From Tetramitus jugosus (taxonomy: Eukaryota; Protista; Heterolobosea): a stretch of DNA of 64,000 bases. The position numbers and the translations under genes were made by a program. Location: contig OW569389.1 in the NCBI GenBank assembly GCA_937625935.1, forward strand, positions 335,694 through 399,693, read 5' to 3'. The notes beneath the pieces are model-generated. The model searched no databases. It was not told the origin of the DNA and worked only from the letters and a program-made list of their open reading frames with translations. The stretch's first letter is position 1. Every line of letters begins with the position of its first letter. Below are positions 1 to 64,000 of this stretch, piece by piece.

Positions 1-387
1 TCTCAACAACAAGAATGCACTCTTGCCCTTGCCTCTGACAGTGTGAACACGAGCACGCAGAGATACAATAGATTCGTCGAGTGACGAGTCCAATGAACCA
101 ATCGATACCAATTCATTCAAATTTTGAGTAAATGTGGATTGAATCAATGGATAATCACCAAAGAGCTTGGATCCGTTGAAAACTTCTTCAAAGGTAACAA
201 TGGATTTGGTTCCTGATTCTCTGGCTTGACGAGCTTGGAGTCTCTCTGCCTTTTTTTGAGCTTTGGCGTTTTTAGCTTCTTCTGCTTTTTTTTTCTTTTC
301 TTCGTCAGTGAGCTTTGGTTTGCTCGTTGATGATGATGCTGTTGGTTGTTGTGGTTGTTCTTGTGGTTGTTGTTCGACAGACGACAT
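1..387 (-). CDS. DARS1: Cytoplasmic aspartyl-tRNA synthetase, 5' part (runs off the window start)
   Basis: Not in the ORF track. Manual translation from ATG 387: MSSVEQQPQ...KAQKKAERLQARQ...FGDYPLIQS...SLRARVHTVRGKGKSAFLLLR. This matches the eukaryotic AspRS Lys-rich extension and the start of the OB fold (RxRVHxxRxKGKxxFLxLR). Confidence 0.85.
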   Translation of the reverse strand, partial: MSSVEQQPQEQPQQPTASSSTSKPKLTDEEKKKKAEEAKNAKAQKKAERLQARQARESGTKSIVTFEEVFNGSKLFGDYPLIQSTFTQNLNELVSIGSLDSSLDESIVSLRARVHTVRGKGKSAFLLLR

Positions 388-877
388 GATTTTTTTTTCT
401 AATGTTGTTGTTGTTGTTGATGTTTTTTTGTTGTTGTTGTTGGTTGTTGTGGAAAAAAAGTTTTTGAGATTTGGATTGAGAATCGCGATCTATCGCAGAA
501 TTGCTGCGGTCTTCATTTTCCCTCTGCTAGATGTTCCGATGCGTCTTACAAAACGAACCTTGTCGAAATCTCGAAGGGGCACCATATGCAAACCGACTGG
601 CTTTTCCTGTTGTAAATGGCGACACCCTGCCCAACAAACAAAGAAGAATACAATGGACGATTGAATAAATGAAGGGTATAATAATAATAAAAACATTTGT
701 ATGACATCGTGGACAATCATAACAATAATAAAACAAACAGCATCAGCTACCGGTCGTAATGGACACAAGCTTCCAACAGAAAGAAACCTGGGAACAACCA
801 TCACACCAAGCAGCAGCACCACCAACAGAGAGAAACAGCAACATGGAAACAAAAATCCTAAATGCAGTTATATCAAT

Positions 878-1719
878 CTAACAACATGTAGTCTTTTTGC
901 CTCCAGCTCCTCCTTCACCTGCCTTTGGAATAATAATTCCATCGACGCCATTGCCTCCGTTGCCTCCATTGCCATCAGTTCGATCCTTTGGTAATTTTTT
1001 AGCAATGTCGACAAACAATTCTGCGACATTGTGTGATGTTTTTGCCGATGTTTCCTTGTACAGAATTCCATTGTCGTCGGCATAAGTCTGTGCCTCTGAA
1101 ATTTCCACTTTTCGCTTGTCTTCCAAATCTTGTTTGTTACCAGTGAGCGCAATCACAATATTTGTGTTGCCTTGACGCTGTAATTCCTTGACCCATTGTT
1201 TAGCTCTTGTAAATGAATCATAATTGGTAATGTCATAGACTACAATGGCAGCTGATGCACCTCTATAATACATGGGAGCTAAACTCCTGTACCTTTCTTG
1301 TCCTGCAGTGTCCCATATCTCAAATTTGACGACGCTATTTTTTTTTCATCATCATTTTTTTTGTGTTTTATGATTTTTTTTTCCCCAGTCATTCGGCATT
1401 CATCAATTGATCATACATATTCAAACCAACCAAACAACAAGACGGGCACAAAATAGCGTTAGCAAAAAAAAATCAATTTCTTCAAGCAGCAACAAAAGTG
1501 CAACAAAGCTTTCGCTTAAAAAATAATAAAAAAAACGTACCTTTCACCGAGTGGAACGGTTTGAGTCAGAAAAGCAGCACCAATCGTTGATTCTTGATAC
1601 TCAAAGAATTGACCCCTGACAAATCGTAGCACCAAACTCGATTTACCGACAGAGCTCTCACCCAAGAGCACTAATTTGAATGGAATAGCTTTGGCATTTG
1701 GATTGACAGCATCAGTCAT
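878..1719 (-). CDS. RAB5: Rab5-family small GTPase (2 exons: 1719-1541, 1334-878)
   Basis: [10 protein letters not shown]-loop, [10 protein letters not shown] effector loop, [18 protein letters not shown] and C-terminal CC. The GT..AG intron at 1540-1335 joins the two ORFs in frame. Confidence 0.96.
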
Positions 1720-2049
1720 TTTTTTTAACTTTTTGTTGTTTGTTGTTGTTGGAATAATATTATTGGTTGTTTGTGGAAGCGAAAAAAAATGTCAACGAGA
1801 GCTTGGTGATGACGCGTTCTTCTTCTGATGTTTGTGTTGCGTGCTTTGTTTTTTGGCGCTGAAAAAAATGTTCCAATAAAAAAAAGGCGTTCCCCTTGTG
1901 CTTCTCGCTGGGAACTTGATTGGGTCTTTTCTGCTTTTGTCGCCGAAACGGAAAAATGGAACGATTCGTAGTTTACTGTGTCTGTGTTGACTGTTGTATA
2001 CAATGGGTCCTTTTTTGTACAGTACCGTACTCTCTGAATGAAACTTCTT

Positions 2050-2565
2050 TTATTCTTCTGAACGTTGAGATCTGAAATGTTCTTCTAGGGCATATCTGGC
2101 ATTGATGAATCGCTTGTTTACCTTTTCTTTACTGTACAGTGAGATGTATGCGTCGACGGGCATCACCAACTCTTCCATCTCTTTGCCCTCCTCGTGATAA
2201 AAGGGTTCAAGTTCATTTGACACTAAAAGTCGATCCATTGATTCCTGCTCTTCTTGTCTCATCTCTTCTGAGCGATAAATGGCTTCCATGCTCAAATCTG
2301 CATGAGATAAGCAATCTTCCATGACTTCAATTCTTTTATCGAGTTGCCAATGAGGAACAAAAGTGGGTGCTTCGCTGTGGGCACTCTCAATCAAAAAATT
2401 CTCCCATGCCATTGCCATCATGAGATCGTCCAATGGACCTCCTTCTCCGCCACCTACATAGCTTCTCCTACGTCTCTGTCGAATCATTTGTCTTGTAACG
2501 TCCTCTGCCAATGCATGGAAGGGAATGACAACATCCCTTGAATTCATAGTGTACCATGTGTCCAT
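2050..2565 (-). CDS. Hypothetical protein (171 aa; 5' end uncertain)
   Basis: ATG-initiated ORF with protein-like composition; no recognised domain. Confidence 0.55.
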   Translation of the reverse strand: MDTWYTMNSRDVVIPFHALAEDVTRQMIRQRRRRSYVGGGEGGPLDDLMMAMAWENFLIESAHSEAPTFVPHWQLDKRIEVMEDCLSHADLSMEAIYRSEEMRQEEQESMDRLLVSNELEPFYHEEGKEMEELVMPVDAYISLYSKEKVNKRFINARYALEEHFRSQRSEE

Positions 2566-2781
2566 CCTCTCGTTTCTGTTACTCTTTGTGGATCGCCACT
2601 CGAAATTGCTTCTCTATTTTTTACAAAGACTTCAGTTGTATTTTTAGGAACTTGTTGGACGAAAAATGGGTTGACTGGATAAGATGATAACGATACTTGA
2701 AGCTTATTGTTGATTCGAGGTGTGGATGCACAAGAATTGTTTCAATGTCGACGTGTACAAATATCAATTGGACTTTGTGAT

Positions 2782-5700
2782 TTATTGAGCAAACTCTGAT
2801 TGCATGTTGATCAAGGACATCAGCTTTTTCTTGGTCTTGTGCTTGGTTGTGAGGTTGGTGAAGAATTTCTCCCATGGGGTGAGCTTCTTGGCTTTGGCTG
2901 CCTTCTTCTTTGGAGTCTTTCTTCTCTTCTTGGTGTCTTCCTCTTCGGATTCCTCATCCTCGTCTTCGTCTTCTTGTGCCTCGCCGTACTTCAAGAGTCT
3001 TTCACGAACAACCTTCATGAAGTCGACAAAGCTATTGTACTGCTTCTGCACAAGGGTTTGCAAGAGATTTTCGCTGATTCTCTCAAACATTCCCTCAATA
3101 AAGGTTTCATTCTCCTTTTCAACCATATCGAGCAAGCTCTTTGAGTTTTCAAGCTCGAATTGTTGGTATTCTCTGGTGACATATTGTTCAACCAATTGCA
3201 TCACCTTTGAATCAATCTTGTCTGGATTGTGCTTCTGGATTTCAATGTAGATTCTCTCCAACAATTCAATTGTACCACCGTTGGTTGGATCAGGGAAGAT
3301 GGCAACAACACTTCTCCACATACCCTCGTCCAACAACAATTGAAGCTTCTCCTTCATTGTTGCTCTTCTGTGCACAGACAAGGTAGAAGAGGAACTTGAC
3401 TTCTTTGCTCTCTTCTTTGGTTTTGATTTTGGTGCTTTTCTCTTCTTTCTCTTACCATATCCGCTATCAGAGTCAGAGTCAGGTTCTGAGTAATCGTCAT
3501 CATCATCAGCTACTTCGTCTTCTTCTTCAACGTCTGGAACCAGTGAAACATTTCTGTCGGTAACATCACGGTCATCAAACATGTGTTCCATAACATAGTC
3601 CAACAATTGGATTCTGGTCTTTGGCCATTGGTCTTCAGCAGACATAACCTTGACTTCACCAAATGCATCAGATGTCATAGTAATCTTGAATGTGATAATG
3701 GCTTGTTCGAGCAGGATGGAGTTGTCTTCTTCGACCTTGGCAGCATGCATCATCAACTTGGATACAGTCAAGGTAAAGTTATCCAATGTGTAGTAGCCCT
3801 TATATTTAAGTGGCAAGTTACTGAGTTCGACTTGGATCTCTCCCAGACGCTTCTCAGTCTCAACAGTTCTTTGGATCTTACTTTGTTGCAACAACTTTTG
3901 TTGTTCTTCTTCAAGTTCCTTGATTCTCGCAACTTGTTCTTTAAGGACAAGAATTGCTTTTTGAATAAAAGCACCAATACGCAACACCAGTTCATATTCG
4001 TATTTGCCAGCCATGTCTTGAAGAATTCTGATCAAATTCTCAACAGCGGACACCTTTGCAATACACTTGTCAACGATAGATTCCAAGAATCTGCTTGCTT
4101 CAGTGGATTCTTCTTCATGAACATTGTCAGTCATTTGAGAATCAGCATCAGCTCTTTCATCAACCAACTTCTTCAAATCCAATGCAGCATTAATCATAAT
4201 TCTACTGACAGCGAATGAAATGTTATCGTACTTTTCTTGGGATTGCTTTGAGAAGGAAGGTTCCAAAGCAAGGAGATAGTGCTTCAATGCCAATTGACGC
4301 AACTCATTCTGTTGTTCAACTGAAATTTGATTTCTTTGTTGCAATGCCTTTGCCTTTTCTTGAACAAGAAGAGCATAGTGCTGTTCAGGCAACTTTCTTT
4401 CTTCTTCCTCTTTCTTGAATTGTTCCAAGATTGCCAAACAATTCTCTCCAACAAAGATTGATTGTTTGTACTCTGACTTGTCGAGCAGAGTAGATGCGAC
4501 AGTTTGCAAGTTGTTTGGATTCTTGACACCCAATTGGCTGTCACACAACAAATCAACAACAATCTTCAAGTTCTTGTTGAACAATTCAGTTTCCTGCTCA
4601 ATTTGTTCGGTGGTGAGTGAGTGATCGAAAGCAATTCTGTTTTCGAGATTAGACTTTGAGGCAAGAACAGATGACAACATCTTGTTGATTGCTTGGAACT
4701 TCCAGTTGTTGAATTCATTGTAGTCATAAGACAAAACGAAATATTCAACATCCAATGCATCCAACTTTTCTTTAGCTTCGTCCAATTGCTTTTGAACATC
4801 ATCAGGCAATTGCTTTCTCAAGAGTTCCAAATCCTCTTCTTCACGATTAATGATTTGAATCAATTGTTCTGGTACAGCTCTTTCTCTCTTCTTTGCTTCA
4901 CATTGGGTAGCTTGCTCAATGGCGTATCTACCGAACTTGAAGGCCAAAGTGATATCTGAACCCTTAATCTTGTCCATCATTGACAAAATGTGTTTTGGAT
5001 TCTTGACAAATGGCATGCATTGATCAACAATTGCGTTAATCTTGACATCATGACCTTGTCTAACCTTTTGCTTGTCTTCTTCAGTAGTTTCAGCCTGCAA
5101 TTCCATTTCCTTATCTTCATTGTTCTTTGCCTTGATCAAACTTTGAATGAGTAATACAGCAGTATTCAAATGCAAGGTATCCAAAATTTCAGGTGAAGAA
5201 TCCTTGTATTCTGGAGAAATCTTCAGCAAGTTGACTTGAATTTGCAGTTCAAGCATTCTAGCAGCCTTGTCACCATCCAACTTCTTTCTCTTGTTCTTCA
5301 TTTGTTTACGAACATCGAGCAAATCTCTTTCTTCTTCTTCGATTTCTTCCAATTCTTGTCTAATAGCGTCTCTCTCCTTCTTTGCTGCCAAAAGTTCAGG
5401 AATTCTGGATTGAATGACCTTACCAAGTTGAAGAACGATCTCAAACTCTTCATTGTCACTCAAAATGTTTGCCAAATTGTAGAGGGAGTTTGGATTATGA
5501 ATATACTCGACTAATCTTTCAACAACAGAAGCAATCTTCTTGTCAGTTTCTGCAATATTATCCGTAACTTCAATCTTTGGATCAATATCATCTTGCATTC
5601 TGTCTTCTCCACGAGTCAATTCATTTTGCAACAAATCCTTCAATTTGTACTTCAAGTTATCCTTGTTTGTCAACAAGGAAGTCAACATCAACTTGATAAG

Positions 5701-8700
5701 AACCAAATAATCATTATCATATTGATTCAATGTCTTCTTTGCGAACTTTGGAATAGTTTCATTGTTGATCTTTTGTTCAACTTCCATGTCAGCAAGTTGT
5801 TTGATTTGTTCTGGCTTCAAGAACTTCTTTTGGTCGAGAAGTTTTTGCTTTTCAGCTCTCAATTGCTCATATTGCAATTTTGGTAATTCTCTGGCTTCTC
5901 TCTGAGCAGCCATTTCCTTGTTAGCTGCGAGTGCCTTATCACCAATTTGGAGCATCAAGTCGTATTCCCTACGGTTGGAACACTCTCTGACATATTCAAT
6001 CATATTAGTTGGAGATTCAATGTAGTTCAAAACTTCCAATGTAACGAATTGAATTCTTTCATCAGACAATGGTTCTTTGCTTACAATTTGAGCAGCACCA
6101 AATCCAACAATTGTTGGTCTTGGAATCTTGCTGTTCAATGAAGTTCTAACCATGGTCAAACCAATATCGTTCTTATTGTTCTCATATTGATCAAAGTCGT
6201 CATAATCAAAGTGTTCTGGATGTGGTAGAGCTTCATATTCTGCTTCCAATTTCTTCAATTGTTGTTGTCTAGTTGCAGGCAATTGTTGTCTCTTTTCCAA
6301 CAATTCTTCTTGCTCAGCCTCAATAATCTTGATTGGAACATAGGTCTCTTCTCTAACCTTCTTAGCCTTGATCATTTCTTGAATGATGTCCAAAGCCTTG
6401 AATCCAACCTTATTAACCAACTCGTATTCACTTCTGTTGGCAATGTAGGTCATCAATTGTCTCAAGTTAGCTGGACTGACAACATAGTTCAAATGACGGT
6501 TGAACACTTCATGAACTTGTTCCTCATTGAACTTGAGGAAAGTTTGAGCATCAAGGGCCTTGTTGATGGCACCTAGACAAGTGGCATAGTGTCTGTAGTC
6601 ATATTGACTGACATCCATGTGAGTATTTGGAGCATCAAGAGCGAAAACTCTGACTTGGTAATCCAATTCCTTCATCTTTTCTACTTGATCAGGTTTCAAT
6701 GTCTTACGATCAACAGCAAGTGTTTGTGCTTCTTGTTGCAATACTTGCAATTCAGCACGCACTTCATCTCTCTTCTTCTTTTCTTGACGAACTTCAGTAA
6801 TTCTTCTTTGCAACTTGTCCAAAACCTCAATTCCAAGAGCATATTCTTGTCTGAGATCAAATGCTTGCAATGAATCAATGTTATTAACTGCTTCAATGCA
6901 TTCTCTGACAACAGAAGCCAACTTGTCATCAGACATTGGTTGAACAGGACGCAATCCCAACAATAGTGGATTAGCATTGTATGTTGGGACTTCACTTCTG
7001 CTATCCAAGGAAGCTCTGATCATTTGAGTAATAATTTGAACTCTATAAGTGTCCCATTGTTGATTATATATCAATTGAATTTGAACATGAGGATTCACAG
7101 TTGCAAAGTTACGAGATCCAGATGTAACCAATTGTCTGAACAAGTCATTTTGAATCATAGTGTTATAGAGTACATTTGGAGTAATATCTTGTGGGAACAA
7201 TGGAACATTGAGTACATTGTGATGTGCTCCAAACAAAGCCAAACCGTCCTCTGGATTATCAACAATCTGCTTAATCAAACTCTTTTGAAGATCAATTTCA
7301 ACAGAGTATTGAGCTTCAAGCTTCTTGAGCAAAGCTGAACCCAAAATAACCATTTGTTCGTATTCCTTCTTAACATGCATGACACTGAGCAAAGCAACCA
7401 ATGTACCAATAACATTGACATTCTCAATAATGTAATCCAAAACGGAATACATCTCAGGTTCCTTAATAAGGCCAACAACCAACATTTCATGGGCAAGTTC
7501 CCACATCCATCTTGTGAGATCACTTGGAACAATAGTTGCTTCATCAATAACCGGTGTTTGTTGGGCATTCATTACAATTGTTGGTGCAAACAATGATGGT
7601 GGTGAGGAAGGTGAGGCAGAAGAAGAAGGAGCTGCAGTTGCGGTGTGAGTATCAACTGTAGGATCATGCAACTTAAGTTCTGGCAATGGAACAGGTTTCA
7701 AAGCAACCTTTGCCAAGCTCAATGCAGCTGCATATTGTTCCTTTTCCTTTAGAATTTGAGCAATTCTATATTGTACAGTCTTATGAACAACAACTTGTGT
7801 GCATTGCTCAACAAGCAAAGTGGTCTTCTTGTTAGAGATGGCCAAATCACACAACCATCTAGCACGATCAGAAGTCTCATTATTCCATTCTCTAGACAGC
7901 GCAACAGACTTGAGTGCCAAATTGAAAGCAACATCAACATCCAAAGCTCTTGAAATTTGAGCAATGGAGAACAATTGAGAAACATCTTCCAATTTCTCTG
8001 CAACTTCTTGCGCTTGCTTCACACGTTCCAACTTGAGCAAGAATCTGGCCAAATAGAAATCCAAATCGACTGCCTTTGCCAAATTCATACCTTCTTCAAA
8101 TCTTCCATCTCTCTCCAATTGATTCAATCTCTCGATAGACAAATCCTTTGGCTCAGAGAACTTACCAATGCTCTCACCCTTCATCACATTCTTCAAATGG
8201 ACATTGTTCCATGCCAGCTTGGCAGCATATCTTGCAGTGGAGAATGTACCTTCTTCTTCGTTGGCAGAAGTATCCCAATCGAACAACTTCTTTGCCCATT
8301 CAACTCTCTCATCCTGTTCAATATCCAAACTTTCAAACAAGAAGACTTCGACCCAATCCTTTGCGATTTCACGCAACATCTCTTCATAACCATCAATGTT
8401 ATGAACACCGAGTTCATTACCTCTGGTGACATACTCTGATGTAATGGCTTCCATAATGTTCAAACCATCACGGATTTCACCCTTGTTCAAAATCTTGTCC
8501 TTTGCCTTATCCTTCTCAATACGAATAGAAATGGAATCGATACGATAGGTGGCACGAGCATCACCCAAAGCAGCACCAAATCTACCTCTCTTGATTGCTT
8601 GAAGACCATTGGTAGCCACAAAAGCATCTCTGACCTTTCTTCTAATGGCCATCAAATTGACACCACCAAAATCTTGCATCAATCCAGAAGCACCTACACC

Positions 8701-9222
8701 ATCCATAGCAGCAGAAGCACCACCACTCGTAGAATAAAATGGTAAACCATTGGCCATAGTGTTCTGAGTTTGCCATTGACCTGGAATTTGAGTTGGATCC
8801 AACGTATTTTCACCACCAATCAATTGAGTAGCACCAACAACAGAAGAAGAAGAAGGACCTCTACCCATTGCACCCATCAACAAGTGAGATTGACGAAAAG
8901 TAGCAGCAAACTGTTCCAATTGCTTGAGAGCAGTTGCCGTTGGAGGAGTATTTCTGTTTCTTGATCCCATGACCTTTAGAATTTGCTTCTTGATTTGAAC
9001 ATCGAGATGAGGATCATCTCTCAACAGTCTTGTCACTACCAATTGAAGTTCTTCTTTGAGCAAGTCACCCACCATGTCATCTACATCAGAAGTCAATGAA
9101 AATTTGTTGCTTTCTTCACCATTGCTATTATTGTTATCGTAAACGGCATCTTCCTCATTGTGTTGAGTTGGATTGCCAGTGCCATCATTGGCCTTTTGTT
9201 TTTTGGTTGCTGTGGACATCAC
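2782..9222 (-). CDS. 2146-aa alpha-helical repeat protein; N- and C-terminal parts resemble the helical body of bacterial SWIM-zinc-finger family proteins
   Basis: Long uninterrupted ORF with about 6-7 degenerate internal repeats, plus acidic and basic NLS-like tracts near the C terminus. The family resemblance is from recall and unverified. Confidence 0.85.
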   Translation of the reverse strand: MMSTATKKQKANDGTGNPTQHNEEDAVYDNNNSNGEESNKFSLTSDVDDMVGDLLKEELQLVVTRLLRDDPHLDVQIKKQILKVMGSRNRNTPPTATALKQLEQFAATFRQSHLLMGAMGRGPSSSSVVGATQLIGGENTLDPTQIPGQWQTQNTMANGLPFYSTSGGASAAMDGVGASGLMQDFGGVNLMAIRRKVRDAFVATNGLQAIKRGRFGAALGDARATYRIDSISIRIEKDKAKDKILNKGEIRDGLNIMEAITSEYVTRGNELGVHNIDGYEEMLREIAKDWVEVFLFESLDIEQDERVEWAKKLFDWDTSANEEEGTFSTARYAAKLAWNNVHLKNVMKGESIGKFSEPKDLSIERLNQLERDGRFEEGMNLAKAVDLDFYLARFLLKLERVKQAQEVAEKLEDVSQLFSIAQISRALDVDVAFNLALKSVALSREWNNETSDRARWLCDLAISNKKTTLLVEQCTQVVVHKTVQYRIAQILKEKEQYAAALSLAKVALKPVPLPELKLHDPTVDTHTATAAPSSSASPSSPPSLFAPTIVMNAQQTPVIDEATIVPSDLTRWMWELAHEMLVVGLIKEPEMYSVLDYIIENVNVIGTLVALLSVMHVKKEYEQMVILGSALLKKLEAQYSVEIDLQKSLIKQIVDNPEDGLALFGAHHNVLNVPLFPQDITPNVLYNTMIQNDLFRQLVTSGSRNFATVNPHVQIQLIYNQQWDTYRVQIITQMIRASLDSRSEVPTYNANPLLLGLRPVQPMSDDKLASVVRECIEAVNNIDSLQAFDLRQEYALGIEVLDKLQRRITEVRQEKKKRDEVRAELQVLQQEAQTLAVDRKTLKPDQVEKMKELDYQVRVFALDAPNTHMDVSQYDYRHYATCLGAINKALDAQTFLKFNEEQVHEVFNRHLNYVVSPANLRQLMTYIANRSEYELVNKVGFKALDIIQEMIKAKKVREETYVPIKIIEAEQEELLEKRQQLPATRQQQLKKLEAEYEALPHPEHFDYDDFDQYENNKNDIGLTMVRTSLNSKIPRPTIVGFGAAQIVSKEPLSDERIQFVTLEVLNYIESPTNMIEYVRECSNRREYDLMLQIGDKALAANKEMAAQREARELPKLQYEQLRAEKQKLLDQKKFLKPEQIKQLADMEVEQKINNETIPKFAKKTLNQYDNDYLVLIKLMLTSLLTNKDNLKYKLKDLLQNELTRGEDRMQDDIDPKIEVTDNIAETDKKIASVVERLVEYIHNPNSLYNLANILSDNEEFEIVLQLGKVIQSRIPELLAAKKERDAIRQELEEIEEEERDLLDVRKQMKNKRKKLDGDKAARMLELQIQVNLLKISPEYKDSSPEILDTLHLNTAVLLIQSLIKAKNNEDKEMELQAETTEEDKQKVRQGHDVKINAIVDQCMPFVKNPKHILSMMDKIKGSDITLAFKFGRYAIEQATQCEAKKRERAVPEQLIQIINREEEDLELLRKQLPDDVQKQLDEAKEKLDALDVEYFVLSYDYNEFNNWKFQAINKMLSSVLASKSNLENRIAFDHSLTTEQIEQETELFNKNLKIVVDLLCDSQLGVKNPNNLQTVASTLLDKSEYKQSIFVGENCLAILEQFKKEEEERKLPEQHYALLVQEKAKALQQRNQISVEQQNELRQLALKHYLLALEPSFSKQSQEKYDNISFAVSRIMINAALDLKKLVDERADADSQMTDNVHEEESTEASRFLESIVDKCIAKVSAVENLIRILQDMAGKYEYELVLRIGAFIQKAILVLKEQVARIKELEEEQQKLLQQSKIQRTVETEKRLGEIQVELSNLPLKYKGYYTLDNFTLTVSKLMMHAAKVEEDNSILLEQAIITFKITMTSDAFGEVKVMSAEDQWPKTRIQLLDYVMEHMFDDRDVTDRNVSLVPDVEEEDEVADDDDDYSEPDSDSDSGYGKRKKRKAPKSKPKKRAKKSSSSSTLSVHRRATMKEKLQLLLDEGMWRSVVAIFPDPTNGGTIELLERIYIEIQKHNPDKIDSKVMQLVEQYVTREYQQFELENSKSLLDMVEKENETFIEGMFERISENLLQTLVQKQYNSFVDFMKVVRERLLKYGEAQEDEDEDEESEEEDTKKRRKTPKKKAAKAKKLTPWEKFFTNLTTKHKTKKKLMSLINMQSEFAQ

Positions 9223-9648
9223 TCAAGTGCGGACCAAAAGACACGTTAAAAAGGTGGTTGGTTGTTTTGGTGTGGTGTGTTGTTGTGTTTGTTAAAAAGT
9301 GAAAAAAGCTTTAGCGAAGAGATTTGATTGAGAGATTTTATGCCTTTCACCTCTTGCACGCTTCACAAGCAAGGGAAAACGTGCTCCCAGCACATTTTTC
9401 CACCTTTAACTGACACGCGGAACTTGTGGATCGAACTGATCGACGGGAAAATATTTTCGACTTTTCTAGAGAATAATGTAGTCACACGTCAATTCACTTG
9501 ACACGAACGGTATCTACGGTCTGACGAATTCAAAAATTGCAGAATTTGGTGTGACCAAAGATTGCAATGTTTCACACAAAATACATGATAGAAACCTTTT
9601 TTTTAATGTTTGTTCTTGCATTCGTTCTACAATGCACAGACTGTTCTC

Positions 9649-10266
9649 TTAGTGCTTCATCCAATAGACAATTCTCAAAATCGCAAAAGCAATGATTCCA
9701 CCATGGAAAAACAGCAAGAATTGTCCACCAATCATCAACCAAGCAACTCCTCTGCTGTTTGCGTCCTTGCCTCCAGCGCGGAAAAATACAGCGGAAGCTG
9801 TAATGCAGGTCAAGACATTGGTAAACAACAAACAAACCATTGCAATCAAAAATCCAACGGTCAATCCGACTCGCGCCATTTTCATCTTTTCGGAGCGCAA
9901 AACTACAGCTACGAAACCCAAAACGGCGGCAACCAAAGCAAAGAATGAACCAATAATTCCGGAAGCGGCAGAAAATCGAGTATTTCTGACAAGTCTCTTT
10001 AGCTCAATTGGCCAACTGGATTTGCTCACAGAGGGAACACTCTTATTGAAAATGGCAACCTTGACAACAGCAACAAGGAAAGTGTTGATAGCAAACAAAA
10101 GCAACAAAACACACAAGACACCAAAAATCAAGTCAAGTATGAAATGAGTACGTTTCACAGTTTCAACAGCGTTGCTCTGAATGGTTTGAATGGAAGTGGA
10201 GTGCTCAGTGTGAGCTTCATTGAATTCTGCCTCACTTGGGGCCTCGTAAGTCTCATATGGATCCAT
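9649..10266 (-). CDS. Four-pass membrane protein, unknown function
   Basis: 205-aa ORF with four hydrophobic segments. Confidence 0.7.
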   Translation of the reverse strand: MDPYETYEAPSEAEFNEAHTEHSTSIQTIQSNAVETVKRTHFILDLIFGVLCVLLLLFAINTFLVAVVKVAIFNKSVPSVSKSSWPIELKRLVRNTRFSAASGIIGSFFALVAAVLGFVAVVLRSEKMKMARVGLTVGFLIAMVCLLFTNVLTCITASAVFFRAGGKDANSRGVAWLMIGGQFLLFFHGGIIAFAILRIVYWMKH

Positions 10267-10803
10267 ATCTCTTTAGAAGAATTTGTGTTGTAGGTAGCTT
10301 CAAAAAAGAATAAATTATTGTTTGTGATGATGTTGTCTCAAGAGCAAAAGTTGGTTGGGGAAAAGCTGCTTGTTGTGTGGTTGGGATGCGACGACGGGGT
10401 AGGGAGAATCCAATTCGACCGAACAACGGGGTAATCTGTATTCTCCGTTATACAAAATATCCGGAGGAGTCATCCTTCTCCCTTCGGTTTGATGGATATC
10501 GTTCCCAGAGCTAAGATACAGCTGCACTGGCAGCGAGAGTGGATTAGCAAACGAAATTATTTGTTTGTTTTATTTGTCCGAGAGTTATCGTAGTTCGTGC
10601 TGTTTGCATGACTGGATACTCATTCTGATGAAGATTATTCTCATATCTGAAGAGAGTTCATACACACCACCCAACGGGAGTAGTTTGCCTAGACCACAAT
10701 AAAGCACCCAATAGCCCTTTCTGTTGTGGTGTTTGCTTTCTTAGCTTTTCTATATTCTTACAATCGATCGATCGATCCTCCTTCCAACAACACCAAAGAC
10801 GAC

Positions 10804-11187
10804 TCAATAATTGGCAGTCATTGTCGTCGTGGCATTGGACATTCGTGGCGTCGATTGATCATCCAGCCGATTCTGTGAATACTCTACCATGAACCTCTTC
10901 AGTTCATCAATCTTACTAAGCACCAGTCTCTGATCTGATAATTTCTTGATCCCAATACGGTTCAAGCTATGTTCATTCAGAGCCAACAATTTCCTCCCAT
11001 CAATGTCATACTTTGTCACCAAACGTATCGTCAATGGACTACTCATACTGTTATTCTCTTCTTGTGAGGTCATGACTGCTGGGGCAGTCTGAGTACTCTT
11101 GATCCAGTAACACACTTGACTTACGCTCCAATCAGGCACATGAGCATAGTCCAATGATTCATCCAAAACAGATTCCACTGATCCCAT
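10804..11187 (-). CDS. Small SAM-domain protein, predicted N-myristoylated
   Basis: MGSVES N terminus; SAM signature WSVSQVCYWI...IDGRKLLALNEHSLNRIGIKKLSDQRLVLSKIDEL. Confidence 0.85.
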   Translation of the reverse strand: MGSVESVLDESLDYAHVPDWSVSQVCYWIKSTQTAPAVMTSQEENNSMSSPLTIRLVTKYDIDGRKLLALNEHSLNRIGIKKLSDQRLVLSKIDELKRFMVEYSQNRLDDQSTPRMSNATTTMTANY

Positions 11188-11813
11188 GTTGTCTTTTTAC
11201 TGATCAATCTTGTCTTTAATCTTTGTGTCTGTGTTGTTGTCGAAGCTTTTTATGATGCCTTTTGACAAAAGTGAAAAATTGCTTTGGCGCCACCAAGTGT
11301 TCGACATGGATGTGAACTTATCCCCTCAAAAGCAATGATGGATGATGTGTCATGTGGGGGCACGGATAACAAAACGTCGCACAGCCCTTGATTTTTTGTG
11401 CTACTTGGGAAAATACTTTTGTGTTCCTTGCATTTACAAAGAAACGGGTCTGACGGATAGTTTTTATTCTGGAGCTCGAAATGTGGTTCTCTCTCTAGCC
11501 TAGTTGAGAAGCACATACAAAACACACAAAAATCTCTTCTTGGTTCGTGTCTTTTCTACACTGGTTCGTGTGAAAACAGAGCACAGAGGAAGCACTCTTT
11601 GTGCACATTTGTTGCTGAGCAGAACAGCACAAAAATGATTGGCAGCACACAAACCCAAAAGAGCTCATCATCACGCTTTGTGTGCATTTGTTGAGCTGAT
11701 GATTGACAGCTCAGCTGCACACAACAAAAATTCATTACATCTGAAGAAGAAAGCTTACACACTCACATTCACATTCATATGAACATGTGTGAAAGCTTCT
11801 GAGACAACATGAC

Positions 11814-12137
11814 TCAAATTTTCATCTTCATGACTGGACCACCAGACTCAAACTCTGATTTCAACTCCGCCAAGGCGGCAAGAATTTGTGTACGATACGA
11901 TTTTTTTTTAATCATCATGACCGTTTTGAGCGCGTTGTCATCCAACTCCAACAATTTCGCACCTGTAATCTGATGCTGAATCAACAATTGAACATTGAGT
12001 TTGGAGAGCGCAGGACATTCATCACCCTTGTAAATGACCCAATGACAAACACATTCGACAGTCCATGTATCAACAGACTTGGTATCGAGTAGTGAGTGGT
12101 CAAAAGTGGAGTCTGAAGCAGATTGTGTAGAGCCCAT
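11814..12137 (-). CDS. Small SAM-domain protein, predicted N-myristoylated (tandem paralog)
   Basis: MGSTQS N terminus; WTVECVCHWV...ITGAKLLELDDNALKTVMMIKKKSYRTQILAALAEL. Confidence 0.85.
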   Translation of the reverse strand: MGSTQSASDSTFDHSLLDTKSVDTWTVECVCHWVIYKGDECPALSKLNVQLLIQHQITGAKLLELDDNALKTVMMIKKKSYRTQILAALAELKSEFESGGPVMKMKI

Positions 12138-12800
12138 ACTTTTTTGTTTTTTGTTGGCCTAAATTTTTCTCTGTTTTTTTTTGTTCCTTGTTTCTCTTGT
12201 TTTGTGCTTCTCGCAGGAACAGTCTTCAACGTGCACATTCGCCCTGATACACGTCAATTTCGAGATGGCGGGAATTTGGCGGCGTAACATCAAAAACAGA
12301 AAATGAGCCTTTGGACTGTGCCAGTGTTGTTTCTGAGTTGTCGAGATAGACTCGGGTCAACAACACTTGGGACATTCCAATCCAGTTGTGTTTTTTTCAC
12401 GTTGTACTTGATGTTCCCTCTTTCTCTGAGAATGTAGAAATTATTGGCCAAACTGAACGAGCTTGGCTGCCAGTCACTCGAAAGTTCGCGCCACGGTCGC
12501 ACAGTTTAGAGGGTGATATTCCTAGCTCGAAAACTCCGACGTTGTCTGTCACCCATCCAACCTTTTTTTAGTTTGATATACCACTCCATGTTCCAAAACC
12601 GCCCAAAAGGTTACAAAAGGGATTCCCTGACTCATCAAAAGCGATGTGACGCATGAGTGAAATTTACTAAAGCAAGTTGGGAGGGGAAAACCGTCCCCTT
12701 AAGTGATTGTGCAAAACCTTCGCACATGGCAACGATTGTTTTTTCCCATCACCAACATCACAACAACGAACACAAGACAAAATATTGAACGATAAATATC

Positions 12801-14738
12801 ATGGCAGCAAAAAAGAAGAAACATTCTGACTCGGATCACCAAAAGTTGGTCAATCCACTATTGAAGGATTATGTTTTCAGTCTACATGGAATTTTATCAC
12901 GTATGTTGTTTTATTGTTCGGCAGCACTGAATCAAAAGTTTTATTGTTGTTGAAGATCTTTGCGTTCGTGTTGTTGTTATTGACATCCAAACTTCTTCTT
13001 CTTTTATTGCCAAAAAAATTCATGGAATGACATCAACAACAACAATGGCGGCAACGAATAATTGATCACCTGAATAATCACAACCATAGACGATGACAGT
13101 AGAGAGTGTTTTCGGAAATTTTTGACCAAGGAGCTAAACATTGAGCCGCTACAATTCTTGGAATCATTGGAAATATTAGAGCGCCTCTGTACTCAACTTC
13201 CAAGCGCCAAGAGCAATACCCCGACAACACCCGTTACGAACGCGGGCTATCTCATCGACAACAATTTCACGAACACTACGGAAGAAAAATCCCATTTGAG
13301 CGAAACGCCCACGCGAGAATCCGTAGCTTTCGCTTCACCACCCTCTTTTCTAGCTCAGCCCGTGAACATCACGAGTCCAACAACCAAAGTTCTTGATCTC
13401 GTCAAAGACATTCTCAATTCCTTTATCAAGTCTGGTTCCAAGAAGGAAATTAATATTTCAGCCAAGGACAAGCAAGATTTGTACACGAGCTTCATTCTTC
13501 CCTCTGTCACTACAAAAGCTTCTGATGGCAATGATCGAAACAATAGCAACAAAAATGTCAAGGATGTTGGCAGTGACGAGATCAATGAGAGCATTGATCT
13601 CATTAAGCTAAGCTCTGGTCGCGTCTCCATTGATGGCATAAGGTTACTCGATCAGTTCAAGAATGTGAGGCTCATTGTTGAGCGTGAAATGACCTGTGAT
13701 GTCTTACCAAGATTTCTGAGATCTGATCTGTGGATGGCGCTCATTGTTACTCATGGTGATTCGCTGATTAAGCGCATTGGCAAACATAGGAAAGCAGTTG
13801 AGATGTCATATGAGGAAGCTGATTTTGTGAATCATTTGGTAGAAGAGAGAGATGTTGAGTTCTTGAGAGAGTTGGCTGAGGACAGTTACGATTGGAAGCT
13901 CATTGGTTTTGATCCCACACAAAAAATTATGGCCTTCCGATCCAAGCACATTCTAAACTATTTCCCTGATGTTTCTTGGTTAAGTAATGGAGGTGCTTGC
14001 TCAAAGTACGTTGGTATATTGGACTTTCCGTTTGAAACGTGTGTCCATTACTTGATGCATGCAAAGTATGTGTCTCAATTCGATGGCAATGTTACGCATC
14101 AAGAAACGCTCGAATACTACACGTATGAGCAACTCCTTGAAAAGTATCCAGGCAAGGACGTAGGAAAAACTCATCGGACGTGTGCAGTCATGAACTATGA
14201 TCTCAAGTTTCCATTCCCTCTGGCACCTAGAGTATACACTGTGGCAACAAGTGGAATGTACGATGAAGAAAAGAAGGAGGTGATTGCAATTTCAAAGCCA
14301 TGTTATCATCCATCGCTTGACTCTGTCAACAAGAAAAAAGTTTGTCTTTTCAAGGATCTCCAGTTGTATACATTGAAGAAGCTAGATGATCAGAGAACTC
14401 TTTACTTCCAGATCCATATCACCAACATGGGAAGTGTGCTAGGTAATAAGTTGAGTCAGCTTGTCATGTTCCATCGAGGCAAACAACTAAGTTCAAACAT
14501 TACCAAGTTCCTAAAGAGCAGGAAAGACAAGGAAGTGCCTCCACATGATCCCAACGACGGTCTCATGAAACCATACCTGGATCATAGGGAATACCTCGAA
14601 CAATTGAAGCAGGAACAAGAGTTGTCTGAGAATACGGCGTCTTCGGCCGGTCACCCCAACGATGAGGAGCAAACAGCAAACGGGGATATGACCCTAGGAA
14701 CGCCCGCTGATCCAGTCCCATTACTTCCGTCTACATAA
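12801..14738 (+). CDS. RGS-domain plus START-like-domain protein (exons 12801-12900, 13090-14738)
   Basis: The GTATGT..TAG intron at 12901-13089 restores the RGS start FRKFLTKELNIEPLQFLE. Further RGS motifs: FIKSGSKKEINIS and DVLPRFLRSDLW. The C-terminal half has START-like motifs (KFPFPLAPRVY, LKKLDDQRTLYFQI). Confidence 0.8.
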
Positions 14739-14750
14739 ACAACTTTTCAT

Positions 14751-15293
14751 TTATTTTCTTTTCAGTTCTTGACCAGCAACAAGCTCGTACTGATGAATGA
14801 CATTACCGACAGCCTTTGGAATGTAAATGACGAGCATGTAGAAGATCAAACTGTTCATGAACCACCAACCAAGGGCAGCAACAGAGACAAATCGCAGAGG
14901 GGACTTTGGCCAAATTTGCATCCAATGACCCAACAAAAAAGGAGCCAAAAATCCAAACAACCACTCAGAGGCCCATCCAACAACCGTAGTCACTGCAATT
15001 CTCTTCCAGAAGCCAACACATCTTGGAATGAACACCCAGTAGTACAATGACCAGAAAACAACAACACAGGTCAGCCATGACAACAAGCTCTGGAAATAAA
15101 AGTAGTAGTATGGAGAGGCTGGATAGTACCATCCATATTCACCAGTCACAAACTTTGTAAACTTGTTTTGACCTAGCTCAACGAACCAGAAGACAAAAGG
15201 CAAGTAAAAAGTTTGAATGAGAAGGGTGATGAGAAAAGTTTTAACTGGAGGGAACTTTGTCCAAAAATTGGTAGAAGCTTGAGCCATGATCAA
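14751..15293 (-). CDS. Multi-pass membrane protein, unknown function
   Basis: 180-aa aromatic-rich ORF with about 4 TM segments. Confidence 0.7.
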   Translation of the reverse strand: MIMAQASTNFWTKFPPVKTFLITLLIQTFYLPFVFWFVELGQNKFTKFVTGEYGWYYPASPYYYFYFQSLLSWLTCVVVFWSLYYWVFIPRCVGFWKRIAVTTVVGWASEWLFGFLAPFLLGHWMQIWPKSPLRFVSVAALGWWFMNSLIFYMLVIYIPKAVGNVIHQYELVAGQELKRK

Positions 15294-15586
15294 GTGACAC
15301 TATATTATAACGTTCAGATTTTGTTTTGTTTTTTGTTGAATGGAATTTAAGGGTCAACCCCACAAGTGGATTGACAAGCAGCAGTCCAACTGTCAAAAAC
15401 AGTTAAAATTTTGTGTGGAAAAGGAATGGATGAAAGAGGACGAGAGAGGAACTTGCAGTTCCAGTAATTACTACGAAGAAACTGAAACACAGCAAACAGT
15501 CATGTACAAACCACCAAATCCATGCAGTTCAACGGAGTACAGAACGGGGAAACGAGTTCCTTCCGCCAAAAAATTTCACACAAATC

Positions 15587-16948
15587 ATGACATTACAGTT
15601 GGCGCTCACCAGATTGCGCTACAATGGCGGATCGATCATTAGAAGAACCCCCATGAAAGTAATTTCAAGTCAGAAGCTAATCACTAACTGCACCGTTGCT
15701 CCATTGCTGCATAACTTTTTTCATCAAAAAACATGTCAATTTCATCGCATATCTTTTTGGCGGGCAAATGATCGATCCACAAACTACAGTTGCTCGAGTG
15801 CAACTGAAAATGAACCATCCATACAAACGGAAAAGGATGAAGAAGCTCTGTTGATAAACCAACAACAAAAGCTTTCTCAGGAAGAACCAACTCAAGATCA
15901 CCAAACTCAACAAGCACATCACAAGGAGCCCAAACAACGTTACAGAATCACTGTCCAATACGATGGCTATTCGTTCAGTGGTTGGCAACGACAAGACAAG
16001 CAAGAAAACACAAAAACTGTTCAGCAATTACTAGAGAGAGCCCTCTCTTCATTTGCTCAGTCATTGTGCAAGAAAAAGGACGTTTACATTACTGCTCACA
16101 CGAGCTCAAGGACAGATGCAGGTGTTCATGCCATTATGAGCACTGCTCACTTTGATCTAAAGCTCAGTCAAGCTAAAAATTCTAGCAAGTTTCCTAGTGA
16201 AGAAACTGTGCTCAAAGGATTGAATACTCACCTTACAAAGGCTCACTTGTCTGTGACTTCTGTTCGAAAGGTCGATTCTTCATACTTTGCTCGCTATGCC
16301 GCCAAAAAACGAATTTACGTTTACAAAATTGTTTTGGTGCCCAATGAACATATCAATGTATCATTGCCGTTGCTTCAACGGTATGCATGGTTCTTGAACG
16401 TGGCAGAGTTTGTGAAACGGAACAGTAACAAACTGAAATCTGATCAGCAACTAACGGGAGCATCATCGGAAGAGCAAACAACTACCACTCGTCCAGAGAT
16501 GACACTGGACTTGGATCGTATGAAACAAGTGGCTGCCTTCATGTCTGGCAAGGAGTTGGACTGGCAAGCCTTGAGCACACCTGGTGATGTGAGTCGAAAT
16601 CGAGGAAAACCGATCAATACCATTCGTCGTATTGACTCGATTGATATTGTGCATCAAAAAGCAACACCTCAATCTTCGCTACACACATTCACAAGTGATC
16701 CCTTCAGTTTCTTCAATCCGTCCTATGACTCTATCACTGTCACAATTACTGCCCAGAGTTTTCTATATCATCAAATACGGTACATGATGCATGCTATGGT
16801 GTCTGTTGCAAGTGGTGTATCGTCACTGGAGGATATCGAACAATTGTTTCGCGAAGCGAAACCTCCATCAGATAAGCTCGGTCTCGCTCCTCCACATGGA
16901 CTATTCTTGGCAGCTGTACTGGATCAGTATTCACACTCGATTCATTGA
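15587..16948 (+). CDS. truA: tRNA pseudouridine synthase, TruA family (likely organelle-targeted)
   Basis: YDGYSFSGWQRQ, catalytic SRTDAGVHA, SFLYHQIRYM and APPHGLFL motifs; basic N-terminal extension. Confidence 0.92.
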   Translation: MTLQLALTRLRYNGGSIIRRTPMKVISSQKLITNCTVAPLLHNFFHQKTCQFHRISFWRANDRSTNYSCSSATENEPSIQTEKDEEALLINQQQKLSQEEPTQDHQTQQAHHKEPKQRYRITVQYDGYSFSGWQRQDKQENTKTVQQLLERALSSFAQSLCKKKDVYITAHTSSRTDAGVHAIMSTAHFDLKLSQAKNSSKFPSEETVLKGLNTHLTKAHLSVTSVRKVDSSYFARYAAKKRIYVYKIVLVPNEHINVSLPLLQRYAWFLNVAEFVKRNSNKLKSDQQLTGASSEEQTTTTRPEMTLDLDRMKQVAAFMSGKELDWQALSTPGDVSRNRGKPINTIRRIDSIDIVHQKATPQSSLHTFTSDPFSFFNPSYDSITVTITAQSFLYHQIRYMMHAMVSVASGVSSLEDIEQLFREAKPPSDKLGLAPPHGLFLAAVLDQYSHSIH

Positions 16949-17731
16949 TAGTTTATTGAATTCAAGGAGCTCGAGATATAAACGAGCCAGTTGAAAGATA
17001 TTATCATTTGATGACTCAAATTGTTCTCTCCGCTCATTACACTCCTTCTCTTTCTCTCTTGCTTCTCTATACTTGATGTTTAGCTGTGCCAATTGTTCAG
17101 AAATGACCTCACTTAGGATACTTTTAGTCTTAGATGCATGCTCACCACCCTCTGAGGAAGACAGAATACCAGCAAACAAGGATTCCCTCCTTGACACACT
17201 CGATGGAATTGTTTCAGTTCCTCCCTTCACGGACGGTTCTTCTAAACTCTCGAAGTTTTGAGGCAATTGAGTCAAGAGTCGATACTGAGCTTGGATGGCC
17301 TCTATACTTCTCTCACAAGCATCACATTCCTTGTCGATTGATTCCAACGATTGTAACACATGACTCGTAATCTCTGGAAAGAAGTCACTTTTTTCAATCA
17401 TTGAAACACTTTTCGTGACCAATTCAAAGACTTCTGAGCGCCTCGATCCTAGTTGAGTCAGATCTAATTGTTCAAGTTCCTTCACTATATTGCCTACTCG
17501 GATCAATAATTGTTTATACTCATATTGATCTACTAACCGTTGCTTCTCTTGTTGCAACCATTCCTTGTCTCTGTATTGGCCCATCAATTGCTCTCTGTAC
17601 TTTTGTAAACCCTCTTTTACAATGTATGTTTCTCCGAGTATGCGAGGACAAATTTTTGTCTCTCCTTTTTTATCTCCTTCATTATGTTCTACTTGGAGAG
17701 GAGTTTGATCGTCTTTAATCTTGGTTGACAT
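16931..17731 (-). CDS. Coiled-coil protein, unknown function
   Basis: 266-aa E/K/Q/L-rich ORF; its 3' end overlaps TruA by 18 nt. Confidence 0.7.
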   Translation of the reverse strand: MSTKIKDDQTPLQVEHNEGDKKGETKICPRILGETYIVKEGLQKYREQLMGQYRDKEWLQQEKQRLVDQYEYKQLLIRVGNIVKELEQLDLTQLGSRRSEVFELVTKSVSMIEKSDFFPEITSHVLQSLESIDKECDACERSIEAIQAQYRLLTQLPQNFESLEEPSVKGGTETIPSSVSRRESLFAGILSSSEGGEHASKTKSILSEVISEQLAQLNIKYREAREKEKECNERREQFESSNDNIFQLARLYLELLEFNKLSMNRV

Positions 17732-17951
17732 CTTCTATTGATTGTGTTTTTCTTTTCAAAGTTTAGTTTATTTCTCCTCTAAAAAGTTATTGAGTCCAAA
17801 CCAAATACAACCCAAACGACTGGCCGTGGTTTCAAGGAAGTCCTCACATTGTCCAGATTTTGAATCAAATGCCAACTGGGAGCAGATATACCAAGAATTT
17901 AGTTCACATTATTGTCATCATTAGATCACAAACTACATGAATTTCTTCACA

Positions 17952-19718
17952 TCAACCAAACCATGATGGAGGACATCCAATCTCCTTGAGCCATCTCTGC
18001 CAATGAAAATCTGGCTCACTACTCTTTTGTTGATAGCATATACATTTGCCAATTTGTGATCCCATGCGCTGAACGACCCATGGTGCATTGCTGGCCCTTC
18101 CATGTCCAACATTACCAAACGTTGACATTTTAGACACGACTTGAGCGTGAGAATAGGACAAGAGCATAATATCAACCAGTGCGTTCTGCACGGCAACTAC
18201 ACTCCGAGAGAATGTGAGTTCCTGAGGATAACTAATTGCAACACCATCAGGGAACCGTTCCTTTGTGTTTTGAATCGTGGTTGCATTGTCTGACATGACC
18301 AACACACGATATCCATCAATCCAACTCGCCACAACACTGTTTGCGCAATCCCAAAAGAATTTTTCTTCAGATTCGACAAACCATTTGATGGATCGCTCCT
18401 TTTCATTTCTTCGAATCTGAAGTCCAACCATTTTGTAACGTCCTTTGTAATCCGGACTCAATGGAAGTTCAGCTCTCAGATGGCTAGGCACGAGAATATC
18501 ATTCTGTTGAATGAAATCTGCCGTTTTTTGAGCAATGTGTGGCAATGGTTGGAACAAGAATCGACTCACGACACCATAGGCATCGCCTTCTGGGAACATG
18601 ATGTGCTCCAATTCGTTCATGAACGAATTTTCACGAATCAAATTTGTAAAGTATTGATTACTTCTGAATTCGCTCCATCCGTGTAGCTCTCGCGCCAAAT
18701 TGAGACATTTCAAGTATTGGAAAGCAGGAATGGATTGGTCTTTGCGATGAGTGAGCTCATATGACTTTCGATAGTGTCTCACATTATCACCACGTGTCTT
18801 TGGATTTGGTGTGCACATTTGAAGTGAGGGATGATTGGCATAGAATGACATGTAGCTCCACTCCATGCTCTTTCCGTTAATGGACGGATTCGTGAATAGC
18901 TGATGAGCACCAGCGTTACAATAGTAGTGACCTTGCCAATTATGCATAAAAACATTGCCACTCATGAGAGCTACAATAAAGCTACTTGCTACACCAATCA
19001 TGACATTGGCCAATCCACTGCTTTCCCATGGTCTAAACACAATGACGTCTCCAAATGGAACCAACGCAGCAGCAGCTGCAGCAGCAGTTGAATCAGCAGC
19101 AGCGGTAGTAGGAGAGGCCGTTGACGGTGCAGTCACAACAGAAGCTTTTTCAGGTAGTGTATTAGCAGGAAGACGACGACTCGTCTCTTCTTTATCTTGA
19201 TAAACCACCTTGTTGCTATCGTGGATGATAGAGTTAGGATTATGGCAACCAATGGCTTGAATCTTGCTCAATTGCTCCGTATGCCACTCTGCATAATCTT
19301 CCAACAAATCAGACATATTCAACGATTGAGACCAACGATCAAAGTACCAAGGGATCGCGTCTTTTGGCGCCATCATTCCTCCCTCGGGCGCCAACTGCTT
19401 CGGAGAATGAGTAATAAAGAGCCGCTGTAAAAGTTCCCGCGTTTTTTTCTTTGCCGTTTCCTTGTCAGCCAAATGTTCGAAAGAGGGTTTGTGCGAGTTT
19501 GTGCGATTACGGTGGTGAATGAACGGCAGCAACACCAAGAGAAGCAACGAAACAAAAGCAACAAGTAACAGGAAAAGAGTCAATCCATTTTTTCGCAACT
19601 GAAAATGAGTGAGTGAAGCTCTTTTTCTCATCCAAAACCGCGAAAGCAGTAGTTTTATGGTTGAGAAGGAAGAGTGATGTTGTTGTTTCTTATCAGCAGC
19701 ATTCATCATCATTGTCAT
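17952..19718 (-). CDS. Type II membrane fucosyltransferase, GT37 (xyloglucan FucT)-like
   Basis: N-terminal TM anchor; SGLANVMIGVASSFIVAL, VGLQIRR and ALVDIMLLSYSHAQVVSKMSTFGNVGHG match alpha-1,2/O-fucosyltransferase motifs. Confidence 0.8.
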   Translation of the reverse strand: MTMMMNAADKKQQHHSSFSTIKLLLSRFWMRKRASLTHFQLRKNGLTLFLLLVAFVSLLLLVLLPFIHHRNRTNSHKPSFEHLADKETAKKKTRELLQRLFITHSPKQLAPEGGMMAPKDAIPWYFDRWSQSLNMSDLLEDYAEWHTEQLSKIQAIGCHNPNSIIHDSNKVVYQDKEETSRRLPANTLPEKASVVTAPSTASPTTAAADSTAAAAAAALVPFGDVIVFRPWESSGLANVMIGVASSFIVALMSGNVFMHNWQGHYYCNAGAHQLFTNPSINGKSMEWSYMSFYANHPSLQMCTPNPKTRGDNVRHYRKSYELTHRKDQSIPAFQYLKCLNLARELHGWSEFRSNQYFTNLIRENSFMNELEHIMFPEGDAYGVVSRFLFQPLPHIAQKTADFIQQNDILVPSHLRAELPLSPDYKGRYKMVGLQIRRNEKERSIKWFVESEEKFFWDCANSVVASWIDGYRVLVMSDNATTIQNTKERFPDGVAISYPQELTFSRSVVAVQNALVDIMLLSYSHAQVVSKMSTFGNVGHGRASNAPWVVQRMGSQIGKCICYQQKSSEPDFHWQRWLKEIGCPPSWFG

Positions 19719-20024
19719 ATCTTGTTTTTTTGTTTTTCTGGCTCACAACCTTTTGTCATACCCCAAAATGAAGAATTTCAATGGAGGTTGTTGGTTATTT
19801 TGATCACACAGGGAACATGCAAGATTGCGCGTTCTGCTTTTTGTGTTTGATGGGTCAAAAGGCGGATTTAGATCATGGTTCACTTCCTTGTGATTGAGGT
19901 TAACGCCGCGAAATAAACTCATCGATCCAACCCCGAATTTTTTCACTTTCTGAACCGCTTGTTGTAGTACTTCAAACGTGGTTTTACAAACGACACCACC
20001 ACCATAAACAAAACCAATAATACA

Positions 20025-20906
20025 ATGACCCTGTCATATCGTGACATTCGTGAAGCCGTCGAGCAAAAAGTTCGCAGAGCAACGGTTGATGTATTGGTCA
20101 GCTACCTCCTTAGCCATTCGGTTCATCTCGGGGGTCATGAGCAACCGAAACACTTTCTTCGGCGTACAGTGTATCTACAACTGTACAAGGATGCGTACCA
20201 TATTGGTTTCTCCGAGCTATCGAAGGCAACAAAAGGTTGGTACAAGGTCAACCATAAAACTCTTGACAGAAACATCAAAAATGTAAGAAAAGGACTGAAC
20301 ACCTGGGGTAGGAGTCAAGTCACTCCTGGGACTACTGCTGACTGGGAAAAAGCAACAAAGGAAGTCGAAATTCCGAGAGCCGTCGGAGAGACCACTCTTT
20401 GGATCGCTTCAACAGATTGTCAAATTGAGAGAAGAGGAGAGGCACTCAAGAGGCATCCCTTGTATAGTGGTAAACTAAAGAAGGTAGCTCTGCGAAGAAT
20501 GGTCATCACTGATGGCAGACGGAGAATTCGATTCTTCTCGGATGGATACACACCAAAGCTGTATGATTCACACTGGGCGAAGATAAACAAGAGAATTCTT
20601 GATGAAAGCTTCAGTGGTGGTGTGTTTATTGGTGACACAGACTTCCAAAGTTTCGAACATGAGACCGGATTGAAGTGCTACACACCAATCACGATTCCTG
20701 TTGGTCGCACTAAGAAGGGCAATCCCCTCAGTCAAGGTCAAGAAGAATATAATGCCAAACAGAGAAGTGTGAGAGCCATTTGTGAAGCCACCTTGGGGGA
20801 AATTAAAACAAAGTTCAAGAGTCTCACCACAGCATGGGCTGAAAGTGAACACCAACAAGATTACCTGTTTTCCATTGCTTGTGGAATACACAACGTTGAG
20901 CTCTAA
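20025..20906 (+). mobile_element. PIF/Harbinger/ISL2EU-type DDE transposase-like ORF (DDE_Tnp_4), first catalytic Asp apparently replaced
   Basis: WIASTD (expected xDxTD), YSGK, GYTPKLYDS, FIGDTDF and YNAKQRSVRAICEATLGEIKTKFKSL motifs; no TIRs found by eye. Confidence 0.75.
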
Positions 20907-21188
20907 AGGGAAGCTCAGTTGTTGTTGTTGTATGAAAAGAATTGCAAAGATGTTTTATCCCTCATTGCCCAAATTCAAATCTACAATAAACTGTTTCTTG
21001 GGGACTGTTGGAAAAGAATTCCCTGATTGCAGGATGAACCACAGTAGCAATTTTGTAAAAATGTAATAGTTTTTTATCAATATTGTTATTGTTGAAATGG
21101 AAGGAAATTTGATAATTTGATGATTGATTCATACATGGATAAGCAATAAATGTGTAACGAGACAAACAAGGCAAACAAGCAAGCACAT

Positions 21189-22660
21189 TTAAACGGTCCA
21201 AACACGCAAAGTAGTATCCCAAGAGGCAGAAACAAGAGCACAGCCGTTAGGACTGACCTGTACATGACTGACACTATTCTCGTGACCCACCAAAGTCTTC
21301 ACAGGCTTTGCAGTCATCGTATCCCAAGCAATAATCTTCTTGTCCTCATACGAAGTAAACATCATTCGTCCACTCTTACTAAAGCTCAAACTGGTCACAG
21401 GTTCCTTGACGAGCGTATCATCCTCAAACGTAGTCAACGTCTGATTCGCTCTCATATCAAACAAGCTACAAGTCTGATCCTCACTACCCGTTCCAATCAA
21501 CAATCCATTAGGGAAGAATCGAACCGAGTTGACATCACTCGTATGATGACCCGTAATGGTCTGAACACATTTTCCACTACGAATATCCCACACTTTTGCA
21601 CTCTTGTCGCAACTACCAGAAACAAGCATGTTGTGATCCGGAGAAATATTCACATTCATCACATCACCCAAATGACCTGTAAATTTGGTCAGGACTTGAC
21701 CCATTTCGATATCCCAATGCATACAACTCTGATCACCAGACGATGTAATAATATGACGATCACTAATAAACTCGCAATCACTCAAATAACCATTGTGAGC
21801 CACCAGTGATTTACTGACCTTGATATCAGACATGTCATTGAGTGCAGCAGCACTGTGAGCTACAGATGTATGATTACTATTGTTGTTCATCATTGAATTT
21901 TGAACATTGTTATTATTATTGTTGTTATTATTATTATTATTGCTATTGTTGTTATTGTTATTATTCATGTTATGGTTACTACTGTTGATATTGTTGTTAC
22001 TAGTGTTACCTCCAGTGCCAATCGTACTTGCCAAATTGTTAATATTAAAAATGCTGCACGTGTTGTCCAATCCACCACATGCTACCATGTTACCTGATGG
22101 TGCAAACGCACATGTCATGATCCAGTTACTGGTCAGTGGAATAGAGTGAATCTTGTATGTGGTTTTTGCGTTCCAGACAATCATACGACCGTCTTGACTG
22201 GCAGAGACGAGATGAGTGTTGTCTGCACACCAATCCACACAGTAAATTTTACTCAAGTGACCCTTGAGAACGCTCTTGCATCTCATATTGTGCAAATTCA
22301 ATGGTTTGCTACTAGTAAAGTCTTGCACTGTGTATTTTTGTATGATAAAATTTGTATGTCATCGTTGGTTAGTTGATGATGAATAGAGGAGAAAAGAATT
22401 TTTTTTTGTATGTTAGCTTTTTTGACATTTCAACGTCGAAAAAAAAGCAATGTAGCTTTGTAGCTATGTAGATGATAGTGAGAGAGATACGTACAGCTTG
22501 CATCATTGTTTGCTTGCTTTGCTTTTTCAATTTGGTCCTTCAATGCCTTGGCATCTTTTTTTGCTTGGTCAATTGCTTGTGGCAATTCGTTTGGACTAAT
22601 TTTTCTCACTTGTTCTTCGACGGACTCTGAGACAACGATTCCTCGCTTGGCACTTGACAT
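21189..22660 (-). CDS. GNB: Heterotrimeric G-protein beta subunit (exons 22660-22495, 22327-21189)
   Basis: N-terminal coiled coil, LKGHLSKIY, VSASQDGRMIVWN, ACGGLDN and WD40 repeats ending SASWDTTLRVW. The intron at 22494-22328 is in frame. Confidence 0.95.
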
Positions 22661-23046
22661 GATTTTTTTTTCTGTTGTTGTTGTTGTTGGTTGCTGTTTT
22701 ATTCAAACTTTTGTTTTTTTGCACGTATGAGTGTTTCGTTAGAATTCTGCTTCAGTTGTTGTTGTTTGACTAGGAGGAAATTTGACAGTCGCCGGTTGAT
22801 GTTACCCCTATTAAAGTGAGGTGTTGCTTGGAACTGTTGACAGCTATCAAATGTCATTACCGGGATCGGTGTTTACGCTCGGAAAAATGAATAATTCTGA
22901 CAACTGAAGAAAAATCTTTTTCATGCAGAGCGCTCATTTACGTTTAGAAAGATATCTGTGTGCGAGAGACCAGACCTGTGCGTGATCCGCTGCGAATACA
23001 GTAAACACCGCGAACAAAAGAAACAGGTTGAGGAGAAACAACAAAT

Positions 23047-25249
23047 TTACTCATTCTGTTGCAAAATAGAAGCATAAGAGAATGAGGAGCTTTGTGCCTT
23101 GTTCTCAGAAGTTGCAGTGCTCACTGGTGATTCCTTCTTCTCAACAACAGGCTTCTTCTCCTTGATGGCTGCTGGCTTTTCTGCCTTCTCAACCTTCTCT
23201 GGCTTTTCTGCCTTCTTCTTTGGAGCGGCTGGTTGATCCTTCTTTGGGGCAACTGGCTTTTGTTGCTTGTCTTCCATCTTCTTTGGCTCTGGTCTGTGTG
23301 GTTCTGGTCTGATCAATGCACCAGAAGCAGCAGCTGGGGAGGCTGGTGAAGCTCTAGAGTCTCCTCTCTTTCTTCCAACGATATCGGATGCCTTGACATT
23401 AGAGTTACGTCTCTTTCTGTGTGGCAACAAGTGCTCGTTTGAGATTTCTGGAGTCTTAATGTCTCTAGCAGTGATAGCAGCTTCGGCAAAGGAGATCATA
23501 GTCGATTCCATGACGGATTCTGGGCTAGTAGCATCAACAACAGGAACACCCTGATCAGGTGGGCTCATCAAAACCATTTCGGCATGAGGCTCAGTGCGCA
23601 AAACATCGCAATCAGCAGGCAAATCAGTTGGTCTGACCAAATCCTTAACAATAGTTGCATATGCATCGAGAACAACTTGCTTGTTGTACTTGATGTATTC
23701 ATCACCGCAATAGCCAGTCTTCGACCGTTCAGCAACAGGCATAGAAGGAAGTGGTGGGAAGTTCTTGGCGCTGTCAATAGTTGGTATTGGTTGTTGAGGA
23801 ACTGTCTTTGGCTTTCTAACACCCTTCTTGATTGGTGTAGTGGTGGAAGAAGATGGCACACGTGCGTTTGGAGCGACTCCCTTTTGGTAGGTGGATGGAA
23901 CGCTCTGTGGAGCTTGACCGCCTGTCCTTGGTTGAGGAGCTTGTCTTTGTTGTTGTTGTGGGCTGGTTGGTGCAGCGCCAGATGATTGGTTGGTTGCCTT
24001 TGGTGCTTGTGGTCTTGATCCTCCAGTGGTTGCGTTCACATTGGCAGCAGGAACATTGTTGTTAACAAATGGTGCTTGCTTGGTTGGTCCATTCTTGTTC
24101 TTTGGGTTGTAGTAGTCACGGCCTCCGACTCTAGCATTTCTTGGGCCAGCATTGTTGTTGTTGGATCTTCTTGGACCGCCTGTTCCTCTTGGGGCACCAC
24201 CATTGTTTCTAAAGTGTGGGTTTCTTCTGTTGTCTCCAAAGTTTTGGCGTGGGTATGCTGGATAGCCTCCTTGTTGTTGTGTGGCTGGGTATGAACTCTT
24301 CAACAAATTGTCAGACTTGATACGTGCTTGAATTGTCTTGTCCTGGAATGTCTTTCCTCTAATGAAATCAAGTGCTTCCAAAGCTTGCTCATCAGTCTCA
24401 AAACCAATGAACCAGGTATCACCGATATCACTTCTTATAGTTTGTGGCAAATTGTTCTGGTCAAAGATTTGTTTCACTTCCTATTAATTTTGTTTGTTGA
24501 TCAAAAAGTGAACTCGTGGTTAGAAACTGATAAATCATCATTCATAGTGTGTGCGCGAGTCATGGAGTGAGCGACATGCATTTCTCTCTATCCGATGCGA
24601 AAAAAACAAAATAATCTCCCAAATCAAGCGTTCATCATTTTCTTCATCAAAAGAAAAAAAAGTACATGGTCTTGCTCCTCTCTCGCTCACACACACTCGC
24701 TCAACTAGACACAAAAAACATCGACATTCATACCTCTTCTGGTGTGGATGATGGAATATCACGCAAAATGACAGTGTTTCGTGAAACTGTGAAGTTTGGT
24801 TTGATTTTAGAGCTGGTTTCGTCCAATGTGACATGTGTTGATGACTTGATTGCCTCAACGATCAATGCTGGATCTTCAGTCAAAGTCTTCATCATTTTGA
24901 ATCCAGCAATAATTTCAACAGGTACAAACATATCCTTGTTCATATGCGATACTAGGAATGGATCATTGTTCAAATTTTGTCGTGAAAAGTAGTATTCTAC
25001 TTGCTTGCGGATGGCTTCCAATAGCTCTTCACCTTCTGTTCCATGCAATGATTGTGATTCGAGTGATCAATAATATGTGAACGAAAAAAAAAGCAAATGT
25101 TAGTAAGAGAGGATTCAACAACAACATGTGAATGGTTAAGTAAGTAGAAAGAGACACGAACCAAGCTTCTTTGTGTTTTCTTGAGTAGCGGTGGTGTTAA
25201 CTTGTTCTTCTTGTGGAACGATGGTGGTAGTATTGTCTTCAGAGCTCAT
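23047..25249 (-). CDS. La-related protein, LARP4-like (exons 25249-25162, 25035-24734, 24480-23047)
   Basis: La motif IRKQVEYYFSRQNL followed by an RRM (VILRDIP...WFIGFETDEQA...IQARIK) and a NFPPLP motif. Both GT-AG introns keep the frame. Confidence 0.88.
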
Positions 25250-25935
25250 GCTTATTATTATTATTTTTGTAGTTGGCAGATGATAGATGCGCGCTTATTA
25301 TTTGTTGTTGTTGTTGTTGGGTGGTGGACGATTTGAACACTAGTTGTTGTTGTTATTGATGCTTTTTTGCTTGTTTTTGATTTTCTCCAATGATGATAAC
25401 TTTTCGTTTCAGAATAATAATATTTGAATTTTTATATTCTAATATTATACGAAAGAGAGATGAGAGAGAAGTTTCAAATAGTTCTTTTGGTTTTTTGTTT
25501 TCCAATCAAAAAAAATGGAATTACGTGTGTCTGTCGCCTTTTTGCGTTGTGTGTGAATTTCGAGTTGCTCTTTATTTTTCGTCGCGAAATTGCATCCAAC
25601 TTTACAATAAAAAAAATTCCACACACATAGACCTTGGTCAACCCTGAAGGATAGCTGAGAGCAAGGCTCGGAAATGCAAACACGTGACAGCCAAGCACGT
25701 AATGGCTTGGATACCCATAATCATCGAATGAACCACATTCACCTTTGACTGACATACTGTCCTCGTTCGTTGCTGTAGAGTCCTACCACTTTAGAGGTGA
25801 ACCTTCGTGGATGTCAAGAAACGTTGACAACAGAACACAATTCCCACGAAGTCTGGATGCAGCTATCCAACTCGGGCAAACACCCAAAAATTTTGTCGGG
25901 ATTAAAGCTGTAGAAACAAAACATCCAAACAACAA

Positions 25936-27363
25936 ATGCCCAAACTCCACTCATTCACATCTCTCCTGTTACTTCTCTCACTATCCCTCCTCTTTTTCAC
26001 TTGTCACACATTGGCCAATGTCCAACAAACTCACAACAACAATAATGCCGCCAAAAATTCTCCTTTTGCAATGGACATGAACGATTTTTTCACTAGTAGC
26101 AACAGCAACAACATTTCAACCATTTTGACATCTCAACAAATTTGTTCAACCAACAGTGCAAGTCACACCAAGGCTCACAAACGAACAGCCACTCAATTCC
26201 TTCAAGTAATGAACGGATGTCACATGGACACATCAAACAATGAAATTCTATATCGAACATCAAAGCTATTGATTGATTGGTTCAGTCCAACTGTGATTAC
26301 AAGTGTCATTTTTGTGTTTATCATGGTTTTACCATGGATCATGAGTGTGTATGATGATGAACAGAAAACGACTGAAAATATGAGTCGATTTGCGCATTAT
26401 ACACTTGTTGCATGTGATTTGATGTTTCGAATCTCGTGGGTTACTGCGTTTGGAGCATGGTTGTTAGCTGTGTTTAGACAAGCTTCACCTTGTTCCTGTT
26501 CTCAACACATTTATGCTTCACCTGCTTCATCATCGTCATCGTTGTTTTTAGCTTCTTCGGATGAAATGATTTTGTTGGGTCAAACAGCAGAAAAAGTTGT
26601 TGGTTACGTGTTTGGTATGCCCAATGTTCACGTCTTGGTCACTACTGTGCTCTCTCTGCATGCCATTCAGAGAATGAGTATTCCTATCGGAGGTTTTCTA
26701 TTGTTGGTGATGCCGGTGGCGGCAGTTTTTTCTGGAATGGCAAGCACAGGTCAAGTCATTGCCGCTTTTTTTATTGCTATTCCGTTGCACTTTTATCAAA
26801 CGTTGACTCCGCAGTGGTTGCGCTTGGTTGACTTTGCGTTCAATTTGTTCTCTGGAGTGCTCGTGTTGCCGCTCGTCAAACATTTTTACTTGTCTCAGGA
26901 TTTTGCCTTTTCTGAAATGTTTTTCGAAGGAGTGATCATGCAAGTGTTTTCATTGGTTGTGATCATTGTATTCTTCTCGCTCGGTTTTCTCAAGATTACA
27001 ATCAAGAGACCCATTTATGAGAGCAGTCCACTGGATATTCAACATTTGAGAATGAGATTGACACCGGAGCAAAAGCAGTTAATGGAGGGAGAGCAAATGG
27101 GGTATGATCACTCGGATTATGCAAATACTTCGTCACCATCGTCCTCTCTGCTATCTTCTTCGTCAAGACGTGGCTCCATGTCGTTGGCATCTGCTGGTTA
27201 CTCGTACGATGAAGGTCACGTGTTTAGTGTTTTGTACGCTTATCCAATGATTCTTTATGCGATTGCACTGGGAACATTCTTGCTTGTGGCAGCATTCAAG
27301 GTTGCTGCTGTAAAGTACTTGGATGAGATGCTTTCATTTGGTCAGAGCATTCATCACAAGTAG
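25936..27363 (+). CDS. Multi-pass membrane protein with a degenerate PAP2/dolichyl-diphosphatase-like core
   Basis: Signal peptide and about 9 TM segments; RQASP / GMPNVH / AAVFSGMASTGQV sit at PAP2 motif 1-3 spacing. Confidence 0.6.
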   Translation: MPKLHSFTSLLLLLSLSLLFFTCHTLANVQQTHNNNNAAKNSPFAMDMNDFFTSSNSNNISTILTSQQICSTNSASHTKAHKRTATQFLQVMNGCHMDTSNNEILYRTSKLLIDWFSPTVITSVIFVFIMVLPWIMSVYDDEQKTTENMSRFAHYTLVACDLMFRISWVTAFGAWLLAVFRQASPCSCSQHIYASPASSSSSLFLASSDEMILLGQTAEKVVGYVFGMPNVHVLVTTVLSLHAIQRMSIPIGGFLLLVMPVAAVFSGMASTGQVIAAFFIAIPLHFYQTLTPQWLRLVDFAFNLFSGVLVLPLVKHFYLSQDFAFSEMFFEGVIMQVFSLVVIIVFFSLGFLKITIKRPIYESSPLDIQHLRMRLTPEQKQLMEGEQMGYDHSDYANTSSPSSSLLSSSSRRGSMSLASAGYSYDEGHVFSVLYAYPMILYAIALGTFLLVAAFKVAAVKYLDEMLSFGQSIHHK

Positions 27364-27662
27364 AGCTCCATTATTGAGTTAGAACTTTAATTTCTTTTTA
27401 TACAATTGGATAGAGTATTTATTGACTGTACAGAACAGAATATGAATGAGACTAATATGAAAATAAATAACAACAACAAGAAACGAAGCTTTGGATGAGT
27501 GAGATCCTCATTGCTTTGTTTCCAACTTCCCTCGAGACCAGAACTAAGGTCCTTGACAAAAATCAAAACAAAGAGCTTGCATTCTTCTCTGATTTGTTTT
27601 TCACAACACAGATTCCAAAAAACAACGAAACAAGAAACACACATTGGATCAAGTGTTGAAAG

Positions 27663-28439
27663 ATGAAGGTCATTGCAGTTACTGGTGGAATTGCATGTGG
27701 TAAGAGCACCGTTACCAAAGAAATGGCTCAAATACCAAACGTCCGCATTGTTGATGCCGATCTGATTGCCAGACAGGCACTCGCAGTTGGTTCACCTCCC
27801 TATTTGAAGCTAAGGTCCATGTTGAAGTCTAATGAAAAGTACAGAGATCAGTTTTCTCGTTTGTTTCATGAGGAGGAGGAAGATCAGGCAACCACACAAC
27901 AATTGGGTTCTGAATTGAAAGGAACAGTCAATAGAGAGCTCTTGGGAAAGTTTGTGTTTGCTGATGAGCAATTGAGACGTCAGTTGAACCATATTACTCA
28001 CTCTTGGATCCAAAAGCAGATTATCATGCAAATTCTGAGTGAATGGAGACAACACATGTTTAATACTGATCGTGTGGTTGTAATGGACATTCCCTTGTTG
28101 TTTGAAGCCGGATACATTTATCGGTTCATTGCTAGCAAGGTGATATGTGTTACGACGACGAGTGATTTGGAATTAAGGTGGCTCATGAAGAGAAACAATT
28201 TGTCAGAGACTGATGCAATGAATCGAATTCGTTCTCAGATGCCACTCGCTGTCAAGGAACAAAAATCGGATTATGTGATACGAAACACTGGCAGTTTGAG
28301 TGACTTACAATCTGAAACAAGGAGAGTGTTTATGAAATGCAAAAGAGAGGCAAGTTCCTTCGGTTCACGCACAATGAAATGTGCTGGTCTTGCAGCTGGT
28401 GTTGCGGGTGGTCTCTGGTATCTGAACAGTCGATTGTAA
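27663..28439 (+). CDS. coaE: Dephospho-CoA kinase (DCAKD/CoaE type)
   Basis: TGGIACGKST, DADLIARQ, DIPLLFE, RIRSQMPL and DYVIRNTG motifs; C-terminal membrane anchor. Confidence 0.95.
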   Translation: MKVIAVTGGIACGKSTVTKEMAQIPNVRIVDADLIARQALAVGSPPYLKLRSMLKSNEKYRDQFSRLFHEEEEDQATTQQLGSELKGTVNRELLGKFVFADEQLRRQLNHITHSWIQKQIIMQILSEWRQHMFNTDRVVVMDIPLLFEAGYIYRFIASKVICVTTTSDLELRWLMKRNNLSETDAMNRIRSQMPLAVKEQKSDYVIRNTGSLSDLQSETRRVFMKCKREASSFGSRTMKCAGLAAGVAGGLWYLNSRL

Positions 28440-28636
28440 ACTTGAGTGAGTACCTAAAGAGTTTACAATGTAAAACAAACCAACCATGGGCGCAAGAGCA
28501 CCTTGTTCCACACTTCTGCCCTTCACCCATCAAAAACTAAAATCACTGACATTTCACAAAGAAACACTTTGAAATAAAAATCAAACAACCAAAAAAGACA
28601 AGAATATCACTCGCTCACCAAACAAAATATCAAAAG

Positions 28637-29389
28637 ATGAATGCTGTTGTTGATTTTCGTTCACAAGGGATCCAATCCATTCAAGAATTGAAACATTTGA
28701 TTGAATTTGAACATTCAATCTATCCTAGCGCCAATTCCTCCGAGATTGAACGTGTCGTTTCTTCTTGGTACCTTCCCGCGCAAACTCAGAACCCGACTCT
28801 ACAGCTCGCTCACCGATTGGCGCGCGTGCTTTATGCAAATGACGACAATCGTCTTTTGGGCTACTACATGGTTCTTCCGTTGCATGAGAGTGCATATGAG
28901 GATTTGCTGCACGGTAGACTGACAGAGCTTGAAATTGGTCCACAACACTTGGTTGTTGATGCATCAAAGTGTTCTCGCATCGGTCTCCATGTGTATCACA
29001 TTGAAAAGTTTGGAAAGGACAAGTTGGGAGTTGGTTTCTCGACTCTTATGCTAAGATCGATTGGTCAGGTGTTGAGAGAGTTCTCTCACATACAAGTCAT
29101 TGGTTTCGGTGCTTATTGTGTCTCAGCGTCAGGTATTCAACTGTTTATGAATACTTGGAATTGTTATGAGATTGTATCGAGTGACAAGAACAGTGAAGAA
29201 GAGCACATTTTCATTGATAAGCGCACACGTGAGGTCAAGGTTGTTTCGTTCAGTCAAACCCAGTCACAGTCCATTTACCAAAAGTATGCTCATTTGCAAT
29301 ACATGCATCGCTGTAAGATGCTAGTGACTCGACCTGATCAGTTTTCTCCTGTTTGGCCATACTTACGATGCAATAGATCAAATTTATAA
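28637..29389 (+). CDS. Hypothetical protein, GNAT-like fold suspected
   Basis: LLGYYMVLPLHESAYEDLLHGRLTELEI...LHVYHIEK...AYCVSASGIQLF resembles GNAT-fold proteins. Confidence 0.55.
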   Translation: MNAVVDFRSQGIQSIQELKHLIEFEHSIYPSANSSEIERVVSSWYLPAQTQNPTLQLAHRLARVLYANDDNRLLGYYMVLPLHESAYEDLLHGRLTELEIGPQHLVVDASKCSRIGLHVYHIEKFGKDKLGVGFSTLMLRSIGQVLREFSHIQVIGFGAYCVSASGIQLFMNTWNCYEIVSSDKNSEEEHIFIDKRTREVKVVSFSQTQSQSIYQKYAHLQYMHRCKMLVTRPDQFSPVWPYLRCNRSNL

Positions 29390-29433
29390 GTCAATACAAT
29401 CCCATTTTTTAATAACGAAAATAAATATCAAAA

Positions 29434-31749
29434 CTACAGCTCGGCCGTTGCTCCAGCAATTGCAATAGCAGCGGACTTGCCCTTAGCAGGACTCATGTTC
29501 CGTTGATTCTGGTTGCCAATCGAGGAAGGTGGCGAGTTCCCTGTCTTGTTGCTCTGCTCATTTCCATCGAATCCCCTGCTCCGGGTCATGGCATGCAACT
29601 TGTACAGCTCCAATTGTTGGTGATAGATAAGTTCTTGCTGTCTCAACAGTAATTGTTCCATTCGTAAGCACATGGCGGCATCTCTATCTTGAGCGTTCAT
29701 TCCTGAGAGTACGGCAGTATCGTCCGATCTCGTTGCACTCGTGCTACCACTACTACGAGCAGTGCTAAGAGAGTCATTGGGTGGAGATGTTCCTGGTACA
29801 GGTGCGGGTGTGTTCAATGTGCGACCTGGTCCCAACAAGGACGACGATGGTGGCCCATGTTGACTATAGTATGGAATATTCTTTTGTTGCATTTCCTTGT
29901 ACAGAGAGTACGGTGGTTGACTTCTATTGTACTGAGGATGATTGTAATCGTTCCAATTGTAGTCTACAGGCCTTCCCTCATCATACATCTCTTCATCAGA
30001 CTGCTGTTGTTGTGCACTTTCGCTCACATCATACAAATCTTCATTGTCAAAGTAGTCCACTTCTTTTGAAGATGAAGGAGAAGATGTGGCTGTTCGTTTG
30101 CGAGGTGACCGTTGAGTCCTGCTCCTGTTTGTGCTGCCAGCTGCAGTGAAGCGAGTGGTCGACTTGTTTTGTCGTACATCATCTTCCTCTTCTTCTTCAT
30201 CTTCCATGGATGATGTGTTGCCTTGTGCAGTTGAAGAAGATGCATTGGTGGTAGCAGAGGAGATTGGTGTCATGGGTTCATCATCTGAGCTACCACCAGC
30301 GACAGCATTTCCAGCACCACTCGTTTGAGTGCTACCCGTGGCAAATGCACTAAACATGGAGTCATACGAAGAGTGTGGTGTCGTGCTTGTTGCACTCGTA
30401 GGCGATTTGATCATGGTGTCACCAGATTCATCTTGTTGTTGTTGATTAGAAAAGAATGGTTGTCTATATCTCTTGAGTGGAGGCAATGGAGAGAGATCGT
30501 CCTTGTTTCGTGCATATGCCTTCTTCAATGGCAGATTATTCATCGGTTGTGGCGATGATTCCTTCTTCTTGATGTTATTGTTGGCTGCACTGTTGCTGCT
30601 ACTACTACTGCTGCTATTGGTCTTGAAACGTCCATAGGAATCTGAAGCTACACTGGGTGACAGTGGACTCTTGCTTCGATTGGAGGTGCTTTGCTTTGGT
30701 TTCTTGCTAGTAGGTGTTGGTGGCTTTCGACCACCAAGAGTCGTTGGAGAAGCACCACCAGTGTGAGGTGAAAAGTTTCCATTGCTTTGGCCACTGGTAG
30801 GAGTAGGAGGCTTTCTCTGAGCTCTATCCATTTCTAGTGGTCGTTGTTGACCATGTCTGCTCAAGTAGAGACCACACTTGTTGCAAAGTGTATGACCTTC
30901 GCTATCTTTTCTCCACAGCGGACTATTGGTTGCTTTACAATTGTGGCAAAAATTGGATGATTTGCTGCTGCGACCTCCGCTGGTGCTTGTGCTAGTGGTG
31001 GGAGACCTCTTCTTTTTCAATGTGGCAGATGGCGAGGATGACAGGGAGGACACAGGAGAGGCGGAGGATGAAGACGACGATGATGAACCAGGAACAGTTA
31101 AGCTATGCTGCTGTGATGAGGAGCTACTACTGGAAGAGCTGCTCGTTGTTTGATAAGGAACGGAAGGGGCACTGAATGGAGAGCTAGGGGTGCTGGGAGT
31201 CGTTGGCGTAATGGGAGTCGTACTCAGCGGACTTGCTCTACCAGTAGCGGGAAATAAATTAGCTCCGCCGACAGGCGTTGAGGGGGACATTTTGAGGCGC
31301 TTTGGAATAGGCAGGCCACTCGCAGCAATGTTACCAAAGGGAGAGACAGGAGACGACACAGATGGAGAGAAAGGACTGCTTGGAGCTACCATTGTTGATG
31401 CCTTGGAGGAAGTATCTAGCGAGCTTAATGGCTTGTTATGGAAGGGATGAGAATTTGAGCTTGAGCTGCTGCTACTGCGACTACTGGAAGAGCTACTGGA
31501 GATGAGTGGTGGTTGAAAGCTATTGACAGCAGTTGTTGTTGGTTGTGAAGGAGGAGGAACAACAGAGAGTACTGGTTGTTGACTCGTCGTCGTTGTTGAG
31601 CTTTTGTTGCTATAGTTGTTATTGTTGTTGGTATTGGGTGTTGCTGTTGTTGAGTGGTGACTTGTGCTGCTTGCAGCGCTGAGAATATTGGCAAAAATGC
31701 CATGATTGTTGTTGGAGGAGGCTTGTTTTTCTGATGGGTGGTTCGACAT
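29434..31749 (-). CDS. GATA zinc-finger transcription factor
   Basis: [28 protein letters not shown] (C-x2-C-x17-C-x2-C) within S/T/P-rich disordered sequence. Confidence 0.92.
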
Positions 31750-32607
31750 GTTTTTGAGATAAATAGTAAGGTAGTTTTTGGTTCTGTGGATTGATCTCTC
31801 TTATCTGTGTGTGAGTATAGAAGAAGCGGGAGAGGAGGTGTTAAAAAATTTTGATGGTGTGTGAAGTGTGTGTTGAGATCTGATGATCTGGTGCTTCTCT
31901 TCTGGGTGGAAAGCGAGTCGGGAGATTGAGGAATAGGGTACGTCCGTCAAGTCAAGGGAATTTTTCTGCGGCACAGAGAGAGCTAAGGAGCTTTGGGCCA
32001 AGATAATATCGAGTTGCTGGTTTTTGTTTGTTCTTGTTTGTTTCTTCTTGTTGTGAGCCAGGTTGATCAAATGTTTTGACAGAATGAATAAGGATGGGAC
32101 CAAAGTTGGGAACACAGACAAGGAGGTTTCGTTTAGATTAGGTCGTTTGTTGTCTGTTTTGTGCGTGTTAGCCGACAAAGATCTCGCCTCACCAACGACG
32201 AAAAGCTCAAAGTTTTTATTCAAGAAGATTCTCGGACTATTTCATGACAACTCGTTGTCAGTGTCAAAAACCTCCGAGACGATCTGGAGGCCGTTGAAGT
32301 ACGAGATTTGATTTTACATGTGCCAGTAACAGATCTATTCGATTGGCGTTGCTGCCCGGGGAAGAAGAGAATAAAAGATATTCTGAAGCTTTGCCACAGA
32401 CAGCAACAGTTCAGGATCAGATATTATCCAGAAACTTCGCAGGTGTACTTGATGACGAATATTTCTTTGAAAGGTCGTCAAAACCAATCTTTCCAAATCT
32501 TCGTCGTGACATCTTATTGCCAGTTAATGAGACTAAAATCTCACTGTTTTTTCACACACAGAATAACATGATGAAAGTAATAAAGAATAAATAAAAAGTA
32601 ACTTTAC

Positions 32608-33432
32608 TTAACAGAATCTGTCTCCATTGAAAGCGGATGGAAGGTCCTTCATCTTGATGAGGTGGACTCCTTTAGCTTTCATGTCGGCCTTTGCTGCGTC
32701 AATGGTTGCTGCAGCGATACCAACAGTAGCATCTTGAATCACAAATGTCTTGTAACCATAGGATGACTTGGAGTCAGAAGCAGAGAAGTAGACACAGTAG
32801 TCCAATGCAATACCAACGAGGTAAACCTCATCAATATCGTGAGCAATCAAAATGTTGTTCAAAACAGTCTCGTGGAAATGACCATTGTCAAAGAATGCAG
32901 AGTAGGAGTCAAGGTCACACTTGTAACCCTTTTGGACAACGACATCAGTGCTCTTCTTGATCAAATTTCCAACAAAGTCAGCATCAGTAGTGTTTTGGAC
33001 ACAGTGATCAGGCCACAAAGTCTGGCTCAAGGTAACAGTTTGAGCACCAGTGCAGTCAACACCATAGTTTGCCTTTGGAGCCAAGTTTGAGGTAGTACAC
33101 AAGTCACCATTAGTATTGTACACGAGATCTCTTGAAGAGAAAACTGGATAACCGACGTGAGCAGAAGCAAAAGAAGCATGGTTAGGACAATGCCAATCTT
33201 GAGTTCTCACAACAAGGTCAAAGTGTTGCTCATATCTGTTTCTGATTCTGTTAATGGTTGGAACAATGCCCAATCCACCAGAAACAGCCAATGTGCCTCC
33301 TTCAACAAAGCAGTTTTGTACATCAATCATCAATAGGGCTCTCTTTGGGGAGATACGACGAGCTTGGGTAAGGGAGCTTGAAAAGCAGATCAGGGCGAGC
33401 AATAGAGCTACAACAGTGGTTTTGTACATCAT
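32608..33432 (-). CDS. pncA: Nicotinamidase/pyrazinamidase (isochorismatase family) with signal peptide
   Basis: IDVQNCF, TQDWHCPNHASF, LWPDHCVQ, VVQKG, DSYSAFFDN and GIALDYCV give an intact Asp-Lys-Cys triad and metal ligands; hydrophobic N-terminal signal. Confidence 0.93.
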   Translation of the reverse strand: MMYKTTVVALLLALICFSSSLTQARRISPKRALLMIDVQNCFVEGGTLAVSGGLGIVPTINRIRNRYEQHFDLVVRTQDWHCPNHASFASAHVGYPVFSSRDLVYNTNGDLCTTSNLAPKANYGVDCTGAQTVTLSQTLWPDHCVQNTTDADFVGNLIKKSTDVVVQKGYKCDLDSYSAFFDNGHFHETVLNNILIAHDIDEVYLVGIALDYCVYFSASDSKSSYGYKTFVIQDATVGIAAATIDAAKADMKAKGVHLIKMKDLPSAFNGDRFC

Positions 33433-34068
33433 GGCTTGAATTAGATAGTAAAATTATACAGAGGGAGAGGTATGGGGGAAATATAGTAAATTACAAGATT
33501 GGCTTATATAGAGTATTCACTTGGCTACAGGCAGTAGTTGTAGTGTGTTGTTATATAGATTAGTATGTTGGAGTTATGTTACAAGTTTTGTTTTGTTTTG
33601 GTAGAGAGGAAGGTTGAAGGAACAAAGATACTGTCTTCCCTTTTTATAGGGAAATAGTATCTACGTGGTCGAGCGAACATGTCAAAGGTTACTGACATTG
33701 ATCCGAGCTAACTGCCCAAGGGCGGATGTAAAGCGATTTCGTCCTCATCAACTGTTACTTAAAACGCGCTGATGGGCGAAACTGCTCCATCATATGTCAG
33801 TGATCTTGGGTTACTCTGTATGGCCTTTGTATTGGCCAATGTGAGGGTATTCAATAAATGAATCAACCTCACACACAATGGAAGGTTGCAAGGAGGAGTA
33901 TAATGTGCGAATTTGAAGGGTTGTAATGAATTCACGAATACTTGACTATTGGCCGCTTACTTGGCTACAAAAAGGGGAGCTGCAAAGCGATTTTCAGATC
34001 TACGAGATTTTTATTTCAACTGAATGTGATCCGACGATCTACGAGTTTAATTGTCATTATGGCTCAAA

Positions 34069-37000
34069 TCAGTCCGACCGAATTGATTGTCGCACATTTT
34101 GCTGCATGTTGTTCTTACATTGGGAGATCATTTGAGAGCAAACGATATCCTCCGGATTCTTGGAATAGAATCGATAGAACACCTCCAATGCCTGTTCATA
34201 ATCTCCAGAGCGCATTAGTTCATGACCCATTCGATACTCACTCCATTTGTCTCCACTCTCGCGGTTCAAATCTTCGACCCATTCGTCTCCTCCTCTCATT
34301 TCTCCTAATTCATATGCACCTGCTTCAATGGGTCTCAACAAGAATTCCTCTTTAACAGCTTCATGAACATCTTCAGATACTAGTACGTGGACACCAGTTT
34401 CAGCACTTCGGAAGCACAAACGATTGGCATTCTTTGCTGCATGTCCGATAATTGTGAAAAACTTTGTACTATCGCTACCAATATTACCATAGAATACTGG
34501 ACCACTGCTAATTCCGATCGAGAGATCCAGAATTGGTAATTGTTTTGCAGCCCAGTTCTGTTGCAATTTTTTCAAAGCATCTAGTGCCGCGTTTGCAGTC
34601 TTGCAGGCTCTAGTTTTGTGGTCATGTTGTGTTATGAAGGAATTCCATACAATGACAGCCTTGCTTGAAGACAGAGAAACAAGTTGTCCGTTGGAGTCTC
34701 TGATACAATCCTTCATTGCAGCCAGAAGATCCTTTGCAGTTTCAGAAATGTCACCTGCCGAGTATTGTTCCAATACTTCTAAAAATTCAGAAAATCGCAC
34801 TGTCATCACACTAATATTACTGCTTACCAGAGCAGATTTAAGGGCTCTATTTACAATACCAGTATTGAGACGCATAGCGGATTCATTACTGCTGCTGGAA
34901 TCAATGGAAGATCTGCGTGAGTGAGGAGAGCCACTGCTTTGTTGATCATTGGCAACTTTTTCGTTGACAACATCAGCAGATACTTCTGCTTCGATGATAG
35001 TAAGAATATGATCAGGAATGAACTGTTTGAATTGCTTGAGACGAGCAATCATGGACGAGAATGTGTTTCTCATGACCTTAATCTCAGTGAAGAAACCATC
35101 ATCTTTCGCCAATATCTTTTCCACCTTTTCTAATTGCAACATCTTGATTGCTTCAGCAAGTTTCATCATATTCAAAATTGGTTTCATGAACAACTTAGCA
35201 GCCAAAAATGATACCAAAACACTGATTACGAGAAGAATTAGAGTCGCTGAAGCCATAATACCAATGCTAATGTACATGTTCCTGTAAAATGTAGCCATTG
35301 GTAAGGATTGAACGATAATCCAATCCATTCCATAATCGTCTTGGAGTCGACCAAGATTCAGTGCTTGATATCTGTCATTCAGTTTAAAAATGTCAAAGTG
35401 TTTTTCAGTACCTGCCCTGTTAAAGGAGTTACCATACTTGGATCTTGCAAACTTTAGCATTGCTCGTATTCTTTCATTCTCGGCTTTGGAGCCATCATAT
35501 CTATCAATATCATTGGATCTCTGTTTGAATAGAGTCACTGATGAATCACTTGTAGCAATCATGTAACTAGTGCTTGCTTCAATAATAGCAATAACACTAC
35601 CATCGTCCTTGGCCTGGCTTTCCAAAAACTGATTCAGTGAATCAGTTGTAGCACCAAGACCGTAGTAACCGAGAACATTAGTTGAACTTGAATCCAACAA
35701 CGGTATCAAGAAATTAATGAACAATCTACCTGCAAAAGATCCTCCAGCAACACCATATGGCTCTGTCCATGATATTTTCTTCGCACTGATCACAAAACGA
35801 TCAAAGTCATTGTACAAATCCGTGGCTGCTAAGGTTCTTATTTCAGATGGCAGAGTTCTGATGTTCGTCCACTGGGTGTTGGAAAGATTGGCGACTTGAT
35901 ACCAGGTCACATCTCGTTTGTCAGTGCTCAAATAGGAATCATAATACTCTAGAGTGTTCTTTGCAAAATTCTTCGAGATACCACTCTTGGAAAAGTCTGG
36001 TAGTCCCAAGTAAGAAGAAGACATGATTCTGGCTCTTCCATAATTTGTGACAAAAGTGTTAAAGGTCATCTCCATTGCCTGATCTGCATCTGTGATTGAA
36101 AAGTTTTGACTGCGAAGTTGAGTAGCGGCTGTTAAAGCAATTGAAGAATGTTCTTGAATGCTCTCTCTCAAATAGGACAGGGTCTCACTAAATGACTTTC
36201 TCCGAATTTGAGTTGCACTCGCCGAAATGCTTGTGGCAAAGAAACTAATGGAAATAATGGCAATGGCACCTACACAGAGAACGGCAACGAGTGCAATGAT
36301 CAGGATAAGTGCTGTTTGAAGGCTTACACAACAGTCACGCACCTTGTTTGATCTCATCTTTTCTTCCACTCGATTTGTTGGCTTCAACGATCCACCTACA
36401 CTGCTCAGCAATTGTACCAATTCTACATTTTTGTTTTGAATGGCATGAGCGAGTGGTGTCTTGCCATCCAAGTCTCCATCATTTATATTTACTTCAGAGC
36501 ATCGACAGAAGAATGCTACTGCTTCTTTACGACCATTCTTCACAGCAAGCAACAATGGTGTGTCTCCATACTTGTCTGCCTTGTTCAAATGAGGACCAAA
36601 ATTCGATGCCGATCCAACATCAATGCCCTTGATTAATGCCAACAAGCCATCCATAATTCCTTCTGTTGCAGCTCTGTGGAACAAGTTACGTCCATAGGCA
36701 TTCACCGTTGTCATCAACTTGAAAATCTCTCTAGGAAACTGTTTGGTAAAAAAGTTACAAATTTCAGGATAAGGAAGTGCGTGAAACAGCACAGTTTCTT
36801 CTTCAATGTTCCTTCTGTGTGGCGACGCCGATAGATTGAGCACTAGAAACTGAACAGCAATGATATCACCATTCTCAGCTACAGAGTGAAGCACAGTATT
36901 ACCCTTTGTGCCTCTCAAGTGAACTTCTAATCCCCTAGAAGAAGCCAACAACTCTGCCATCTTGTAATCCCTAGCCTTGAGTGCAATGAGCAGTGGAAAC

Positions 37001-37635
37001 TTGTTGTAAACATCTTTTTGGTTGATGTTGGCGCCACGAGACAACAAAAAAGCGGCAGCTTCATGACAATGATTAGCCACAGCATAGAGCAATGGAGTTG
37101 ACTGAATCGAATCAGTGAGATCAATATTGGGAAAGTGACTTGAAATGACTTCCATACATCGATGCTTATTGTTCTGAGCTAACAAGTGAAGTAATGTACA
37201 ATTATCTGTCCGTCTATCGACAATCTTATGAATAGGTTGTAGTGTAGTAGTAGTAGTAGTCGTTGTTGTTGTTGTGCTATTTCTATTACTCGTACTACTT
37301 AAAATATCATTGTTAGTATTGTTGTTTGTGTTATTGTTGTTAATGGCACTGTGAATCACAGTGTATTCCTCTAGTAGTTGAGCCATGAGTTCACTAGCAA
37401 TCGTATCATCACCATTCTCACACAAGAAGAGTAATTTATCTTGAATACTGTGGCACATGGTTGTCATTTGATCAATGAGCTCTGAGATGCCTCTTGGATC
37501 CACTGGTTTCTCTGCATGTGACTGTTGTTTCACAGCTGTGGACTTGTTCTTGGTGTTGTTGTCCAACTGGGGCCATTGTTGGATAATATTGATGATTGGT
37601 TGTCTTGCCGTTATGGCATTGGAAGTCACGACCAT
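34069..37635 (-). CDS. Ankyrin + 2-TM Cache-like sensor + HAMP-like + class III nucleotidyl-cyclase-like receptor (catalytically degenerate)
   Basis: Ankyrin repeats (TPLLYAV, GNTVLHSVAE, GDTPLLLAV), two TMs around an extracellular domain with WTEPY, and cyclase motif IGISSGPVFYGNIG...FTIIG. First ATG at 37635; the ORF track uses GTG 37680. Confidence 0.88.
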   Translation of the reverse strand: MVVTSNAITARQPIINIIQQWPQLDNNTKNKSTAVKQQSHAEKPVDPRGISELIDQMTTMCHSIQDKLLFLCENGDDTIASELMAQLLEEYTVIHSAINNNNTNNNTNNDILSSTSNRNSTTTTTTTTTTTLQPIHKIVDRRTDNCTLLHLLAQNNKHRCMEVISSHFPNIDLTDSIQSTPLLYAVANHCHEAAAFLLSRGANINQKDVYNKFPLLIALKARDYKMAELLASSRGLEVHLRGTKGNTVLHSVAENGDIIAVQFLVLNLSASPHRRNIEEETVLFHALPYPEICNFFTKQFPREIFKLMTTVNAYGRNLFHRAATEGIMDGLLALIKGIDVGSASNFGPHLNKADKYGDTPLLLAVKNGRKEAVAFFCRCSEVNINDGDLDGKTPLAHAIQNKNVELVQLLSSVGGSLKPTNRVEEKMRSNKVRDCCVSLQTALILIIALVAVLCVGAIAIISISFFATSISASATQIRRKSFSETLSYLRESIQEHSSIALTAATQLRSQNFSITDADQAMEMTFNTFVTNYGRARIMSSSYLGLPDFSKSGISKNFAKNTLEYYDSYLSTDKRDVTWYQVANLSNTQWTNIRTLPSEIRTLAATDLYNDFDRFVISAKKISWTEPYGVAGGSFAGRLFINFLIPLLDSSSTNVLGYYGLGATTDSLNQFLESQAKDDGSVIAIIEASTSYMIATSDSSVTLFKQRSNDIDRYDGSKAENERIRAMLKFARSKYGNSFNRAGTEKHFDIFKLNDRYQALNLGRLQDDYGMDWIIVQSLPMATFYRNMYISIGIMASATLILLVISVLVSFLAAKLFMKPILNMMKLAEAIKMLQLEKVEKILAKDDGFFTEIKVMRNTFSSMIARLKQFKQFIPDHILTIIEAEVSADVVNEKVANDQQSSGSPHSRRSSIDSSSSNESAMRLNTGIVNRALKSALVSSNISVMTVRFSEFLEVLEQYSAGDISETAKDLLAAMKDCIRDSNGQLVSLSSSKAVIVWNSFITQHDHKTRACKTANAALDALKKLQQNWAAKQLPILDLSIGISSGPVFYGNIGSDSTKFFTIIGHAAKNANRLCFRSAETGVHVLVSEDVHEAVKEEFLLRPIEAGAYELGEMRGGDEWVEDLNRESGDKWSEYRMGHELMRSGDYEQALEVFYRFYSKNPEDIVCSQMISQCKNNMQQNVRQSIRSD

Positions 37636-38643
37636 CTTTTTAGTTTTTAGTTGGTTGTAGCTTTGTGATTCTCTCTTCACAACGGTTGTTGTAGTAGCTT
37701 ATGGTTGGTTGCTAAAGGATGATATGATCTTTGCTTTTGTCGATTGACGTTACAACGACAGGATTTCGAGAGTGTGTGGCAAAAAGAGATCTTTTGGTTG
37801 ACCAAGCAGTGGTTTGTTGTGGAAGCTACTTTCCAAGTGGTTGTGGTTTCTTTTCTGTTTGTGGTGTTGATTGTGGTTGAGGTGAGATGTCCACTGTTAA
37901 TATGGTAACGAATTTACACTGCTGGTCAAAAGGACGGTGGGGAAAAATGAAATCCTAAATGTTCTTGTCAGTGTCAAAATCTCCCTCATGTGTTGATTCG
38001 AAGTTGGGATAGCGTCGCCTTTCATCAAAATCGGATTTATTTTTTGGCCTAATCTGCTTTCGTTTCACGGCGACAAGTCCAAACAAGGTAACACTACTGA
38101 TGGATTAAGGGTCATTTATAGACATGATACTCATCGCACGTCAGACATGAATCGAAGGATCACCTACAAGGTAGAATCTCTTGCCCAAGTGGTTTTTGCG
38201 GCCCAACAACCAATACAAAGAACGTATCATGGGTTCATATGTCTTAAAGACGAGATTTGAACATTGTTCTTAATTAATGAGCCTATGGACAAATATCTGC
38301 AGAGGGAATGTCTCATGGGCTCAATTCGCGAGATTCGAAGAATACCCTTCTCAGTCTGGCCTTTCGTAATTTTGGTCAGAAGGCAGTTTCTGGAACTCTC
38401 CGTGATCTCCTTGCGACCAGGCAAATTCTCAATGACTCGGATGCTGTCATTGCAATGACAAGCCTGATTCTTCAAGTCTATGGAAGGGAGCCAACAGAGC
38501 GGTGCAGCTCAGCTCTCATCAAATCAATGTCTATCTTGGTGGTGCAATGTCAAAGCTTTTACACTTCACCTCCAGAACAACATGAAAGCACACATGAGAT
38601 TTTGTGATTACAACAACAGTAGGATCAATTCTTTCCTTTTATT

Positions 38644-39552
38644 TTACAACATTGTTAGTAGAATCAATGTGATAGCACTGATGACCAACATGAGAGAACT
38701 CTTATTCACAGAAAGAGAAGCACCGTGATTGATGACGGCCTGTAGTTCATCAGAATTGATAAACTTGACTCCCTTTGCAACCATGTCTTCCTTGGCGGCA
38801 CGAATCGTATCTTGTCCAATTCCCACCGTAGCATCCAACACGACATAGGTCGAAAAATTGGTGTAAACAGCAGCATCAAGAGCTGACCAATACACACAAT
38901 AATCAAGTGCAATACCAGTCACAAACAACGTCTCAATACCGTTATCAGTCATAAGCTGAGCCAACTTACTGTAAGCTTCAAAATGACCATTGTCATAAAA
39001 TGCAGAATACGCATCGACATCACACTTGTATCCCTTTTGTTGAATGTGATCCGAGTCCTTCTTGATGAGCGATTCAACAAACATGGAATCATTGGTGTGT
39101 TGAATGCAATGAGCAGGCCACAACGTTTGATGCAACGTTACCAAATCAGATGAAGCAACATCTGTACAATTGACTCCATAGGGTGCATAACCAGTGTAAC
39201 CATGAGTGTCTTCCATGCTGTCCATGCTGCACAGCGTGCCATTTTTCGTGTACAGTAAATCTTTTTTTTCAAAAATCTTGGCGCCCTTGTGCATCGTGTT
39301 GAACGAAGCATGATGAGGACAGTGCCAATCTTGAGTTCTCACCACCATGTCGAAATCTTGATCGTGATCCGTGCGGATTTGGTTAATGACGGGAACAATG
39401 GCATTACCTCCAGTCACTGCGAGTGATCCTCCTTCGACAAAACAGTTTTGAACATCGACAATCATGAGAGCCTTCTTCTTGGATTCAACCATGAGGACCA
39501 ACAGTGATATTGTCAGTGTGACAAGTGTGCAAATCAACAAAAAACGGTTCAT
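38644..39552 (-). CDS. pncA: Nicotinamidase paralog with signal peptide and C-terminal GPI-anchor-like signal
   Basis: VDVQNCF, TQDWHCPHHASF, LWPAHC, QQKG and GIALDYCV motifs; C terminus NHGASLSVNKSSLMLVISAITLILLTML. First ATG at 39552. Confidence 0.92.
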   Translation of the reverse strand: MNRFLLICTLVTLTISLLVLMVESKKKALMIVDVQNCFVEGGSLAVTGGNAIVPVINQIRTDHDQDFDMVVRTQDWHCPHHASFNTMHKGAKIFEKKDLLYTKNGTLCSMDSMEDTHGYTGYAPYGVNCTDVASSDLVTLHQTLWPAHCIQHTNDSMFVESLIKKDSDHIQQKGYKCDVDAYSAFYDNGHFEAYSKLAQLMTDNGIETLFVTGIALDYCVYWSALDAAVYTNFSTYVVLDATVGIGQDTIRAAKEDMVAKGVKFINSDELQAVINHGASLSVNKSSLMLVISAITLILLTML

Positions 39553-40064
39553 TTTTTTCAGGCCCAAAAGATAATGATAGGATAGTAGTAGTAGTTAAGT
39601 TGTTTTGTTTGTTGGTTAGTTGGTTTTTTGAGAGTGGAAGAGGTGTGGATAATGCTGTTGGTTGGTTGGTGGTTTTGGCAAAGGAGGAGTTACGATTCGA
39701 AGTTAACGATTTCTCATAGGGAACGATATTGACGTCATGTGTCATTTCGTTGTCTGAATCTGGACTGTCATTTTTGATGTGATGAGACAGCGTTCCAAAC
39801 TTGCGACGTGAGACTGTCTCAAAAAGTGCTCGATATCGATCTTTTTCGAGAGAGCTCCTCTATTGATTCTATCTTCCAAGAAGGTAATGCTCACTTTCGT
39901 CGACATGAGTGCGCAGGACAGTGCGCATTGTTGACGAGTGCAACTACAGTGTTCAGGTGACCTAGAAAGAAAATTCATGAATGCTCATCCTGAACACCAA
40001 ATGACAATAAATAATCATTTATTATTGGTTAAATTGGGGATTCCCACCCTTCACTCAAGACCAA

Positions 40065-40715
40065 TTAATCTGTTGCGGAAGCAGCGACGCAACACATTGC
40101 CCCAGTTTTCTTGTTGTAAATGGTGAAGATGAAGACACCCCACCAGATCAATCCAGCATCAAAGAAGGAAGACCATGGTTGCTCCACCCAGGAGAAGATT
40201 TCCAAATTCTCAATGTTTTCATCAGAAATACCACCAAACAAGCAATCATTCAACTCTTGGAACAATTCAGTCGAGGTCTGCACACCATATGGAGCTGTTC
40301 CAAAAGCATAGGAGTATCCTTCTGCACCAGTGATGGAACGAGATGAAATCTCGATGAATTGGTTGGTTTGTCTGCAGAAGTCAGTTCCAAAGAACTGGTC
40401 AAAGGATTCTTGCTTTCCTTTCATCTGATCAAACTCAAAGGTTAAGTTCTTGTAAAAATCGTTGGTTTGGGCAATATGAATCAACGATTGTTGGGCTGCC
40501 AAACGATGTTTATCGTAGGCACTCCAGTCGTTGGTACTTGGATTGAGCTTAACGATGACGGATTCCAAAGTTGAGCCTGTGGCACGAACTCTATCTTGGG
40601 CTTGAGGTGTTTCAGTCTCAACCATTGGATTTTTAACGATATCAGAAGGAAGTGCACTTAGATTCATTGTTTCTTTGTTTCTTGGTTTGTTTGTTGTGTG
40701 ATGTGATTGTGTCAT
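40065..40715 (-). CDS. Hypothetical protein with bacterial-type C-terminal WSxxFxxGxxWWG...ASATD motif
   Basis: 216-aa ORF ending WSSFFDAGLIWWGVFIFTIYNKKTGAMCCVAASATD. Confidence 0.7.
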   Translation of the reverse strand: MTQSHHTTNKPRNKETMNLSALPSDIVKNPMVETETPQAQDRVRATGSTLESVIVKLNPSTNDWSAYDKHRLAAQQSLIHIAQTNDFYKNLTFEFDQMKGKQESFDQFFGTDFCRQTNQFIEISSRSITGAEGYSYAFGTAPYGVQTSTELFQELNDCLFGGISDENIENLEIFSWVEQPWSSFFDAGLIWWGVFIFTIYNKKTGAMCCVAASATD

Positions 40716-40948
40716 AAATCTAATTGGAAAGATGGATCACTTTTTGAAGCATGACACGTGAATACTCGCGCGAGCGAATATCTGGTATTCCGGCCATTCC
40801 GACATTTTGAAATGAGCTAGTTGAATTTTAAAGCTTCATAATGCGCCGTAGATTGGAACTGAAGTAGAAGGCTTCCCCTCCAACTGCAGTCAATCAAAGT
40901 AGAAACTTCCATCTAACTTTCGAAGAAGGGTACTTTTACATGACTTAT

Positions 40949-41530
40949 TCAAGAAGCTATACCATTGCTTGCAGGTTTTAATTTATGAATCATGGGCAAA
41001 TCTTTCTCCTCAATTGAATTCGATCCCAAAAGTTCCATCTCATACTGCATCAATTGTTTCATGAAACCTGGGTTTGGTTTGATTCCTGATCTTTTCTCCT
41101 TGACAAAAAGAAAAGACTGGCGCAGACTCCACCGATTTTTGTACATTAAGTAAGCAATCACGGTCGTTGGTGAACGACTGACACCTCCCGAACAATGAAC
41201 CAACACTGCTCCCCTGGGTGGTGGTGTTGCATCAGAACTGTGATGAATCATCTCGTGAACAGAGTCTAGAAACTCGAGAGCCACAGGTAATTTTGACAAG
41301 AAATCAGTTTCCAAACTATCCTCAAAATGAAGTTTCTGATAAGTGAGTCCTTCACTGCCAGTGTCATGATAATTCTTGCCTGCCAGGTTCAACACGTGAG
41401 AAATGTGTAACTTTCGCAGACCACTGAGGTTTTTGGCGGCTTGAGCACTACCGAGGTAAAGAAATCCAGGTATGATCTCAGAACAGTCAATGTTGTTGCT
41501 GCATGATGCAGATTGAACTCTTTTGCCCAT
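40949..41530 (-). CDS. Atypical dual-specificity protein phosphatase
   Basis: EIIPGFLYLGS, VLVHCSGGVSRSPT (HCX5R) and IKPNPGFMKQL motifs. First in-frame ATG at 41530. Confidence 0.93.
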   Translation of the reverse strand: MGKRVQSASCSNNIDCSEIIPGFLYLGSAQAAKNLSGLRKLHISHVLNLAGKNYHDTGSEGLTYQKLHFEDSLETDFLSKLPVALEFLDSVHEMIHHSSDATPPPRGAVLVHCSGGVSRSPTTVIAYLMYKNRWSLRQSFLFVKEKRSGIKPNPGFMKQLMQYEMELLGSNSIEEKDLPMIHKLKPASNGIAS

Positions 41531-41810
41531 TTTTCGATTTTCTTGTTCTCTTTGAATAGAACAAAAAGATGCGGAGTTTTGGCAAGAAACACCAAGTAGT
41601 TGCTGTGTGGTAGCAACCAAGCCATGAAGGGTCGAATTTTGATGAAACCAGTTTCATGTAATTCTTATTGACACGAATTATCCACAATTGTCCGCGGGGA
41701 CTATCTTTCTTTTAGTCTTGCAGATGATTTGACTCCGATGTTGTCCGATGCATAATTATCGGGTATGCATAGCTCCCGTCGATGTATGGTGATAACAAAC
41801 GAAGTGAGAG

Positions 41811-42326
41811 ATGATGGAGAAGAGAGTAGAAGCGAGTACCAAAATAGAAGATGAACAATCCAATGTTTTATCATATGGATCAACAATGGATTTGCTGGAA
41901 TCGCCGACACCACCTCCAACAACAGCAAGCACAAAAAGTGTGGCTGTGGAGCAAATGGTTCATCCATGTGCATGTTTCGTTCCTCAATGGCGATTAGTAA
42001 ACAATGCAGATTCATTTGCGCGGGATATGTTGGCATCTGAGCGGACGTTTCTGGCCTGGGTTAGAACGGGATTGGCAATCTTTTCTATCGGATTCGCCAT
42101 CGTAAAGTTAGTGCAAGAGCACAGTCATCCCAGATTGATCAAAGGGTTAGGAACGTTTTTGATCGTGTCTGGAGTTGGTTGTATTGTGTATGCTTGGCTA
42201 AAAAATATGGTTATTGCTCATCAATTGTGTCACAAACGGTTTCTTGTGGATTCAATAGGACCTTTACTTGTTGTTTGTTTCAGTATGATTGTGGGCGCTT
42301 TGGCTCTGGCAACCATTTATTTATGA
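41811..42326 (+). CDS. DUF202 (YidH/Vtc1-like) membrane protein
   Basis: RDMLASERTFLAWVRTGLAI followed by 3 TM segments. Confidence 0.88.
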   Translation: MMEKRVEASTKIEDEQSNVLSYGSTMDLLESPTPPPTTASTKSVAVEQMVHPCACFVPQWRLVNNADSFARDMLASERTFLAWVRTGLAIFSIGFAIVKLVQEHSHPRLIKGLGTFLIVSGVGCIVYAWLKNMVIAHQLCHKRFLVDSIGPLLVVCFSMIVGALALATIYL

Positions 42327-42530
42327 CAAAGTGGTGAATACAATGAATGTGGTGGCTACCCATCATTAAAAGATTTTGAATCCAACACAGAGAACTTTGC
42401 CCGATTATTGCTCTTCATTCTTTCATGGGTAATTTTTATTTTGTGTATTCGATCTCTTCGTTACCGTAGTTGTCCAGGTACGGGATCATTGATCCGACAA
42501 GGTTTGAGCTAGAAACTTTCAAAGATCTCT

Positions 42531-43449
42531 ATGGGAACTTCTCCATGGAAACAAAACAGTTCCGATCAAATGATCTTCAACGACGACGAGTTTAGAAGAC
42601 AAGAAAATGCTCGTATCGAGAGGGAGAATGAGTATCGAAGACAGGAAGAAGAGTTTAGAAAGATACAAGAAGCATCGAGTATGAGAATTGTGGAAGCAAG
42701 GATTAATCGTTGGAGATAGTAGAGGAGCAGCGGCTCATATGGGAATATCAACAACTTTGTACACACCTCCAATCACTCATGGGCAATATGGATCTAGTAG
42801 ATATACCGGTGGTGAGGAGAGACTAAATTTAATCCCTTGGCGATACATCCCTGGATTCACCATTCCTTCCAGTGCGAGCAGTTCATATACTCGCCCTTCA
42901 AGCCACACAACTGGGACGAGTTCTTCAACATATGAGAACAGACCATCCGTAATTCCCTATCGATATTTCCCAGGGTACACTAGTTCTTTAGACCAGAGTA
43001 GTTCCTATTCTCACCAATCAACTCGTCCCAGTTATTATTCTCAATCAACTACAGCGGATCGATACAGTCCTTCAACGAATGCTGATGATAAATCATTCGT
43101 AATCCCTTCCAGGTGTATTCCTGGGTACAAAAGTGCTCCAGGCTGGGGAAGTTTCTATACTCAATCTTCCAGCCAAACAACTCCCAGTTCTTACATGGGC
43201 TGGTCCAGAGATGTTTCGATTCAAAATGCTTACAACAGGGTAATAGACCAACTTGATAACTCGGAAGAAAGTTATTGGATCGAGGATATCGTAACTCAAA
43301 GTGCAGAAACGTATAAGACAGACAAAGTTGGGGCACTCAAGATGATTTCTGGATTGATCAGTATTTTGGATGAACACCAAGTTTCAGACTTTGATTCTGT
43401 TCGAGCAAGTCTAGAGAGCTTGTATGATGTTATCCTTCAATCAGTGTGA
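42531..43449 (+). CDS. Hypothetical S/T/Y-rich protein with 3 internal IPxRxxPG repeats; two overlapping ORFs (42531-42719, 42688-43449), gene model uncertain
   Basis: IPWRYIPGF / IPYRYFPGY / IPSRCIPGY repeats. The short upstream ORF is in a different frame and looks protein-like. Confidence 0.5.
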
Positions 43450-43560
43450 GTAAAACAAACACCCCTTGGAATCAATCTTACGAATATTCATCATACTGAA
43501 CAACATTTTATTCCTGTGATCAAGATTAGGGTATTGGGCACAGGAGCTCGCCGTGGAGAC

Positions 43561-44388
43561 TTAAGTACCATTGTCTCCCTTCAGGTTTTGATTCTTAGCT
43601 TTTATAACGTCCAACTCTGCTTTATATCGAATGGCTGAATAGATGCGTTTAGTTGACGTTCTTGAGGAGTACTGCTCAAATGCACTTGGTGGATAGTACA
43701 GCTCAATGGCCTTGGCTAGTGCCGTAAGTTCTGGAACCGTAAACTGATAATAATCAAATTCAATCAAGTCAATACATCTCTCCACATCGTCCACTCTCAA
43801 GGGCTTTTTGAATTGAATAAACTTCTCACGAATCACGGACATATTCTCGAAGATTGAACCAATCGACTCCTTGAAAATTATACCAAGGTACAACAAAAAT
43901 CCGAAAATGGAATCAAATGGTGGGATTCTAATTCCCAGTTTCATGAGCAGGCAGTATGGAAGAGATATCCCAATCAAACCGAAGGACGCGGCAGAACCTA
44001 AAACAATAAGTGGAGAATAAAACAAAAGGAGTATAGGATGGCTATCCCTTCTATCTTCAAGTTTGAACAACTTGTCAATAGCCTGAGCCAGAACAACATG
44101 ATCCAATTCAGCATTGTTCTCCACGCGATTGGGTTGAGTCATCTGTTCTTGATATTGCAGTTGCTTATGCTGCTTCTTCTCAAATCTTGCTTCCATAAAT
44201 TGTTGAAAACGAGAGAGCTTGAACTGTTGGGGATCTTGAATGAACTCTTTCAAACGAACTGTGCTGAGAGATGCGGACAGGTGGTTGTGCAGTCTCACAT
44301 GATTGAACAGGGAGAAATTGGTCAGTAATAAACGACTGCTATTGCTTCTGGCGGGGTGAGAAGCCTTGTTGATGACTCGACCTATCAT
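43561..44388 (-). CDS. Hypothetical membrane protein, possibly mitochondrion-targeted
   Basis: R/S/L-rich N terminus and a central hydrophobic hairpin. First ATG at 44388. Confidence 0.6.
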   Translation of the reverse strand: MIGRVINKASHPARSNSSRLLLTNFSLFNHVRLHNHLSASLSTVRLKEFIQDPQQFKLSRFQQFMEARFEKKQHKQLQYQEQMTQPNRVENNAELDHVVLAQAIDKLFKLEDRRDSHPILLLFYSPLIVLGSAASFGLIGISLPYCLLMKLGIRIPPFDSIFGFLLYLGIIFKESIGSIFENMSVIREKFIQFKKPLRVDDVERCIDLIEFDYYQFTVPELTALAKAIELYYPPSAFEQYSSRTSTKRIYSAIRYKAELDVIKAKNQNLKGDNGT

Positions 44389-44600
44389 TGCAATTTGGTT
44401 TGTTCTTCTGCTGCCCGCAATTCTATGTCCTTGTCCCAACGAACTTCATTGTTTTTGCTGACCGAACATAATCCCGACAGCTCAAATTCAACTTGAAAAT
44501 ATTAACAACCACTAGTCACATAGAACACAAGACGTCCATGCTGCCGTGGTGACTGTGACTACAAACATACTTGAGTATGTGATAGCGTGAGAGAAAATCA

Positions 44601-45059
44601 TTGCTGCACCAGTCTCTGACTCCAATTTAGACCTTTATCCGGAGGATTTAGTCGATGATGAGGTGGATGGAGATAGATATTGAGGCTATTGAAGATTTGA
44701 CACTCAATACATGATTTCACCAGAATTAATTCGAAAGACACCCAAGTACCAAAGCCGCGTGGGAGTAAGAGCTCCAGAAGAAATGAAGGGGAAACGAATT
44801 TTCCGAACGCAAATACTACTTGTCCTGCTGTCTGCTGAATGCTCTTCATTGGTTGCATCATTGATCTTGGTGTTGTATCCAAGGGAAGATGGAAAGTACG
44901 AAGTAGCAATCAAAGATATTGTTGTTGGGTTAGTAAACGATGGACTTACAATAGGAGTCACTATTGGTACCTGTACTCCGAGATGTTGGACAAGCAACCT
45001 GTGATGAGAAATGCGATGTAAATTCATTCGGGATTATCGGACATAATACTTAGTCTAGA
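44601..45059 (+). pseudogene. Scrambled remnant containing internally deleted protein-kinase fragments
   Basis: About 44866-45038 aligns by eye with kinase segments at about 50150-50215 and 50562-50679; 44601-44709 is repeated at 52904-53019. Confidence 0.8.
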
Positions 45060-45245
45060 GAATTGAATTTTTGTAATCACAGTCAGTCTTGTGCACTCTC
45101 TGTTAGTTATCAAGATACGAGAAATAACGTGATACCGGAATATCACAAGATAGCTGTAGTGAACTCCCTCAATGATACACACTGGAATGTATTTGCATTC
45201 GTGTTCAACTTGCTGTTCACAAACCACCATCACCCGTTTTGATTG

Positions 45246-45694
45246 TCACCTGCCATTCTTGGAGTAACGAAAGACAAATACTTGTTCTGTGCAACGGAGC
45301 CACTCGAGTTTGGCTAAACTGCCACTCCTTGCTGCTGATACGAACACGTCCTTGTCGAGCAATGTGCCTCGAGCCACCCACTGGAGAACGTCCAAGCTTG
45401 CACACTCTGCAGCCATCAAAAGATGTTGCTTGTTGAGTCGTTCTTGTCGTGGGTCCACTCGAGCATTGCCACTGGCGAGCCTTGTTGAATGGTGTCCATC
45501 AATAAACAATCCTTTGCCTCGAGACTTGTTGTCCATTCCTTTTCGAATAAACTGTTTTGCACATTGCAATAGTACTTGCTCACTTGATCCATGTAATGCT
45601 GGACGTGATGAACAACAACATCTCTGGACAGTGGGCTGAGATTTCGGTTCATACTTGGATTGATGTCTGGGTCGAGGCCTGAGTCTGATTTCAT
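45246..45694 (-). pseudogene. Frameshifted ankyrin-like repeat gene remnant
   Basis: Overlapping frames give QQGSPVAMLEW, AAECASLDVLQWV and AARSGSLAKLEWLR, the AAxxGxLxxLxWL repeat type. Confidence 0.55.
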
Positions 45695-46638
45695 TTTTGG
45701 TTGTCGAATTTTCTTAGGTGTTGCGTATGCGGACCCAGTCTCCAACGGCTTGTCCAAAGCAAACTGTTTACAAAGATGTGGTTCACCCACATAAAATGAG
45801 TTACTCGAACGATACAAAAATATTGCTTCGTGAGTAATGAAAATTGGTCTTGCCACAAACATCATTCGACGAGTAATTGAGATTTATCCAAGTACGAGGA
45901 ACATTTGGACCCCGACAGTGGCCGACTACTTTTCATTCTTGTTTCTTTTGTGGGTAGTTTTGGGTTGCTTTGCCCATGATCAAGTGAGTGTTGACACTGT
46001 CTGCGTAGTCGATAGTTAAGTAACGCATTTATCGAAGCCAACATATAACAGCTCTTGTTTGTTCATATGTTTGATCGGTGTATGTTTAAATAGAAGTTGA
46101 ATCTGTTTCGACCAGATTCAAATAACTAAAATTATGTCTACTGCATATTATGGTGCAACTTTACTGCAATTCAGCTTTACTGCATTTACAGTTTTTCCTA
46201 CTGCATTTCACCTACTTGCGATCCAATAAAGGTCAACTCAAGCAACAGACCATTAATAATATTCAATGGGTGCATTTGCACTTGATTAAGAACCAACTTG
46301 CATGCAAGAATGGATTAGAGATCTCATTGGTCATGAAATTCAATTGAAAGTAGAATCCCATGTGGAATTTGAGACCAATCCAAAAACAAATCAGATATTG
46401 ATGTGATGGATCACGAGTGAAGGGAAGATTCCAGTCATTGTGAATCCATAAGCTCTAACGCACACCCAAAAATCAGAAAACATGTAACCGTAATGGCCAT
46501 CTTGCCAAATCACTGTTGTAACAACATTGATAGATTTGAAATTGGATTCAGTACCCATTGGAGTGTAGGTCAAGAGTGAAGCTTGTGTCCGCACTTCATG
46601 GTTGGAACACAAAGAAAAAAGGTCACAAAACAGGTGAC

Positions 46639-47235
46639 TATAGCAATTTTCCAAAAAGTGTGACGTTTTTTGAGCGTCAAAAAAACAGAATAAACGTTCC
46701 AAAAAGTTGTAAATCACCGTTAAATCAGGTTTTGCTCCAATTTCCAGTTGAATTTCCAGAAGATTAAATTTGACTTGCCTTGTATGAAGAAGCTGTCCAA
46801 CTGTTGAAGAAAGGAATTGAGTACATTCCTCTTGTTGCTCACGCTATCGAAGATGAAATCTTCTAATTTGACCTTGTCCACGTTGATTTTTGTTTTAGAA
46901 GTAAACACAGATCCACATACATATCACTTCTCTTCTGGAACCTGATAGTCACTCTTCCTCATCAGATGAAGTGGATTGGTCGTCCGAATCGAGCTTCTGG
47001 GCAACAGATTCGAAGCTTTCCTCTTTTCGTGCTGCACCTCAAGTCTAATTGCATTCAACTCAGGCATGAGCAATAGATTAAGTGCAGGTGATATCAATCC
47101 ATTCTCCCTCCACTGCAAACGTCTTTGGGCTGATGGACAGTATCTTTCCCATCCTTTTTCTACAAATAAACGCTCAAAAACGCAAAAAAACACAAACCAG
47201 AAAAAAAACGTCACACTTTTTGGAAAATTGCTATA
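46639..47235. mobile_element. Non-autonomous TA-flanked TIR element, Tc1/IS630-like remnant
   Basis: 33-bp perfect inverted repeat TATAGCAATTTTCCAAAAAGTGTGACGTTTTTT at 46639-46671 and, reverse-complemented, ending at 47235; internal minus-strand PELNAI motif. Confidence 0.65.
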
Positions 47236-47315
47236 ATCAAGCAACGAATGAAGCACTATGAGTACAGTGTTGCGACTCTTCGAACTATTATCGAGACAGT
47301 GATCAGTAGCATAAC

Positions 47316-47483
47316 TGCAGGTGACGTCAAGCCATTCTTCCTCCACTGTAAACGTCTTTGGGCTGATGAACAGTATCTTTCTCATAGAATCCTTGATCTC
47401 CAAATAAACGCTCGGAAACACAGAAAAACGACGAAAAACACACCACCAAAAAAAAACGCCACACTTTTTGGAAAATTGCTATA
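47316..47483 (+). repeat. Diverged tandem duplicate of the element's right end (copy of 47083-47235)
   Basis: Both copies share TGCAGGTGA..CCATTCT.CCTCCACTG.AAACGTCTTTGGGCTGATG.ACAGTATCTTTC and CACACTTTTTGGAAAATTGCTATA. Confidence 0.85.
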
Positions 47484-47779
47484 GGATCATTAGAAACCTC
47501 TATGGTAGTGTTGAGTGTTCATTTACCATATTCGAGAATAATACGAGTGAAGCGCTATTACTGATGGAGGGTTGGAGCCTCATTGGGACAAGAAATTTAT
47601 TTTATGACGATCCAAATCAGAAGCGTGAATTGACAGTTTACGGAGATGGCACTGGGCTCATAATCGACTTGAGAGAAAATTATTGGCGTTATTACTACAA
47701 CACGACCAGTCGAGTATTAAGGGCAGAATTTTTGATGTTTCAGATGGAGCACGTATTGAACCCTATCTGGTCACTCCAT

Positions 47780-47987
47780 CACAGTATGATTGTTTCAACA
47801 GAAATGGAACTGATAACAGGATTTGCAACAGCCAAGGATATTGCATCGCTCCTAATACATGCTCCTGTCATGCACATAGTCTCGGGGAAGAGTGCGGCGC
47901 TTTCTACGATTGTTTTGGAATGCTTGCCAACAATTCTCAAGTTTGTTATGGTCGAGGCAGCTGTGAGGGAGCAGATGTATGTACCTT
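47780..47987 (+). pseudogene. EGF-like repeat gene fragment
   Basis: YDCFNRNGTDNRICNSQGYCIAPNTCSC...C..YDCFGMLANNSQVCYGRGSCEGADVC, truncated mid-repeat at about 47987. Confidence 0.7.
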
Positions 47988-48538
47988 GAATCATCATCAT
48001 CATATTCATCTTCTTCTTCATCTTTATCTTCATCTTCATTGAAATTATTTGAAATTTCATAGTCGTCCATACCTCTGAGAACAGGTATGTTGGTCGTAGC
48101 AGAGGACAGCACTGAGAATTTTTGATATTTTATCTTGGCAGAAGCAACAGCAGCCTTCAATTGAGAGTCTTGTGACCGACTGAGTTGTATTGCAAGCTTT
48201 GCGTCTTCTTGTTCTTGCAAAATCTTTGCAATGGCAGAGTCTGTCATGTCATGCAAAGTTGATTCATCGACGTCATAGCTAGCATTTGCTTGCTGTTGTT
48301 GTTGTTGTTGTAGTTGCACCACAGTTTCTGTCGTCGCAGAACGGATTTGTTCTTCAACGTCAATTTGTTTCAAATCAACATGGATAGCAGCACCCTCATG
48401 CATTTGATCTTCAAGTAAATCGTAAACTTTATAATGTTCATCGTTGTCGCTCTCTTGTACAAACGTTTGTGTGAATGCACCAAGAGACATTTTCATATTC
48501 TTTTTTGCTTGTTGTTGTTGTTGTTTTGGGCGAGTCAT
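47852..48538 (-). pseudogene. 3'-truncated or chimeric hypothetical gene
   Basis: Protein-like up to the acidic tract EDEDKDEEEDEYDDDD, then reads into the antisense strand of the EGF fragment. Confidence 0.5.
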
Positions 48539-48715
48539 TTGCTTGTTGTTGTTTGATGACTGTAGTGTTGTTGTTTTGTGTGCGCTTTTTGGCTTCAAGA
48601 GTCAAGTGTCGTGTTCGAAACAGCTAGTTCCACACTCAATCTAGACGACGAAGTTGATCAATTTGAAGAATCACATTCATCTCTAACAGTTCCAATCTCT
48701 TCAAGAGAAATTAAA

Positions 48716-49003
48716 TCAGCATTTGAAATGTCGTGAAAGACGACGACATACATCCTCAAGATCGATAAAAGGATCAGCACCAATTTTAACATACGGACAG
48801 TGAATGGTTAGAGTAGTTAGCCTGGGACATTTGTCTATCAATTGTTTGAGACCTTGCCGACCAACCGATGAATCGACGTGTATTTCTCTCAGTGTGTCAT
48901 TTGATTGACTTTTACACAATGCGGATACCAAATTATCAAAACCATATTTGTTGATGCTCGTACCCATCAGGTTCAGTCTTCTCAAGTTTTCGAACGAACC
49001 CAA
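48716..49003 (-). pseudogene. LRR gene fragment
   Basis: LRRLNLMGTSI...LREIHV...CPRLTTLTI motifs; the ORF starts at a non-ATG codon. Confidence 0.5.
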
Positions 49004-49110
49004 ACCAAAACAACACTTGTTGTTACTATTGAAACATGTATAGAATTCCCTGCAAAAATTATTTTCATGGGAGATCTCAGGAGTTGACGACGTGATACCG
49101 TTTATTCATT

Positions 49111-51009
49111 TTGTTTAGCAACAAACTTGAGTCTATCGAGATGTGTGACAGAATATTACAGTTCGATCATAGTGTACAAAGATATCCTTCTTTGTCTTTT
49201 GTCACACTCAGTGAGAACTACACATGTATTGCTCAACTTATCAGTGTTGTGAGAGATTCACTATACTCAAGCTTTAGGAAAATGGATATATAGCTCTGTG
49301 AAAATCAGAAACAGGGTATCTTCAGATGAAACAGGTGTAAGTATCGCGAGATACTTGAAGAGTATTGACAGTGGAAAGCTTCAAAGATTAGTGATAGCAA
49401 CTTACCCATTCTACTGGTTATACTCGTCCATTAATAATCGTTTTATTGATCTAGATGTGATGACAAACATAATCAATCCTCTTTCTTCCTCTGTGAACAG
49501 TGGAGGAAAGGTTGTGATAGTTAACAACAAGATTTATTCAATCAAGAACGATAACCAAACACCTCATCCAATCAACGAAATTTTACATTTTCAGGAGGGA
49601 AGAGCCGAGTCATTTTATTCGATGGGATACGTATATCTATTCTTCCAATCTGTGATGATACGAACAAAAATTAATGGAGAATTTTGTTATCAAGCTCAAT
49701 GACACAATAATCATACAGGAGTTTGATTTGAAGCTCATTGATCGATATGACAAAATTATAGCTTTCTCTGTTCATCAATACTCATATTACCTCGTTATGG
49801 AGAGACAACATAAGCATTCTTTACGAATTGTATGATCCATCTTGCCTGCCGAAGGATGTAGTATCAGATCAGAGAAATCCTATTCGGAAAGAAGTTGTTA
49901 TTATCTTATCTGTTATGATTCCATTGATCATCATTGTAATTGTTATTGGGTATATCCCCACTCACTTTTTCATTAGAAAGATCTTAATTGAAAAACGGAA
50001 GCAGAGTGAATTAGAATACAAGTTGCTTGATTACGAGTTACAAAGTATGGGTGCAGAAAATCATGCAAATGAAGATAGTCTCGTGCAAAAATCAAGATTT
50101 ATCCCATTCGCAGCTCTTTTCTTTGATAAAAAGTTGTCAGGAGGAGCCTTCGGTGTTGTATTCAAGGGAAGATGGAGAAAGAATGACGAAGTGGCAATCA
50201 AAAAGATTGTTGTTGAGGATGAAGAATCGTTCTTATCAGAGATTTCTATCTTGAACACACTGAGACATCCATTATGTCTCTACCTGTATGGATATTCAAA
50301 AGATTCGAAGGGAGGGCTTTATATAGTTACAGAGTACCTTCCAAAGGGAAATCTTCATTCCTTCATATATGACAAAGACAATAAGTTTGTTGATTTTAAC
50401 TTGAAGATGAAGATTCTGATAGATGTTTCGAATGGAATGGCATATCTGCATAACTGTCAACCAAAGATGATCGTACATCGAGATTTGAAGCCTCAGAACA
50501 TATTGCTGGACAGAGATGGAAGAATCAAAATATGCGATTTTGGACTGAGTAAGAGAACAACAGTAAACGATGGACTCACATTAGGAGTCACTATTGGTAC
50601 ATTCGAGTACATCTGCCCAGAGATTTTGGACAAGCGACCCTATGATGAGAAATGCGATGTATATTCATTCGGGATTATCATGCATGAGTTGTTCACATCA
50701 CAGAGACCCTACGGTTCAATGTTGTCAGACCTTGGTATGATTACTGCCGCTACGCGCATCTTCCAAGGAGCTAGACCTCCTGTTCCGTCAGCCGAGTTCG
50801 ATGAATAACAACTTCAATTTTTCGATGAGTCCAATTCGCTTTCAAAGGAGACTTTATCCAATGATCAGCGGCATGCACTCAAGATCAAGATCACTCGAGA
50901 ATACATCAAACTTATGCATCAATGTTGGAGCGGAAGGCCAGAGGAAAGACCATCCTTTGAGTCAATTCATGAGAATTTGATCAATATGTGCAAGCTGGTT
51001 GAAGATTAG
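49111..51009 (+). pseudogene. Disrupted single-pass receptor kinase (TKL group)
   Basis: TM segment, GGAFGVV, VAIK, HRDLKPQN, DFG and CPE. An in-frame TAA at 50806-50808 precedes subdomain XI (CWSGRPEERPSF...TAG 51009). The ectodomain region is broken by stops and frame changes. Confidence 0.85.
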
Positions 51010-51243
51010 ACGTCACAGAAGAATGTGCACTACCAATGCATTTACCCGATAATTATTATGAATATCTCCTGGTTCTCGTCCATGGCTCATTACTCAGATT
51101 CCAACAAGAGGAGAATCATTAAAGCTTAATACAGGGATTCTGCAGTTGTTCAAACACGTGTTCTCAATATCAATCATCCAACTCTACCAGGAGTCGTCGA
51201 TAGTTACCGAAGATTTTGTTTCAGCAATGTGGTACACTTCTCC

Positions 51244-52644
51244 CTATGTCCCGAACATTCGATTGATTAACTTTTTCAGAGATAAGGTCACATTTTCGAT
51301 GAATGTTTGATCTTTTCTGAGCGTGTGGATGTCAGTCAAATTTGAAAGTGCTTTGTTGGTGATGAATTGTTGATTACAATGTCTCATATCCAGTGTATGA
51401 ATCCCGTCCAAATAGGAGAATGCTCTGTCTGTGATTGTTGTTTGAGTGCAGCAAAATATAGAAAGTGTGTGAATGCCTTTCAAATGAGAGAATGCACGAT
51501 CTGTGATTGATTCTTGATCACAACCACTCATGTAGAGTGTGTGAATACCTTCAAGATGTGAAAAAGCTTCATCTGTGATCATTGTTTGATTGCAAGCTGA
51601 CATATTGAGTGTATGAATGCCTTTCAAGTAAGAAAAGGCTTTGTCTGTGATTTGACGGCAATACACGATAGAGAGTGTATGAATGCCTGTCAAGTGCTCG
51701 AAGGCTTGATCTGTGATTGTTATTTGGAAACTCATATCGAGAGTGTGAATGCCTTTCAAATGGAAAAATGCTTTGTCTGTGATCTGATTACAATGGAGAA
51801 TAATCAGAGTATGAATTCCTTCAAGCTGTGAAAAAGCTTCATCTGTGATAGTTTGTTGCTTGCAGAGAGTCATATTGAGTGTATGAATGCCTTTCAAATG
51901 AGAAAAAGCCCAATCTGTAATTGTTGGTTGATTGCAATAGGCCATAGAAAGTGTATGAATACCTTTCAAGTGCTTGAATGCTTCATCTGTGATCGTTTTT
52001 TGGTTGCAATTAGTCATATCTAGTGTGTGAATGCCTTCTAGATGTGAAAAAGCCTCATCTGTAATCGTTTCTTGATGACAACGAATCATGTTGAGTGTAT
52101 GAATGCCTTTCAAGTAAGAAAACGCTTTGTCTGTGATTTGAGTACAATGACTCATATTGAGAGAGTGAATGCCTTCAAGATACGAAAGGGCATCGTCTGT
52201 AATTGTTGCTTGCCGGACACCAACCATATTAAGTGTGTGAATACCTTTCAAGTGTTTAAATGCTTCATCTGTGATCGTTTTTTGATTGCGATGACTCATA
52301 TCGAGCGTATGAATACCTTCTAAATATTGAAAGTGCACATTACTCACATTCTGATTCCGATTCAAGCTCACATTGAGCAATGTTCCTTTTCCCAGTGCAA
52401 AGAAATGTTCAATCTTTCGAGACAATAAATCACGTTTCAACGTTCTTCGCTTGTTGAACACGCATTGTTTGCTGAACTTGAATTGATTGAACCCTTTGCA
52501 AGTATAACTCAACTGTATCCATTCTCCAGTGTCAAAACACTCTAGGATCTTGGACCATGAATCTAGACTCAGTACCCAAAAAATCTCATTCATGTGATTA
52601 TTGGCATGCCTGCTTTCATGGGGAGTGGTTGTTGTCCTTCTCAT
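51244..52644 (-). CDS. F-box-like + LRR protein (about 14 GIHTL-type repeats of 21-24 aa)
   Basis: LSLDSWSKILECFDTGEWIQLSYTCKGF F-box-like motif; repeats xGIHTLxMxxCxQxTITDxAFxxL. Start at ATG 52644 chosen by comparison with the paralog. Confidence 0.85.
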   Translation of the reverse strand: MRRTTTTPHESRHANNHMNEIFWVLSLDSWSKILECFDTGEWIQLSYTCKGFNQFKFSKQCVFNKRRTLKRDLLSRKIEHFFALGKGTLLNVSLNRNQNVSNVHFQYLEGIHTLDMSHRNQKTITDEAFKHLKGIHTLNMVGVRQATITDDALSYLEGIHSLNMSHCTQITDKAFSYLKGIHTLNMIRCHQETITDEAFSHLEGIHTLDMTNCNQKTITDEAFKHLKGIHTLSMAYCNQPTITDWAFSHLKGIHTLNMTLCKQQTITDEAFSQLEGIHTLIILHCNQITDKAFFHLKGIHTLDMSFQITITDQAFEHLTGIHTLSIVYCRQITDKAFSYLKGIHTLNMSACNQTMITDEAFSHLEGIHTLYMSGCDQESITDRAFSHLKGIHTLSIFCCTQTTITDRAFSYLDGIHTLDMRHCNQQFITNKALSNLTDIHTLRKDQTFIENVTLSLKKLINRMFGT

Positions 52645-52903
52645 GGCTGTTTTGCAGCGGAGAATGGACGTACAACCATGGTTGCGCTTTTGTCGCGGTA
52701 TGGCGCTGATGTAACAGCCGGAGCAGGTGTAAGTATTTACGGGGTCTGACAGTTCTTTGGTTTTGATCATTGAAGTATTTGACACTGATGACGTAAGAAA
52801 TGGATCGCTTGATGAGTCGCAGCAAAAATAGAAAACTGAACACATTCTTCAACCGTCAATAGATGGAGAATCAAATTCCAGTAGTTGTACACATCTCATA
52901 AGT

Positions 52904-53145
52904 TTGCTGCACCAGTCTCTGACTCCAAAAAACCAAGGAGACATGTATCCGGAGGATTTAGTTGATGATGAGGTGGATGGAGATAGATATTGAGGCTATT
53001 GAAGATTTGACACTCAATATCTTTGATTGCTACTTCGTACTCTAGACTAAGTATTATGTCCGATAATCCTGAATGAATTTACATCGCATTTCTCATCACA
53101 TGTTGTCTAACATCTCGGAGTACATGTACTCGAATGTACCAATAG
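52904..53145. repeat. Rearranged copy of pieces of 44601-45059 (one direct, two inverted)
   Basis: 52904-53019 ~ 44601-44709 (direct); 53015-53040 = reverse complement of 44896-44921; 53041-53145 ~ reverse complement of 44961-45059. Confidence 0.85.
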
Positions 53146-53625
53146 CTTCCGGAGTCGTTTTCTTCTTCACTTGAACTCAATTTGTACGCTGATTATTGTG
53201 TTCATTCACACCTGAGAAAGGATGTAAGATTGAAATTGGCGAGGTATTGTATTTCAGTACTCTGCGACATAGACCTTGTGCTTGTGGGACGGAATGAAAA
53301 AGTGGTCAGATTGCAACAATCATGAAAGTGAACGTGTGAGAATTTAATCTTGTTTTCATGCACAACCGAAGAGTTCATGCGACTTCCAGACACAATGTTT
53401 GTACTGCGTCCTTTTTTCGCTCCAAGATTAATTTCATTTTCATTGTAGCGCTTGAACCTCATGGTATGAACTTCTCTCGGTGTTGCTCAACCAGAATTCT
53501 CCGAAGCAACGGTTTTTTTCTTTCACGTTAAAAACCGCTAAAAACCGTTAAAAACAGGCACTTAAGAGGCAAACAAAGCCACCTAAGATCTGTGTCCAAG
53601 CCAATAACAAAACAACAGGAAAGAA

Positions 53626-56382
53626 ATGAAAAAACGTTTCCTGAGCGATGACGATGATGAAAACAAGAAGGAAGAGACAATCAAGCATAAGAAGATGAAG
53701 ACTAGCACACTTGAGATTCGTTCTACATTTGGCAGGGCTATATGGTCAAAAATCTTAGAGTTTTGTGACACTCCTGAATGGTTGCAATTGAGTTATACTT
53801 GCAAAGAAATCAATCAATTCAAATTCCATCGATCCTACATGCTCAACAAGATAAGAAAAGTGAGATATCATTGGGAGGGAATAGATGTTGAACATTTCTT
53901 TCGATTGGCCAAAGGAACATTGTTCAATGTTCACTTCAATGAGAATCAGAGTGTGACGGATAAACATTTCCAATTTTTGGAAAGCATTCACACACTTAAT
54001 ATGAGTGGTTGCAGGAAAATTACAGGTCGTGCATTCTCCTATTTGATTGGTATTCACACACTTAATATAAGTGGTTGCTGGAAAATCACAGATCGTGCAT
54101 TCTCCTATTTGAGTGGTATTCACACACTTGACATGAGTGGTTGCAGGAATATCACAGATGATGCATTTTGTCATTTGCGTGGCATTCACACACTTAATAT
54201 GAGTGGCTGCAGGAATATCACAGATGATGCATTTTGTCATTTGAGTGGCATTCACACACTTAATATGAGTGGTTGCAGCAATATCACAGATCGTGCATTC
54301 TCCTATTTGAGTGGTATTCACACACTTGATATGAGTGATTGCTGGGGAATCACAGATCGTGCATTCTCCTATTTGAGTGGTATTCACACACTTGACATGA
54401 GTGGTTGCTGGAAAATCACAGATGATGCATTTTGTCATTTGAGTGGTATTCACACACTTAATATGAGTGGTTGTATTTACCTCACAGATCGTGCATTCTC
54501 CTATTTGAGTGGTATTCACACACTTGACATGAGTGGTTGCTGGAAAATCACAGATGATGCATTTTGTCATTTGAGTGGTATTCACACACTTGACATGAGT
54601 GATTGCTGGAAAATCACAGATGATGCATTTTGTCATTTGAGTGGCATTCACACACTTAATATGAGTGGTTGCAGCAATATCACAGATCGTGCATTCTCCT
54701 ATTTGAGTGGTATTCACACACTTGACGTGAGTGATTGCTGGAAAATCACAGATGATGCATTTTGTCATTTGAGTGGCATTCACACACTTAATATGAGTGG
54801 TTGTATTTACCTCACAGATCGTGCATTCTCCTATTTGAGTGGTATTCACACACTTGACATGAGTGGTTGCAGGAATATCACAGATCGTGCGTTTTACTCT
54901 TTGGAGGGTGTTCACACCCGTAAACTCGGTTCATCATACGGTCAGAAGACGATCTCGGAACGATGGTATCACAGGAATCGTAAGATCTGGTCCCATAGTT
55001 CACGAGATGATTTTACTCCTCTTACTTGGACAAATTATTCACACAATGCAGTGGGAGCATTGAAGCCTAGTGAAGACAACGAAGAAAACACAAACAATGA
55101 GGGCGGTGAGGAAAATGAGGACGAGTTACTAAGGCAGCTTTATCGTCAAATTGAGAATCCAGAGAGATTTTGTCGCCAAATGTACGTTAGTCTCTCTAAC
55201 ATGAATCAATACATGATGGGCCAGAGTAGATATGGTCCAAGAGCAGCTTTACGCTCCTATCAGAACTACTCGTCAAAAACTAAAAGTTATATTGCCGACA
55301 ATGAACCAAGTGCAGATAGGGAAATTTTTCGAAAGTATATTTCTGGCCGGTATGTGGCAGATAACTATTTGAAGAGAATTGATTCGGCCCAGGATAAATA
55401 TTCTGAAATCATGGGGTATTCTGTTGAAAAATCTTGGGTCGTAGTTGAAGTAAACTGTCGTAATGCTTTGGACAAAATTGACGAAGAATTTACAAGTGAT
55501 ATTTTGGAGGGACATGTTCGAATTCGTTTTTTAGATCATGAAAAGTCAGCCCCACTCCATGACATAACTTGCCAGGATGAAATCGGTACCCCTGAATGTG
55601 AAGGTACTGTGGGTGCAGTAATCAAACACGAAGATGATATCTATGGACTAACTTGTGCCCACAATTGTCTTATTTTTGAGAAGAATACTGATGAGAGGCA
55701 AACCTTTCGCAACTTACAGAGCGCTGTTATCGCAAGATCACTTTATCAAAACGCCTCCATTGAGTTTGGAGAAAATAAGAACAAGGTTAGCTTGCAGGAA
55801 GCAGGCAACTGTGAAGTTTTCGATCCACGTCTTTATGATGCCGCGTTAATCAAGCTGCAGAATTTTAGGACTGAAGGTCTCACACAACATGAAATAGATT
55901 TGCCCAATATTGATTATTGTTCAGATGGTGACGATGTGAAAGAGGAGTTCTTGAAGGATACTTATTGTGTGCATATCGGAAGGAAGAACAACGCAACTGG
56001 AGAGAGGGAAGTTGCAATTGGCGTCCTAATATCTTGGGATACAGGGAGGAATCGAAAAGAGTCGTACGAAAAACAAATCCACATTGAGGGGAGGGACAAA
56101 GCATTTGGAAAGAAGGGTGACTCTGGTTCTTTGGTGTTTCAAGTGGGGTGGGAACAAGGTAGATTTCAGTTCTGGCCTATTGGTATTCTCCACGCTGTTG
56201 TGAAAACAAAAAACGCGTATGTGTTTCCTTTGGACAATTTTTTGAAAAGCTCTGGAAAGAACTCTGCGGGTCCAGACAACTTTGTTTATATCTATTCTGA
56301 CTTCGTTGAGAAATGCATCACGTCTCAACATAAGAGAGTACTCATTGATGGAATCAACGAAAACTTGTCCAATAATGACTAA
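53626..56382 (+). CDS. F-box-like + LRR + trypsin-like serine protease fusion protein (918 aa)
   Basis: AIWSKILEFCDTPEWLQLSYTCKEI; 14 x 22-aa LRR; protease motifs GTVG, GLTCAH (His 55660), YDAALIKL (Asp 55837), FGKKGDSGSLV (Ser 56122) and IGILHA. Confidence 0.85.
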   Translation: MKKRFLSDDDDENKKEETIKHKKMKTSTLEIRSTFGRAIWSKILEFCDTPEWLQLSYTCKEINQFKFHRSYMLNKIRKVRYHWEGIDVEHFFRLAKGTLFNVHFNENQSVTDKHFQFLESIHTLNMSGCRKITGRAFSYLIGIHTLNISGCWKITDRAFSYLSGIHTLDMSGCRNITDDAFCHLRGIHTLNMSGCRNITDDAFCHLSGIHTLNMSGCSNITDRAFSYLSGIHTLDMSDCWGITDRAFSYLSGIHTLDMSGCWKITDDAFCHLSGIHTLNMSGCIYLTDRAFSYLSGIHTLDMSGCWKITDDAFCHLSGIHTLDMSDCWKITDDAFCHLSGIHTLNMSGCSNITDRAFSYLSGIHTLDVSDCWKITDDAFCHLSGIHTLNMSGCIYLTDRAFSYLSGIHTLDMSGCRNITDRAFYSLEGVHTRKLGSSYGQKTISERWYHRNRKIWSHSSRDDFTPLTWTNYSHNAVGALKPSEDNEENTNNEGGEENEDELLRQLYRQIENPERFCRQMYVSLSNMNQYMMGQSRYGPRAALRSYQNYSSKTKSYIADNEPSADREIFRKYISGRYVADNYLKRIDSAQDKYSEIMGYSVEKSWVVVEVNCRNALDKIDEEFTSDILEGHVRIRFLDHEKSAPLHDITCQDEIGTPECEGTVGAVIKHEDDIYGLTCAHNCLIFEKNTDERQTFRNLQSAVIARSLYQNASIEFGENKNKVSLQEAGNCEVFDPRLYDAALIKLQNFRTEGLTQHEIDLPNIDYCSDGDDVKEEFLKDTYCVHIGRKNNATGEREVAIGVLISWDTGRNRKESYEKQIHIEGRDKAFGKKGDSGSLVFQVGWEQGRFQFWPIGILHAVVKTKNAYVFPLDNFLKSSGKNSAGPDNFVYIYSDFVEKCITSQHKRVLIDGINENLSNND
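53980..54903 (+). repeat. Coding tandem array, 14 x 66 bp
   Basis: Near-identical units encoding SGIHTL[N/D]MS[G/D]Cxx[I/L]TD[RAFSY/DAFCH]L. Confidence 0.95.
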
Positions 56383-56458
56383 GAACCCAATACTTTAGTA
56401 AGAACCCAATAAAAATTTGGAACTTTTCTTCCGTGTCTGACCCTCAGTAGCTGCTTCT

Positions 56459-56477
56459 GGGGTGGTTTGGGTTTGGG
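56459..56477 (+). repeat. Short interstitial telomere-like seed
   Basis: GGGGTGGTTTGGGTTTGGG, same orientation as the terminal telomere. Confidence 0.6.
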
Positions 56478-56518
56478 ACATGTTATGCCAGTCTGAACCG
56501 AGGCTCTTTGCTATCTAG

Positions 56519-57109
56519 AAAAATCTAGACAGAGATGTAGCAATAGACTCATATGACAAAGTGTTCGACGACGATACAACAACTCCACTGACAATCGTCT
56601 CAGTGTCAATCAATGAAGTGATTGAAGACTATATTGTGGTAAACGAAGCATTTCTAGTGGGATACATGGGTCATGCCAAATTCACCACTGCCGCTGACAC
56701 CTTGTCTGAGAGACTGAAGAAACCTACTGAAGAAGTAGAGTTCTGTGGAGGAGAGTTACCTAAGTGTATCGAGATAGGACACAGACCAACAGTCGAGTTT
56801 GCTAGAGGATGGATAATACCAAAGAGATCTATCAAGCTCAAGTTGATCAACGTATGTGCAATGCCTTATCTGTTTGCATACAATGAAAAGGAGAGATCTG
56901 CAAAAGACAATTGGATGGCTAGAAAGAGAAACGCTGTCAATCACATAGCATCAAATACTCCATTCTCTAACGACAGAGTGGAATCAAATGGTATGTCTAT
57001 TGTTGATACAGGTGATCAACATCCATTGTTCGTGGTGATCAGACTTGTAATTGAATGTGATGGCGAACACATGAACGATGATGTATTCATACTCACAATA
57101 AACACATAA
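56519..57109 (+). pseudogene. 5'-truncated hypothetical gene, first of the compact cassette
   Basis: Frame is open from 56519 with no ATG near its start (the ORF track uses GTG 56561); ends 11 bp before the next ATG. Confidence 0.55.
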
Positions 57110-57120
57110 AACGAAAGCAC

Positions 57121-58050
57121 ATGATACATAAGCATCTGATTGGCAACTATCTTTCTATTATAGTAGTGGTTGTTGGTGTTGCAGAGTCTCTTTCCAACGG
57201 ATATGCTCTGAGACATGTCATTTACGCAAACTTCATACTACTGGTGATCAGTTCATTGGTGCTTGGAACAATAATCTGCAAATCAGATCAGTCAACGATC
57301 ACATTACAAGGGTGTGCAATATTGAGTATACTAGATATGTTATACACTCTGACATCATGGTCCAACAATGCACATTCATTCTGGACTCCCATAACCATTC
57401 CATTGTCAGTCTTGTTTAGTGTAATGATCATGAAGAAGCAGTATACCAGAAAGATGATAGTCACTTCGAATATAGTTACAATGGGAATAGTGATATGTGT
57501 TGTATCATCTATTATGCACAGACATCTAACCAGTGATATGAAACTGTTTCAAGAGACTAGGTCAATATTCAGTTATACTGTGTTCTGTCTGAGGAATGTT
57601 GCCGTAGATCATCATGTGAACAACTTCCATGATTTACTATACTATGTGTTCATTGCAAGTTATACTCAATACGCAGTTCTTGTACCATTGTGTGTATGGT
57701 CTGAGAATGCATGTATACCAAGAGTTGCAGGTATAGGACCAACAGCTGTTGCATTGATCAATAGATTGCTTATCATAAGTGTGATCAAGATGGCTTCAGC
57801 AGTGTCATATATCAATACCAGAGCATTGATTGATCCAACAGTGGCTCTTATACACTATATGTTCTACGAACAGACTACATCTGTATTGACTTTATTCGGT
57901 GTTATGATAATCCTTGTTGGTACTATATGGTATGCAACAGAGGAAAGGAAGTTGGCACAGAGATATATAGAAACATATTCTTCAGACTCTGATCAGGACG
58001 ATTTGCTTTCATACAATTTAGTTATACACGAGAAATGGAATCGAATGTAA
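57121..58050 (+). CDS. Divergent multi-pass transporter, DMT/nucleotide-sugar-transporter-like
   Basis: About 9-10 TM segments in 309 aa; the C-terminal FYEQTTSVLTLFGVMIILVGTIWY matches the last helix pattern of TPT/NST transporters. Confidence 0.55.
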   Translation: MIHKHLIGNYLSIIVVVVGVAESLSNGYALRHVIYANFILLVISSLVLGTIICKSDQSTITLQGCAILSILDMLYTLTSWSNNAHSFWTPITIPLSVLFSVMIMKKQYTRKMIVTSNIVTMGIVICVVSSIMHRHLTSDMKLFQETRSIFSYTVFCLRNVAVDHHVNNFHDLLYYVFIASYTQYAVLVPLCVWSENACIPRVAGIGPTAVALINRLLIISVIKMASAVSYINTRALIDPTVALIHYMFYEQTTSVLTLFGVMIILVGTIWYATEERKLAQRYIETYSSDSDQDDLLSYNLVIHEKWNRM

Positions 58051-58059
58051 TAAAACAAG

Positions 58060-59768
58060 ATGAAAGCATCTCAGCTAATTGCCCTATTATTAATCGTTCT
58101 TATCTCAGTAGTATACGGACAAGGGTGTGTCTATGATATCTGTGGTATCTGTAATGGTGATGGAACTACGTGCGATACATCAGATACACAATGGAGTGAT
58201 TCATTCGAAGTGGACGCCACAACTATCTGCAACATTGCAAAAGCTGAAGGAGGACTGGACAGCGAAAATCCAACCTTCAACATCGATGTCTTCTCTTCCA
58301 AAGTAGACTACTCAGACACATTCTTTCAATTCAAAACATGCGACTCTGAAATAGCTGCTACTAGAATCAGTGCTGCAACAACAACAGAGATCACTACATT
58401 ATCAGGTCACGATGGAAACTTTGTTCATTATAGAACAACACCTACATTGAAGGACTTGTATATGTGCTCACCTGCAAATACTGAAGATGGTCGTTTGTTC
58501 ACAGACGTATCTGTTTCAGTTATATATCCAAAGACAGACGATGAAGGAAACTATTATTCTACACGATGTAATTTCAGAATTGCAAGAGACGATAACTCCA
58601 CAGACGTACAAGCAATGAAGATCACTCCATTGGGGTTTAGAGTGATCACTGGAGAATATTGGTGGGAACCTGTTGACTGGGTTTACAAGGTGTTGCTCAG
58701 AACACAAGTGAATATGATTGATGGTAATACTATCGATCTGTTATACCCAACAGTACCTATTTTAGAGAAAAAGTAAAGATGGAAGTTGTACAAGATATTA
58801 AGATCAAATCATCATCACTGACACCAAACGGAGCAAGCTGGTGTAGTGAGTCAATCTGTGAAAGATCATGGACTCTTTCAATTCAAGGAGATCGTCCACC
58901 AGTATGTGTTAAGAAGACTATTGTGTCTGGTTTCGCATTAAGCTCTGCTTATCAAGCATTGAATGGTCAACAAGTATCATTCAATCTGGCAGTTGATTCA
59001 TGTAGAACAGAAGCACCATCAGATGTGAATTTACCAGTACCAACTCACACACTCACATTGCATTCTACTATGGATACATCTTCAGTGCCAAACACTGAGT
59101 TTGTACATGGACAGACTGTTTACGGAAAGCTACAGATAGTAGAAGATGGTGGTAGTCTTCCAACCTGTGATGTTTATACAGCAACTATTTCCAAACTGGA
59201 GATGACATGTTTGTTTGAAGGCGAAGAGATTGACAGCAACACCTTGTGGCATTTGTTGTACAATGCAGAACCATTGTGGAATGGACCTGGTGTATACAAC
59301 AGTGCTGTAGAGACAAACGCTGGATCCTGTTCTGGTAGAAACGACTTCCAATTCACAGCAAGAGAGTTGAACGACAATAGTGCATGCTTTTTGAGAACCA
59401 ACTGGAAGTTTACAGCAGGTGGTGCACCTGATCCTGTTATCGAGCCATTGTTACCAATGAGAAAGCATCTTACAACCCCATCAACAACTCCATCCAACTC
59501 AACATCTGATAACACTCAACTCACTATTACATGTCCAAGTGGATCCATCTGGGATATGTTGAAGGGAGACTGTACTGCAATATTGACCAATCCACCAAAG
59601 GTCAAGGGTCTTGGATTGGCTGCTTGGTTCATTTTCACTGCTGTTGGTATCTTGATTGTATTAGCAGGAGTGATCGCTTGTGTAGTCACATGTTTGGATT
59701 CTGACAAGAAGAAGACTTACTACTCCATCCATGAGAGATCATATACAACAACTCACAAATACCATTAA
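58060..59768 (+). pseudogene. Cys-rich type I surface glycoprotein, apparently split by a 1-nt frameshift (ORFs 58060-58776 and 58779-59768)
   Basis: ORF1 has the signal peptide and DICGICNGDGTTC; ORF2 lacks a signal peptide but has the C-terminal TM. One extra A in the A5 run at 58768-58772 would fuse them. Confidence 0.65.
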
Positions 59769-59779
59769 AACGAAACAAG

Positions 59780-60171
59780 ATGGAACGTATATTAACTTGC
59801 TTATTGCTACTTATCATTGCATTAACAATCAGATGTGAGTTGCCCTACAAAACACTATCTGTGAAAGCACCTGGTCTGTCATCAGAATGGTTCATTACTA
59901 GAGATATACCCCAACCTTCGCAAGGATGTGTATTCTGGGCTGCCAATCATGCATCCACGTCGTATGACACAGATACCATGATCCATATAACAAGAAGGCT
60001 TTTGCAAACTGGGAGGATATATCTGTAGAAGTGTATACTGGTAGATCGTTCTTTGATCAGACATTTCCTGTGAACGTAGAACATCGTATAAGAATAGCAT
60101 GCGTTGTTGATAGTGGACCTGTTTTACAGATCAACTGGATGGATGTGATTCCATTATATATAACTAATTGA
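59780..60171 (+). pseudogene. Small secreted protein gene, probably frameshifted
   Basis: Signal-peptide ORF 59780-60028; a second frame open over 59968-60171 (..FANWEDISVEVYTGRSFFDQTFPVNVEHRIRIACVVDSG..) fills the gap to the next gene. Confidence 0.5.
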
Positions 60172-60209
60172 TTTTTCTCATACTCATTAAAACAAACTAC
60201 ATACCGCAA

Positions 60210-61124
60210 ATGAAGATTGGATATATACTATTGTTACTAAGCATTGTAGTAGCAACAGTCACTGCTCAATATGACTTTACCTACGATCAAGATCTGGTCA
60301 TAGGAGACACTATATATCATAACTGGTTGTATACTACTGGGATAATCAATCCTTGTCCCTCATGCATTGGTTTCAGCGTTACTTCTACACTAGTAGGACC
60401 AGATTCTGTTACAATCACTGCCAGTAAAAACAACAACTGGAACAATTTGGATGCTGGGTTTATCGAAGCCAATAGGAAAGAGTCTACACATTATACGATA
60501 GAGGTTAGAGGAGTTGCAAATGTTGGTGGACAAGCACAGTTTCAATCATATACATTATTCACTCTCAGATTCGACGAAGAAAGAATCTATTACAGATGTA
60601 ATGGTGTGAATGGAAACAATCCAGCTGTGTGTAGTGGATCAGGTGAATGTACAGATACAGACACATGTGCGTGTACAGAGGCACATGAAGGATCAAATTG
60701 TGAGATCTTATGTACGTCATATGATCAATGTGGTACATGCAATGGTGATGGTTCTACATGTTCACCACCAGAGCCAACCCCTTCACTATCACCTGTACCA
60801 GAACCTAGCTGTACGTCATACGACAAATGTGGTGTATGCAATGGAGATGGAACAAGCTGTGGGGAAGGTGTAGAAGAAGACATTCTCACTCAAAAGAGTT
60901 ACTGTTCTATCAGTCCATACTACGATGGGGCTCTATTAAGATATAACATGATCGTGTCAACATCGGCATTTACCGAGTACACCACGGATTTCCTACCATG
61001 GTGTACAGACAATGATATTATGAGTAGAAGCATCAGTGGATCTGCTCTGTTCGATACTACAGAAGGTATTCGTCATGTTTACTATTTAGGGTTGGGTTTG
61101 GGTTTGGGATTCCCTTGTCCCTAA
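60210..61124 (+). pseudogene. EGF/Cys-rich secreted or surface protein, 3'-truncated by telomeric repeats
   Basis: Signal peptide, EGF repeat (CNGVNGNNPAVCSGSGECTDTDTCACTEAHEGSNC) and two YDxCGxCNGDGxxC motifs. The reading frame runs into TTTGGG repeats (LGLGLGLG). Confidence 0.7.
61085..61108 (+). repeat. Interstitial telomeric repeat
   Basis: TTTAGGGTTGGGTTTGGGTTTGGG. Confidence 0.8.
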
Positions 61125-62444
61125 ACCAAACCCACGAATTATGGCCATATATGGAGAGAGGAGTCCAAAAGAAGTAAGATTTCGTCTAAAAAAAAAAGTG
61201 GGTTGAGTTTGGTCTTAACAAATAGTTGGGGTAAAACTCAACCCTAAGGAATCAATTTGCCTGCGGCGTTAGACGCAGGCGTTATACAGTAAAAATCATT
61301 TTTTTGGAGGAATTTTGAACTGGATAATCTTGTCAGTTAATCGCATCTCTTACAACTATCATTTTGTAGTTTTTACTCTCTTACTATAGACTAATATTAA
61401 CATTCTTTTTCTTTAGTTTGTTTTTTATTTTCTTTGTCCCAGATTGACATTCTTTTTCTTTAGGTTGTTTTTTTGTTTTCTTTGTCTCTAACTTTATTCT
61501 GATCATGAATTTTCACCTCATTTTGAGATTGAACATATGATTTGATCTATGAAACTCTTTTCAAAGAAGTCAGGCAATAGTTGAACTATATTATATCTTG
61601 ATCATGATCTGTGACTACTAATTACGACTTATAGATACGCTGCAACCTGATTTTTAAGTTTCCTCCATCCTGTTGCATTTTACGTTTGTTTTATCGTGAA
61701 CACTGTGTTTTAGAGTGATACATCCTCGACCTAGCATATTGGCCCTTCGATTCTATTTATTGGATCAACTTGCCTTCAATAGTATCTGTACTAAAGTGCA
61801 AGTGATTTCTGTTGAAAAGCAGATTTCGGTTGCATCGACCTCCCACCAGCATATAAACCCAAACCCCACCCTTTTTTTCTTTTTGATTTTATCTGCAGAA
61901 TAGGTCGTAGGGGACTCTATAGTCATTCAATGAATCTTCAATTGTATCTCTGTTGAATCGCAAACTAATTATGTCAAAAGTACATTTAGGGTTGACTTCT
62001 CCTCCAACCAGTGTATAAACCCTTACCCAACCTTTTTTCTTTTTGACTGTTCAGGACTCAGAGCATTTCTACGTCAAAATTATCATATCTGTTCGTTATC
62101 TATTGGTTCTGAAGTTATTTACATAGAGAATGCCTTTCAGAGGTTCAATCAATGTCCAACCGTCTAAAAAACCCTTACCCAACCTCAATTTTATGTCATG
62201 ATTGGTGCAAGAGTGAAGTGAACATAGATTCTGTGCTACCGAGAGTGTTCTTAAGCCTCCTACTATGCTTTACAAGAGTAAATCTATGATTTGTTACAAT
62301 TTCATTCTCCTGCAGCATGCAACAGTTCCGAGATGATATTGAACCAAAAACACAAGTAATCAACCAGGTATTAACATGAATCATGAATCATAAACTTCAA
62401 ACTACGAGGTAAATGACTCAATAGTTGAATAAAGACATTTCAAA

Positions 62445-62479
62445 GGGTTGGGGTTTGGGTTTGGGTTTGGGTTTGGGTT
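62445..62479 (+). repeat. Interstitial telomeric repeat (about 5-6 units)
   Basis: GGGTTGGGGTTTGGGTTTGGGTTTGGGTTTGGGTT. Confidence 0.85.
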
Positions 62480-62646
62480 ATTAGGTAAAACCGAACCAAG
62501 ACTTGTTCAATACACTGTTATGCTCGTTGTAAAGGTGCGCGTTGAATTTGTCGTCCTTTGAAATGCTCAAACTAAGCTTATGAAGAAATAATACTATGTT
62601 CTTTTAGAACTATACTGCCAACTGGTATGAGCAGTTGGGTTTCAGT

Positions 62647-62754
62647 CTCAAAACCCAACTCAAAACCCAACTCAAAACCCAACTCAAAACCCAACTCAAA
62701 ACCCAACTCAAAACCCAACTCAAAACCCAACTCAAAACCCAACTCAAAACCCAA
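62647..62754. repeat. 12-bp tandem satellite (CTCAAAACCCAA)x9
   Basis: Nine perfect copies; the reverse complement TTGGGTTTTGAG resembles a degenerate telomere dimer in the opposite orientation. Confidence 0.95.
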
Positions 62755-62762
62755 CTTTTCCA

Positions 62763-63016
62763 GGAGCTCCACCTATTATCAGAGGAGCTCAAAGCTCCGC
62801 CTAAAAAGTGACTAGGAGCTCATCCCTAGTGGAACTCGGCCTAAAAGCTTTTTTATGGAGGAGCTCATGAGCTCCAGCCTAATTATTGACTTTCTGGTGG
62901 AGCTCATGAGCTCCGGCCTATTCCAGTGAAAGTGATGAGCTCCAGCCTATTCGAGTGTATTTCAGTGGAGCTCATGAGCTCCTCCTATTGTCAGAGAAAG
63001 TCTTGAGCTCCACCTA
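62763..63016. repeat. Subtelomeric degenerate repeat built on palindromic GAGCTC / GAGCTCATGAGCTC
   Basis: GAGCTCATGAGCTC at about 62861, 62900 and 62968, plus several GAGCTCCxxCTA units. Confidence 0.8.
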
Positions 63017-63216
63017 AAACATAGATCATAGGCTGGAGCGCAACAGTGAAAATATTCATTGTATTGGAAGGAATGAAGGAAACCATAAGAGGAGGCCGTT
63101 ACAACAGAGTCAATGAACATTACAATACAATGATATGAAGTGGTTGACCTCACATTCCTGCATAAAAATTGATTTTGAGATAAATTAGTGATTTTGATGA
63201 GAAAATGGATTTTGAC

Positions 63217-64000
63217 TTGGGTTTGGGTTTGGGTTTGGGTTTGGGTTTGGGTTTGGGTTTGGGTTTGGGTTTGGGTTTGGGTTTGGGTTTGGGTTTGGGT
63301 TTGGGTTTGGGTTTGGGTTTGGGTTTGGGTTTGGGTTTGGGTTTGGGTTTGGGTTTGGGTTTGGGTTTGGGTTTGGGTTTGGGTTTGGGTTTGGGTTTGG
63401 GTTTGGGTTTGGGTTTGGGTTTGGGTTTGGGTTTGGGTTTGGGTTTGGGTTTGGGTTTGGGTTTGGGTTTGGGTTTGGGTTTGGGTTTGGGTTTGGGTTT
63501 GGGTTTGGGTTTGGGTTTGGGTTTGGGTTTGGGTTTGGGTTTGGGTTTGGGTTTGGGTTTGGGTTTGGGTTTGGGTTTGGGTTTGGGTTTGGGTTTGGGT
63601 TTGGGTTTGGGTTTGGGTTTGGGTTTGGGTTTGGGTTTGGGTTTGGGTTTGGGTTTGGGTTTGGGTTTGGGTTTGGGTTTGGGTTTGGGTTTGGGTTTGG
63701 GTTTGGGTTTGGGTTTGGGTTTGGGTTTGGGTTTGGGTTTGGGTTTGGGTTTGGGTTTGGGTTTGGGTTTGGGTTTGGGTTTGGGTTTGGGTTTGGGTTT
63801 GGGTTTGGGTTTGGGTTTGGGTTTGGGTTTGGGTTTGGGTTTGGGTTTGGGTTTGGGTTTGGGTTTGGGTTTGGGTTTGGGTTTGGGTTTGGGTTTGGGT
63901 TTGGGTTTGGGTTTGGGTTTGGGTTTGGGTTTGGGTTTGGGTTTGGGTTTGGGTTTGGGTTTGGGTTTGGGTTTGGGTTTGGGTTTGGGTTTGGGTTTGG
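63217..64000 (+). repeat. Telomere (TTTGGG)n
   Basis: About 130 perfect units to the end of the window, with the G-rich strand running 5'->3' toward the end. Confidence 0.98.

Follow-up and report, generated by a model that had tools for sequence, protein, structure and literature searches.

Does the open frame of the heterolobosean amoeba Tetramitus jugosus that runs an F-box-like head, leucine-rich repeats (LRRs) and a trypsin-like protease together correspond to a real gene, and what could its product be doing? The window analyzed, 64,000 nucleotides of contig OW569389.1, had received an initial annotation in which these parts were described within one uninterrupted ORF of 918 amino acids. 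The frame is indeed open throughout, with an ATG start, no internal stops and an upstream in-frame stop six codons away, and it begins with MKKRF, a start that is common to the heads of its paralogs. From the N- to the C-terminus we found the F-box-like head, 14 LRRs, an acidic stretch, a middle domain of about 150 residues and a chymotrypsin-fold protease (Table 1). The parts and the order given in the initial annotation, including the acidic linker and the middle region, were confirmed, with an F-box weaker than stated.

Table 1. Position of the features discussed in the text, numbered from the first nucleotide of the window.
Feature	Position	Strand	Basis or remark
Whole ORF	53626..56382	+	918 codons plus TAA
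Family-conserved head, aa 25-120	53698..53985	+	Shared with paralogous heads
Divergent F-box-like motif, aa 39-64	53740-53817	+	Sub-cut-off Pfam F-box match
14 tandem 22-residue LRRs, cysteine-containing type	53986..54917	+	Tandem Repeats Finder, Pfam
F-box/LRR family C-terminal cap and fusion junction, aa 427-482	54904..55071	+	Alignment of six paralog tails and the sister copy
Acidic stretch, aa 483-500	55072..55125	+	From here on, similar to the protease unit's stand-alone relatives
Middle domain, aa 493-635, predicted helical bundle plus small alpha/beta part	55102..55530	+	AlphaFold, homologs
Predicted NAL1-like chymotrypsin-fold serine protease domain, aa 650-889	55573..56292	+	Profile and fold searches
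His679 codon, CAC	55660..55662	+	Family alignment
Codon 698, CAG here, TAG in sister copy L003	55717..55719	+	Alignment with L003
Asp738 codon, GAT	55837..55839	+	Family alignment
Ser833 codon, TCT, inside GDSGS	56122..56124	+	Family alignment
Internal telomere seed	56464..56477	+	82 bp past the stop codon; the sister contig is similar up to a point just before it

Tandem Repeats Finder resolved the LRR array into a 66-bp unit present in 14.1 copies, with 83% matches and without indels, and detected also a higher-order unit of 198 bp within it. The Pfam families LRR_5, LRR_8 and LRR_4 matched with E values from 5e-22 to 6e-17, in agreement with the 14 repeats originally counted. The last repeat had been described as breaking off abruptly (at EGVHTRKLG), and this turned out to be wrong. 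Residues 427–475 can be aligned to the C-terminal cap that is normal for the paralogous family, with an insertion of 16–17 residues, and compared to the sister copy described below, 33 bp are deleted in the cap and linker region. A truncated last LRR was accordingly rejected, since the alignment with the paralog tails shows the cap to be kept in the linker. Therefore, a nearly full-length F-box/LRR gene of the FBXL type was joined by its extreme C-terminus to a unit formed by the middle domain and the protease, and this unit had lost its own N-terminal module of about 95 residues.

The head belongs to a large family, with at least 90 paralogous F-box/LRR heads across the 26-Mb genome. Pfam recognized an F-box in 20 out of 22 paralog heads (best E 2.4e-5). 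The F-box-like motif annotated in the fusion protein is there, but its score (14.7–17 bits) lies under the Pfam cut-off of 20.5, the match spans profile positions 8–33 with the leading Leu-Pro missing, and a profile of the head family had no match in the PDB, solved F-boxes included. Like the FBXL proteins (Skp2, Grr1, AMN1-like), the protein has an N-terminal F-box-like helix motif followed by LxxLxLxxCxxITDxxF repeats. It differs from them in these features of the F-box and in the length of the repeat unit, 22 residues versus about 26, and we know of no FBXL protein that has a protease. Coupling to SCF through the divergent F-box, by putative binding to Skp1, is possible because a Skp1 gene (104.6 bits) was found in the same genome.

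The protease is absent from all the other paralogs of the head (at least 90), and none of the open frames that hold them exceeds 590 aa. An exhaustive protein search found no long relative, and a single-protein search of metagenome and viral contigs gave no relatives. The combination of F-box/LRR and NAL1-like protease was found nowhere else, and the architecture was rightly considered undescribed. The protease subfamily itself has one intact copy in the genome and very few relatives among 1.8 billion representative proteins. Relatives in which the protease unit stands alone have N-termini of other kinds. Most of the middle domain was modeled by AlphaFold with pLDDT of about 80–89. Homologs of it were identified (P0003, P0017 and L002), and a conserved short form without protease exists (C28 ORF, P0003). 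Pfam gave no matches for this domain in four homologs, and the only sign of NAL1_N ahead of the protease, a language-model feature lead of 0.79 in the ESM Atlas, was at noise level.

The annotation of the C-terminal part as a NAL1/Ssy5-like protease with a complete His/Asp/Ser triad held well. The motifs GTVGAVI (at 660), LTCAHN (at 675, with His679), YDAALIKL (at 737, with Asp738) and GDSGSL (at 831, with Ser833) appear in canonical order, fall on columns that are invariant, or nearly so, across 15 aligned family sequences and align to the NAL1 motifs. Used as a single sequence, the C-terminal 439 aa had no matches in Pfam or the PDB, nor did a word-indexed protein search produce any. The protein itself was not matched by Pfam Nal1_C even at E 10, or by Peptidase_S64. 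Two relatives do pass these cut-offs, P0012 that of Nal1_C (27.2 bits vs. 26.1) and the distant relative P0016 that of Peptidase_S64 (24.2 bits vs. 23.6). When a profile of 15 relatives was used, the best match was to NAL1 structures (E 7.7e-9), with the three catalytic motifs all aligned, and S1 and DegP came next. AlphaFold gave a model with pLDDT 69 from a 22-sequence alignment (only 33 without alignment), and NAL1 was again the top rank in Foldseek (1.8e-7, probability 1.00). With VIA-align, residues 650–889 reached Z values of 11–13 with 160–200 residues aligned at 3–4.6 A, the chymotrypsin-fold chains with Z ≥ 8 being 113, and a shape search of the ESM Atlas yielded trypsin-like and Nal1_C clusters. 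The blocks around His and Ser were modeled with pLDDT 84 and 89, that of Asp with about 64, and a low-confidence insertion of some 45 residues separates His and Asp in the model. A flexible linker, also of low confidence (aa 639–657), is a candidate self-processing site. The domain is thus predicted to have the chymotrypsin fold (clan PA) and to be catalytic, and by profile and modeled fold its nearest solved relative is rice NAL1, with classical S1 and DegP proteases more distant. Among the chymotrypsin-fold serine proteases it represents a rare branch of the NAL1/Ssy5-like kind.

NAL1 of rice and maize (PDB 7y77, 8pmg, 8has) is a trypsin-like serine protease, cytosolic or nuclear, that makes limited cuts in specific regulators, and it degrades TOPLESS-type corepressors (PMC12915138). 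Both proteins share the GTxG...LTxxH, DxAL, F..GDSGS..IG pattern and the chymotrypsin fold. However, identity is just 19–20% over about 190 aligned residues, the regions that precede the protease are unlike, NAL1 being devoid of F-box or LRR, and the fusion protein has the His-Asp insertion and lacks a Pfam Nal1_C or NAL1_N match. The yeast Ssy5 (S64) is a signaling endoprotease whose regulatory part is large and N-terminal; it becomes active once Grr1 marks this part for degradation, removal of the prodomain going through the F-box/LRR ligase SCF-Grr1 (PMC3145550). An F-box/LRR module and a protease of that kind are found here in one chain, whereas they are separate proteins in yeast, where Grr1 acts on the prodomain. 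Furthermore, the Peptidase_S64 cut-off is crossed by relatives of the fusion protease and not by the fusion protein itself. Purely by analogy, the fused F-box/LRR part might act on its own chain as Grr1 does on the Ssy5 prodomain. The literature offered nothing useful joining NAL1 with Ssy5, or on subtelomeric families of Naegleria.

Assembly errors arise easily in repeats and subtelomeres, and the members of the family mostly end shortly past the cap, as would be expected if the fusion were a mis-assembly or two adjacent genes sharing a frame. We have found, however, an independently assembled Logan contig (L003), recorded in two other samples and belonging to a sister lineage, in which the last LRRs, the cap, the middle domain and the protease follow each other in one frame with the same in-frame junction, at 93.6% nucleotide identity to this gene. 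Besides, the first Met past the LRRs (M519) is located inside the region conserved with the stand-alone relatives, and therefore a separate protease gene would have no start. An artefact of either type is highly improbable, and the locus contains a real, lineage-restricted gene fusion. The fusion arose before the two lineages parted, whether as species or as strains. The initial annotation had left room for a recent subtelomeric chimera, which is half right. The gene is subtelomeric, lineage-restricted and nearly neutral in its evolution, but the fusion was in place before the sister lineage branched off and is no artefact. The telomere, located 7 kb from the gene, consists of (TTTGGG)n and so matches the telomeric repeat described from Naegleria gruberi (PMC3622300); the amoeba is probably Naegleria-like. 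An origin of the DNA in a bacterium (a chlamydial symbiont) or a giant virus was rejected in view of this telomere and the size of the genome.

The sister copy also provides a reference to evaluate selection. The dN/dS was 0.91 (95% bootstrap interval 0.57–1.56, which takes in 1; dS 0.066) and cannot be told apart from neutrality, and the premature TAG of L003 sits between the His and Asp codons, so that Asp and Ser are lost. Family-conserved columns showed no excess conservation (4 of 41 changed, versus 34 of the 231 other columns; p = 0.28, not significant). In neutral simulations the open frame was kept in 7–25% of the cases for the whole ORF and in 18–42% for the aligned part. Together with the proximity to the internal telomere seed and the telomere, and with a gene in single copy for which the one paralogous protease unit has decayed, these data fit an evolutionary accident that is on its way to being lost, i.e., a rearrangement of an unstable subtelomere without selected function, the frame being open because too little time has passed. 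Against this stand the four indels within the ORF, all of them multiples of three (33, 3, 18 and 3), which argues for some constraint (with lengths free to vary, the chance would be about 1% or less), whereas the indels of the 100-bp 3' flank (19, 1, 13 and 6) include out-of-frame ones. The two copies do not differ in any catalytic motif, both lineages have the same junction and the 918 codons contain no stop. We consider an accident unlikely, if still a serious contender. The function is uncertain because of the near-neutral evolution and the premature stop in the closest relative.

The initial annotation had proposed an immune-receptor-like sensor-effector, in which hypervariable LRRs would sense a pathogen or foreign ligand and the protease would be released or activated, leading to defence or cell death. 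Pairings of a repeat sensor with a protease occur in other systems, and the large, rapidly diversifying LRR family, the fast evolution and the subtelomeric site are consistent with such a role. The repeat-sensor proteases of bacterial and fungal conflict systems likewise carry a repeat array and a protease in one chain. They differ from the protein described here, which has a eukaryotic host and an F-box; between the sensor and the effector part, Pfam detected no switch domain of the NTPase, STAND or any other type, and PADLOC gave no matches. In addition, the protease is found on one out of at least 90 family members and the sister lineage has lost it through a stop codon. We give the immune proposal, which was not sustained, a very slim chance.

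The best explanation, to which we assign a slightly better than even chance, is a real fusion that codes for a target-directed protease, in a young and dispensable gene. The protein would be an intracellular endoprotease in which the LRR solenoid captures a partner protein and delivers it to the protease, and the latter would make limited cuts in this partner in the fashion of NAL1 and Ssy5. The divergent F-box may be a tether to Skp1/SCF or serve to control turnover. The gene would be young, subtelomeric, dispensable and fast-evolving, with no conserved core function.

It is also conceivable, with a rather small probability, that the protein is a self-contained switch of the Ssy5/SCF-Grr1 type or a "proteolytic F-box protein", which would be the first of its kind. 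In that case the F-box/LRR part would bring to SCF either a target or the regulatory middle domain of the same protein, the ubiquitin-dependent loss of the inhibitory part would free the NAL1-like protease, and the partner bound to the LRRs would be cut. The short form devoid of protease could then be a prodomain-like regulator acting in trans. If true, this would point to an ancient functional connection of FBXL ligases with NAL1/S64 proteases beyond fungi and plants.

What can be claimed is limited by the nearly neutral evolution and by the stop in the sister copy, since the gene may be a brief evolutionary experiment. For the regulatory proteases NAL1 and Ssy5 it is only partly understood how they are targeted and activated, and the presence of F-box/LRR and such a protease in one natural protein is a "Rosetta-stone" hint of a wider cooperation between them. 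The fusion is also a compact construct for tests of LRR-directed proteolysis. The locus illustrates how, in an amoeba whose F-box/LRR family has expanded greatly, new domain combinations arise from a subtelomere.

The open frame of the F-box/LRR-protease fusion gene was found intact, as the initial annotation had it: a single frame of 918 codons, starting at the first ATG downstream of an in-frame stop 6 codons upstream. The 14 LRRs were recovered by Tandem Repeats Finder, which detected also a 198-bp higher-order unit, and by the Pfam LRR models (E 5e-22 to 6e-17), and the acidic linker is likewise present. All of the protease motifs quoted in the annotation are there and place a putative catalytic triad at His679, Asp738 and Ser833. 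The F-box-like motif stood only in part: a match exists, at 14.7–17 bits under the Pfam cut-off of 20.5 and over profile positions 8–33 only. A TAAAAAC(C/A)G motif, which may be a promoter element, occurs in three close copies ~70–100 bp 5' of the start codon.

Features of the fusion gene, its surroundings and related loci (window coordinates unless a contig of the genome assembly, G000, or another contig is named)
Feature	Position	Strand	Description
Fusion gene	53626–56382	+	918 codons
LRR array	53986–54917	+	66-bp unit × 14.1, 83% matches, 0 indels (Tandem Repeats Finder)
Acidic stretch	aa 483–500 of fusion protein		
Middle domain	aa 493–635 of fusion protein		
Deletion	55009		33 bp, in linker, relative to sister copy
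TAAAAAC(C/A)G motif	53528–53556		three copies
F-box/LRR paralog	51244–52845	minus	head-to-head with fusion gene
Tandem duplication	56369–56412		19 bp, TAAGAACCCAAT...
Internal telomere seed	56464–56477		GGTTTGGGTTTGGG, 82 bp past fusion-gene stop codon
Internal telomere seed	61095–61108		GGTTTGGGTTTGGG
Paralog of protease unit	L002 1189–1983 (G000:C28, about 416544–417338)		264-aa ORF, middle domain, no protease
Protease-subfamily fragment	L004 3024–3206	minus	GDSGA motif
Second Skp1-domain match	G000:C34:118146–118244	minus	58 bits, within 877-aa open frame

Single-sequence searches with the C-terminal half found nothing in Pfam, PDB or the word-indexed protein collection. When 1.84 billion representatives were scanned exhaustively with phmmer, six matches emerged: an 84%-identical fragment from a Logan assembly (P0001), P0002 and P0003, which match the middle domain, P0005 (metagenomic) and P0006 (from the annelid Owenia fusiformis), each with a full protease domain, and a spurious repeat protein. 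Profile searches brought a few more. In an alignment of 15 sequences the columns of GT.G, of the catalytic His, of the Asp in D.AL and of GDSG were invariant or near-invariant, and the resulting profile matched best NAL1 structures (E 7.7e-9, in a single alignment spanning all three motifs), followed by mite Der p 3, kallikrein, factor XI and DegP. An AlphaFold model from a 22-row alignment (mean pLDDT 69, pTM 0.57) retrieved NAL1 entries first in Foldseek (1.8e-7), then Streptomyces griseus proteases and DegP/DegQ. The 113 chains with Z ≥ 8 in VIA-align, over model residues 171–410 (aa 650–889), were all chymotrypsin-fold, and a shape search of the Atlas gave trypsin-like and Nal1_C clusters. 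Relatives, though not the fusion protein itself, score high enough to reach the Pfam thresholds for Nal1_C and Peptidase_S64. The proposed NAL1/Ssy5-like nature of the protease is thus borne out. The middle domain, for which the model is confident, consists of a bundle of helices and a small alpha/beta unit in that model, and it matched no family.

The last repeat had been described as breaking off abruptly; the LRR array is in fact not cut. The tails of six paralogs carry a cap (GIHTL.W...RD.AF[IV].KVV...S..T.L) with a stop within ~15 residues, and aa 427–475 of the fusion protein align with this family cap, with a 16–17-residue insertion after GVHT. The deletion in the linker removed 11 cap residues that are kept in the sister copy. 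From about residue 476 the fusion protein matches stand-alone relatives of the protease unit instead, the alignment entering them at residue ~95. These adjoining alignments show that a near-complete F-box/LRR gene was fused, right at its end, to a protease gene stripped of its own N-terminal module.

The sister-lineage copy lies on a Logan contig (L003) of 1676 bp, recorded identically in two samples, that spans in one frame the last LRRs, cap, middle domain and protease, plus 97 bp of 3' flank, with 93.6% nucleotide identity to the fusion gene. The same in-frame junction rules out an assembly artefact and indicates that the fusion is older than the split of the two lineages. The data are also compatible with a neutral chimera: dN/dS between the copies was 0.91 (Nei-Gojobori; dS 0.066, dN 0.060, bootstrap 95% interval 0.57–1.56), codon 698 of the sister copy, between His and Asp, is TAG, family-conserved columns were not significantly better preserved than the others (p = 0.28), and in neutral simulations 7–25% of trials kept the whole ORF open and 18–42% the aligned part, all of which argues against constraint. 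However, the four indels within the ORF are all multiples of three (33, 3, 18 and 3), against 19, 1, 13 and 6 in the short 3' flank, and all catalytic motifs are identical in both copies, pointing to some constraint. We read the fusion gene as young, dispensable and fast-evolving, with its frame here still under some selection.

The protease subfamily has no further member in the genome, where unrelated Trypsin_2 proteases occur. The paralog of the unit on contig C28 has a different N-terminus, possibly ubiquitin-like; two stops lie downstream of it, as does a faint trace of where the protease would begin. P0003 (assembly GCA_037189345.1) shares with it 53% identity and the same end point, indicating that the protease-less short form is conserved. 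L004, the contig encoding P0003, also bears a fragment belonging to this protease subfamily, ~2 kb from the P0003 coding region on the opposite strand. A stand-alone form on a metagenome contig joins a cysteine-rich N-terminus to the middle domain and protease, with frame changes that resemble introns. JGI metagenome contigs and IMG/VR yielded no close relatives. Beyond the amoeba lineage, the nearest full-length protease relatives come from an annelid (P0006, P0007, P0008 and P0009 of O. fusiformis), molluscs (a cluster from the Atlas) and a few contigs from metagenomes, a very patchy distribution for this NAL1-like subfamily.

The first 120 residues of the fusion protein have at least 90 paralogs in the genome, with open frames of 300–590 aa; 924 is reached by the fusion gene only. 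The fusion gene alone among these at least 90 has the protease. The 22 heads aligned have a mean column identity of 53% around W..I.EFCDT.EWLQLSYTCKGINQFKF. Individually, 20 of the 22 matched the Pfam F-box (best E 2.4e-5), their profile matched no F-box among solved structures, and a Skp1 gene is present (104.6 bits), making the F-box reading reasonable at the family level; in the fusion protein itself the F-box is an unproven candidate. The second Skp1-domain match may belong to a Skp1 fusion protein.

At its end the window (C46:335694–399693 of an assembly of 26.35 Mb in 56 contigs) runs into a long stretch of (TTTGGG)n, ~7 kb from the fusion gene. This repeat is the reported candidate telomere of the heterolobosean Naegleria gruberi (PMC3622300), and the genome is therefore probably that of a Naegleria-like amoeba. 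The two internal seeds flank a 4.6-kb segment 3' of the gene, and similarity to L003 stops at ~56455–56460, just short of the first seed. This suggests that the fusion gene adjoins an old chromosome break, 82 bp past its stop codon, that was healed by telomere addition, the distal DNA being added later. The tandem duplication takes in the stop codon and is missing in L003. The repeat unit of the head-to-head paralog measures 72 bp (24 residues), and its repeat identity, 66–72%, is far below that of the fusion-gene array; further neighbours are a protein kinase, a dual-specificity phosphatase and unannotated ORFs.

Nothing supports the immune-receptor-like sensor-effector role first proposed: neither a switch domain nor a match in PADLOC was found, the protease is confined to one member of the family and it is disabled in the sister lineage. 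In the inferred mechanism the LRRs would capture a partner protein and offer it to the NAL1-like endoprotease for limited cutting, with the F-box possibly anchoring the protein to SCF or determining its half-life. Such a mechanism is plausible because TOPLESS-like corepressors are degraded by NAL1-type proteases (PMC12915138) and Ssy5 is activated once SCF-Grr1, an F-box/LRR ligase, ubiquitylates its prodomain (PMC3145550). Each part is of a known kind; neither the exhaustive scan nor the literature searched revealed the combination in another protein, in agreement with the annotation.
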